Source of the DNA: Peribolospora baueri
Taxonomy: Eukaryota
Direction of reading: 5' to 3'
Assembly (NCBI GenBank): GCA_029717555.1
Contig: JAMDHS010000019.1
Coordinates: forward strand, 1 to 64,000
DNA length: 64,000 nt
Positions 1-64,000 of this stretch are shown here, piece by piece. Position 1 is the first letter of the stretch, and each line of letters opens with the position of its first letter. The notes under the pieces were generated by a model, which was not told where the DNA came from, did no database searches, and saw only the letters and a list, made by a program, of their open reading frames with translations. The position numbers and the translations under genes were made by a program.

Positions 1-526
1 CAACGTTGGTGATCTTATTGAGCTTGCCACCACCACCGCCTTGCGCGGGAGGGCTGGCGGTGGTACCGCTGCCGGATTTACCGAACCCGAACCGGGGGAA
101 CTCGAACGCTCGCTCTTCGAGGTCGCGCTGATGCGGCTGCTGACCTTGGGGCTGCTGCTGCTGCTGGAGCTGGCCCATGCCAGTGGCGGCTTGGGCGCCG
201 GTGGCGGGACCAACGTTGGTGTTGACGTTGGTGGGGTTCTGGTGCGATCCGAACATGTCCATACCGGGGACCAGACGCTCTTCGAGGTCGCGCTGATGCG
301 GCGGCTGCTGGCCTTGGGGCGGCGGCTGCTGGCCTTGGGGCGGCGGCGGGGGCTTGCTGAAGGCGCCTACCAAGGGGAAAGCCATGGAGCCAAGCATGGC
401 AACGTTGGTGATCTTATTGAGCTTGCCACCACCACCGCCTTGCGCGGGAGGGCTGGCGGTGGTACCGCTGCCGGATTTACCGAACCCGAACCGGGGGAAC
501 TCGAACGCTCGCTCTTCGAGGTCGCG
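1..526. repeat. Coding direct repeat, period 399 nt (133 codons)
   Basis: 1-127 is identical to 400-526. A shorter copy of cgctcttcgaggtcgcgctgatgcggc lies near 277-303. Confidence 0.95.
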
Positions 527-874
527 ACGGTACCCCTGGCTGCTGCTGCCGCCGAAAAGGCCGCTTAGCGGGTTCCCCAATAGGGCGGTGCCCGCGACGC
601 CGAGGGCGGCGCCGCCCAACAATCCTTTCGAGATACGGCGCTTGGAAGGAGGGGCGGCGGCGGTCTGCTGGTCGGCAGGCGGGGGAGGAGGAAGGGCAGT
701 CTGAGCGACGGCGCCGGTCTTGACGTAGACGCACGTCTCTCGTTGCTGGATGGTCTGGGCCTGAGCGCCGGTCTGGACGTGAACGCAGGTACCGTCCCTG
801 CGAGTGTTGTACGGCACCGGGGCGCCGATGGCGGACGAGGCCAAAAGAGCTGCGGAGACGACAGCGACCTTCAT
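1..874 (-). CDS. Secreted repeat precursor (KEP-like, Kex2-processed repeat protein), 3' end outside window
   Basis: Manual translation from ATG 874, with no stop before the window edge: MKVAVVSAALLASSAIGAPVP (signal-peptide-like) ... PSKR-RISKGLLGGAALGVAGTALLGNPLSGLFGGSSSQGY-RRDLEER-AFEFPRFGFGK...HQRDLEER-LVPGMDMFG...HQRDLEER-AFEFPRFGFGK. It has three RDLEER spacers and is absent from the ORF track. Confidence 0.8.
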   Translation of the reverse strand, partial: MKVAVVSAALLASSAIGAPVPYNTRRDGTCVHVQTGAQAQTIQQRETCVYVKTGAVAQTALPPPPPADQQTAAAPPSKRRISKGLLGGAALGVAGTALLGNPLSGLFGGSSSQGYRRDLEERAFEFPRFGFGKSGSGTTASPPAQGGGGGKLNKITNVAMLGSMAFPLVGAFSKPPPPPQGQQPPPQGQQPPHQRDLEERLVPGMDMFGSHQNPTNVNTNVGPATGAQAATGMGQLQQQQQPQGQQPHQRDLEERAFEFPRFGFGKSGSGTTASPPAQGGGGGKLNKITNV

Positions 875-2378
875 ATCGAATGGGGGGGATGGGGGGAGGG
901 GGTAAAAAGGTAAAAAAAAGATAAAAAGAGTAAAGTAAAAAGGGGGGGCGGGGTCAAGAGCGTGGAAGTCGAAAAAAGGACGTGTGTAGGCCAGCTACGG
1001 GGACGAAGGTAAGGAAGAGCAAGGAGAGTCAGCACCAGGCGGACGTCGTTGGAAGGGAAGAGGGGGTTGTGAGAAGGAGGGAGAGAGGACAAAGACGGGG
1101 GACGCCGTTGGGCGGGGAGCGTTGCCCTTAAATACCCGCCGGCGCGGGCGCTGTCAAATTGGGAGCTGCCCTCGCCCAAGCTCGGCCGGCTGTGTGGCGT
1201 TGTTCGTTTCCGCGTGCGATCTCTCCGCCGGCGGGCGGGTCGGCACGGCGTGGCGCGGCGGTTGTGCGACGTGTGGGTGCGTCTGCTGGCATTGGCCGGC
1301 GCGATCGTCTGCGGTCGCCGCGCAGAGACGGCGGATCGGCGAACCGAAGTGACACATTAGTGGGCGCAATGCAATCGGCATGATAGCAGATCAGATACAG
1401 CCCATCCCATCCATCGTTCATCGTTCCCGGGTGAGCAAGAAGCAGGCCGGCCACGTCGACTCGACGGACGGCCGCCTGTCCTGTCCGCGTTCGCTACAGT
1501 AGCTGCCTCGCTGGCAGCCTCTCCCTCTCCCTCGCCCTTGCCCTTGCCTCCATCCGTCAACGGGCGCAAAGGTTAGTGTCGGCGCTCCGCTGCATGCATG
1601 CACGGCCTTGTGCTGGGCCGCGCCGTTCGCCGTCGCCGGCTGGGCTTGGGCGCGCTAGGTCCGCCGCTCGGCGCTGCTGGCCGACGCTCCGGTGGGCCTT
1701 GCGCCTTTTCGCTCCCGGTGACACACACAACACGCCAACCCGACACCCACGCCCACGAAAAGGCAGCTGCCGAGCGAATATGATCATTTGCGCTCCTCCT
1801 TTCTCCCGCATGTGGTGCCGTGACCATGACCATGACCGTGACCGACGATGGTGCGACATAGGCGCCCCCGGCCCCAGACGCATCTATCCGTCAAAACGTG
1901 AGATGCGATGCGATGCGAATCGAATACAATGCAATGCGTCTTTTAATTCCGCAACCGTCACTCGTCGCACAGCCCGACCAACCCGGATAATACACAGACG
2001 GCCACGTTTCCGGTACACCACCGTCCCCGCCGCGCAACACGACACGACACGACCTCGCCCCACCGTCTGTCGCCCGCCCTGCCGATTAGGATAAAAACCT
2101 TCCCCGTGAGGAACCACTAACAACGCCGGCTGGCTGGCTGGCTGACTGACTGCGCGCACGTCCCGAACGAGCTACGAACAGAGCAGGAAATAGACCGTGC
2201 ATGCGTGCGTGCGTGGACGACAGACGGACGGGTGCTTCAGGGATTTTAGCCGAAGATGCGCGGATAACCGGAAATACAGGCGAACAAGACTGACAGACTG
2301 CAGACTGATAGGCAAACAGACAGAGACAAAAAAAAAGACAACCCAAAGGAGACTCGACCTTGAACAACATACAACAAC

Positions 2379-4937
2379 TCAGAAAGCAACCTCGCTAGCA
2401 TCACGGTCCCAGACGCGGTGCCGCGCGACCTGGTCGATAAACGCGTCGTAAGCCGACCATTGATTCTTGTCGACCTCTGCACCGAGAAGGACGCCCTTGT
2501 CGATCGACCACCCTTTTGCCTTAGCCTCCCCCTCGTCGGGCATGTTGCCCGCGCTAACGCCGGCCAAAACAACAGTCTTGAGCCAGCTCACGTTGTGCGG
2601 GCCGAGAACGCCGACGGGCTTGAGGTGCCCGTACGCCTCGCGGACAAAGTGGACCAGCCGACCGTTCTTGGCCAGGTTGTCGTACCGCTCGCCCTCGCCG
2701 CGCGGCAAGATGAGCGCGTCAAAGTAGGTCGACCGGCAGCCCTCGATGTTAAAATCGGTCATCGGGATCACCTCGTCCTTGTCGTCCAGCGACACCCCCT
2801 TGGGCGCGACAGGCCCCTTGCGCGGGCCGATCAGCGCCTCCATCACCCCGGCGTCGTGGAGCGCCATCTGGATCGCCTTGACCTGCTTGCCGTCGACGCC
2901 GTCTAGGACAAAGATGCCCACCTTGCGTCCCTTGGCCGTCCACGTCTGTCGCTTGCCCTCCAGCTGGCTCCAGTACGCCGTCTTCTGGCCCTTATTCTGC
3001 CGCGACGGCGCCGGCGCCTTGAGGCCCACCTGGCTAGCCACCGCCACCGCCAAATTGTGGTCCAGTTCATTGTAGCGCGCGACCATGCGCTCGTGCACAC
3101 CCCGGTCGTCCACATGGCCGAGCTCGAAGCCAAGCGCGCTGATCAGGTGCGCCTGTTCGACCGGCGAGAGCGAATTATAGAACACTGCGAGCGCAAAGAG
3201 ATGAGACGAGTCAGCAAAAAAGGCCCGCCCACCGGCGTCCATACATGACTCACTCTGCGGCTGGTTAAAGTGTTCATTAAACTTGGGTCCGCGAGCGCGC
3301 TCGCGGACGCCCTCGACCTTGACGCGACTGAACGTCGCGCCGCCCTTGTCAGGCGGAGTGGGCCTGTAGCCGCCGCCCTTGATGTGAGCGCGGCTAGGGT
3401 AGTAGTTGATCTTGCCCTTGTACACCGCATCCTGGTGGAAACCGTCGCGGAGGTAGTTCGTCACCGGGCACTTGAGCGGCCGGTTGATGGGGATCGTGCT
3501 AAAGTTGGGGCCGCCGAGACGGGTGAGCTGGGTGTCCTGGTACGAAAAGTTGCGCACCGTCAGCATCGGATCGGCCGAATAGTCGATGCCCGGCACGATG
3601 TGCTGCGTGCAAAAGGCAATCTGCTCCGTCTCCGAGAAGAACTCGTCCGGGTTACGGTTGAGCTCCATGACGCCGATATACTGGACGGGCACCTGCTCTT
3701 CGGGAATGAACTATACGTCACAGGAAAAGGTCGCGTCAGCCGCGATCGTGTCTGCCTGCCACTCGCGTCTCATGCAATGCTCACCTTAGTATCGTCGAGC
3801 AGGTCAAAGTCAAATTTATGCTCGTCCTCCTCGGGAACCAACTGCACGCCAAGCTCCCACTGCGGGTAAGCGCCAGCTTCGATGGCCGTGTACAAGTCAC
3901 GCCGGTGAAAGTCCGGGTCCTGGCCCGCCAGCTTCAGCGCTTCGTCCCAGACGAGCGAGTGGATTCCCTGGCGCGGGCGCCAGTGGAATTTGACAAACGT
4001 CCGCCGCCCGCCCTTGCCGACGAGGACAAAGGTGTTGACGCCGAAGCCCTCCATAGTCCTAAAAGACCTCGGAATCGCGCGGTCGCTCATGAGCCAAAGC
4101 GTCATCGCCGTCGTCTCCTCCTTGAGGCTCATAAAGTCCCAGCTGCATACGAAACGCGATAAACACGGAAGTGAGCGACGACGCGAGCAACCGTGCCGAC
4201 GACCGTCTGCCTTGCTTACAAGTTGTCGTGCGCCGATTGTCCTTGAGGAATTTCGTTGTGCGGCTCAGGCTTGCCAGCATGGATGATATCGGGGAATTCG
4301 ATTCCTGATCCGACCCGAATCCGAATGACAGCTATCAGTCTCAGATCCCCACAGCCACGGTCGAGGAAGCGATCATGTGAACGAACGCCTCACCGTCTTG
4401 GATGAAGAAGACGGGGATGTTGTTGCCCACGATGTCCCAGTTGCCCTCCTCCGTGTAGAAGCGCGTGGCAAAGCCGCGAACGTCACGGACGGTGTCGGCG
4501 CTCCCCCTGGAGCCGAGCACCGTGGAGAAGCGAACGAAGGTGGGCGTGACGCGCGTCGCGTCGTTCAACACGGGCGCCACCGTCACGTCCTCGCTGAGCG
4601 GCTTGGTGAGAGTGAAGGTGCCGAACGCCCCGGCGCCGCGGGCGTGGACGACGCGCTCGGGGATGCGCTCGTGGTCAAAGTGGCTGACCTTCTCGCGGAC
4701 GTGGAAGTCCTCCAAGAGGGTAGGGCCGCGGTTGCCGGCCTTGAGGGTGTCTTCGGTATTATCGACGGCGGTGCCGAAGTAGCTCAACAGCGGGCCGGCG
4801 TTCTCGCCGTCCTGCATGATCGTCGGGTCCTCGAGCTGCTTCGCCTTCTTGTTCATCGAAGGGTTGCCGAACGCGGCCCCGGTGGCCTGGGCCGCCTTGG
4901 CGGCACCCGCCTCAGCAAGGCGCTGAGCAGCAGACAT
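2379..4937 (-). CDS. Large-subunit monofunctional catalase with C-terminal DJ-1/GATase-like domain (multi-exon)
   Basis: Distal-His motif [52 protein letters not shown], proximal-Tyr motif RNFSYQDTQ, and C-terminal GRKVGIF...STYFDALI...[12 protein letters not shown] introns join ORFs 4341-4964, 3770-4132 and 2379-3692. Confidence 0.95.
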
Positions 4938-6119
4938 GATTTTCGAAGTCGTGGTGGGCAACAAATAGAGGTGGTGATGGTGCGGCTAGAGAATGGACAA
5001 GCGAAGGAGACGAAGCGCGAGGCCTTGGGATGTGGAGGAAAAGGGGAATGAGCGGGCGGTTAAGAAGCTTTGCCCATCGTGCGGCGCTCCGTCAGAGCAC
5101 CACCGGTCGTCTTGTAATGAGATCGAGTCGATTGGAAGGCCCGCCCCGCGCGAACTGTTGTCTGAAGGGGAAGATCGTGCCTGCTGACTGAGACCCGAGA
5201 TCTCGCTGACATCACATCGGCCCCACCTGGCTGGGTTTGGACAAGCGGAGCGTAGATGGCGAGCCAAGTCTGCTGCGTGTGATACGAGACGTGGACGAGA
5301 TGAGTTTGCCTTGGCCAATGGGAGGAGGGAAGGGAGAGCTGAGCTCCAAGGGCCACAAATGCCCAACGCCATCGACAAGCCGTCGACGAGGGCTCGCTGA
5401 CGTCTTGCGGGACGCACGACGATCATCACGATCACGACCGTCGTCTGTCCGTCTTCCTGTCTGTCTCACCGACCGGCACCTAACTTAGGGAGCGCCGTCG
5501 AGCTACGCACGCACTCGCCGTCGAGGTCGAACTCGACGCTGGAGCTCGCTCGACGCCGTGGTGCATCCCCAGGCTCGCTCTCACCGCTTCTTGTCGTCCA
5601 TCCATCTCCATTCTCGCCGTTGCAGCCCAAGTCCGCGACCGACATGTCACAACCCACCTCGCAAGGAGAGCCGTGCCACGACGCCTCACGACGCCGCCCG
5701 ACACGGCCTCCGCCCCATCCCCGGACCGGCAAGGGAGTAAGAAGCAGACGACAACCCTCTGTGCTGCTCTGGTCCGCCTTTTCCTCCCTCTCTCTCTCCA
5801 CCGCTCGCTCACTCGCGGCTTTAAGCTGAACGAGCTGCGGCGCCGGCCGCTGGCCAATAACACGGCATCGCATATACGGTTCGTTGTTGCTTGTGTATGA
5901 CGACGCTTAACCCACGGCCGGCTTCCCGTTCTTCTCGCTGTCCGCGGCCCGTCTCGACGCTAAGCGCAGAGAGGCGTGCTTCATAGCACGACGAGGGCGC
6001 CGAGATGTAGGCTGAACTGATCCGAGGTGGTGCACTTTATCACGGACATAAGGTCGGTAGCGTAAGAGAATGCGGGGGGCTAACGGCTCCCTCATTGCTC
6101 TTTCCGCATTTCCTCGACA

Positions 6120-8039
6120 ATGACCGTCGCGCGAAGGTTTGATAGCGAGCCAGATACTTGGGCGAACTCGCAGAGCCCGCCAGGCATGGGAAGGACGGCG
6201 CAGGACACGATGTCGACTACAAGGCCATACTCATCGTACAACTCTCAAACTTCTATTTCCCGCGCCCAGTCCTCTTCCGCTTCCTTCTTTGACAAGGACC
6301 TCGACGGCGTCCTCGCCGACGGCCCTTCCAGTCGTCGCAACACCTCTGCCTTCGAGCGCGATTACACGCACGGCCACAAGCTAAAACACCATCCGCTCGG
6401 GTTGGTCCTGTTTTCCCTCTGGGCAGCGTTCACCCTCGGCCTCGTCGTCCTGCTCCAGAAAGCGGCCGCAGCGGCTGGCTCGGCCGTGCACCAACCCTGG
6501 CACTACAGCTCGCTGCCCGGCATCCTCCTCACCGTCTTCGCTCAGGGACACGTGGCCGTGACGACCGTGTACCTAGGCCGCCTCGCCGTCTCCGCCCTTC
6601 ACCTTCCCGGTCGTTCCCCTTGCTCGTGGGCCGAGCTATTCTGGCAAGCTGATCGAAACTGGCAGGGGCCCTTGGGCTTCCTGTCCACGTTCTTCGGCGT
6701 GTGGAGGACAAGGGCCAGGCTTTCCTCCACGTTCTTTCTCTTCGCCGGCACCTGCCTCGTCGCCACCGCCACGCCCGTCCTGCTCTCTCGGGCCTACGAG
6801 CTCAAGACGATCGACGTGGCCGTACGCACACGGCTCGGCCTCAACGTCTTTCAGCCTTCCCAGATCCAGGCCATCGACGCGTACCTTCAGGTCGCCGCCG
6901 GGGGCGGCGCGTGGACGACGGCCAAATCCGTGTTGGATGTCTACAACAGCAGCGTCTACATCCCCGTCGGCTCCGTCCGCGACCCCTCGCGAGCCGACGA
7001 CATTTTCTTCGCCGGACAGACGTACGGCGCCGACGTCAACCTCGTAGGCGTTCGCACCCAAGGCGGATGCGACCGGATTGATCAAGGCGAAGGACAAGGT
7101 CAGGCGGCTGACGACTACGCGTTTTGGAAGCAGGCTTGCGACCGACTGCCGATGGCGCCGACCGCTCTTGGCACGTCCGTCGCGACCAATTGGAACGCCA
7201 ACGTGAACCTGTCGTGGTGCAGCAGCAAGGCCAGCTTCTCCAGTTGGATGGATTCGCCGTCTTCGTCTTTTGCGTCAGCGCTCGTCTGGATCAACGCTAC
7301 GAATGGAACAGACGCGGTGCAAGGTGTCGTGCAGTGCAACGTGACGTGGTCGACGGGCCGGGCCGACCTGAACGGTCGAAACCTCACCTTTGACGGTTTC
7401 CAAGAGGCGGCCGTGTACGACGTAGCGACGGCTCAAGGGGGCGAGCCCCTGTTGCACCCCCTCAACGCCGCGCTCACCGCTTTAGGTCAACAGATATACC
7501 TCTGCAAGTTCACCCCGTCGGCCATCATCAACATGCTCGGCTACACTGCCACGCTAGGCGACCAGGAAGTGCAGTTCGATCAACCGACCGTGGACGGCAT
7601 CGCCCAAGCCCTCTGGACCGGCGCCGCGCACATGGGGAGCGCCCTGGGGTTGCTGAGCCAACAGGGGAATCGGTCGTACGACGTTACGCAGTACGTGTCC
7701 GTCGCCGGCCGGACGGTGTCGCGCCCTTTTGCCTACATCAGCTGGGCGCTCCTCGGCCTGTGGCTTGTCCTCCTTCTCCTCGCCACCGCCCTTCTGTACA
7801 GGCCCACCATCGGAGACAGCCTCAACGCCTACGTCGCCGCGCGCTTGCTCGTAGATCGTCCAGATCTGGTGGACGGACGATGTTGTGGTCCCTTGGAAGA
7901 TAACGGGGAGCGCATGAGGACCCGGTTCGAGATGGTCGGAGACGTGAGAGCGGAGATGGACGTCGGGCATGTCGGCGTCGGCGGCGTGGGCATGTTGGTT
8001 AGGGGAAGAGAGTACGCCGGGGCGGCCTCCGCCTCCTGA
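6120..8039 (+). CDS. Intronless fungal multi-pass membrane protein of unknown function (639 aa)
   Basis: Long clean ORF with coding-like codon usage. It has three N-terminal hydrophobic segments, a luminal region with several N-x-S/T sequons and Cys residues, and one C-terminal TM segment (FAYISWALLGLWLVLLLLATALLY). Confidence 0.75.
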   Translation: MTVARRFDSEPDTWANSQSPPGMGRTAQDTMSTTRPYSSYNSQTSISRAQSSSASFFDKDLDGVLADGPSSRRNTSAFERDYTHGHKLKHHPLGLVLFSLWAAFTLGLVVLLQKAAAAAGSAVHQPWHYSSLPGILLTVFAQGHVAVTTVYLGRLAVSALHLPGRSPCSWAELFWQADRNWQGPLGFLSTFFGVWRTRARLSSTFFLFAGTCLVATATPVLLSRAYELKTIDVAVRTRLGLNVFQPSQIQAIDAYLQVAAGGGAWTTAKSVLDVYNSSVYIPVGSVRDPSRADDIFFAGQTYGADVNLVGVRTQGGCDRIDQGEGQGQAADDYAFWKQACDRLPMAPTALGTSVATNWNANVNLSWCSSKASFSSWMDSPSSSFASALVWINATNGTDAVQGVVQCNVTWSTGRADLNGRNLTFDGFQEAAVYDVATAQGGEPLLHPLNAALTALGQQIYLCKFTPSAIINMLGYTATLGDQEVQFDQPTVDGIAQALWTGAAHMGSALGLLSQQGNRSYDVTQYVSVAGRTVSRPFAYISWALLGLWLVLLLLATALLYRPTIGDSLNAYVAARLLVDRPDLVDGRCCGPLEDNGERMRTRFEMVGDVRAEMDVGHVGVGGVGMLVRGREYAGAASAS

Positions 8040-8550
8040 GCAGAGGGCAAGGACGACGGCGCGTGGTGGCAACAACGTTCATTCCATTTCCGTCAGCTTG
8101 CAGTAGTCGTCGCGACGCGCGTCTTTTCACCTCACGTCATTGGCGGGGCGCACCGGACCCCGACGCGCTGTTAGATCCTTGTCCTCCTTGTCCTTCATCC
8201 CTGGCAGCGCCTCCCATGGTCTCGCCTCGTGACTGTTCTTTCTGGTAATCCGGTGGCTTTCTGGCACAGGCGCAAACTATTCATAGATCATCGTCTGCAA
8301 TGTAGACGATGATAAAGAACGGTAAGAGGCCTAGTGCTCCCTACCTGCAACACGACCAAATTGACAACCAAAGACAGCCATGCCCTACCCTGTCGGGAGC
8401 GTTCGAACGACGCAGGCAGGGAAAGCGGACTTGATCGGGTCCAGCTGGGGTATCTGGCAGAGCTCGACGGACGACTGCAGTAGACAAGACGCGAGTGCGT
8501 CCGCGTACTCAGGGACGTGCAGGCTAGCAGACGTACTCGGTTGGCCTGAA

Positions 8551-9204
8551 GCTTTTCCATTTTGCCACGTGGCATGACACTCGTTTCATGCCGCCGTTTT
8601 TTCTCCCACCCTTCGACGACCTGTGTCTTTCTTGTTCTTCCTTGCTGTTTTATCTTCCCTCCCCGTTGAAGACCGTTTTTCTATTGTGGAAGACCATTTT
8701 CTCCCTGTTTTTCATCTTCCACCGCTGATTCTCCGCCCACGCTTTTCCATTTTGTGGCCCGGCCGGCAGTGTAATATTCCACTTCCCGCCTCTCCCGCCA
8801 GCGCAATATTCCACTTCCCGCCTCCCCCGCCAGTGCAATATTCCACAATTCCACACTTTCCCCGCCACCCGCCAGTGCAACGTTCCACGCCTCCTCCGCC
8901 AGTATAACATTCCACCCTCTTCCGCCAGTATTCGTCCTTGTTCAAAACCAGTTTTCTTGCTGCTTTATGTTCCCTCCCCGTTGAAGACCGTTTTTCTTTT
9001 GTTGAAGACCCTTTTCTCCTTGTTTTTCATCTTCCACCGCTGATTCTCCGCCCACTCTTTTCCATTTTGCCACGTGGCACGACGTTTCTTGCCGCCGTTT
9101 TTCCTCCCTACCTGCGACGATCTGTTTCTTTCTAGTTTTTTCTTGCTGCTTTATCTTCCCTCCCCATTGAAGACCGTTTTTCTCTTGTTGAAAACCCTTT
9201 TCTC
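8551..9204. repeat. Nested non-coding repeat: ~190-bp unit in ~3 copies, the second interrupted by a short tandem array
   Basis: The block ttcttgctg-tttatcttccctcccc-ttgaagaccgtttttct recurs at ~8640, ~8955 and ~9141. ttttccattttg recurs at ~8553, ~8743 and ~9058. The palindrome TGCCACGTGGCA occurs at 8563-8574 and 9068-9079. An inner array of ~6 ccgccagtgcaatattccac-like units lies at 8764-8930. Confidence 0.9.
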
Positions 9205-9309
9205 GACAGTAGGACATCGTGCAAACGAGAAGGATGAATGGCGTTCGTCGCCCCGGAGGCCGTCTTGAACCACCCATCCTTCGACTCTGCGAAGCTCGCC
9301 GCCACCCTC

Positions 9310-10369
9310 TCACGCCCTAACCTTTTTTTTCCTCTCCTCCCTTCTCCGCTTGATCGCTTCCATCCGTCGCTTGAGCACCTCCACGCGCTCGTCCGCCTCT
9401 TCTTGCACCCGCTGCTCTTCTTCGAGTCGGGAAAAGATCCTAGAGACGCAGGGATAAAAACGTGGAAGAGCAACGCGAAGGGAAGCAAGAGGGAAACCGA
9501 TCAGCACCGTCACGACTCGATCATCGGCTACCAAAAGCATCAGGCTCCGCGTGCCCTCTACGAGCAAGCAAGGAAGCGGAGACTCACTCCTCTTTCTCCT
9601 CCCTCTCCTCCCTCTCCCTCCTCTCCTGCTCGGTTTCTTCCTTAGGCGCTTCCTCCTCCTCTACCTCCATCTCCTCCACCGCAGCCCCTCGCCTATCGTC
9701 GGCCGCGCCGTTAGCCCGTGAGGAGCGGATATGCAGCTGTGGAGCCGCTTCAATCGTCGCTGATGCGGGTATGAAATCAGGTTGAGACTGAAATGGAGTT
9801 GCTGCCGGCGCGTCATCCCGAGCCTGTGCGAGCACTTCGCGTTGGAAGGCAGCCCATTCTGGGTCCTCTTCCTCTTCCGCCGTCACCGCCGTCGTTATCG
9901 CTGCCGCTCTGCCGTTGGTCGCAGACGATGGCGGTAGTTCCGTCCGTCTCCGCTTTCCCGCTCCAACACCCTCCTCTCCTTGAGTTTCCCGCGTCTCTGT
10001 CGCGCTCTCCCCGTCCTCGTCCGCCGCCCTCTTTCCCCTTCCCATCGCCGCCCCCTTTCCCCTTCCCATCGCCGCCCCCTTCGTCGCTGCTGCTTCTGCT
10101 GCTTCCGCCGCCCGTCTCTCCCTCTCCCGCATCTCCCGCTGCAACTCCTTCTCCTCCCTCTCCCTCCTCAGCCTCGCCACATTCTCCCGATGACTTTTGC
10201 TATTTGCATGAGAAGCCCAGAGCGACTCGTGCTTGATCGGAAGATGACCGCAGGCGGAGCAGGTGAGTTTGGAGGTGACGGGGTGATACGAGGCGAACGG
10301 GTCTGCAATGCGGCGAGCGGAGGTGGCCGCGCGGAGGAGAGAGCGGGCTGCGTCTTTTGCTGGAGGCAT
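9310..10369 (-). CDS. ZNF830/CCDC16-like zinc-finger coiled-coil protein (2 exons)
   Basis: N-terminal IADPFASY...LTCSACGH..IKHESLWASHANSKSH finger and DPEWAAFQREV motif. Intron 9587-9440 (GTGAGT...TAG) joins in frame to IFSRLEEEQRVQEEADERV...KVRA-stop. Confidence 0.75.
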
Positions 10370-10692
10370 GTCGGGCGGAAGGGTCGGACGGGAAGGATGA
10401 GAAGGCGACCTGCGTAGGTATCCAGAGCACAGACAGACGTCGGTCGCGTGGCGATCGGGATCACGTGCTCACACAACCCTATTCGGTCGTGTCGGCCGAG
10501 CAGGGCCGAACGAGGGATGAGCGGACGCGCTGATCAGGCCGGGCCCGATGGAGCAACACCGGTCGCCGTCCCGGTCGCCTTTGCCTTCACCTTCTCCCAC
10601 CTCGCACCATCGATCCGTTCTATTCGCGCTCCATTTCTTTTTTTTTTCCCTCTTCTTCGTTTCTCCTCGACGTTGTGCCCCGGCTTTTCGCG

Positions 10693-13600
10693 ATGGCTCC
10701 TCGCAGCGTCGCCGCCTCGACCCTGGCGCTCGTCTTCCTCGCTCTCCCGCTCCTCAATCTCTCCTCCGCTCTCCCTCCTCCGGAGATCGTGCATCCCGTC
10801 GGAGAAGAAGCGACGAGGGCGGCGACGTTTAGACGGAACGAGTGGTCCATTGCGCAGAACGGGCAGGCCTTTGCTCGCGATTTCGATCCTGAGTCACTCA
10901 AAAGAATGTGAATCTCTCCTTGTTTCGTCAGCTGCTCCTTGCTCGTCCCCAGTCAAGGCTGTGGTGTGGACCGAGTGTCCAAGGCGGGCTCAACTGGCCA
11001 ACGCCTGTCAAACGTCTGGCTTTCGACGCTTATATTCTGCTTCCACGCCCTCTTTCTCCCTTCGTAGTCCCGTCTTCCTTCCCAGGTTCTATTCGGCCCT
11101 CAAGTCGCAGCGGCCGGTCTCTTCCCAGCCACCTTCGCGGCTCGTGTTCCAGAACGAAGCTCCTTCCTCTTCATTTTCATCTTCCTACCCAGAGAATTGG
11201 GGTCCATACATTTTTGAACAACCTCTCGATCACTCCAATGCCTCCGCTGAACCCGTCACCATACCACAGCGATACTGGATCTCCACGGAATTCTACCGGC
11301 CCGGTGGGCCCGTCATCGTTTTAGACGGCGGAGAGACGAGCGGCAAGAACAGACTTCCATTCCTTGAGAAGGGGATCGTGGACAGGCTCGCGAGGGAGAC
11401 AGGGGGTGTGGGCGTCATTCTCGAGCATCGGCGAGTCTCCTTCGCTGCCTCGTTTGTTGAGAGAGGGACAAGCCTGACTGCGCCTTCCTTTCCAATCGAC
11501 CTCTCGATCGACGTCCACCGTGCTTTCGCTTCCACCTCACAGGTATTACGGCGAATCTTTGCCGCCCTTCAAGAACTACACGGTCGACGAGCTCCGCTGG
11601 CTGACCAACGAACAAGCGCTCGAGGACAGCGCTCGGTTCATCAGAGAGGCCGGGAAATCGGTGAGTGGCTACGGCCGGTAGAGAAATGGCGCCAAAGAGC
11701 TGGGTTGAGGGGCGAGACGCGCCTCATTCGCCTCTCGTGCGGCCTCTTATTGTCCGGCGCGCACGCTTCAACTCTTTGCGAATATCTCCTAGGCTGACAT
11801 ATTTCCTTCTCGCTCGCTGCATATATCCACGATCCCTACGGACAGTTTCCTGGCATCGACGCCGACCTTTCCGCGCCGGGTACACCTTGGATTTACTACG
11901 GAGGCTCGTACGCGTAAGTCCCGATCGACAGGCTCCCTCTTCAGAGTCTGAATTTACAAGCTAGCGTTTCTTACCCTACGCTCTGACGTCGGCAGTGGAG
12001 CTCGAGCAGCGGTGAGTTGGTTGACCGACGTCTTCAAGTGTCAAATTTGTGGCCCCCTTCTGCGGCGGACTATTCCTGACCCCGTCTCTCAACCTGATAT
12101 ATACTTCTATAGCACATGAGAGTCCTCTACCCCGATATCGTCTTCGGGGCCATCGCTAGCTCAGGAGTTGTGCACGCCTTCCACGGTACGCTTAGCACTC
12201 TCCCTCTCTCTCCGTCAACCGTCCTTTCATTCTTAACGCCCTCCTGTCTGCGCCACGTGCCTGCTCTGCCTCGTCCTCCTTCCCGCAGCATACCCTGAAT
12301 ACATGGAACTTATCGGACGTGCCGCCCCGATCGACTGCTCCAAAGCGCTGCAGGAGAGCGTGCAAGCGATCGACAACATTCTCTCTCCTGAGCCACCTTA
12401 CACGCGTGACGAGGACCAGATTCAAGTGCTGAAGGAGCTCTTTGGTCTCGGTGGTGTCAAGGACGATAGAGATTTCGTACACGCCCTCACCATTCCGCTC
12501 GGGTCGTTCCAGGTGAGTTAGTGATTCGAAGCAAGGTTAAGCCAAGCTTCACGTGTGGACAGTGTCGGACTTGTACGGTTGGCGTCCCTGGCTCGTCTGT
12601 TTGCTTGCTTTTCCGAAATTCATCCCTCTCTCATCATTCGCGAACTGCGCGCAATGCAACAAAGGCTCAGAACTGGGATGAAGACGTCAGCTTGCCCACG
12701 TTCGCTCGTTTCTGTCAAGCTCTCGTCTCTCCAGCTCCCTCCCTCTCCGAGCCCGATTCCGACACCGTTGACTCGGGAGGCGAGTTCGCACCACACCATC
12801 GGCTGCCCTACCTTCCCTCTTCCGTCCTGTCCTACGCGGCATACATACGCGACAACGTTGTGGCCGCGTGCCTGAACGGCGAAGATCAAGAGGATTCCGG
12901 AGCGGTATCGTCGTTAAAGGCGAGGAAGTCGTTGGACTCATCGACCAAAGAGGAGACGGACGACGAAAAGGTGGAGAAGTGCTTTGGATCGCAAGATAAG
13001 CACCAGTACGAGGACATCAGCGCGAAGACATTGCCGTGGAGGGCTTGGCTATTCCAGGTCTGCACGCAATGGTAAGTAGCCCCGAGCGTTTTGTTGTCCT
13101 GTTAGAAACTCCGTGAGGGCCGGCCCGTTGGCGTTCGTCTCACTCATTCGACGCCCCCGTTCTACGGAAACCCGCCCAAAGGGGCTACTTCTTCACCTCG
13201 CCCCTGAACACGAGCTCCTCCCGCCCTCGAATCGTCTCCAAACTCCTCGACCTCAACTTCGCCGTTAAGCCCTGTCGCGACGCCTTCCCCCCTGGCGAGC
13301 ACTTCCAGGTTCCCGAGCTGCCAAACATCTCCTCCGTGAATGATATCGGCGATTTCGCAATCAGGGCCAAGAGACTCGCTTTTGGTTCGTTTCTTGTCGG
13401 CGAAATAGGTTGAGATGGCGCTTGAGACGAATGGGGACGATTTTGTTACTGACTGTCCTTTGACTCCCCGGCGTCATTCCGGCCCGCATGGTTATCTTCA
13501 ACCTGCGTTTTGGTTTCATATGACATTGGCCTCCCCCCTTCTCTGTCTACCTCGCGCGCGCACAACGCATGGGTTCCGATCGATCTCTTCGGCAACGAAA

Positions 13601-14239
13601 CACAACTACAGTCGATGGCGAGTTTGATCCCTGGCGCCCGGCGACAGCTCATTCAGAGCAGTACGCTCAGGAAAGAACTGATACGCTCGAGGAGCCTTAC
13701 AAGCTTATTCCGGGTGAGTGGATCAAACGGACCGAAAGCGAGAGACGACGTTGAAGGCCTGGAGGGGATGGACGACAAGTCGAGAGTCTCGGTGGGGAGC
13801 ACTTTACCGGTGCTGAGCCGAGCTGACCACGCCTTTACGCCTTTACGCTATCTTTCTCGTCATTCTATCGTTCACTCCCTTACCGGCCATCCACGATGAT
13901 CTGGCCTGTCTGAATAGATTGCTGGCACCACTGTGAGTGACTTGCCAGTCGCATCGACGGCAGCGTCCCTCGTTCTCAAGCGCATATGCCTGCTCTTCAC
14001 TCTACCACGGCTTTGTTCCTGATACGCGACAATCTCGTTTTATCCTCCCACTCGTGTTCATTCTCTCCAAACCGCACCACAAACCGCTGCATTCCGTGTC
14101 GTGCGGCATCGCAGGCGACGAGAACGGTCTGCATCCCCCCTCGTCGGAGCCGCCTCGGATTCAGGACATTCACGCCGCAGAGGTGGCTTTCGTCAAGAGC
14201 TGGTTGGAGGAGTGGGAGACGAAGGCGGTAAAGGCGTAG
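10693..14239 (+). CDS. Secreted serine carboxypeptidase, family S28 (multi-exon)
   Basis: Signal-like N-terminus, FEQPLDH, QRYWI...YRPGGPVIVLDGGE, LEHR/YYG, LRWLTNEQALED, nucleophile motif YGGSY, DGEFDPWRP and spliced HHCDENG. First intron 10908-11085 restores the frame. Confidence 0.9.
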
Positions 14240-14827
14240 GGGCTCTTCGAGAATCGGACTACTCGAGACTCTCGGGTCGGGTCTAGGGCCAACAAGATCG
14301 AGACGAGTTGGAAGGGTCGTGGTCGGAACAGATATAAGGACGTGGTCGGGCTTTAGGAAATGTGTCATCGCATTGGAGTAGTTGTAGAGTACCTGGCTCA
14401 CGGAAGGATGATACCCAGATGGTCCTGATATCAGCACGGGACGACGTTCCCTTGTTCGTTTTCTGGGTTCTTTCAGGCGACCCGAGGCGCCGCCTAAGGC
14501 CGCTCCCGATCACCGTCGGCGCTGTTGAACTGGAGACCCGGCCGGGGGCTTAAAGCTGGACACCGACATCGACATCGTCAGCGTCAACGTCCGACTCCTA
14601 CATACCACCGTCTCTCATCTCGTCTCCACACGGTCTTTTCCTCCTCGCCCCACGGTCAATCGGCCTTGTCATAGAGCGGTCGACGACCTGTTTCCTCCTC
14701 GCTTCCTCGGACACGCCTTGTTCTCCTAGCCCCGAGGCGTCCCGTTCAGCCAGCAGGGCTCCGTCACTTACCCACGTCGTAACCGCCGACCGAGTCGACA
14801 CACATCTGTGGCCTGTATCTGTGAAAG

Positions 14828-15655
14828 ATGCTCATCAAGGTTAAGGTGAGGAGAGGAGAGAAAAGAGTCGAGGCGGTGCGGCACTGGCGGAGCAGAACTC
14901 CATCCGTCTTCGGCCTGCTATCCATGAAGACGTGCGAGTCCCCGTTGATCGCTTTCGGTTCTCGTGCCTCCTCCTGCGCCCCTGCGAACTCCAATTCAAC
15001 ACAGACGCTCACCGGAAAGGAGGTGAGTGAGCGATCGCACGTATTCCCTCGCAACGGGGTGGGAGCACGCATCAGATCTTATGACTTTGAATCTGTCGAT
15101 TCTCCTCTCTCCTCGCTCTCCCCCGTTTCGATCATCTCTTTAGATCGAGCTCGACATCGAGCCGACGGACAAGGTACGTTTTCGTTTGCTTTTCCTTGAT
15201 TGACATGCGCCCAACGCGCTCCTGAATCCGCGTCGCTCCAGGCCTCTTGCCATGACCGATCCGAACCTAACCTAATCTCTCTATCCGGCGTGTTTCTTCT
15301 ATGCGCGCACCCTCAGATCACGAGGATCAAGGAGAGGGTTGAAGAAAAGGAGGGTATCCCCCCCGCTCAGCAGAGACTCATCTTCGGTGGAAAGCAGATG
15401 TGAGTCGTCGGGCAGGGCGGGCCGTCGAAAGAGGAAGAGCGGGCTGGGCGCGATGGTGTTGGCTCGTATCGTGCGCACCGTCTGGTCCCTCATCTTCACT
15501 CGTCTTTTCTTCCTCTCTTCCGCACGCCGTTCCGATCCGCGCGCCCTCACTCCCGCAGGCACGACGAAAAGACGGCGAAGGATTTTGGCGTCGAGGGAGG
15601 CTCGGTGCTCCACCTCGTGCTCGCTCTTCGTGGGGGTCGTATTTCCAGCACATGA
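14828..15655 (+). CDS. NEDD8: NEDD8/Rub1 ubiquitin-like protein (5 exons, including 18-nt micro-exons)
   Basis: Spliced product [85 protein letters not shown]. Confidence 0.95.
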
Positions 15656-16015
15656 GTCAGTAGGAGCGCATTATTTGGAGGGATTTGGCGGAGAAGGAGG
15701 TCGGCGCGAGGAAAGGAGGCTAGGTTTGCCAAAGTGGTAGAGTGAGGACGTATGAAGGAGATGGTTAATGTGCCGATCGAACGAACGAATGCGAGCCTCT
15801 TTCGGCTCTCCAGATGCCTCTTTCTTCCCTCGTTTGCACGGACGAGACGGCGAAGGACAGCCGATGGAAAGGGTTCGCTAGTCACTTAAATCCGTGGCCG
15901 GAATGGTCTCCGATGGCGTGGCTCTGAGCGTCTCCGCTTCCTTCCGGCGGGGCTGGCTACCTTACTCGTACAAAAGGGCGTCAGAATGCGAGGATCGGTG
16001 GGAGGTGAATCGAGC

Positions 16016-16669
16016 TCAGTGGGACGACGACGCTTGTCCGGCGCCAGCGAGGCGCTGCTTCACCTCTGCGTCCCTGGTCGGATCGACGAGGCTGCCCACG
16101 ACGGTGTAACCCCGCTCGGCCTTCCTCCTCAGCTCCGGCACCTCCCTCCCCTCCGCGTCCACCCATCGTCCGCCTGTCTTCCCTTCCCGCTCCGCCCTGC
16201 TCGCTCCGATCGCGGCCGCCTCGTCGCCGTCGGCTTGCCATCGCACGTTTTCGACACGGAGCAACTCTTTGACGCCCAAGATCATGCCGGCCACCTCTGG
16301 AGAGTGCGCATGGTAGACGCTCTGCATGCGTCGCTTGATACCCAAGGCTTCTAGGATGCGAGAGGAGCGCACGGGCAGGCCGATAGAGGAGCGCGTCAGC
16401 GTCACTTTGAAGTGCGTCGTCTTCGGCGTCGTCGTCGTCTGCGGGTCGGTCTGCATTGCTGCTGAATTCGGCGCCGGCTCCGGCGCTGCAGCGGAGGAGG
16501 AAGGAGAGGAGGAAGCGGAGGCGGGGTCGCTGGAGGAAGAAGCGGTGCTTGTAGAGAGGTAGGCCCGGTGAGGGAGGAGGGAGAGTGCTCGACGAGAGCT
16601 GGTGCTGTACGCTGCTGCTGCCGCGGCCGCCGCCGTTGAGCGGGCAAGGTGGCTGAGGTGGACGACCAT
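16016..16669 (-). CDS. MRPL33: Mitochondrial ribosomal protein uL30m (yeast Mrpl33-like)
   Basis: THFKVTLTRSSIGLP...ILEALGIKRRMQSVY....PEVAGMILGVKELLRVENV preceded by an Arg/Ser/Ala-rich presequence-like region. Confidence 0.85.
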   Translation of the reverse strand: MVVHLSHLARSTAAAAAAAAYSTSSRRALSLLPHRAYLSTSTASSSSDPASASSSPSSSAAAPEPAPNSAAMQTDPQTTTTPKTTHFKVTLTRSSIGLPVRSSRILEALGIKRRMQSVYHAHSPEVAGMILGVKELLRVENVRWQADGDEAAAIGASRAEREGKTGGRWVDAEGREVPELRRKAERGYTVVGSLVDPTRDAEVKQRLAGAGQASSSH

Positions 16670-17015
16670 GTTGAAAAAAAGGGGTCCGGCCACTGTGCTT
16701 TTGTCGTCCGTGGGATGGTGCGATGACGGTCGACTGAGGGCGACTGAGAGCGACCGCGAATCTCTTGGACGAGGGGAGACTTGGAAATAGCCTCCACGTG
16801 GGCGTGAGAATAATCACGTGACACCGAAGACCGTTCCTGCCCTGCCCTTGCCGCTTACCGTGAAGACGGAAACGGACGCGGCGGAAAAAAGTCGGTGGCA
16901 GAATCTCTACTTGGCTCGTCTCGTCGTCTCTCCCTCCATCTCCATTCTCACTTCCTCTGTCCTCCGTTGACGCTTCATTCTCGAAGCGACACAAGAAAAC
17001 ACTCAGATCGCAATC

Positions 17016-19769
17016 ATGGGTGAGTGAGCCGAACAGAGAAGAGAAGAGCAGTACAATGCAGTGCAGTGCAGAGCAGGACGGAGACGAGCAGCTACAGCCC
17101 GCGTCGCCCATCGCGCGTAGGGTAGGGAGAAGGACGTGTGAAGCGAGAGACTGGCGCCGGAGGCGCCCTCACTTCCCAGCGATCCTCCGACTGAGCGACG
17201 GCGACCTCGTCTCTTCTCTCATATTCTCTCATGCGCAGGTCCCAAATCGAAAAAGCAAACGGTCTCTCTGGCCGACTTTTTGGCCGATGACAGTGCGTTC
17301 TTCTCGTCCTTGCCCTTCTGACGGACGCCTTCTTCGTGTCTCTTCGTCCAGCGATGGCGATGATTTTGGTGGTGAAGACGCCGACGCTTACCCTTCGTGC
17401 TATCCTGTCTTCATCCACCTACGTCCGTCACTTCCTCCCCTTTCCGCCGTCTTCCTACGCGCCTTTTGTCTTCCTTCTCAACCAGCTTTCGGCTCGTGGG
17501 CCGATGAGATGGACAGTCTGCCCACCGCTCGTGAGTTGCCACGATCCACTGGTGCTCCACCATGTCTTGTCTAATTCCATTGCGCTCATTGTCATGCCCC
17601 TCCCGCCTCGCCCAACGACGCTAATCTCCGTCACGTCCCAGCGGCTCCACGCACGGAATCCTCCTACACTCGACGGGGAGGCGACTTCCTCTCCTCGGTC
17701 CCTGATCGCGCCGAGCGCGACCGCATGATGGGAGACCGCGCCGGCCCTTCCCTCTCCCGCTACCCTCCCCGCGAGGAGCTGCCGCTGCCCACCGTGCCGC
17801 CTTTCACGGCCTTCGTCGGTAACCTCGCTTTCGACCTCGCTGAGCCGGATGTGGAAGAGTTCTTTGCTCCGCACAAGGTGATTTTCTCTTTCATTGCGAT
17901 ATTCCTAACCGTCCCCCCTCCACTCATATCCTGGTGTATGTCCGCATTTTCCTTTGTCCCCTTGTCCACACAGATCGTGAGCATTCGCATTGTCCACGGT
18001 CCTGACGACCGTCCGAAGGGCTTCGGCTACGTCGAGTTCGAAACCCTAGATGGACTCAAGGCGGCGCTGGACAGGACCGGCCTCCAGCTGTTGAACAGGA
18101 CTGTGCGCGTGAGCGTGGCCGAACCTCGTGAGTCGCCTTCCCGAACCTATCTTGTTTAAACGGTTGAGGAAGCCGTCCGACTGGCGATCGCCACCTAACT
18201 CGTGCTCTGGGCCCTTCTGCGCTCATCTCACCAGCCAAGGAACGGGGTCCCTTCGAGGAGGACAAAGCGGACGCGGCCTCCACCTGGCGTCGCCAGGGCC
18301 CTCTTCCTGCCATGGACGGCCCCGGACCCCGAGGAGGCCTGAGAGATGGTCCTCCCCGGACCGGTTTCGGTGGAGGCTCTGGTGGCGGTTTCGACGATAT
18401 GGCGGTGACCGACGGCGTCCGCGCAGGATTCGGATCCAAGTTCACGCCTCGTGAGCCGGTCGGCGCGGGGAGCAGCAGGGAGGGCCCGAGGTTCGGCGCC
18501 CCTAGGAGGGGCCTTGGCGAAGGCGCGGATACGCCTGAGACGCCGTCTCCCGCGGAGGAGGCTTCTGACTGGCGGTCCAGCGGTCCACGTCGCCATGCCG
18601 CAGAGCCTCGCCGCACGCTCTCCCGCGGCGCGAGCTACAGCTCGATCAACAGTTCTGCTGCGGACGAGACGCGCTTCCAGGGCGAGCGCATGGGCATGGG
18701 AAGCAAGGTTGCACCGGCCGGTCCTTCCCCTCCGCAGAGCCCCGGAGGACTTGCAGGAAAGAAGGGTTTTGGATTCGACAGGCGTGCTAGCACTGCGTCT
18801 TCTGCTGTGGATGAGCCGAGCGATTGGAGGGCCGCCCCGAGGAAGGGCGTCTCTGGGCCTGCTTGGAAGGGCAGTGAGAAGGCTGGGGGTGCGTATTGTC
18901 TGCCTTTGTTGCTCTTTCCGCGGGTCTCGGCCTCGTCTGCTCCTCACGCTAACGCTGTGTTGCTTGGATCGTCCCTCTTCGTTCACGCAGAAGCAGCTCC
19001 GCTACAGCGAAAGAAGCTTGAGCTCAAGCCGCGGTCGACGGATTCGGCTACCGCTTCTCCTCTCGCCTCTCCCATGCCGACGCCAGGCGCCTCGAGCCGC
19101 CCGAACCCGTTCGGCGAAGCGCGGCCCGTGGACTCTACGATAGATAGGGAGCGCGATGTGGAGGAGCGGCTGCGAAAGGGTAAGGAGGAAAGGGCGGAGA
19201 AGGAGAAGATCCGAAGGGAGGAGCAGCTGAAGGCGAAAGAAGAGGATAAAAAGACGAGAGAGGAGGAGAAAAAGACGAAGGAGGAGGAGAAGGCCAAGAA
19301 GACTGGTAGCGCCTGGAGGAAGGATGGTCCGCCGGCTGCCGCTCCTACATCGCGGGCGACGGGAGGCGATGCTGCCTCTTCTTCTGAGGGTGCCAACAAG
19401 GAGGACGAGAAGAAGACGAAGGAGGAGGAGAAGGCCAAGAAGACCGGTACCGCTGGGAGGAAGGACGGCCCGCCGTCTACCGCTTCTTCATCATCGGCTC
19501 GCGCTGAGCCTCCCGCTTCTGCTCAGGGTGCCACCACCGCGCCGGAGCAGCAGGCACGGCAGCAGCAACCTCCCAGGCCTCGACCGGTGTCCACGGGTGC
19601 GTGGGGCGCTGGGCGTAAGCCGTCTGGCGCCCTGGTTCCCAACGCTTCCGCCAACCCGTCCTCTCCCGCTCCGGCGGCGAACGGCACGGGCGAGGAGAAG
19701 GAGGAGAAGGAGGAGAAGGCAGTGGACAAGGTCACTCAAGACGTCGAGGGCGTTAAAGTCTCTGAGTGA
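17016..19769 (+). CDS. TIF3: Translation initiation factor eIF4B (multi-exon)
   Basis: ATGG micro-exon, then PKSKKQTVSLADFLADD, FGSWADEMD, RRM PPFTAFVGNLAFD...KGFGYVEF, DWR repeats, RKKLELKPRS and NPFGEARPVD. Confidence 0.9.
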
Positions 19770-21018
19770 GAGCGAGCCCCACGCAGGTGGCACGGGGAGG
19801 AGGCGGGGGGAGGGGGGAAGACGGCCGAGGGCGAAGGAGAATGAAAGGTGAGGGGCAAAGGAGCAAGGATGCCCTCTGTCGCCCCGCCTTCCTTGCTGCT
19901 TTTCGTCAAATTGGTTTCGTCGTCGCGCACCTGCTATTCGTATCCGTTGCTCGGTCCGGCAGTTTCAGTCGACGGGTCGTTTGTTTGCCAGATGTTGGCC
20001 AATCGAAGGCGTCTCGCTGCGAACCCGTCTTCCATTTCCCTCTATGGTCTTTCGCATCCACTTGTTCTCGCTGTGGTCTCTTACATCGTTCATCTGCGTT
20101 CAACGGTCGGTCCGGTGTCGCTGTCGATATGGAGTATGACCGCTCTCGTTGTCTTCGTGTAGCAGACGGGCCAACGACCATCATGTGCTGGCTGCTTGCC
20201 AGCAGCTGTGTGTTCATTCCGTTCCCGCCTATCCTCTCTTTGTTCGTCGCTCGCCCGCTCACGAGTGCTATGCTCTCTCGGTCACCCTTTCTGCAGCCGC
20301 CCGGTTCTGACGCGACGGCTTCGAGTGTCCGCCATCTATACATACATACGTAGCTCCTCTCCTTCATTACTCCACGATCCAGTCAGCCTTCCAGCCTACT
20401 CGGGAGCTGAGCTCTCGTCGGTCGCCCGTTCTCTCAAGCTTCGGCTGGCACCTTTGCTTGGTTTCGTCCTCGTTCATGTCGCACAAAAAGGCAGCAAACG
20501 GCACTGCACCCATGAGTGGGGTGACCTCGCATCGCTGTCTCTCTCACTCTCCTCTTCCTTTCACCGTGAGCCTCGTCCCCCCTTCCTGTCGGTCTCCGTC
20601 GTTCAGATCTCCGTCGTTCAGGCCGTCCTGTGCGAGTAGATCTGGTCATGCTGTCTCTGCAAATCATCCATGGTATCGTACGCTACACCTCCCTGCCTTG
20701 GACGGGCTTCCTCCTCGCCCCGCTCCAGCCGTCGGTGACACCATACCAAAGCAATGATCTCGTCGGGCTCGTGCGCTCGCATGCTCAGAACACATGCGCA
20801 TCTCATCTGATACCCGGGCTCGCGCTTCCTTCCCAGCCAGCCGAGGACGCGACCCTTTTGCCCGACGGCCCCCGCGGCATGGGCGCTTTGCTCGATTCGT
20901 GCGCCTTGGTTCTCATTCCTTTGGATCAAGCTCCGCCAAACAGATAGCCGAACGGACGTCCACAGATTGGGGTCCCTGGGCGGGGCGTTCCGCGCCACCC
21001 TTCCGCTCATTCTATTAT

Positions 21019-23189
21019 TTAGGTCTTCAGGAAACTCTTATACACTTCGTTGTGCGTCTCCTCCACGTAGATGTATCCCAAAGCCTTGAGGAACGCGTCA
21101 AACTGCTCGTTCTCGTCCGGCGGTACCTGCACGCCAGCGAGCACCTTTCCGATGTCAGCGCCATGGTTGCGGTAGTGGAAGAGAGATACGTTCCAGCCCA
21201 CGTGGAGGCCGTTGAGGAACTTGCGCAACGCTCCCGGCCGATCGGGAAATTCTGGAGACGGTGAAGCAAGGGTTTAGTCCGGTCGTCAACGGGCAAGCCA
21301 GGAGACAGTTAGATAGAACGAGAGAGCGGTCGCATAGCTCACCGAATCGGAAAACCCTCTCGTTCACCACCTCCTTCCTCCCGCCAACGAGATATCTTGC
21401 GTGGCTCTTCGCCATCTCGTTGTCGCTGATGTCCGTTGCAATCATCCTGTCTCTGGCCATCCCGGCGATGATTTCATTCAGCTCGGCGGCTCGAGGATCC
21501 ACGACAGGGGCAGAGCCGGCACCAGAACCGGGTCGAGAGCGGATTTTGGGTTTCGCGGCACTCGATGCCGATACTCCGGTCCCCACATCGGCGGCGCCAT
21601 TGCTGGCCAAGGCCGAAGGAAGCGGTGTGGAGGAGAGGAGGAAGGAGACGTAGATGTACGCCTGATCGGCTCCCGAGTAGCGGTAGGAAATCTCCGTGAT
21701 GGAGCGAGGGAAAATGTGAGAGACGAGCTTGAGAAAGCTGCGCAAATCGAACATTCGATGTAGAAGAAGAGAGGCACATATACATCAAAAAACTTGACCA
21801 TCCTGATCGCCATCAGGTGACTTTCATCAAGAACAATCGGCAGCTCACGTTCCCGGCTCCTCTGGAATGACAACGCTCAGCAAGGCCTCCTTCCTCTCGC
21901 CCAACTCGGCGCGTTCGGCCACGAACCGGAGGCGACTAAAGTTGATGTTGGCGCCGCTGACGACAGCGACAAATTTTTTTCCGGCGTCTTTGAGGCCCTG
22001 ATGTTGAATATATCGCTTCATGCCGGCCACGGCCAGCGCGCCGGCTGGTTCGGCGACCGAGCGGGTATCTGATAATGGGGAAGCACAGCACAAAAAAAGA
22101 CGAGGAAGCGTCGATATGACTGGATCGGCAGGAACGGAACGCAAGCTCGTCTGAATCCTTGCTCACCTTCGAAAATGTCCTTGATGGCGGCGCAGATCTC
22201 GTCATTGCTCACCCTCACGATGCCATCGATGGGAAGGTCGCGGCAGACGCGCCAAGTTTCCTCGCCGACCAATCTGACCGCGCTGCCGTCGCTGAAGAGG
22301 CCGACCTCGTCAAGGGTGACCCTTTCTCCCTTCTCCACGCTCCTCGCCATGGCGTCCCCGTCGAACGTTTCCACTCCAATCACCTTGACATGCGGAGGCG
22401 CGAGGCGCTTGACGTAGCTCGCCACGCCGGCAAGCAGGCCCCCTCCACCGACGGTACAGAACACGGCGTCGAGGCTGTTCAAATCCACCTGCCGACACAG
22501 TTCGACGCCGATGGTGGCCTGGCCTGCGATGACGTATGGCTCGTCAAACGGCGGGACCATAGTGAGGCCCTGCGATTTGGCCAGACGAGTGCACTCGGCC
22601 TTGGCCTCGTCAAAGTCGACGCCGTGGAGAACGACCTTGGCACCGAGGCGGGAGACGTTGAGCGTTTTGATGGCGGGCGTGTTGAGTGGCATGACGATGG
22701 TGCAGGGGATCGAGAGCTTGGCGCCCGCCATGGCGACTCCCTGGGCGTGGTTGCCTGGGGAAAAAAAATGAAAGCGGGCAGAATGGACGTGAACATCCGC
22801 CGAGCCTCGCGACATGGCTTGCTCCGCTCGCCGCTACACTCACCTGCGCTACATGCGACCACACCCCTCCATTTCTCCTCCTCCGTCAGATGGGCCATGA
22901 GGTTGTACGCGCCGCGAATCTTGAAGCTGAACACGGGCTGAAGGTCCTCCCTCTTGAGCAAGATGGAGTTGCCGAGCCTTGTGCTGAGGTTGACGGCGGG
23001 CGCGAGAGGCGTCTCGTCGACGACCTCGTACACCCTGCTGGTGAGGCTCATGCGGATGTAGTCCGGCGTGCCATCGGGGAGGAGCAAATGGGGAGGAAGG
23101 CGGCCGTACAGGTGTCGCGGAGGCTCTGATGGCGCCGCCTCCTTCGACGGCGCTGGAGTGAAGGCCGGCTTTTGCTGCATGACGGTCAT
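21019..23189 (-). CDS. ILV1: Biosynthetic threonine deaminase (multi-exon); an in-frame upstream ATG at 23330 is possible
   Basis: [19 protein letters not shown] (PLP-Lys), [40 protein letters not shown], and regulatory repeats IPEEPG and [12 protein letters not shown]. Confidence 0.95.
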
Positions 23190-23331
23190 GTTGAGCAGCT
23201 TGCGGAGCGAGAGGAAGAATGCGACGATCGTCGTCAGTTGACTCGTCGAGAAGAAAAGCGATCGAAGCGATCTTGCAACCCAACACGTGACGCATGTTGT
23301 TATAACTTTACTCAAACTCGTCCGAAACATC

Positions 23332-23402
23332 GCTTTAATGGGGTAGTGGTAACCTAGGACCTTGCCATGGTCCAGCCAGGGGTTCGATTCCCCTTTAAAG
23401 CA
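23332..23402 (+). tRNA. tRNA-Gly(GCC), intronless
   Basis: Acceptor stem GCTTTAA/TTAAAGC, D arm GGGT-AGTGGTA-ACCT, anticodon arm GGACC-TTGCCAT-GGTCC, T arm AGGGG-TTCGATT-CCCCT, followed by a T-run Pol III terminator. Confidence 0.97.
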
Positions 23403-23666
23403 ATTGTTTTTGCATTTTTTGCGACGTTAGCTGGCTTGCCCGTCCCGGACCCCCCGTCGATGCTCACCCAGAGAATGCATGGCCTTGATCAATACAGCAC
23501 CGCGGAAAGGGAAAAGACACCTTTGACATGATACTTCAATGAGGGTGTGGAGCTGATGCGCCGAGCGCTCTGTGCCACTCTGTGCGTCATGGACCTCGCC
23601 GCGCTCACGCAAATGATTTTGTCAATCAGTCCCTCACCGGGCATATAAACCGCCCGCATCGCTCTT

Positions 23667-24555
23667 TTACATCGTGGTCCAGACGGACGAATTCGAGTTC
23701 GCTGGAAGACAAGTCACCGCGGGGGGGGAAGAGAGTCGGGAGGGGGAGAGGACGACAATCATGTACGGCGTGTGTCTTCGTCTGGATCCGGCGTCCTCTT
23801 GCCCCACAAGGTCTTCCAGCACCCCTACCCTCGTCCACTGGAACAACCTCCCCTTCTTCATGCCGGTCCCCTTCCCTCCCCCGGTGCCAGAATTGCCACC
23901 AGATGGAGAGCCGAAATCGCGCTTGATGATTTCCACTGCGCTTACAAGCTTCGGTATCGCAGCGGCCGGTGCAAGCGAGAGGGTGCGCTTGCGCTTGTGT
24001 TTTCCGTTCCGACAGCCCCGCCCCTCGTCCTCGCCCCTGCCCTTCAATCCGCTCGTGACGCCCGTGCCCATGCCCGTGCCTACATCTTCCACCTCTGACC
24101 CCTCTTCTTCCTCCTCCACGCTACCAGCTGGGGTCGCGCCTGTTGGGCACCGTTGCCCGCTTGGAGATGACGGGCGCAATACAGATGAGGAAGAAGAGCT
24201 TGGGAGGGAAAGTGGGAGGGTGTGAAGTACGAGGGGTCGGGCTGGGTTGGACTGGAAAGCGAAAAGTGATGGAACAGTGACCGGCGGGCCGGCGTCAGTG
24301 ATGTGGGCATAAGATCCAAAAATAAACGATCGGACCGCCCCCCTCCCCTTCCCCCGCCCGTCCACATCTCGTCTCTCTCACCTTTAAAAACTCCAAAGCA
24401 AAACCAACGTAGTTTCCCAGCTTCCCCTGAGTCGTTATTCGCATCTCATGTGGGCTCGTCACCGACGGGGAGGAGGAGTCCGCGCTCGACCGCGTGACCT
24501 GGTGTTGCTTTTCGCTGAGTCCGCTAGGTGACGCGGGTCCGCGCTCCGGGGGCAT
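23667..24555 (-). CDS. Alba-domain protein (Rpp25/Alba-like, 2 exons)
   Basis: HEMRITTQGKLGNYVGFALEFLK, intron 24381-24252, then AIPKLVSAVEIIKR, LFQWT and PYMIVVLS, which resemble Alba/Rpp25 motifs. Confidence 0.7.
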
Positions 24556-26304
24556 CTGACCGGCTAAAGGAGACGGTAAAGCGTCAGAATCTGGGGGAAC
24601 GTTATATATGAAGGCTTGAAAGGCTCGAGTGGACGATTCCGGACCGAACGGGGGGGTAACACGAGCGACCGAGAGGGGGTGGAAGACGGGACGCGCCGAT
24701 GACGCCAGCCCAATCTTCTCAGATCATGCGCTGCGGCGGCGATCAAGCACGGACCACTCCGCCGAGGAGTCCTAGTCAACTTTCAGCCGGCGACGTCCTG
24801 CTCGTCCGGGTGTGTAAAGCAGTGGCTGCAGATTAAATGGCCGATTGGACATCTGAGTACTAGCACATGTACAGATGGTGGATGACGGAGAGAAGTCGAG
24901 GGCATTGAAGGAAGCACAAGATGCGATTGGACGGTAGTGGGAAGCAAAGTATCATCCAGTCATCCAGGCAAGGCAAAACAATTCGCATGGAAGGTAACAC
25001 CCAGTTTGTTCTCGTTCGCTGAGAAATGCGAAGATGGCGTCTCGACCGGGCGTATTCCACGACCACCCGCAGCGCCCCGAGCGAGGACACCATGCGCGGC
25101 AGCGGCAGCAGTGGGCAGGAGGCTTGAAGAGGTACAGCAAAGCATGCCGGACTCGAGGCCGTATTGAAGCGACCGTGTCCGGGCCAAAAACGTGTGTCAG
25201 ACACAGGAAGAATCATATCGCGCAGAGCAGGGTTGAAAGACGGACGGAGCCGAGCCAGCTCACCGAGAAATCCGCGTCGTCGATATGTACGAGAGTGGGG
25301 ACGTTGGTCCACTTCACGAGAGCCACTGTGACGTCCACCGGCTTTTCATCGAAGGACATGTGCGCCGTATGGTTACGTTGATGGAGAGAGCACATCTGGA
25401 CATCCAGGAAGGCCTGTCGTTCCCAATATATGCCTCGCACGGGATAAGCATAGCGAGGTCTAAAGAGAAAGACGACCGACTGACTTTCTCCGGTCTCTGC
25501 GCTCGAGAAGGTAGGAAGGAGGGAAACAGAAGTCGTGAATGTTATTAGTTTTGGGACACAGGCAATCTCAGAAAAACGAAAGAGGACGAACACCTCGAAA
25601 GTGAGGAGCCCTTATGCTTGTGCCGGTGTCGGAGGATGCTGGAATGGTAGCAAAGAGGAGGCCTGTGTCTGCGTCGGTAGCAAAGGCTCTCGTTGGCTTG
25701 CACGAGCGCTTGAATAGTTGGCGGACACCTGCCTACTCCAGAAGAGAAGGTATGGTCTAAAACCACTCTGTCGAGTTCGGTCCGAAAGTAAGGGCGGAAG
25801 AAAGCAGGTGGAACTTGCGACAGTTTCACCTTCACAAGATTTTAAACAGAAATAAGAGCCCTGAGGCGGTGTCAAGGACAGACGTGAATACCCTTTCAGA
25901 AACCGCCACAACATTGCAAGCCTGCACAGGGTTGCGCAATGTCCACCGGGACATTTGAAGAAAGAAACGCGGTCCTGCCTGGTCGTCCTCCTCAGCATCG
26001 GCTGCCCCGGCGTGCGCGTCGACTCGTGCAGCAGAAGCTGCCTGATCCTTCCGCCTCTGCACTGCGTCAACCGAGGGTCGTTGGAAGAAAGAAGTGGCCC
26101 CATCCTTGCTGTCCATTCCCTTCCGTCTCTCTTGGTGTGGTCCCGGCGTGGTTGGTTAAGCTGGTGCTGGCCACCTCCATCAGTCTGCTGCGGCATTGCC
26201 TCACCGACTGCGGCTCCCGATCGTTCATTCCAATCCTTCCATCTCGAATCGGCCTGCGCGGAGAAGAGGAGAAAGGGACGGAGGGCGAGGCGAGGCGAGG
26301 GAGA

Positions 26305-26336
<32 letters not shown>

Positions 26337-26410
26337 TCCACCACCACCACCACCACCACGTCCACCACGTCCACCACCGCGTCGGCCACCACCACGTCCG
26401 ACCTCCACCA
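26305..26410. repeat. Compound (GAC)n/(CAC)n trinucleotide repeat upstream of the INO80-like gene
   Basis: Visible gacgacgac...caccaccac...gtccaccac tract. Confidence 0.9.
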
Positions 26411-26469
26411 CCGTCCCTCCCTATCCATCCACCCCCCACCCACCACCACCTCCCCGCTTCGTTCACGCT

Positions 26470-27409
26470 ATGTCTGGCACAGGCAGAGCAAAGTCGAGGG
26501 CGTACAACACCACCGTCGCCGTGCAGTCCGACCAGACAAAGTACCGCAACAAGTACAAGGAGCTCAAGAAGAAGGTCAGGGAGATCGAGCGGGTAAGTGC
26601 GGTGCGGTCTGCTGTATGTTCAACGCGGAACGTGGCCCCATGAGTTGGGCGAGGACGAGGCGGTGGCAGCACGCTTATCGGACCGCCGGGCCGCCTCACC
26701 GCCGCCGCGCCTCGCCTGTTCCTTTCTCCCAGGACAACGACTTGCTCCAGCTCAAGGTCCTCAAGGCCAAACGCAACATCCAGCGCATGCGTCTCGAGAG
26801 GGCGTGAGTCGTCATCGTCGTGCACCATTTACCTATCCATTCTTTTCGGCGTGATGACTAACAAGCGAACGCCTGCCTTACCTTCTCCCGCCGCTTAGCA
26901 TCCTTTACGAGCGATACGAATCCGCCTATGCCGCCCCCGGGCCTCTGCCGCCGGCGACAGAAGCTGTCGGACAAGGTATGCCCTCCGAGGCGGCCTATTC
27001 CTCCGAGCCACCGTACGTCCACCCGGCCGCACGCCACCACCACCACCATCACCACCATTCCGCGCCTGTATACTCGATGACGCCGGAGGAAGAGGCCCGG
27101 TACGCCCATCACCACCTTCCCTCTCACCCTCTTCATCATCCTCACCGCCACCCACACGCTGCCGCTCCCCCTCCGCCTCCCCCTCCGCCACCACCACCAC
27201 CTGGGGCGTCGCACTCAACATCCCTCAGCTCTGTGGGAGGAGCCGGACCGCCGCCAGGCTCAGCGGGGCCGGGAGGGCCAGGCTACTACGACCCTGCTCC
27301 ACACCTCTCCCCACCTCCCGCCGCCCCCATCGCAGCTCCCCTTGTCTCTCCCTCCTCCTCCGCTCAACCGCCGCATCCGGCCAGCGGTGCCGCGTATCCG
27401 TACGATTGA
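26470..27409 (+). CDS. INO80 complex subunit E/F-like coiled-coil protein with His/Pro-rich tail (3 exons)
   Basis: Spliced KYRNKYKELKKKVREIER-DNDLLQLKVLKAKRNIQRMRLERA-ILYERYE resembles the INO80E/INO80F/Nhp10 N-terminal coiled coil. Confidence 0.65.
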
Positions 27410-27743
27410 CGGTGGGCGAGGCGGGCGCACGTCTCCACATGTCTTGCATCCATATGCCTCAATGAATGATGAAAGTTTTTCTTTGACGGACGCGATGAGA
27501 AGCCGTGGTAGCCTGGCCGTCGTACGACCCGCCCGCCTACAGGTGGACAGAGTTCTACTCTGGCGACTGTGAAAACAAGTCCCCCGAGGGACGGAGACAC
27601 CACGGGCTGGTTCGTCCGCAGGGTGTTGTTGCCCTGGGCTCGTTTGCCGAAATTCGCGTACAATTCCTTACGTGTACCATCAAGCCATCAGAGCTAATCT
27701 ACGCGCTGCAGCGGTAGGTGCGCGTGGGGGACGCTAGCTACAA

Positions 27744-30700
27744 CTACAACCCCTCAAAGATGTCTCGGACGATCTGCTCCTGCTCCTCCTTGTATCTGTG
27801 CCCGAAGCCCGTGGCGGGAATGGCGCTCTCTTTCCTCCCGATGTACCGCACCCTGGCCCGCTTCGCCCGCCCTTCGTTCCCCCTCCTTCCGCTCCTCTTC
27901 TTCTTCCCCGCCTCCACCTCCTCCAGCAACGCCTCTAAAACGCTCTCCAGCCTCCCCTTGACGTGCCCCCATGCGCCTTGGTTCCTAGCCTCCTCCTGTG
28001 CCCACACCACCTCCGCCCCGCGTTCCAGGGAGCGGGCGTGCCGACGCAGAACGCGCGAGACAGCGCAGAAGGGGAACGGGGCGAGCTCTTCTAACCGGAT
28101 GAGGGCTACCCCGCCTCTCCCTTGTCCGTCGTCGTTGGGGCCGGAACGGGCGGGGTGCGAGGCGGGGAGAGAATCCCGGTGCGACGCGAGCGAATAGTAG
28201 TGCCTACCCGTGCAAAAGACGATCCGCGCCACCAGAGGCGCCTCCTCTCCTTGCCCTACGTCCTCGTCGCTCTTCATGCAGTCCTCTCCTTCCTCCAGCA
28301 CGCTCTTGAACCGAGCCCCCCTCCCCATCTCCTCCAACCTAGACGTGGCGGCGGGAGAGCGCAGCAAACCCTTTGGACTTAGAACGACCAACGGACGCCG
28401 GTAGTTGCGCTTCATCTGCCGGCGGAGGAGATGGAAGTACTGCGCCGGAGTCGACGGATTGGCGATCGTCATGTTTGTGTGGAAGGAGCCATCTGTCGGC
28501 GTCATGCTTCCACGGTCATTTGTAAGCTGTCCGATGTGCAGATGGGAGGTTCGTAGAGTCGGGCGAAGAAATAAAGAAGGAAAAGGAGGGGGTAGGAAGG
28601 CGTTGCGGCGTGAGTCGTTTGTCGAGCTTCCCAACCCTATCACCGGTGCCGGTGTGACCACGTTTGCACACCTGGAGGAAACGTTCCATCCTTCCCGACG
28701 AATGCTCCGGCCCACCGCCTTCAAGCCCGTGAGGCAGGAGCATAACCAGACCGGACTGCTTGAGCCATTTGGCTGTAGCGGAGGAAGACAAGGGGACAAC
28801 GAGATCAGGAGACTCGCATGGAAGGACTCGGGGAGTGAGGGATCGACTCAAGAGGATAGATGAGGAGGCCCAGTCGCCATGCGGCGTGCAGGCTCACCTT
28901 CGCCGGATGACAAGAATGTGTCGATGATGACTTGAGCTCCACTGGATGATATCCACGCATCGACGTCGATCAGTACAGTAAGTACGAACGGCGTGAATCG
29001 CACTCGAACGCCAACCGTTTCGCCCCGACACCTCCCGTGGTCGGACTTTGGCGTTTGCTCACTTTGAAAAGTCTGCGAACTGATGTTCCATCATGGGCAG
29101 CAGATTGGGCGATTCCCAGCTCATGCCCAACTCAAAACCTGTACCGGGCGCCGAGGTGAGCAGGGGTCAGAGATGAGGCCGCGCACGGTCCGTCAGTGCA
29201 CAGTCAGCGAGGGTCGTCTTTTTTCGGACGAAGAACGGCGCAGTCGCTGAGAGCGGGGCAACTCGCCTAGAATGGCGAATTCGCTGAGGGAGCCTTTCGA
29301 TTGCCGCGGGTCAGGAGGTCAAAAATCAAAAAGTCAGCGCGAACGCACTCGCGAGTCGCACTGATGGCAATGCCGCCAGTGACGTCGGCCCTCGCCGTAC
29401 ACACTGTTAGCCAGCTCCAACCTGCCTCTGGTCCGGCCCTGCCGCTCCTCGCCGTTGGCGACGGAATTGAGAGGCACGAGCGCCCGTTCGGACGTCTGAT
29501 CTACGAGAATGGCATGTCGCTGGCTGAACGTGCCCCTCCCCACGTCCTGTCCGGAGATGCGCACGTCGAAACCCTCGGCGAGGAGCGTTCCCATCGCGAG
29601 CGCTTCTGCCGTCGCAAAGCTGATTTCACGAGGGTAGGCGGACTTGAACTCGGACGACGGAGAGGGAGAGGAAGAAGAGAGCGAGGCGAGGCGCTGAGAG
29701 ATGTGGCGGTGGAGTCGAGGGTGGAGCTTCTACCGAATGTGAAATGAATGAAAGACGACCGTCTCAGGAAATATCAGCGATGAAATGAGAAAAAGGTGAA
29801 GACGGAGCGCTTCTTATATCAGTTGGGCCAGCCTTCCATTTTGCGACCGTGATGGACTCACAAAACCATCCGGCACGAGCACGCTCCGCTTCCCCTCTAT
29901 AAGCAGTATCTCCTCCTCCACCCCTGTCTCAGGGTCATGGTCCGCCTCCTCGCTCGCAGGCCAAACTACGTCCTTCCAGTTCCCGCCGAACAGGTCGGGC
30001 CTGGGAGAGACTCCCTGGGCCGCTTTCAAGCGTTCGTCGAGGTGGGCACGGTAGGATTCGCGAAAGGCAGAGGCTTCAGAGGAGGAGAGAACGCCATCGG
30101 ACTGTCGTTGGAGGCCGTCCAACAAACAAAAGCAGAGAACAGTCAGCGCGGAGGGAGGAAAGTCAGAAAGAGGCGATTTCCATGCGCCCCGCCCGCCTGG
30201 TCTTTTTGGTTGGCCGGGAGCGCAACGGGGGCAAATCGATCGGGGCGAGGAATAAACGGGCTCACCAACAGCTTCTCCTCGTACATCTCTGGCACGCTCT
30301 TTCGAGCCCGAATCTTGTCGTACATCAGCGGCTGGGTGAACGCTGGTTCGTCAAGCTTCCGGAGGCGACCGACGGTGAGAGGAGGGTGGACGGGTAGTAC
30401 ATGGACGAAGATTGGGATGAAGCTCGGCGCAACGCGTGTGAGGGAGGGTAGGGATCGATCGTGGAGAGCCAAGGGAAAGAGACGGTCACCTCGTTATGTC
30501 CCCAGCGTCTGTACACGACGAGATCCACAAAGACGTCCTTTCGAAATTGCTGGCGGTACTCGAAGGCGACGGCGATCGCCCGTGCGACGTCTGCAAGAAC
30601 ATGAGAGGAGGAGGCGGGGTTGGAGGGCGGAGCGTCGTGTGTGATACCAGCCTGTCAGTCAGTTAGCGTAGAGTGTGAGCTCGTCGGCGAGACGAAGGAG

Positions 30701-33700
30701 GCGCCTCTCGCCTTCAGGGTAGTCGCCGTTGACGTGCAGGACGGGAGCGTTGATCATTTTAGCTACGCATCGCAAGGGCGACCCAGAACGAAGAAAACGT
30801 GAAGGGATTCAAATAAGTGCGTCAGAAACGACGTCAGCCCGTCTCATCCCACCGGCAAGCTCACCGATGTCAGAACAGTAAAGACTGGACCTGCCAGCGG
30901 TCGAAGGCGTCGTGTACCCGATGCTGTGGAGGGTTTGGGGGGAGGTGTCGGAAAACCCGTCCCGTCAGTGTGCGCATTCGCCTCAATGGCATCATCTAGA
31001 TTTTTGACCTTGGAAGGCCTACTCACTTGTTGCTAGAGCCGTGCGGCGAAAAAAGAAAGAGATATAAAGGGAACGATTCAGAGACAGAGCGCTCCGGCAC
31101 ACCAGCAGAGGCACGAAAGAAAAAGCGACGCTCCGCTCACTTGACGACGATATGCACGCTCCCTCCGATCGTGTAATGAGGAAGGTCGCCTAGAAAAGGT
31201 ATTCCCCAGCCGACGGGCCGAGGTCAGCGAGGTTCGCTAAAGCTTTAGAGAGACGACGTCCCAGCGTCTTTTCCGCCTTCCACCACGCGCCCCCCGCGCC
31301 CCGCGCCGCGCCGTCACGGCATGCCCACCGGAACTCACTCAAGCCCAGGCTCTCCATGACGACGCCCTGACCCGTGAACGCGGCATCTCCGTGCAGCTGC
31401 ACGCAGAGCACGTCGTCTCCCAACCTCTCCCGGCGGTCCTCGGGGCACGGCGGAGCGGAACCGAGGCGTCGGGGACGGAGGAGGTCAGCCTGCTTCGCTC
31501 GGGCTTTGCCTTGTGCGACCGGGTTCACGGCCTAAGCGTAGGGCGGACGGACGGACGAGAGGAAGAAGAGAGGAAGATCTGGGGTCAATTGAACGAATGC
31601 CACCACGATGACTGCGACCAAGCTGGGCCTGGGGACACGCACCTCAAGGTGGGAGGGGTTCGGAAGCATGGAGATCTTGACGGGCTCGTCCGCTCCTTCG
31701 TACTTGAGCGAGGGGCAGGAAATGAGGTGACTACGGGCGAGCGAGCGAGTGGCGTTGGAAGTCGGGCATATCAGTATCACGGGTGTATGGGGATAGGCGG
31801 CCGGTCGTCAAGATAGATGGCCGTCGCCGTCAACACGGGAGAGACGGCGCCGACAACACGAGCGAGCGCGCGGGCTCACCTCAGGACGTCTCCCTCGCTT
31901 CCGACGAATTCATCCGGAGACACCTCAGGACCTCCCTTGACCTTGTGAAAGAGGTTCGCCGGATCGTAGCGGAGAAGGTCGGTGAGCAGCGAGAGCCTTC
32001 CGCGGTGAGGCATGCACAAGACGATGTTGGAGATGTTGGCTGAAGGGGAAGAAGAAGAGAAAAAAGAAAAGACAATTGTCGAACGGGGAAAGGAATAAAT
32101 GGGTAGATGGTGCACCGAACCGCACGTGCGAAGAGAGCTCACCCCTCGCGGAGGCGCCGAACAGCGTGTCCAGGGCGGGAAGCATGCTCTCGGCTCCTTC
32201 CAGGCCTGTTCGGCGGGGCCAAAGTGAAGAGAGTATGAGAACCGTAGCTCCAGCTCGCTCTCCATCCTCTTCCGTCGCTCGTCCAAGCACGGGACGGCCG
32301 ACGAGACAAGACTCACCGTACCTCTTCAGGTTTGGAAACTTGGCCTGCAAAAACCAATCGAACACCTCGCTCTTCGCCAGGAGCTCCCACATCCGCCTCT
32401 TCTCGTCGTGGCCGGGAGAGAATCCGGGCTTGGCCTCTGTCGCCGGGGCGGAAGGGGAAGGGGAAGGGCGGAGGTCCAGACGTCCGAGGGGGCCGCGGTC
32501 CTCTCCAGCTCCCGACGGGCCCCACTCCGAATTTGCGGCCGAGGGCTGCAGCTGGGAAAGGACGGCGCGTAGGGAGGCGGGCATGTGTTGAGGCGGGTCA
32601 GACGGCGGCGGGGTGGTTGGAGTTGGACCCTGGCCACGCTTATCCTTGTGCTGGCCCGTCGACGAGGCGGTGGAGGAAGGGTCGGGTAAAGACTCTAACA
32701 AGGCACAGAACCAAGAGCGCACGGCCTTGGAGGAAGAGTGCATAAACTCGTAGCTGCAGATGTGAAGAAGGATCAGCGATGGCTGGGGTGAACGAGGTGC
32801 TGGCCGGCGCGGCGCACTGGTCGGTACAGATGTTCACCACCGTCCACTCACCCGATCCTGCCGACATACACGCCCATGAGGTGTTTCTCAATCTCGTCAA
32901 GCGTCAGATCTCCTTCGCTCCCCTCTGCGGTTTTGGTCTCCTTCTCATCCCCGTCACTAGGGAATTGGCCGGGATAGAGAGCGGAGGTGGGTGCACCGGA
33001 GACGCGCGGGGATGCGGGAAAGGCAGGGTGGTCCATGATTCCGCGCAGGGGATAGACGGCGGCGCGTTCGAGGCCGTAGCGGGTCGGGGAGAGGGCCGCG
33101 ACGGGGCTAGAAAGGAGATGAAGGTGGGGGTAAGGGTGCGGAGAAGTGGAGAGATTGTCCTGCCATGCGTCCACTCACTCCCTCTCCATGATGTCCAGGG
33201 GATCGATCAAGGCGGCGCGATGGCCGTGTCTGCGCACGTTGTCCACGTAGCGCAAGAGCGTGGCGTTGGCGTTTCGGTTGGCTAGCTCGATGGGGGTGTC
33301 TGAAAGGGGGGAGAAAAGAGGGGAACGGCGGTCCACAACCGCGACGTGTCGGTCGCGCCCAGAGCTATGCCCACGCCTGGTTCGACCCCAAGGATAAATA
33401 AAGACAAAAGAAATGCACTCACAATCCGGAACGGCGGGCGTCCACCTTGGCGGAGCGGAGGTGTATCCAAACACGCCGCCGGCGTCGCCGCTGAAGCCTT
33501 GCTTCTTGTCCTCCTCCAAGACGCCATGGTACGCGCGTACGGGGGCCGGCGAGCGCAGCGAGAGTGTGGTGCCGTTGCTAGGAGAGGCAAGAGTGTGCCG
33601 GCAGCGGGGGAGGAAGGGGCGAAGGAAGGGCAGGGCACGGTGACGTATGGGGACGACTCTGGACAAGGAGGGGAAAAGAGCAAAGAGGGAGAGGATGGTC

Positions 33701-33702
33701 AT
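27744..33702 (-). CDS. DHTKD1: 2-oxoacid dehydrogenase E1, DHTKD1-type (2-oxoadipate/2-oxoglutarate dehydrogenase-like), many exons
   Basis: GVFGY near the N-terminus, [37 protein letters not shown], ThDP motif [72 protein letters not shown]. Confidence 0.85.
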
Positions 33703-34727
33703 CTCGAGACTGGATATGCACGCGGGGTTGGGACAAAGAACAGGAAGAGAAAACTGGCGAGATGATAAGGTGGGGGAGATGCCAAAGATAACAGGCACTC
33801 GCTCGCGCCCGCCTGTGGGACGAGGCGGGCTGGACAAAGGCCGACACGGACAAGGTCACCGTCCGGTCACAGTCGCCACCGCCGTTGCCTTGCTCGGCGT
33901 CTCAACGGTTACCAGACGGCGCTGAGCTCGTGACCGCCTCAAGCCCCCTCTCACCGCTCGGGGCCCCTCGGCCTCTCTTCTTCGCTCGGTCTTCTCCAGG
34001 TTGTGTCCGTCGCCGGCGCTGCATTTCTCGCGCAGCGTTCCGACATTCTTGCAAGAAGACCCGGCGGGACAAGCGTGATCAGCTGGTCGGGTGTGGGGTT
34101 AGGCACGTGGTAGGCATGCATGTGCACGTGATGCAGCAGATCTGACTGCGGTCACGCACGTAACCCTACCCCAACGGGCGCTGATGTCTGGCTGCGCTCC
34201 CCACGCGCTCGTCTACGGGCAGAGCGCATGGAGCACGTGTGAGCGCGCACGAACGCCATTGGCCTCCCCGCGTTTTCCCGTCAAGCACGTGCAAGTGCCT
34301 GCCGGCGGCAGCGGGTGCGTCGACCACGCTCGCCGGTGGAGGTGGTGGAGCAGCGGGGAGAGATACGAGAACAGATCAGATCAGATCAGATCAATCAGCG
34401 CACCCACGGCCGGCCGGCACACAAAGGTTGTTCCTGCGCAGGGCGCACAGCTGCGGCGCGGGTGCCTTTCAGACGCCGTACTTGCGTCTGCTTGTGGATC
34501 GACGCCGGCCGGAAGGAAAGAGTGGGCGACTCGACTCGACTATCACGTCGTCGAGATAAAAAAAATCATACACGTCAGGACAGGACAGGACGAGGCCAGG
34601 CCAGCGCCGTCGTCGCTCCCTCTTCTGCCTCCTGCGAAACCCTCCCATCCCCTCTCCACCCGCCTCCTCCCCCTCCAGTCCTTCCCCCCTTCCTCCGTCG
34701 CTGCGACCGCGACTGCAACCGCATGTC

Positions 34728-37700
34728 ATGTCCCGGCCCACCGCTCTAGGATCCCTCCCCGTCGTCTCCAAGACCGACTCCGCCTCCTCTGGTCTCGACG
34801 ACGCCAAGGTCCCCGCGGACATGTCCAAACCCTCCGTGTCCGCCTCGGACGGGCCGGCCGCGTCGGCGGAGGACCGCGGCGTAGAGGTCAGACTCGACGT
34901 GACGGCCGGCAAGAGCAACATGTCCGATTACTTCACCGTCCTCGCCGCCGGCGCCGCGCTCTTGAGCGACGGCTTGCAGAATAACATGCGAGTGCTTTAT
35001 CTCTTCCCTCTCGTCCGTCGCCCGTAGGCGACCACCGACCAGTCCAGCTGGCTGGGTGCAGTAGGAGCGCCGTCACTCGCTCTGTGTCGCCCCACCCCTT
35101 CTCACCCGCCTCCCTTCTCTCTCTCTTCTCTCTCCTACAGCATGACAATGGCAAACGTAGTCTTCCAGAAAATTTATGGCAAAAACGTCTATACCTCGGA
35201 CGTCTCCACCCGCGTCTCCAACGCCCTCCTCGTCGGTGCCGTCTTGGGACAAGTGACGGTGGGCGTCATCACGGACCGCATTGGCCGTAAGACCGCTCTC
35301 GTTGCGACTACTCTCTTGATCGTCATCGGCAGCATTCTCTCCGCGGGAAGCTACGGCAAGGACGTGCAAGGCATGTTCTGGATGTTGACCGTCGCCGTGA
35401 GTGGTCAGAACACGGTATTCACCACCTTTTTTTTCAAGCCTGGTATCTGCCGCTTGCTCACTCTGTCTCCTTCTCTCGTCTATTTCCTCTCTTCCTCACC
35501 GCTTCCCTTCCAGCGTGGTATCGCCGGTTTCGGCGTCGGCGGCGAGGTGAGCCTCTTTCCTTTTTTTCCGCTCACATTCTCTCGTCAGCGCTCGCCATGG
35601 TTGGTCCCCAGCCTCTCACTCCCCGCTCCCAACCCGCCTTCCTTCCCTCCCTCCCTACTCGCAGTACCCCGCCTCCTCCACCTCCGCTTCCGAGGCGGCC
35701 AACGACAAGTTCGGCCGGAACCGCGGAAGCGTCTTCGTCATGTGCACCAACTTTGTCCTCTGCTTCGGAGGCCCCCTCGCCGTGTGCATCTTTCTCATCG
35801 TCCTCTCCGCCGCCGGGGAGGATCACCTCAAGACGGTCTGGCGTGTCAGCTTTGCCGTCATCACCCTCTTCCCCATCACCGTTTTTTACTTTAGGTTGAA
35901 GATCTTGAACTCGAGGTGCGCGTCTGGCATCCATCCGCATTGGGACGGCCAGACAGATAGGCGCTCATCTCCTCTCCCTTCCCCTCTCCTCCCCCGCCCT
36001 TGCAGGCTCTACCGTCGCGGCGCGATCAAGCGCAACGTCCCTTACTGGCTCGTCCTTAAGCGCTACAAGTGGGACCTGTTCGGCACCTGTGGCGCTTGGT
36101 TCCTCTATGGTGCGCGTCTCCTTCCCTTTTCCTTTTCTTTTTCTTTCTCCGCCCCCTTCCTGATCTCGTTCTCGTTCTCGTCCTCTCCTCCCCTCACTAT
36201 CAAGACTTTGTGACGGTAAGCTCGCCCCCATCGCCTTGCTTCCTCGATCGCCGTCCTCGCTCGCTCGCTCGCTCATCTTCTACGTTTTCCGCCCCCGCTC
36301 GGCCCCAGTTCCCGAACGGAGTATGTATCCCCTGATCGCTCGGAAATCGCGCGTTAGCCAAAGCCGCCCGCCCGGCTCATCCTTTTTCATCTCCCTCTCC
36401 TCTCCGTTCCTTTTTCGAACCTCTCCTCGCGAACCGCGACCGCGACCGCCAGATCTTCAGCGGCACGATCATTAGCTCGATCGTGAAGGACGCCTCGGTG
36501 AAGAAGACGGCGGAATGGCAACTTCTCCTAGGAACCATCGCTCTCGTACGTTCCCTTCCTCTTTCACCCATATCGGCAAGACTTGGACTTTGACTGACCC
36601 TCCCTTCGCCCCCGCCCACACCGGTCGGACTACACACAGCCCGGTGTCTTTGTCGGCGCTTGGCTGTGCGGAGTCATCGGCCGGAGGAACACGCTGATCA
36701 TCGGCTTTTCCGGGTATCTGATCATTGGTGCGTCGAGCTTATTCAAGCGGCCGTTTTCGAACTCGCGCACATCGACTGGACCGTCCTGACTGAAGATGCG
36801 ATCGCCCTTGCTTGCCCTTGCTTGTTTGCCCTCCTCCCCCTTGCTGCTGCCTCCGCCGCGGCGACATCCGGCTTAGGCCTCATCATCGGTTGCGCCTACG
36901 ACAAGATCGTCGCCGCGATCCCGGCCTTCGTCATCCTCTACGGTCTGATGCAGTCCATGGGCGTGAGTGCCAAGCGTCGCCGCATCACACGTTTTTTCTT
37001 TCCTCTTCGTCTTCCTGGCCCTCCGCTCATCGCCGCCGACGTTTTTCTTTGATTCGGGCCCCATCGCAGAACCTCGGACCTGGGTGAGTTTGGAACGAGT
37101 CAGGCCAACCCCATCCATATCGCCGTTCTCAGTCCCCAAGTCTCTGCGATTCGGCGCCGCCGCTCCAATCGAACCACTCGCTCACGCAGCTGCATCGTGC
37201 TTTTTCTTCTCTCTCCCCGTGGTGCACGACAGCGATATGCTTGGCCTTGTCAGCAGCGAGAGCTACCCGACTGCCCTTCGAGGAACGTGCTACGGCATCT
37301 CGTGAGTTTCCCTCTTTGCCTCCGCGCCCTCCAGCAGTCCGTTCACCCCCCGCCCATCCCCCGGGTCCGGCCGCCGTGCCAACTTTTGTTCTTCCCCCTC
37401 CTTTTCTCGCCTCCCCCTGCCAGCGCGGCGATCGGCAAAGTCGGCGCGGCAGTCGGCACCCAAGCCTTTACGCCCATCCAGAACAACCTCGGCAAGCGCT
37501 GGACCTTCATCATCGCCGCCCTCTGCGGCGTACTCGGCATGGCCATTGCCTTCTTCTTCATCAAGGACAAGGTGCGTCGGCGTTTTGTCTCTCCGTTTCT
37601 TTTCCGGTCGGCCACCCCTTGACTGGCTAATCGGCCGTTTCGCCTTCCCATTTCTTTCTCCTACCCCCACCCTCTCGTCTCCTCCGCCTCCTTGTAGAGC

Positions 37701-37856
37701 GCGGAAGACCTCGCATCAGAGGACGAAGCGTTCCGACGATACCTCGTCGAGAACGGCTGGAACGGCCAGCTCGGAGACGGGACGGAAGGCCTGCACAAGG
37801 TGGACGAGGTGTGCATCGAGGACATTGACGCGGAGGCCGCGAGGATGCCTCGGTGA
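34728..37856 (+). CDS. GIT1: MFS glycerophosphodiester transporter (Git1-like), many exons including 11-14 nt micro-exons
   Basis: [124 protein letters not shown]. Confidence 0.9.
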
Positions 37857-38595
37857 CCTCCTCCTTCAAAAAGCGCTCCGACCGGATGTGTCATGCAGTC
37901 AGGGTCGCGGTGCTGTTTAGAATCGGACAATTACCCGCCCCCCCTTCCCCCCTCTACCCCCAACTCTTTCAAATATCATCCTGTTCCTTTCGTCCGTTCG
38001 TTTCCATTTTTTTCACTTTCCCTTCTTCGTCGTCGCCTTAAGAGCTTGGCTTTTGAGGTGTGCTTGATTCCCGTATAATACCTCCCTCGATTCTCGTACT
38101 CGAGTTGCTGTGCAAGGACATTTCGTGCCGCCCCTATCGCTCTTCCATACCCATGCTACGCTACCCCTAGCCGTTCCATAAAAGGCCACCGCTCACGGCG
38201 TCGGGACGCCGGCGTACCCTGGCCTCGTGACACGGCTGCGCACGACGAGACGGAACGCACCAGGCATCCATCCATCTCTGTCCACGGCCAGGCGCTGACG
38301 CGGAGACTTGGTCGATGACGATTTTGATAGATAAATCGGGGCCTTTCTCATTTGCTTTATTCCTCCTTCCTTGCTGCTTTGGTCAGAGCGAAGGTGGCCC
38401 GTGCGCACCGATCGGCGCTGCGGACTCGACGAAAGTCGCAAGTGGCCGCCCATTTTGCCCTCCCATCTCTCCGCTGCCCTTCTCGTTTTCAACGTTCCCT
38501 TTCGACGCTCACAGCCCCCCGCCACGTGCCTGTCCCACGGACTGGCAACGTCCGCTTTTGTCGTCCATTTTCCGATTATACCGTGGCGAGCGCGA

Positions 38596-40991
38596 ATGGC
38601 GATCTGCGTCCACTGCTCCCAACCCGTCCCCCATCTCTACACCGCTTACGGAGGATCCGGTTCCAGGTCGTCCACCAACGACGCTCCTTCCTCCCTCTCC
38701 AAACTGGTACGAAGAAGCGTATTGAGGACAGCGCTCGATTTACGCTCCTCCCTCACTTCCCCGTCGCCGTCACCCAAGCCTCCCGCTGGTCCGAGGTCTC
38801 GGGCCGGCGCCGAGCCGTCTCCTTCGCCGACCCCACTCCTCATCGTCGTCTCAAGATGTCCATCCTGCGGTCGCACCGCGGACCCATACGTCGAGATGGA
38901 GGACGTCATCGTCTTTCTCGACTTGGTGCGTCGTGACCCTGCCTATCCATCCTTAAATGATGTGACGGATGCCGCTTGGCTCCCGGACGGGTTTGCCGGG
39001 GCCGACCGACTGATGGATTTCGGTTGAGTCCCTCTTAACGCCATCTTACCTGTTCCGTTTCGATCACATCCCTTCCATCTTCTGTTTCCTCCTCGGTACC
39101 ACATGGCCTTCTGCCACTCCTTCCCCCCTCGTTTCTCCTTCCCCTACCCCTCCACCTCTGGATATGGCGCGGCAGGTCCTCATCAAACCTCGGGCCTTCC
39201 GCCACCTCCTATTCAATCGCCCTGTGCTGAATGCACCCGAACCCGCCTCTATGACCAAAAACGCAGCCTCGCCCGCGCTACTCCCCGTAGCATCCGACAC
39301 CGACCCCGAGGGAGATGAGGAAACCGTTAAGCTTGCCGGTGGCATGAGCGGCGAATTCACCTTGGGGCGAAGGGAGGCGGAGGACGATCACAATTCGAGA
39401 CCGAAGACGACAGCGGGTAGGGGGAAGAGGATACGACCTTCACCTGGGACAGAGACGGAGAGGGGATCCTTGACAGAGGTGAGGTTTTTTTTGCCCTCTC
39501 GTCCATTCGACTGAGCGACGACCGCGGTGGTTGTAGGAGGACCACGGGTGGTCTCCCTATCTTTCGTGCCCTTTACTGGTCCCTTACTATTCCCGCCCTC
39601 CCCCACAATCGGTGGTAGTGGTACATCCTTGCTAGACGAGCCGTCGCCATTATCCTCGTGGACGCTTGTGAGCATTCTTTCCGGCTCGCTCGCTCGCCCG
39701 TATTTCAAAGGCTCGAAGCCAAGCTAACCATCTAGACTAGGACGCTGACGCATGTCATTCTCTCTTGCCTATTTCCATAGACTTTTGCTGGTTTCATCTC
39801 TGTGGGTGTCGATAACTTCCCGAGACGGATTCCAAAAGCACGATGGGCTGACTCACCGCCCTGTATGATGATCTCTTTCCTCCAGGTGCGAGCCGGCCAA
39901 TCCCTGGCGCATGTTCGTCTACCGGAGCGGTTGACGTCTCCATCGTCACCTCACCGATGCAAGCGTCCACTTTGGACGGCGACGGCAACCCTTCGTGGGC
40001 CCTGTCGGCGGCATGTGGGAGCACGGGAGAGACGGACAAGATGCTGTTGGGGTATGCTGGCGTACTGTGGAGGATCGCTTTAGGTGAGCTGGTTCATTGG
40101 CGGACCGACCTGTGTCCACGGCCCACGTCCTTCCTATTTGCTTGAGTAGAAGTGCAAGTCAGATCGCTCACACCACCGCCTCTTCTCTATGTAGAAACGC
40201 TTATTTTCTACTCCGTCGTCACGCTCGTCTCCGCATGCTTGTGCTCCCCTGTAGGGCGTCTTTGGCGCCGGCAAACGAAGGCTTCCGGTCGTTTCCGGTG
40301 AGTCCTTCGCCGCTCGTCACTCAATCACCCTCGACGACTCTGGTCAATCACCGAAAGAAAGAAACGAACGAAGAGCCTCCTCTTGCCTCGTCTCATCACC
40401 TCGCACAGGCTTTTCCTCGTCCCCACCGCCCTCGTCCACTCCTCCCTCACGACGGTCTTCCTACTCTCCCTACTCCTCCTCTGGAAATCCAAATTGCCAC
40501 GCACTGGCAGCTTGTCAGCCTCCTCGTCCCAACCGCTCTTCGCCTTCTCTTCGCTCCACTTTTTCCGTGTCTCCTCCTTCATAGTCGCGCCCGGAGATGG
40601 AGTGAGCCGATGGGGGCTCAAAGCGTTGCCCAATCTTTGGAGGGACCCACTCCGCCGAGGACTTTCCTCTTTACTCGTCTCTCTCCAGCAAGCGGTGACG
40701 AGCCCGACGGGCGCGTGGGACGCCGACGCGGTGGTGCGCGCCGTCGTGGGAGGTCTCAGCTCCTCGGCCGCCCTCTTCGTCGTCTTCGAGGCGTGTCGTG
40801 GACCTCCTGCCTCGGCTTCGGCTTCGGCTTGTGACTCCGACTCCGCTCCCCACCTTTCCTCCCCATCTTCCCCCGGCGCGCCTCGCATACGAACCACCGT
40901 CCTTGCCGTCTTGTCGGCCCTGTCGGCGGGCTGGATGGCGCGAGCGTGGACGAGGGAGGCATGGATCGAAAGGGCTGGATGGCCCATATGA
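38596..40991 (+). CDS. ARV1: Arv1-family sterol/lipid homeostasis membrane protein (multi-exon)
   Basis: MAICVHC...LYTAY...SRCPSCGRTADPYVEMEDVIVFLDL-VLIKPRAFRHLLFNR (Arv1 homology domain), followed by hydrophobic segments. Confidence 0.85.
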
Positions 40992-41991
40992 GGCCGAGTA
41001 TGACCGCCTATCAGCGTGGTCCGCGTTGGTATGAATATGGTACACGACGTAATGCCCTTTCCTTGTCCATTCCTCCTTGCAGCGCCGGTTACGTATATTA
41101 CCATTTACAATTTAACGAAGGAAGAAACGGGCATGACGCTGAAGGGGTCGGTTCAGGTCAATGAGGAAGGAGCTCGCAAAAGAGAAGGGTGGAAGGAGGG
41201 TGCAGTCTCGTGTTTGCCATTCTCCATGCTGACACGGTCGAGATTCACAAGGAAGACGGGGTGGGACTGGAGATGGAAAGGAAGGAAGAGGACAAAGGGT
41301 GCTATTAGGCCGGGTGGCGGGCGTCTTTGGTATGGTGGTATGGGACGGAGGGTGGATGTGGAGAGCGAGAAGAAGAGACGGCAAAAGACGAGGGGAATTG
41401 GGATGGAGAGCGAACAGATGGAGGGGCTTAAAAGAGCGACCAAAAAAGGACAGACAGTGGAGAGGCAAAGAATATGGAACGGAGCTGACGACGATGCGAG
41501 AAGGACGAGGACGAGCGCGCGGCAGGTCCGAGGAGGACGACTAGAGTAGAGACAGTGGACGAGGAGAAGATGTGACTGAGAGAAGGGAAAGCAAGAAGTG
41601 AAAGATACAGTGACTGACAAGATGAGGATGAGACCGAGGCGGTAAACCGAAAGAGGGAGGACAGGAAAGGAGGTGGAATGAGACGAAAGGGAACGAACGT
41701 GATATCTATCGAACCAGACGACTACGACGAAATCGAGATGCATTTGCGGCGAGGCAGGCGTCCGACGGTCGTGTACAACAAGAAGAGAAGGAAGATGCGG
41801 CTAATATGAGGAATGGAATGAAGACGGGAGGCGAGGTGTAGATGAGCTCGACACGTCGGCCGAGTCGTTGACCGACCGAACCGGTGCCAAAACTTATCGC
41901 GCGCCAGCCCGTTGGTGGCGCGAGCAGAGCGAGTTCCAAAAGAACTTGTCTTATGGTTTTGGAAGCACCCCTGCCCCACTCCCCTCGCTCC

Positions 41992-44900
41992 TCACTCCTC
42001 CTCATCTTCCTCGAGGATCTCGCTGAGCGGCTCAGGCTCGTAGCCGGGCGAATGACGGCGTATGGGCGCGGCGACATGCACGTTGTTGTTGTTCTGCAGA
42101 TTGTGGGCAGTGAGCGTAGTGGGAGAGGCGGGCTCGCTGAGGGTCACTTCGTCAAAGTCGATATCGTCGTCGTCGTCGTCGTCGTCTTCTTCATCTCCTC
42201 CTTCTTCTTCTTCATCTTCTTCCTCCCACCTCCTCACGTCTTCCTCGCGACTCATCTCCGAGTCGCCCGGGAAGTGGTTGCGCTCCCGCTGTTGCGGTTG
42301 CTGCCGCTGCTGCGCCTGCTGCAAGCGGTAGACCTGCGCAGCATAGGCCCTCGAATGGTCCGACCAATAATCGCCAGCGCCGTTAAAGTTCTCTTCCGCC
42401 TTACAAGGCGAAGGTGTGCCGCTGGGCGAAAAGTCCTCCCTTCCGCGAGCGCTGGAAAGGTGGTGGTACAACTGTACGGGAGAGGAGGTCCCGCCTCCGT
42501 TTCCTGACGTAGAGGACGGACTCGGTCTTCCTTCGACGAGCGCGGCATTCTGTGCGATCAGGGAGGCGATGAGGTCCGAGCGCGACGACGGCGAAACAGA
42601 CCGCTGCCGATGCTGCTGGAGATCAAGATAAGGATTGGAGGACGAGCTGGAGGACGAGCTGGAAGGCGTCATGGCCACCGAGGCTAGAGTGGAAAGCTCG
42701 GAGGGAAGGTCCGAGTTGGTGTTTACGGGAGAAGAAGCAGGGCTGACGGAGCAGCCGTAGACAGGAAGAAAGGAGCATAGCTGGACCTGTTGCTGGAGAA
42801 GCTGCTCCATGCCGGAAGAAGCGGAAAGGGTGTCCTGACGTTCCCTTGGAGCGCCCTCCGTCTCGACATACACACGACCGTCGGAGGCAAGCCCAGGAGA
42901 TGGCGAGGCTGCGGGAGAAGAGGATCGAGAAGTGTCGTTGGAGCCCATCTGTGAAGAAACGAAGAGGAGTTTGTCGAACACAGGCGTGGGCGACTGCGAG
43001 CGCGATCTGTCCATTGGGGCGCGGTCGCCCCTGCCCGGCCTGCTGTCTCGTGCCGACGCCCCTGCGTCATCGGCACTCGCCCTCCTCCTAGTGGCACCAT
43101 CATCAGCTCCGTCCCCTTTTTGATTTGCGTTCGCGTTCGTGTTCACTATGGTCTTCGCTTTCGCCCCGATGGCTGAGACAGCGTAGGGGGCATCGCTTGT
43201 GATCACGCACAACGCCTCCTGACGAACGGTCATACGCTGTCCCGGACGTGGGAGGGACGGCTCGACGTGCACGCCTTCCTCGGTCGGTTGTCCCTCCTCG
43301 CGGCTGTCGGTCGTGTCATCGGCTGGGGACGGCGCCGCGACAACTATTTCTTCTCGGCTCTTAATGAGTTGGACAGACGAGCGGGACGCTCGGAAAGGGT
43401 CCGCCTCATCATCGTCGATCTCGGCAGGAGGGAAGACCAGGGCGACGCCGTTTGCACTAGGGTTCGTCGTCGCCGCCGCCGTCAGCTGTGCGCCGGCGTC
43501 TACATCGCCGGAGCCGCCTCCGGGGCCGAGCTTGCGAAGGAAAGAGAGACTTTTCTTCCTCGCGTTGGCGAGACGTCTCTGCGAGGGGGTGCGAGGCAGG
43601 GGGGAAGCGGGCACCGGGGCGATATCCTCGAAAGCCGCATGACCGTCTGCACTGATGCTAGCACTGACACCAGCGGCATTGGCGTTGTTGTAGGATGTGA
43701 AGGAGGACCCACTGGTCCTAGATCCCAACCTGATGCTCCCAAAGTCCATCCAGCTGTGCCTCCTCTGCTCAGGTACGAAAGCGGGCTGCGCTCCTCCAAA
43801 GAGCGCGACCGAGGAAGGAGCGGTCATGGTGAAACGGCGGAATGGTGGCGCTGGCCAGCTGTCAGAATTGATAGATGGGAGCGTCGAGTCGTCTGCGTCT
43901 TGGTCGGCACCGTTGATCGTTGACATCGACGTCGACGCCGATGTTGTCGTCGTCGGCGGTGGCGGCTGAGGAAGGCTGTGGGCGCTGGCGGTGTGACGGC
44001 GGAGAAGCGGTTTCTCCTCGAGTAGCTGTTTCTTCTTGGCGGCAGGCGACTCTGGACTGGCGGGGACGAAGGAAGAGGAGGGAGAATGGACGAGGTGGTC
44101 GATGGAGAGCGCGAAGGGCTTCCCGTTGGCCGCGCTGGGTATCCAGGCATAGTCCTTCTTGGCCCCGACGGTGGCGGGCGTCGTCGCAGGCTGTGAGGAC
44201 AGGTCGACGCTCCTATGGTGGCCGTGGCCTTTCCTCACAGCAGCGCTCGCGCTGGCGGAAGCGCTGGCGGTAGAAGGGCGCTTGGGTTTGCGCTTGCTGA
44301 AGAGCAAAGATCCGGTTCGGGGTAGGTCAGTAAGCGACAAGCCCGGACGCCAGCCGGCCTTGCCGCCATTGGTGTCAACGGCACCGTTGCTCGGAAGAGT
44401 ATATGTGGTGGACAAGCCGTTCGAACCGCACCCGTCCTTGAGAGGGTCGATGGCGGCCAAATTGGTGGTCATGCTGGGAGAGGAGAGGAGGGAAGTGAAA
44501 GAGATGGACGGCGAACTGTGGACGGGCAACGAGACGGCGATCAATTTCGCCATAAGACAAGACGTGCATGTAAATGGCGGGGTCAGGTCAACGATGGGAT
44601 GTATGCGTCCAGATTAGACCGGGAGGTAGACGCGGACGAAACTACTTACACGGGACCTTGTTCCGTCGTCGTAGACGGGTCGACGGTCGTGGGAAGCGGC
44701 AACTCTTCTTGAGCCTGGGAGAAAGCGGACAGTCCTTCCGGAACTTCGACATTAGGGGTGATAGTGGAAAAAGCTAGAGAAAAAAAAAGAAGCACAAGAG
44801 GAAGACGAGGCGGGAACGAATGGGCAGGCGTATTAATGAATGGTCGAACGACCGTAGGGAGGGACGGGTGAATGCGCGCGTAGAATAGACAGACAGACTG

Positions 44901-45776
44901 TCGGGGGCCGACAGTTCGGAAAAAGGCCAAGTCCCGATCGAAGCTGAGGAAAGGCGACCATCACACACCGTGTTGCACCGCTCCCTCCGCCTGGCCGCCT
45001 TCGTTGAACGGGGAGCCAAAGTCGATGTCGCCAAGGACGAGGCTGAGTCCTTCATCGGCACCAGACGCTTGCTCTCCGCCCTTGAGCTTGTCCCTGTCCT
45101 TGGCCTGCACGTGAGCGCTGCCGTCGGTCCTTTTCACCAGCTTGGAGCCACCCTTGGACCTGAAACTCTTCTTTCTCATCTTCTTTGCCGCCTCCGCGGC
45201 TCCCTCTTGGACCTGCATGGTGGTGGTGGCGGCGGCGTGGACATCACCGTCGCGCTCGCCGTCATCATCGGAGAGCTGCTGATGCCCCTTCTTGCTCCTT
45301 CCGTCGAGGACGCCTGGTAAAAGGCTGCTGAGCGAGGTACGCCACATCGACCGACGATCCTTTCTGCTTTTCAGGGATCCGCGGAGCGTTGAGTCGCCGG
45401 AGAAGGTCGAGTCGGACGGAGAGGTGTAGCCGTAGGAAAATGGCCTGTTACTCAGATTGGCCTTGCCGCCCTTGACGGCGCGTTCGCCCTCTCCTTCGCC
45501 TTCCTTCCCTCCACGCTCGAGACGTGGGTCGTCGAACCAGGTGAGCCGGGGCTCGCTGGAGGACCTGGGGTAGGAGAGGGAGAGGGCGGGGTTGAGGGAG
45601 GAGCTCCAGATGCTGGGGAGGTAGATGTTGGCAAACGAGGCGCTGGACTCCAGGTGACCGCCCTCGTCTAGCGCCAGGTGGTCGTCCAACTCGACCGAAG
45701 AGGCGTTTTCATGAACGAGCGAGCGGATCGTTGCCGCTGTGGGCGAGCATGACGTCGAGGGGTCCCCGGCGGCCAT
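41992..45776 (-). CDS. Large Ser-rich, probably disordered protein of unknown function (3 exons)
   Basis: ORFs 44961-45776, 44646-44930 and 41992-44553 join in frame through introns 44968-44774 and 44649-44474. The C-terminus is acidic and no domain was recognised. Confidence 0.7.
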
Positions 45777-47350
45777 CGCTCTCCGGCGTGTCTCTTGGAA
45801 GCGTGAAAGGCTTGTCAGAGCCCGTGGAGGGAAGACAAAGTGAGCGCGCCGTCGGAGAGGCGGAAAGAAAGGGAGATGGAGTGAGAAGAGAGCGAGGTTA
45901 GAGGTGGATGGGGTGGTAGAAGAGAAGAGCGTCCGTCATCGGGAGCGGAGATGAGCTGGAATGGAAGGGGTGGCCGGCAAGAAGAGCGCCAGGGGCCCTT
46001 GGATCGAGGTCGAGGACGAGCAGGCTGAATGGAGTGCGTGCTGGGAGAGAAGGGTACGGAGAGAAACAGAAGAGGAATCCATTAACCGTTTGCGATGTGT
46101 ATCTGTATCTGTGCCATCCTGTCCTGTCTTGTCTTGTCCCATTTTATCCTCCTTGTGTGTGATTGATTGCTGGTGCACGATGCGACGAGCGAAGAGTCAA
46201 GGAGGTGAGGCATGGGCTTTAGCGCGAACGAAGGCGGGAGCGTCGTGCCATCGGCCTCGGCCACCGCGGACTACTAGGTCGAGACCGGGGTAGGCGGAAG
46301 AGGGATGGACGGAATATGTGAAAATGACGATATATATTCCTCTCCATCCATCCCGGAATTGGCCGACCGTGGAGGCGGTTAGCTGGTCGTCGATGAGCAA
46401 GCGCGCCGACGACGACGACGGTTCGGTTGTGGTGGTCGTCGGAAGGTTCGTTCGTTCGTTGATCGATCGACGGTCGACGTCGGAAGGAGTGAAGCGACTC
46501 CTCCCTCCTTCCCTCTCCTTCGTCCCTCGCTCTCCCTCCATCCTCCCATCTTCCTGCCTTCGCCTCGCCCTTCCCCCTTCCTCCTCGCTCCGGAGCGTTG
46601 TGAGGGGAGGATGGATGAATGGAAGAGCAAGCCAACCAACCGATGCCGGATCGCGAGCGGGCTTTGTGTGCAAGGAGAGTCGCCACGTGGGACGGACGAC
46701 GATCGAGCCGCAGCAACGATCGATCTTCGCGTCTTGTCCCGCCCCCTGTTATTCGATCCGCTTGCCCTCCCGCTCACTGCCCGGTTTCTGAGAGACACTG
46801 GGCGCTTCCCCCTCTCCTTCACGGACGGCACGGACGCATCACCGACGACGGGTGACCCCCACCCCTGCTAGCCGAACCCTGCCGCGACCCTACGCCTAGT
46901 TCCCCCCCGCCTGCGATCACTTTCTTGGGCTGGTCGTACAGCTATTTGAGTCCTAAGAAGCACCTTTCTTGATAGACCAGGGCTCACTCCGACCTTTATG
47001 TAGTCACCTCCTTTTCTTTTCCTCTCCCCTTCGCCCCACGACCCCTCGGCGCCGATCGCGACGCCTTCCGCATCCCTTACCGCAGTGTACTTTTTACTAT
47101 TTCAACACCTGTATATTCCCTATGGGCCGATAATGGCCTTTACATATGGAATTTAATCCGACTAATCAATCAATCAATCAATCAGTGACGAGATCGAGAC
47201 GAGATGAGCTGAGTTGAGCAGAGCTTGACGAACAGAGACGAGCTGGATCACGCTCGAGTACGTACAGCGAGGGTGAGACGTCCAAGATCAATCGCCCTTC
47301 TCACGAGCATCTCACATCCCTCGCCCCTCCGCGCACACCCTCCGACAACC

Positions 47351-48524
47351 ATGCCGATCCAGAAGCACGCCAACACCGTCAAGCTCGTCCACCCCTCTGA
47401 GCGGGCGTGGGCCGAGGTGCACTACAAGGGCGCTACCGTCATCCACTGGAACGTCGAAGGAGAGGAGAAGCTATTCCTCAGCAAGGTGGCGTGAGTGAAT
47501 GAAGGAACGAATGAACGGACGAACGAACAAATGAATGAATAAACTTCCCCCCACCCCCGCCAGCGTCCTGGACGCAGAGAACAAGGCCATCCGAGGCGGC
47601 ATACCCATCGTCTTCCCCGTCTTCGGAAAGACAGACGACCCCGAGTATGCGCATCTCCCTCCGCACGGCGTGGCACGGACAGAGAAGTGGGAGCTGATAG
47701 GAGAGGTCATGGACAGGGAGGAGGGCGTCAGCGTCAAGTTTGGTAAGCCGCGCGCAAGTCGTCCGTCGCCTTGGAATGGAATGCATGGATCGATCGTTGG
47801 GCAGGACTCGACCCGCGTTTGAACGCTTTCCTTCCCTTCTCAGGTCTCGACGCTACCACCAGCCCACACTTGCCCATCTTGATGCGCACCCCGTTCAAGC
47901 TCCAATATGTTGTGTGAGTCGCCGCCGCGACCGATGCGATACCACATGTCGGGAGGCTCACCGATCGATTGTTTACCTCCCTCGCTCGCCCGCCCGCCCA
48001 GCACCCTCACGGCCCGCGAACTCACGACGCGCCTCGTTGTCCACGCTCCCACCTCATCGCCGGCACCTCTGCGCTTCCAAGCGCTCCTGCACAACTACTT
48101 CTCCCTCCCCTCCGCCTCCGACGCCACGATCACCGGCCTCACCGGCTGCATGTTCATCGACAAGACCCGCGGCGGCGTCAAGGGCGTCGAGGACCGTACG
48201 GTGGTCCGCGTGGCGGACAAGTCGTCCGGCCACAACGAGGTGGACCGAATCTACGATGGCCCACCGCACAAGCCCGGTCGGGAAACGTCGGACATTAAGC
48301 TTTCCTGGTCCGACTCCAACGGCATCTTCATCCGCAAGTGGTCCTCCGCGTTCCCTCAGGTCGTCGTGTGGAACCCTTCGCCAGAAAAGGCAAAGGCCAT
48401 GGCCGACCTCGAGGAAGGCGGCGAGGACCGTTTCGTTTGCATCGAGCCAGGCCACGTCCTCGGATGGGTCGAACTCAAGCAGGGACAGTCCTGGATCGGT
48501 CAGCAGGTCTTGCTGGCTTTTTGA
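47351..48524 (+). CDS. Glucose-6-phosphate 1-epimerase (aldose 1-epimerase family)
   Basis: GATVIHW....EKLFLS, KAIRGGIPIVFPVFG, HGVART, FQALLHNYF, EVDRIY, VVVWNP..EKAKAMADL, FVCIEPG. Confidence 0.92.
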
Positions 48525-49016
48525 CTCGGTCGGCCCGGCGCCAGGTGGTGGGGCAGACGGGCGGGAGACGAGGCCAGAGGCTCGCTTGGCCGCATACCCG
48601 TACGAGCCCATCGGCATCGCAGAACGAACGAAATTTCATCCAAACCGCAAAGCGACGGCATGTATGATACATCTTGAATCGAAACGCGTTCCGCTCCAGA
48701 CACGCACGTACAACGACGCGGTGCGATGCGCGACGACCGGATGCCGACGAGATAAACGTACGTACCTCACGTACCGTATTGCAGCGCCGCCAGTCGCTTG
48801 CCTCACTCCGGCGGTTCGGGGATGGTCGGTCGTCCGGATCCCGGCTCGATCCAAGTCTGCCGAGGACGGGGTGCGAAAGGCGAAAGAGACGGTGACATGT
48901 CAGTATCGGGCGCTGGAAAAGGAACAAGTAGCTCGCTCGGCGCCTCCTCCCTGCCTGCCCATCTGTCCGTCCTTCCACCCGCCGATCCACCACAATCCCT
49001 CCCTCCTCTCTCTTCG

Positions 49017-49680
49017 CCCGATCCCACGTCATCTCAGACAAACCTCATATCGTCCGCGTCCCCCTCCCATCCGTCCGCATATACCTCCCCCCTCGCGACC
49101 CGCACGCCCTCTCATCGACTCGAACAAAGCAAGGCGCGAGCGCACATGCGCGCATCGCATCGCGTCAAGCTAGGCCGCCGCGGGCTCGCCTCCTCGCCTT
49201 GACGCCACCCTTACCTTCCTCAGACCGCCCACCACCAACATCGTCATCGCCAGCCGTTGCTCGTCATCGTCAGTCCTCGCGCCATGCTCGCTCGCTCCCA
49301 AAGACGCTCTCGACCCCCCCTCCGTCATCTAACCTTCCGCACCGCTCCTGTCTCCTTGAGGAGGGAGCGATGTCGATCGGAAAGCGAGATCGGAAGGGGG
49401 GGAGAGTATCCCAGCGGGAACGAGGGCGCGACGCCAAGACGACGACGACGACAATGACAACAACGACGGATGAGGGGGGAGGAAGGAGGGCTAAAAAGGC
49501 GTCATGATGATGGAGACGGCGCGCGACAGAGCGAGCGAGCCGGCGAAGCGCCGCTTGTGAGGACGAAAGGGCAACGGGGAGAGGAGAGGGCGCGAAGGAG
49601 AAGCGGGAAAGGGCCTCTGACGGCTCTTCCTATTGATGACGGTTCGTAGGGCGTCATCATTTGATGATCGTGGGACCAGG
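49017..49680 (-). ncRNA. U49: U49 (SNORD49)-like box C/D snoRNA with a large internal insert
   Basis: Box C ATGATGA (49660-49654). The 13-nt guide ATAGGAAGAGCCG is complementary to LSU rRNA CGGCUCUUCCUAU and is followed by D' CAGA, matching my recollection of human U49 AAUAGGAAGUGCCGUCAGA. Box D CTGA at 49037-49034. A 17-bp terminal stem pairs 49663-49680 with 49017-49033. Confidence 0.8.
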
Positions 49681-50042
49681 CAGGGATAGGCAGGACCAGT
49701 GGAAGGATAGAGATAGAAGGGCGCAGGGGACGACGTCGACAGAGGATGGAGAGTGCGCCACTCACTCATGATTCACCACTGTTTTGGTGTTCTTCTGACA
49801 ACTCATCATCCGATCGTCACTGAAACGATGACTCCTGGATGCCACACGAAGATCACAACCACAGGGTTATCTGCACGAATGATATTCAATGGAAAGGACG
49901 CACTGTCGCGAGATCGGACGGCGGCCGATGACGGAGGCTAAATACAGAAAAGGGAAAGACCTATTGCGAGCGAGCGACAACGCGGAAAGCAAGTTCACGA
50001 CGTGGTCAGTAACGAGGACCGAGGCGAAAACGGAAACCGCCA

Positions 50043-50260
50043 CGAATCCCGATCCCTCATACATCCAAGGAAGAATAATACCCTCATCGAGCCGGAGCCG
50101 CTGCGACCGCCCCACGCCCCCAGCCCGGCCGACAAGCGACCGGGAGGTTCGAGGGGACGCCTCCCCGAGGGGAGAAGGAACGGGAGCTGACCCACGCAAA
50201 GACTCTAGAGTGGAAACTGCGAATTTCAACGGAACTTCGAATCCTTGGGATCGGGATTCG
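50043..50260 (-). ncRNA. U14: U14 (snR128) box C/D snoRNA
   Basis: Domain A ATTCGCAGTTTCCAC (50224-50210), domain B CTTCCTTGGATGT (50073-50061, guide for the yeast 18S Cm414 equivalent), and a perfect 14-bp terminal stem cgaatcccgatccc/gggatcgggattcg. Confidence 0.95.
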
Positions 50261-50447
50261 GCGGCGAGAGGGTTAAAGTGAGACAAGAAGCTTACATTGT
50301 AAATAGAGGTGACCGGAAGAGGGAAGAAATCTGAAGAGAGATCGACGAAGAATGAGGCAGAGAGAAGACGTCAGCCATTTCCCTGTCGTCCTTCTTCAAG
50401 ACGTGAAATGCAACAGCGCCCTCGCAGCGGCAGGGCAGAGCAGTAGC

Positions 50448-50573
50448 CGTTCCCATCAGTCGTACAGTGCTGGCATGCACAAAGAACGGTAGTCGACAGC
50501 GATGACGACTTTCCTTATTTTCTCGGCATGGTCGATAGGCCGGGGAAAGGAAGAATAACATCTCTTGGGAACG
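50448..50573 (-). ncRNA. snR190: snR190-like box C/D snoRNA
   Basis: 8-bp terminal stem cgttccca/tgggaacg, box D CTGA and variant box C GAGATGT. cttcctttccccggcctatcgaccatg resembles yeast snR190 CUUCUUUCCUCGUCCGAUUCGACCAUG as I recall it, and CTTTCCCCG is complementary to 25S CGGGGAAAG. It lies directly upstream of U14, as in yeast. Confidence 0.8.
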
Positions 50574-50967
50574 TCTGCTGCTCGCCTGCTCGCTCCGTCG
50601 CTGGCAAGACAAAGGCTCGCCACTCTAGTGAAGGGAAGAGACAAGGACTCACCGAAAGATTGGCAGCGGCCGAAGGGAGGAGGGAACATGGACGACGAAG
50701 GCAGAAAGAAATCACCAATCGACTTTTTTTAACGCTCTGTCGGCGTTTCGGCGTTTTGGGGGCGCGAACAGATTTTCTTCGCGTCCGTTCCGCGTTGCCG
50801 CAGTTTACAAAGTTCTCACGCACCGCGTTCGCCTTTTTCCGGCTCGCTCGGTCTCAGTCGTTGCCTTCGCCTCCTTTCCTCCGACCATCGTCTCCATTCC
50901 CTCCCACCTTCAAACTTATTCGTAAATTCACTCGTCCACTCACTTCCTTGCTCACCACCCCACAATC

Positions 50968-53279
<2,312 letters not shown>

Positions 53280-54605
53280 GCGTGTTTCCTCCTTGGCAGC
53301 GTCCTGAGGTGAGCGTCGTGCGTGCGTATGCGCGCGCTCCCTCGCTCGTCCGGGCCCGGCTAGGCTGGGCTCGTGGCGTACCTGCTTTGATGTGTGACAC
53401 CAAGGTAGGCCGTTGAGAGTGAGGCGCCCCTTGCTTCTTGTGTGGCTGGTCTCGTCTCCGTTCGCTTGTCTGCGGCGCAGTCTGGGCCATTGACGCCGCC
53501 GCAGTGTCCGTCTGTCCGTTTTCCTCCTGCTCGCTCTTTCTCGTCTCGTCTCCCGTCCCGTTTCGCCGTCGCGGCAAAAGTGTGCGGTTGTCTGGTGGCG
53601 GCGGGCCGCTCGCTTGCTTTCCACTCACCCGAACCCAAACGATCCGTCTCGTCTCGTGCGCTTTCTCAGGCTGCGCGAGACGGCGCTCGCACGGCGCGCC
53701 ATGCTCGTTTCTTGGCCTGTCGTGGGTGGCGAGACTAGCGTGCGCGGTGACCGAGTTCACATTCCTCTTCTTCCCGTCTCGTCTCTGGGGCGGGCACGAC
53801 TTTCGTCCAGCATCGTGTTCCGACGACGTGCGGGTGCCGAGTTGCCGCCGTCGATCCATGATGTGAGATGGCCGGTGACCGTCGTGTTCTGACGTGCCGG
53901 AATGGGGCGAAGGTCGCTATGGTTCCGTCTACCTCGTTTCAGTGGTCTCGCACGTTGTTCTCGTCCTCGTATCCGTTCTCGTCCTTCTACGACACTTAGA
54001 TTCCTGAGGGGCAATTAGTAAATATCCTCGCCGGAGCCCCGAGCGTGGGTGTTCGTCGATGGAAGATTGAAAAATCTTGAAAAACAGGAAGAAAGGTGTG
54101 AACTGCGAAAAGCCGAGCGATACCAATCGCTCGACTCGACTCGACTCGGCTCAACATAAATGTTATCTCCGGCGCAGGCGCCCGCGTCTCCGATCAACCG
54201 TCCCCGTCCTTATCTCTCTATCTCTGGACGCCGTCCACCGATATCGACGCGACGACAAGCTGGCCAGTTAACCTACGTTCGGATGGGATCGGGTTCGACG
54301 GAGAGAGCTCGTCCTAGTCTCTACATACAGTATGTTATGTACGTACCCGGTACGTAACCAGTGGCTGAAATAAACACGCTCGGGTCGGGCGTTTGCTAGG
54401 ACTCGTGACCCCCGATGGCGTGGATGGATGTCTTCCGAGGGTCGGAGCGGACAAGGGACGGGGAAGTGTGGGGAAGATGGCAGGCGGGCGAGAGGGGGGA
54501 GAGAGATAAATGGGCGGACGGGTAGATAAGTAGAGAGGATCGTATCTCGGAGAACCTCCTCCATCCCTCTCGCCTACACATCCATCCTCGCACCGACCGA
54601 CAGCC

Positions 54606-57497
54606 ATGCACAACGTCGCACCCACTCACGACTACAAAGAGAAGCTCTCCGGCGCCGCTCACACTACCCTCATCTCCGTCGACCCCACCAAGCCCGCCGA
54701 GGGCCAGAAGGGCATCCAGTGAGTCCATTCATAGGCCGTGTCGACGGCCGTGTTGGCCCGCGCATGCGCTGATCCCCCACCGGCCCTTCGTCGTCTTCGC
54801 CCTACCACGACCTGACCTGACCTGGCATTCCCTTGCAGCAACCGGTGGCACGGTTCGATCCCGGCGTTTGCGAAGGTCAAACAGGGGCAGGTGTTCAAGC
54901 TCGAGTGTCTGGACTGGACTGGAGGGCAGATCGGTGAGTGCACGGAGCGCCCCGGACGGCTTCTGACTGCGAACGGTCCTCGATTTGATAAGCCAACCGT
55001 CGGTCCTGCACCCTTCTCCGCGTCCCGAATGACCTCTCTCGACTGCTCTCAAAAAGGAAATAACGACAGCGCGGATGATGTGAAAAATGTCGACCTGACC
55101 AAGTGAGTCCCTGCTACGATGCCTGAGCGTGCACACGACCGCGCCTGACCACCGACGAACTGCCACTTTGCCTTCTTCCCCGACTTGAAAGAGTTCACAA
55201 CCTCACGGGCCCCATTGCCGTCGAAGACGCCGAGCCAGGCGACGTGCTTGTCGTCGACATCCTCGACGTCACCCCTTTCCCGGAACAGCCTTGGGGATTT
55301 ACAGGTCCGTGACTCCCGCACAGCCTTCGGGCCGCCTCATTCGGTCACATCGACCAGCGTTGGCCCACACTTGATGCGCCCATCTCCCTCTTACAGGCAT
55401 CTTTGAGCGCGAGAACGGCGGCGGCCTGTTCGCCAACGAGGTTCGTCGTGTTTCGCTCGAACGCCTGCGACGTCTCCGCAGGGAGGGGTCTTCAAGTCGC
55501 GAAGAGGTCGTCAGAACTGACTGAATGTGCTGTTCATGCGTCGATCCCCTATCGCTTTGCCTAGTTTAACAGCCATGCTGTTAAGGCCATCTGGGGTGCG
55601 TTTCAGAAGTGCCGTGCCACTGTCCTTACCCATGTTCAGCTCTCAGATCATTCCTCTCTCTCCCTTCCTCTTCCGTCCCCACCCCATTACCCCCACCGCA
55701 GACTTCCGCGGCATCTACGCCACCAGCCGTCACATCCCCGGCGTCAAGTTCGCCGGTATCCCGCACCCGGGTTTGATTGGCACTGCACCGAGCCAGGAGC
55801 TGTTGGACACGTGGAATACTAGGGAGCGCAAACTTATTGACGAGCATCCTAATGCCGTACCGCCTGTTGCACTTCCTCCCGAGCCCAAGTGAGTTCGTCG
55901 TGATTGGGTCTGTCATACGATATGGTCTGTAAATAGATCACATGCGATCGACCTCGCCATCCGTCGTCCTAACACCGAGGATGCTGACCGCACCCACACC
56001 GGTCACCCTGACCTTTTTCTCCGCCACACCCCATCGAGGGGTGCCTACATCGGCCAAGGCCTGGACCCTAAGCTTCTCGAGAAGATCGAGGCCGAAGGTG
56101 CTCGCACCATCCCCGGGAGGGAGCATGGCGGAAACTGTGACATGTGCGTTTCGAGTCTCGGCGATTCGCTCGTTCGCTTGTCGTCGGAGTTCGTCTCCGT
56201 GCTCTCGTCATTGTTGACCTTTCTGACTCTTAACGATCACCCCGTCCCCTCTTCCCTGTACTGTGTTGCAGCAAGAACCTCTCTCGCGGCTCCCGCGCCT
56301 ACTTCCCCGTATATCTCCCCGGCGCAAACCTCTCTGTCGGAGACCTTCACTTCAGTCAAGGCGACGGCGAGGTGAGCACATCTGCCCGGTTTTCTTTCAC
56401 TCTTTCGGGTGAGCCGTGTAGATCCGCTGACGTAGTTTTCCGTTGCCAATAGCTCTCTTTCTGTGGAGCGATCGAGATGGCCGGCATCATCACGCTCAGC
56501 TGCAGCGTGATCAAGGGAGGCGTCGAGAAGTTCGCCATGAAGCAGCCCATCTTCCTCGTGAGTGTCGACGCGATCCGGTTGCTCGTCCGCTGAGGAGGTC
56601 GCTTTTCGGGACGAGGGATCACGACACGACTGAGAAGGGAATGACCGGTTTGAGTTTAGTTCTGTGACTGATCTCCCCTCTTCGCCGCCCCTTGCCACCC
56701 CTAGCCTTCGCCCATCGACCCTATGTACGCGTGAGTGTCAGCCCAGCTCTTTCTTCCCTCTCACTCAATGTGCCGGGCCAGCTGCGTCGTCCAAGATTTC
56801 CTGGCTCACGCCTCATGCTCTGTTTCACCTGCTTTTGCGGCTCTCACGCTTCTCAGCGAGAAGCTCACCTTTGGCGGCCTCGGAGTGGACTACCACTACA
56901 CTGGCAAGCAATACAACATGGATGCCACGGTGGTATGTACGACGTCCCTTTCCATTGCCCACATCAGTTAGCCATGCACACAGCGCGAGCCCCAAGGTCC
57001 AGACGGACGTATAGGGCTCACGTTACATCACTGACTTACGGCAACCCCTCATCCCTTCATTGCATCGCAGGCGTACAAGATGGCCGCTCTGAATGCCATC
57101 GCCTACCTAGGCAAGCTCGGCTACACACGCGAGCAAGCTTATCTCCTTCTCTCCGCTGCGCCCGTGGAGAGCCACGTCGGGGCGGTGGTGGATAGGTGGG
57201 TATCTAGGGCGGAGAGACTCTGTCTTGTCCTGCCGCCTTCTGGGGCGCCGCGAAAGGCCTGATATGGATGGATGACGGGCTCGGTTCTGACCTTATTTCC
57301 CTATCCATCCCATCCCATCCCATCGCCGTCGCCGCCGCCGTCCCCTCTCCGCCGTACGTCTGCCCGGCAGCCCAAACGCGTGCGTGACGCTAGGCTTGCC
57401 GACGGCCATCTTCGAGGCCGACATCCTTCCCAGGCCCGAGGGGCTGGAGAAGAAGGACTACGGCCAGGCTGCCATTCGCTCCGACGGCGTGGTTTGA
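54606..57497 (+). CDS. Formamidase (acetamidase/formamidase family), many exons
   Basis: HNRWH, ECLDWTGGQIGNNDSADDV, VHNLTGPIAV..AEPGD.LVVDILD, ATSRHIPGVKFAG..HPGLIGTAPS, GREHGGNCD.KNLSRG, GDLHFSQGDGE.SFCGAIEM, GYTREQAYLLLS, PNACVTL.LPT.IF. Confidence 0.95.
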
Positions 57498-58102
57498 AGG
57501 CGGACAGTCGAGGCGAGGCTAGGGGGAGGGAGGGGGACGGCCCTACCAAGCAAGTCAGAGAAGCATCCGGTCATTTATGTAGCCTCCACGCCGTATCGTC
57601 GACGTCAGTTTGTCATGAATATCATGCATGTACTATGCAATGGATGTATATATCTATCATGGGTGTACATGGTCATCTGCGCCGGCGACGTTCGAGCAAC
57701 CCTCTTCCTCCTTCCAGCGCCCACACGCCACGACCACCGTCGCTGAACGAGGCGAAGCAGTGCACAGCGATATACACGTTGCCCTGCCCGCCCAGTTCCT
57801 TATATCTCGCCCTTCCCCCTCCTCGTTGTGGCTCGGAGAGAAATTCCATGGTCCTCTGAGCGCGCTAACCCGACTGCTTTGGCTTTCTCCGCACTCGTCC
57901 TCCGCCGGACCCCGGACCGGACACGGACTGACACTGACTGACCGACTCGGCGGGCCCCTGAACACAGAGTCGCAATGACTCACCGCTCCGCTTGCTCATC
58001 ACCAACGTGCCCCTTGTCACTTCATTCCATCGTCGCCCCCCCTCAGCACGAAAGAAAGGGAGAGCCAGCCAGCCTCGAACTCACAGCCCCTCGCGCCGCA
58101 CC

Positions 58103-59073
58103 ATGTCGCCTTCCCTGCCTCTCCCAGACTTCGACTCCCTCCCCCCGCCCCCGCCTCCTCCTCGCCGAATCATCACAGGCCACGACGGAAATCCGGCCAT
58201 AGCGTCTGGCACGTCAGCAGCGTACGATCCCCAAGCGGTGGTGTGGATCGAAGATACTCTTCAGACGGAGCCCTTTACCGCTGGAAAGGGGGTGTCGCTT
58301 TGGCGCTCGTATGGCTTGCCCAGCGACGGGAACAATGAGAAGTGAGCGAGCGTGAGGGAGAGGCGAGGAGATAGAGGGAAGGGACCATGCGTGGTTCGGT
58401 TCAGCTCGCTCATACATCTCACTCCTACCCACCGCCACACCCCTTCCCCCTTTGTACAGCGTAGATCCGGCTACGCAAACGCTCGAAGGATTCAGCAACC
58501 CGCACGGCACGAACCTGCGCATCACCGACTTTGCTCCTCGAGGGTATGCGCCCATGGTGAGTGAGCGATGCCAGTGGAAGCGAACCGAATCCTGGGCTCT
58601 GGCCAGGTTGCCTCAGATAAAGCCAGGTAGGATCATAGCCCGTGGCGGACGGTACCCATATGTTCTAATTCCACCCTCCCTTGGTACCGCGGACGTACCT
58701 GTAACAGCACCGCACTTCTTCCATAGATTACAACACCATCATCTCCGGGCACCTCGTCCTCATCCTCCCGCCTTCCTCATCCCCATCGCCCGGCGCCAAC
58801 GCTCCCACCGTCCTTTCCAGCCCACCAAAAGCCGCCACTTCCGCCCCCGCTCCCGCCCAGTTTGACCTCGCGCCCAACGAACGCCTCGTCAGGCCAGGTG
58901 ACACGGTCATCCAGCGCGGCGCCCTGCACGCCTGGCGCAACCCCAGCTCGACCGAGTGGTGTAGGATGGTTACCACGCTCGTCGCTGCCAGGCCCGTTCG
59001 TCGTCGTCGTCCCGGAGGAAAGGAGAGCGGTGGAGAGGAGGGGGAGGACGAGTTGGACGAGGTGGTCTTTTGA
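58103..59073 (+). CDS. Cupin (RmlC-like) domain protein (3 exons)
   Basis: RRIITGHD, GTNLRITDFAP...PM-HRTSSIDY..IISG and PGDTVIQRGALHAWRNPS are typical fungal cupin motifs. Confidence 0.9.
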
Positions 59074-59764
59074 ACCGGCAGAGGGAGAGACAGAGCGAGG
59101 CGGGGCGAGGGGGAAAGGGGGCCAGTTGAACGTATTTTCAACGTTGTGTTGTGCTCAGGAAGAAATGGAGGATCACCGTCCTCTATGGTGCAAGTATAGA
59201 CTTCCTGTACACGTCATCCGCTCTTTTTGCTCACGCCTCTCGTACTCGGCGGCTTGAACAAAGCACGTTCCCCTCGACGAGCGTTTTTCCAATTGTGAGC
59301 TTTCCGAGGCCAGCGCCCGATGAATGGCGTCCAGTCGCTCAAAAATGATAATAGAAGTTGGGGTTACGGGGTGGGGGAGGTGCCCGCTGCCTTCCACACC
59401 TTTTTTTGCCGCCGTTCTTGGACCACCTTCCGTTGAACTAGGATGGGTCCGCTTCAGGGATTGAAAGGAGACGACGGCGAACACGGTCAGAATCATTCCT
59501 GGCAACACAGGAGCGGGTGGGTGATGATGATGCAGCGCCGGGGTCGCTTCGTTTGCGTCATCCTCGTCGTACTGTGTGTGCCGTCTTCGGTCGTCTAAGA
59601 TGTTTGGTGGTCCGTGTGTCGCCTCAGGAAGTGCCGATCACATCACGTGTAACAAAGCGGACATCTTTTCATTTGGCCACCCGGAACTTCTCAGCGTCCC
59701 TCTCTCGTCTACCACATCGTTCTCCCTCTCACATCCTCCCTCGTCTATCTCTTGTCGAGCGACC

Positions 59765-62700
59765 ATGGCGGAGGGCAAGCGCTTCGGCTCGAACGTCCGC
59801 TGCGTGACGCTCATGGGCCACGTCGACCACGGCAAGTCCTCGTACGCCGACTCGCTCCTCGCGGCGAACAACATAATTTCCGCTCGCATGGCCGGCAAGA
59901 TCCGGTATCTGGATAGCAGATTGGACGAACAGGAGAGGGGGATCACCATGGAGAGCAGCGCCGTTAGCTTGGGCTTCAAGTTCGTGCGCAAGGGTCAGGA
60001 CGGTGAGTGGCTCTCGCCAGAGGACCTTTTGTACCCGACTGGTGAGGTCCAGCCATGGCCTCCGCCCGTCCCGTAAAAGCTGATCCTTCTACGCGCGTGC
60101 ACCGTTCAGGTCCGGTCACGGAAGACTACATGATTAACCTCATCGACACGCCTGGCCACATTGACTTTTCGAGCGAGGTCTCCACCGCTTCTCGGCTATG
60201 CGACGGCTCCCTTATCTTGGTGGACGCCGTCGAGGGCGTCTGTACTCAGGTGAGCCCCAAACGCACGCCTTTCAGCGGTGGCTCTACCTGCAGCGTAGGT
60301 TAGCTGACCGGCCAAGGTCCGGTCTCGCAGACGATCAGCGTCCTTCGTCAAGCCTGGTCAGAACGTCTCAAGCCTATCCTCGTGATCAACAAGATGGATC
60401 GCCTCGTCACCGAGCTCCAGCTGGCACCCATCGAAGCGTATCACCACCTCCAACAGCTGGTCGAACAGGTCAACGCCGTCATGGGCTCCTTCTTTGCCTC
60501 GGAAAGGATGGAAGACAACTTGCGATGGCGAGAAGAGCGTGAGCGCAGGATCGCGGAGAAGAAACAGGCGGAAGCGGATGCCGCCATCGGGAAGGCCGGC
60601 GAGGGGGCTACGGAGAGCGGAGAAGAGCAAGAGTTTTACGAGGAGCGGGACGACGAGGACATCTACTTTGACCCGGCCCGAGGAAACGTCATCTTCGCCA
60701 GTGCCATCGACAACTGGGCGTTCCGCATCGACCGTTTCTCCCAACTCTATGCGACCAAACTCGGTATCAAGGAGGCTAACCTGCGGCGAGTCCTCTGGGG
60801 AGACTTTTATCTCGATCCTAAGAGCAAGCGAGTCGTGGGGCAGAAGCAGAAGGAGAAGGAGAAGCGCAGCTTCAAGCCCATGTTCGTTCAGTTCGTCCTC
60901 GAGAATATCTGGGCCGTGTACGGCAGCGTCGTCATGAACCGGTGAGCGTGACCCGCTGAAGCCTACGTCGAGGTCTCAAAGGCATTGACTCCATTCATCT
61001 TTCTGCTTTGCAGCGACCAGGAAAAGATAGACAAGATCGTCAAGGCTCTCAACCTCAAGGTCCACCCGCGAGACCTCAAATCCAAGGACGCACGCACCCT
61101 CCTGTCCGCGATCTTTTCCCAATGGCTTCCGCTCGCCACATGCACCTTCTCGGCCATTGTGTCGAACATCCCTGCACCGTCGGTGGCGCAGCGAACGCGC
61201 ATTCCCAAGATGCTCTATCCGGACCTGCTCTCCTTTCAGCCTACGGTCGATCCCAAGAACAAGCTTGAACAGGACTTGTTCGACGCCAATGCTGGCCCGG
61301 AAGCGACGTCTGTGGCGTACGTCAGCAAAATGTTCGCCGTCAAGAAGGAAGACCTGCCAGAGATGAAGAGGAAGCCTCTGACTGCGGACGAAATGAGGGA
61401 GCGCGCTAGGGCTGGCAGGGAGAAGGCCGCGCTGCTCGCCGCCTCTACAGGAGCTACGGTCGCCTCAGGCGAAGAGGAGTCTCCCGTCTCAGGCACGCCT
61501 CTCCCTCTTCGAGGAGAGAACGGAGATGCTCCGCAGAAGACACCAGATTCCTCTGTCGCCCAGTCAACGCCATTAGCCGAACCTCAAGCCGAGAACGCGG
61601 ACGGTCTATCGTCTCATGACGAAGTGCTCATCGGTTTCTCGCGGCTGTACTCTGGCACTCTTCGAGCGGGCCAAACGGTCTACGCGGTCCTGCCCAAGTA
61701 CGATTCTTCGCGTCCTTCGACGAGTCCTCGAAACGAGCGCCATCTGAAGCTCGTCAAGGTCGAGGCGCTATACATGATCATGGGACGAGACCTCGTTGCC
61801 GTGGAAGAAGTACCCGCCGGCAACGTCTTTGGCATTCGCGGTTTGGAAGGCATCGTCCTGCGCAACGCAACTCTTGTGTCGCCTGGCGGAGACGCAATTC
61901 CTTCGCTCGACACCGAGACGGTTCAGAGGGACACCCAGCTGTTCGTCAATCTGGCCGGGATCCACCTCATGGTCAGTGAATCTTCAGCTCTGGCGCGCTC
62001 ATGGATGGACATACATACTGACTGTTCGAACCGTGATGTGCTGTGAGACAGGTGTCGCCCATCGTGCGAGTCGCATTGGAACCCGCTGAGCCTTGTGAGT
62101 GATTGATTGGTGCTGCTCGCGTCCTGACGACAGTGTGTGCCCCTTGCTCAGTCGCGTACCTAACGTCCACAGCCGACATGCCCAAGCTCGTGGAGGGCTT
62201 GCGTCTCCTGAACCAGGCAGATCCGTGCGTCGAGATCCTCGTTCAGGAGACTGGCGAACACGTCATTCTAGGCGCAGGCGAGCTTCATCTTGAGGTAAGT
62301 TTGACCCTCCTGACTTAGCCCCCGTGGACATATTGGCTGTGCGCGCTGACGATCGTGCCATGTCTCTTTTATTCCCGCCCGCAGCGCTGTCTCAGGGATC
62401 TGCAAGAACGCTTTGCGAAATGCGAGGTTCAAGCATCGCAGCCAATCGTCCCCTTCCGGGAAACCGCCGTCAAAGCTCCCGACATGGCTCCTCCGAAATC
62501 CAAAGACGCTCCTCGAGGCACCGTGCACGGCGCTGTGGCCAATTCGCTAGTTACCTATACCGTGCGCGTCGTGCCGTTGCCGGAAGAGGTTACGGCGTTT
62601 CTCATCGCCAACGTGCGCAACATCAGGCGCTTTCAGCAGGACCACCGGCGTGGCGAAGGTTCGATCGTGGACGAGGACTTGGAAGAGGGCGAAGAAGGGA

Positions 62701-64000
62701 CGGGGATAGATCTGTCATCGGCGATCGCTGTTAAACCGGATCAGTTCTGGCCCAAGCTCGCCGACCTACTCAGTAAAGCAGGACCGGAGTGGCGCGACGT
62801 CGTTGACAAGATCTGGGCTTTCGGTCCCAGACGAGTGGGGCCGAACCTACTCGTCGACCGTGGCGACCTTCTCACGCGGTCGTGAGTGCTCCTTGCAGCA
62901 TTTTTTTGCCCTACCCTTCGACTTGTGTTGCTGATAGCAAGCTTTCATTATCTACAGGCTTCGACAGCGAACGGATGAGAGACGTCTAGCGGGCCCTTCC
63001 TCTGGTCCCGCCTCGCGTCGCGGAGACGAGGCAGTCGACGAAGAACGTTTGCTCGAGCAAGCGCTACAGGCGGTCAGCATCAGCGAAGGGGGCCATGCGG
63101 CTAGCCAGCCTTCGCGTGTATCTTGGACCTCTCGAGATCTGAACGAGAGCATCGACGCTGGCTTTCAGCTTGCCACGCTGCAAGGTCCGCTGTGCTCTGA
63201 GCCCGTCCAAGGCATGGCGTACTTCGTCGAGAAGGTGGAGTTGGACAAAGAGGAAGCGAGCAAGGAGAATGGTGAGTGAGCAACCCCGCGATCGAGCCGT
63301 TTGTTTCGATGCCTCCCGAGCTGACCGCTAAATTGCATCGCCTGTAGTGCGCTCCAAGCTTTCGCAAGTCACCGGCTCGCTGATCACCTCCGTCAAGGAG
63401 GCGTGCCGGAACGGCCTATTAGACTGGTCGCCGCGACTCATGTTGGCGATGTACACGTGTGACATTCAAGCATCTAGTGAGTTGGACACTTGTCTCAGAC
63501 AATTCGGATGCATTGGCGTAGTATCTCCCTTAACCTTTCTTTGTACATTCGGTATCGCGCTTGTTCAGCTGACGTGCTGGGCAAGGTGTACGCGGTCGTG
63601 GCGCGACGAAGAGGGCGAATCACGTCGGAAGAGATGAAGGAGGGCACTTCCTTCTTCACTATCCGCGCTCTTCTTCCCGTCGTCGAGAGCTTCGGTTTCG
63701 CAGACGGTGAGCTTCTCTCACGAACGTTCGACGATCGTCGACTGGGCAGGACTGACAAGGACCCGCCCACCCGTCGCCTCTTCTTAACTCCACCAGATAT
63801 CCGGAAACGCACTTCCGGTGCCGCGAGCCCTCAACTGGTGTTCAGCGGCTTCGAGATGTACCCGCAGGATCCTTTCTGGGTGCCCACGACGGAGGAGGAG
63901 CTCGAGGATCTAGGCGAGAAGAGCGATCGTGAAAACGTGGCCAAGAAGTACATGGATGCGGTGCGGAAGCGCAAGGTGAGTGGCGGGCATCATTCGAGCC
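59765..64000 (+). CDS. RIA1: EF-2-like ribosome-assembly GTPase Efl1/Ria1, 3' end outside window
   Basis: [103 protein letters not shown] and [14 protein letters not shown]. Confidence 0.95.

Follow-up and report, generated by a model that had tools for sequence, protein, structure and literature searches.

A probable Afu_198/U49-type box C/D snoRNA with an internal hairpin of about 550 nt in a presumed multi-snoRNA host gene of Peribolospora baueri

The minus strand of the window (the whole analysed stretch of 64,000 nucleotides from Peribolospora baueri contig JAMDHS010000019.1) carries a box C, a guide towards large-subunit (LSU) rRNA and a box D′ in close succession, with a box D closed by a strong terminal stem 579 nt beyond D′. 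The question raised by this locus is whether such distant boxes belong to one snoRNA and, if so, what the long stretch between them is. An earlier reading, made from the letters alone and called here the sequence-only reading, had described a giant U49-like snoRNA or, as an option, a long non-coding RNA capped by a snoRNP and carrying a cargo domain. In our judgement, with a fair measure of doubt, the locus probably encodes a real methylation guide of the Afu_198/U49 type, 627–668 nt long, whose internal helix has expanded in the manner of an rRNA expansion segment.

Boxes, terminal stem and host intron

The positions of box C, the guide, box D′ and box D on the minus strand (Table 1) are exactly those given by the sequence-only reading. 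The spacer between box C and the guide measures 20 nt and includes the ACGAACC element, while the 13-nt guide, which is that of Afu_198, is followed by one U and then by the D′ CAGA. From box C to the end of D′ the RNA spans 45 nt, and from the C′-like motif, CGAUAUGA, to the end of box D it spans 19 nt, with one C/D pair only; the assignment of this motif as C′ is tentative. The distance between box C and box D is 627 nt, or about 668 nt with the terminal stem. The boxes (RUGAUGA and CUGA) and the terminal stem are those of the C/D class of snoRNAs, but the 627 nt from C to D exceed the typical size of its members.

The guide would pair with LSU rRNA and direct 2′-O-methylation to a C beside the peptidyl-transferase centre, the one engaged in the fifth base pair upstream of D′. 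We take this nucleotide to be the C of UCGG-C-UCUUCC, equivalent to C2510 of E. coli 23S rRNA. The site of SNORD49/U49, Cm4426 of human 28S rRNA in the older numbering, is presumably equivalent, and the predicted C is not known to be methylated in S. cerevisiae. The identity of the target rests on the universal LSU sequence and on the published prediction for Afu-198 (PMC2377427).

The pairing around box D was assessed by a duplex test, in which the 25 nt upstream of box C were folded with the 25 nt that follow each CTGA site of the window, both strands included (n = 447). The flank of the distal box D, with −34.7 kcal/mol, ranks first of the 447, the runner-up reaching −25.7 kcal/mol, and this site is still the best of the 12 intronic NTGA sites when the test is widened to any NTGA. 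In the minimum free energy (MFE) structure, the terminal stem comprises 19 bp with one bulged A and three G·U pairs. The 17 bp originally reported (49680–49663 with 49033–49017, one bulged A and two G·U pairs) are correct, and the MFE structure lengthens them. No CTGA is present within about 340 nt downstream of D′, which therefore leaves no normal-sized alternative snoRNA. The next ones lie at 49273 and 49223, 343 and 393 nt from D′, and their flanks pair with −14.3 and −15.1 kcal/mol, respectively. The first of them had been singled out by the sequence-only reading as the possible box D of a shorter RNA, and the pairing energies speak for the distal site instead.

The candidate is contained in a presumed intron of 909 nt, delimited by GTGAGT (49765–49760), a branch-like TACTGAC (CTGA at 48903–48900) and a CAG ending at 48857. 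Three GT[AG]AG[TC] sites on the minus strand (50652, 50295 and 49765), each with a CTGAC-type branch motif and an AG downstream, presumably mark three introns of one dedicated non-coding host gene. In this order, intron 1 contains a snR190-like candidate, the following intron a U14 homologue and intron 3 the giant snoRNA candidate. The locus is flanked by two plus-strand genes, an epimerase-like gene ending at 48524 (best named matches to basidiomycete glucose-6-phosphate 1-epimerases, up to 42% identity; PF01263) and a DEAD-box helicase gene, with no Pfam-bearing ORF on the minus strand between them. A plus-strand ORF of 477 amino acids (47740–49173), overlapping the 3′ arm of the hairpin described below, has no Pfam match, is rich in R, S and P, and was treated as spurious.

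The U14 homologue is recognized by the SNORD14 model at 50250–50053 with 38.9 bits (E 5.2e-06 in a 2-kb search, 1.7e-4 in the whole-window search). It is 198 nt long, its boxes are non-canonical and its insert of 107 nt sits in an internal hairpin of its own. The snR190-like candidate gives weak Rfam matches to snR190 (15.2 bits) and snR107 (19.1 bits). With the terminal stems of both neighbours and the hairpin of U14, long external stems and enlarged internal hairpins recur in the host gene. In Neurospora, homologues of snR190 and U14 have been reported to be linked in a UHG-like host (PMC2780460).

Table 1. Coordinates of the snoRNA candidate, its presumed intron and the neighbouring snoRNAs in the window
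Feature	Position	Strand	Basis or remark
Presumed intron 3 of the non-coding snoRNA host gene, 909 nt	48857..49765	−	Splice-signal motifs GTGAGT ... TACTGAC ... CAG
Terminal (external) stem, 5′ strand	49663..49682	−	MFE helices of 14 + 5 bp, one bulge; duplex energy
Box C AUGAUGA (ATGATGA)	49654..49660	−	Motif reading; Rfam alignment to box C of Afu_198 and SNORD49
Spacer element ACGAACC	49641..49647	−	Complementary to GGUUUGU right before box D; family-equivalent helix
13-nt D′ guide ATAGGAAGAGCCG (RNA AUAGGAAGAGCCG)	49621..49633	−	Motif reading; Afu_198 alignment
Box D′ CAGA	49616..49619	−	Same register as AAGA of Afu_198 members
Hairpin 5′ arm, C/U-rich (C 45%, U 29%)	49360..49607	−	MFE, shuffles, arm alignment
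AUCGACAU near the hairpin tip	49370..49377	−	Same as the apical-loop motif of L008-type Afu_198 hairpins
Apical tetraloop UCAA	49356..49359	−	MFE
Hairpin 3′ arm, G-rich (G 48%)	49060..49355	−	MFE, shuffles, arm alignment
C′-like CGAUAUGA (tentative), directly 3′ of the long hairpin	49045..49052	−	Position matches CGAUGC/CGGUGC of Afu_198 members
Pre-D element GGUUUGU	49038..49044	−	Too short for a second guide
Box D CUGA	49034..49037	−	Motif reading; terminal-stem duplex test
Terminal stem, 3′ strand	49015..49033	−	MFE; duplex test
U14 homologue, 107-nt insert, 12-bp terminal stem	50045..50258	−	SNORD14, 38.9 bits; fold
Candidate snR190-like C/D snoRNA, intron 1	50435..50585	−	Long terminal stem, z −3.2; weak Rfam matches

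The long internal hairpin and its strand specificity

The sequence between D′ and box D folds in the MFE structure as one long irregular hairpin of about 550 nt. The folding predicted by the sequence-only reading goes far beyond chance, since the minus-strand stretch of 681 nt (49690–49010) reaches −380.8 kcal/mol, compared with −300.9 ± 6.6 kcal/mol in 20 dinucleotide shuffles (z −12.1). Whole-sequence shuffles overstate specificity because of the skewed composition of the arms, and the arms and blocks were therefore also shuffled separately. Arm-wise shuffles give a mean of −314.6 kcal/mol (z −9.3) and shuffles within 40-nt blocks a mean of −323.4 kcal/mol (z −8.8), with 60 shuffles each. 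The pairing of the arms is sequence-specific, beyond mere composition.

The hairpin contains 226 inter-arm pairs, 34 of which are G·U. The longest run made of Watson–Crick pairs only is 8 bp, and the hairpin is therefore not a near-perfect double-stranded RNA. Three nested pairings had been proposed earlier for this stretch; they are real complementarities (13 bp with three G·U pairs, 8 bp perfect and 12 bp perfect), but the MFE structure partly prefers other registers and leaves the perfect 12 bp unused. Near the tip, the motif AUCGACAU lies 11–18 nt from the MFE apex, a post hoc match with an expectation of about 0.012 per 50 nt. Several hairpins of the family described below are capped by the conserved loop CGUCAN. 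The tip motif hints, suggestively at most, that the stem may have grown around a retained apex.

Within the window, no second copy of the insert was found and, on this window-scale search, an origin from a repeat or transposon was set aside. No Rfam family was detected inside the insert; a permissive search yields weak matches to archaeal sR2, sR18 and sR53 around 49184–49274 (E 0.6–1.1).

The fold is specific to one strand. The plus strand of the same stretch reaches −292.5 kcal/mol (z −3.1), and the minus strand is better by 88 kcal/mol. When the 5′ arm (49607–49360) is aligned with the reverse complement of the 3′ arm (49355–49060), 184 matches, 66 gap columns, 33 transition-type mismatches and 22 other mismatches are obtained. 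Thirty of these 33 transitions are of the G·U type (22 U·G and 8 G·U) and three of the A·C type (p = 7e-7 under a symmetric null; p = 6e-4 under a composition-aware null derived from the arms). This excess counts as evidence because the neutral decay of an inverted repeat at the DNA level should yield G·U and A·C changes equally. In our reading, selection has maintained the pairing of the minus-strand transcript, the sole alternative seen being a strongly strand-biased mutation process.

Family relationships and comparison with known snoRNAs

At the gathering thresholds of Rfam, a tRNA is the only match in the window. In the permissive 2-kb search, the snoRNA candidate is matched by Afu_198 (RF01500; 24.4 bits against a gathering score of 40, E 0.057) and by SNORD49 (RF00277; 19 bits against 37, E 0.16, over 49664–49612). 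Both of the alignments cover box C, the guide and D′ only, and a search with the 3′ module alone returned nothing but a 10-bit match to archaeal sR53. The locus stays outside formal Rfam membership because only its 5′ module can be aligned. The label "U49-like" used by the sequence-only reading is apt only at the level of the guide, which is the SNORD49 guide in the same D′ register; it does not extend to the Rfam models, which both remain under their gathering scores.

Relatives were sought by scanning metagenome contigs with the guide plus D′ pattern TAGGAAGAGCCGNNAGAGG, which gave 78 loci. RTGATGA lies within 70 nt upstream in 18 of the 78, and 12 were kept. Those left out were L037 (only about 8 nt between RTGATGA and the guide, AT-rich surroundings and no family-like layout), the duplicates L043, L051 and L068 (= L031) and L064 (= L053), and the near-identical L059, which is the same snoRNA as L008. 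The single TCAGAGG match, L028, has no box C. All 12 kept members score above the Afu_198 gathering score (44–84 bits), and UAGGAAGAGCCG of the guide is the same in every one of them; this identity is not independent evidence, because the collecting pattern was built on the guide of the window itself.

The members share a common architecture: box C, spacer, guide, AAGAGG, a single hairpin, CGAUGC or CGGUGC, 12–16 nt and CUGA. The hairpin occupies the D′–C′ interval in 12 of 12 members, with lengths of 23, 28, 28, 28, 31, 31, 31, 38, 59, 61, 63 and 229 nt, and the C-to-D lengths range from 99 to 305 nt. In the window, a single hairpin likewise fills this interval (~550 nt). The anatomy proposed by the sequence-only reading, in which a folded insert separates C, guide and D′ from a box D and a strong stem some 580 nt away, is confirmed, and it is strengthened because Afu_198-type members carry a variable hairpin, of up to 229 nt, at exactly the D′–C′ position. 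The longest member, L031 (305 nt, identical on three further contigs), shows the same asymmetry between the arms of its 229-nt hairpin, the 5′ one being rich in C and U and the 3′ one in G, with 15 G·U mismatches against 2 A·C; this excess is not significant (p 0.11, composition-aware null).

RNAalifold analysis of 11 members (L031 being left out for its length) recovers two helices: one closes the base of the hairpin, and the other, which shows compensatory changes in three pairs, joins the spacer to the pre-D element. An equivalent helix of 7 bp is possible in the window between ACGAACC and GGUUUGU; its energy ranks 33rd of 447, and we therefore count it as consistent with the family, not as proof. 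The 3′ module of the window RNA has CGAUAUGA, 7 nt and CUGA, compared with CGAUGC, 12–16 nt and CUGA in the members, and is without an Rfam match. A covariance model built from the 11 members (R1) gives one match in the window, at the snoRNA site (13 bits, E 1.7), with the 3′ half misaligned onto adjacent sequence, a result we regard as uninformative.

All 12 members are of the GGAAGAGG type (ascomycete-like), and no basidiomycete relative was found among the metagenome loci or the bacterial and archaeal genome contigs scanned. A scan of bacterial and archaeal genomes with TAGGAAGAGCCGNCAGAGG gave seven matches, all in bacterial records and taken as chance. Around the 12 metagenomic members, a search of ±1.5 kb at E ≤ 0.001 detected neither U14 nor any other family.

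In A. fumigatus, Afu-198 is known from a cloned cDNA of 130 nt, and its predicted targets are Cm2856 and Um2859 of 26S rRNA (PMC2377427). The window RNA resembles this family in its box C, the spacing, the guide UAGGAAGAGCCG and the xAGAGG D′ region, in the order C, guide, D′, hairpin, C′ (tentatively assigned here), short interval and D, in its capacity to pair the spacer after box C with the pre-D element, and in the predicted target C, which corresponds to Cm2856 of the A. fumigatus 26S rRNA (PMC2377427). It differs in the length of the hairpin (about 550 nt, compared with 23–229 nt in the 12 members), in D′ (CAGA instead of AAGA), in C′ (CGAUAUGA instead of CGAUGC) and in the C′–D interval (7 nt instead of 12–16 nt). 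Moreover, its presumed location is an intron of a host gene with several snoRNAs, while Afu-198 is listed as intergenic (PMC2377427). Vertebrate SNORD49/U49 (RF00277) shares the guide and the D′ register, but it is about 71 nt long, lacks an internal hairpin and shows homology at the guide module only. The name U49 is itself ambiguous, since the plant RNA of that name stands against a different site in the N. crassa table (PMC2780460).

With respect to size, 90% of fungal C/D snoRNAs have 80–135 nt, and the only outlying family in the accessible part of that survey, Nc_CD_53, has 200–300 nt (PMC5824354). The N. crassa table gives 212 nt for CD53 and 262–275 nt for U3 (PMC2780460), and a limit of 164 nt covers 95% of collected eukaryotic C/D snoRNAs (PMC12309372). 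Together with the H/ACA snoRNA snR86 of about 1 kb (PMC5824354), Nc_CD_53 resembles the window RNA as a fungal snoRNA with large lineage-specific extra sequence. However, Nc_CD_53 is an orphan of at most half its size, snR86 is not a C/D snoRNA, and an expanded D′–C′ hairpin is described for neither in the accessible portions of these sources. A literature search for over-long or hairpin-expanded C/D snoRNAs found no such guide of this size in the accessible texts, which is not proof that none is in print.

Another possible comparison concerns RNAs of several hundred nucleotides that are likewise derived from introns and protected at their ends by snoRNP proteins, as the ends of the window RNA would be. 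These sno-lncRNAs, reportedly described by Yin et al. in 2012, are said to be intron-derived lncRNAs with a complete snoRNA capping each end. In contrast, the window has one box C and one box D pairing together, not two complete snoRNAs, and its interior is the D′–C′ helix of the snoRNA itself. The snoRNP-capped lncRNA with a cargo domain put forward by the sequence-only reading found no support: the interior is one irregular hairpin with short Watson–Crick runs and, as indicated, no Rfam family or repeat was found inside it.

Competing explanations and proposed mechanism

Several other explanations have to be weighed. One of them, a short snoRNA closed by a nearer box D, the distal stem being coincidental, could invoke the CTGA sites at 49273 and 49223 and the weak archaeal matches in the same region, but it is very improbable: both sites are still hundreds of nucleotides from D′, their flanks pair with less than half the energy of the distal flank, neither has the pre-D element specific to the family and the Rfam matches there have E values of 0.6–1.1. 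It is also conceivable that the hairpin is cut by an RNase III-type enzyme, giving small RNAs or a two-piece snoRNA held together by the remaining stem and the terminal stem. A mostly continuous helix of ~226 bp could be a substrate for a double-strand-specific nuclease; against this, the helix is irregular, with its 8-bp longest Watson–Crick run and its G·U pairs, and its apical loop, UCAA, is not of the AGNN type that is the signal for yeast Rnt1. We consider such processing unlikely. Structure-assisted splicing is known for long yeast introns, and the stem and hairpin might mainly serve to bring the 5′ splice site and the branch point of the 909-nt intron together, with the snoRNA modules secondary or incidental; folding reduces the effective distance between the two from about 860 to about 200 nt. 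As a full explanation this is quite improbable, for it leaves the length of the intron unexplained, the hairpin being most of it, and a hairpin in the same position, with growth, is also found in Afu_198 members, which are intergenic according to the A. fumigatus data (PMC2377427). An aid to intron folding is compatible with the giant snoRNA and does not exclude it.

A relic deserves somewhat more attention, although we hold it to be a minor possibility. In this case, a normal Afu_198/U49-type snoRNA would have been disrupted by an inverted duplication or by the growth of a palindrome and would no longer assemble or guide, the site being served by another copy or by none. The size, far beyond the known range (PMC5824354), the sub-threshold Rfam scores, the degenerate C′ and a C′–D interval too short for a second guide all fit a disabled copy. 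However, box C, the guide, D′, box D and the 19-bp terminal stem are all intact, the 30:3 bias of G·U over A·C in the arms is unlike neutral decay of an inverted repeat at the DNA level, and a family member that passes the Rfam threshold has a 229-nt version of the hairpin.

The reading favoured here is the full-length methylation guide with an expanded internal helix. The sequences themselves show the motifs and stems, a fold specific to one strand and, at the equivalent site of family members, a hairpin of variable length; expression, processing, protein binding and methylation, as well as the neutrality of the hairpin, are what we infer from them. The intron would be spliced and debranched, and exonucleases would then trim it back to the snoRNP. 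The external stem of 19 bp would join box C and the distant box D, allowing the core proteins to assemble. The ~550 nt between D′ and the C′-like motif would correspond to the normal D′–C′ hairpin of the family, hugely lengthened, and this hairpin would set D′ beside C′ despite their linear distance.

Most likely the hairpin does not serve as cargo; it would be an outgrowth similar to an expansion segment, tolerated while it remains paired. Such a passive origin is favoured because the helix is irregular, the hairpin lengths in the family are graded and a neighbouring snoRNA is also enlarged. As an improbable alternative, the hairpin might be a selected functional domain of a structured RNA anchored by a snoRNP (e.g., a nucleolar scaffold, a protein-binding arm or a nuclease-cut arm giving a two-piece guide). 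It would then be selection for that function that made the hairpin grow repeatedly and independently in the Afu_198 lineage, to 229 nt in L031 and about 550 nt here, each time with a 5′ arm rich in C and U and a 3′ arm rich in G.

The locus probably works like an Afu_198/U49-type guide, in a variant not previously described as far as the literature was searched. If made as predicted, the RNA would be by far the longest methylation-guide C/D snoRNA when compared with fungal surveys, whose largest C/D family has 200–300 nt in the accessible text (PMC5824354). The predicted guide is some six times as long as is usual, owing to the growth of the internal hairpin, short in its family, into a folded arm of about 550 bases. 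If this is true, selection for pairing does not prevent the D′–C′ linker of a C/D snoRNA from lengthening in the way of an rRNA expansion segment. Programs for finding snoRNAs that are limited by length would miss such genes, and one of them drops training examples longer than 164 nt (PMC12309372). The U14 and snR190 families have been reported as seemingly absent from Basidiomycota (PMC5824354). Since the host gene of this basidiomycete-like fungus contains a U14 homologue and a snR190-like candidate, some of the reported snoRNA "losses" may be failures of detection.

Other small RNAs and motifs of the host gene

The presumed non-coding host gene of the putative giant Afu_198-type snoRNA carries a U14 homologue that retains both 18S-complementary domains, with its internal hairpin enlarged by a 107-nt insert. 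Its SNORD14 score lies below the Rfam gathering score of 64 bits. With GGAUUC as its box C and AUGA as its box D, it seems to have exchanged a G–C for a U–A pair where position 5 of box C meets position 1 of box D. According to a published survey (PMC5824354), U14 is seemingly absent from Basidiomycota.

Intron 1 contains a candidate C/D snoRNA whose terminal stem is long (z -3.2); AGAUGU occupies 50563-50558 and CUGA 50459-50456. Its Rfam matches are weak (snR190, 15.2 bits; snR107, 19.1 bits), and its linkage with the U14 homologue resembles the snR190–U14 pair of yeast and Neurospora.

A second perfect ATGATGA was observed on the minus strand within presumed exon 3 (49803-49809), around 40 nt upstream of the GTGAGT of intron 3. 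It gives a weak match to archaeal sR30 (14.8 bits), and searches for a partner box D or terminal stem found neither.

Additional features in the window and at a metagenomic locus
Feature	Position	Strand	Properties
U14 homologue	50045-50258	minus	SNORD14 38.9 bits
Candidate C/D snoRNA, intron 1 of the U14 host gene	50435-50585	minus	boxes and terminal stem
477-aa open frame	47740-49173	plus	R/S/P/A-rich; no Pfam match
853-aa ORF	41992-44553	minus	Ser/Pro/Ala-rich; acidic C-terminus
Afu_198 member	L031:1229-1573	minus	Afu_198 60.4 bits

Open reading frames

The 477-aa frame extends over part of the 3′ arm in the long hairpin of the putative giant snoRNA. Given its composition and lack of a Pfam match, this frame is most likely spurious and due to high G+C content. 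The 853-aa ORF matched no Pfam family at E ≤ 0.01.

Internal hairpins of metagenomic Afu_198 members

Ten of the 12 Afu_198 members analysed (L005, L008, L018, L031, L038, L053, L054, L057, L070 and L071) share a conserved apical loop at the tip of the internal hairpin, with the variants CGUCAU, CGACAU, CGUCAC, CGUCAA and CGCCAA. One stem pair runs through the series G–C, G·U and A–U across L038, L070 and L057.

The L031 snoRNA, with identical copies in L043, L051 and L068, reaches 305 nt because its internal hairpin spans 229 nt; the 5′ arm of this hairpin is rich in C/U and the 3′ arm in G. It is an independent instance of hairpin growth like that in the putative giant snoRNA of the window.
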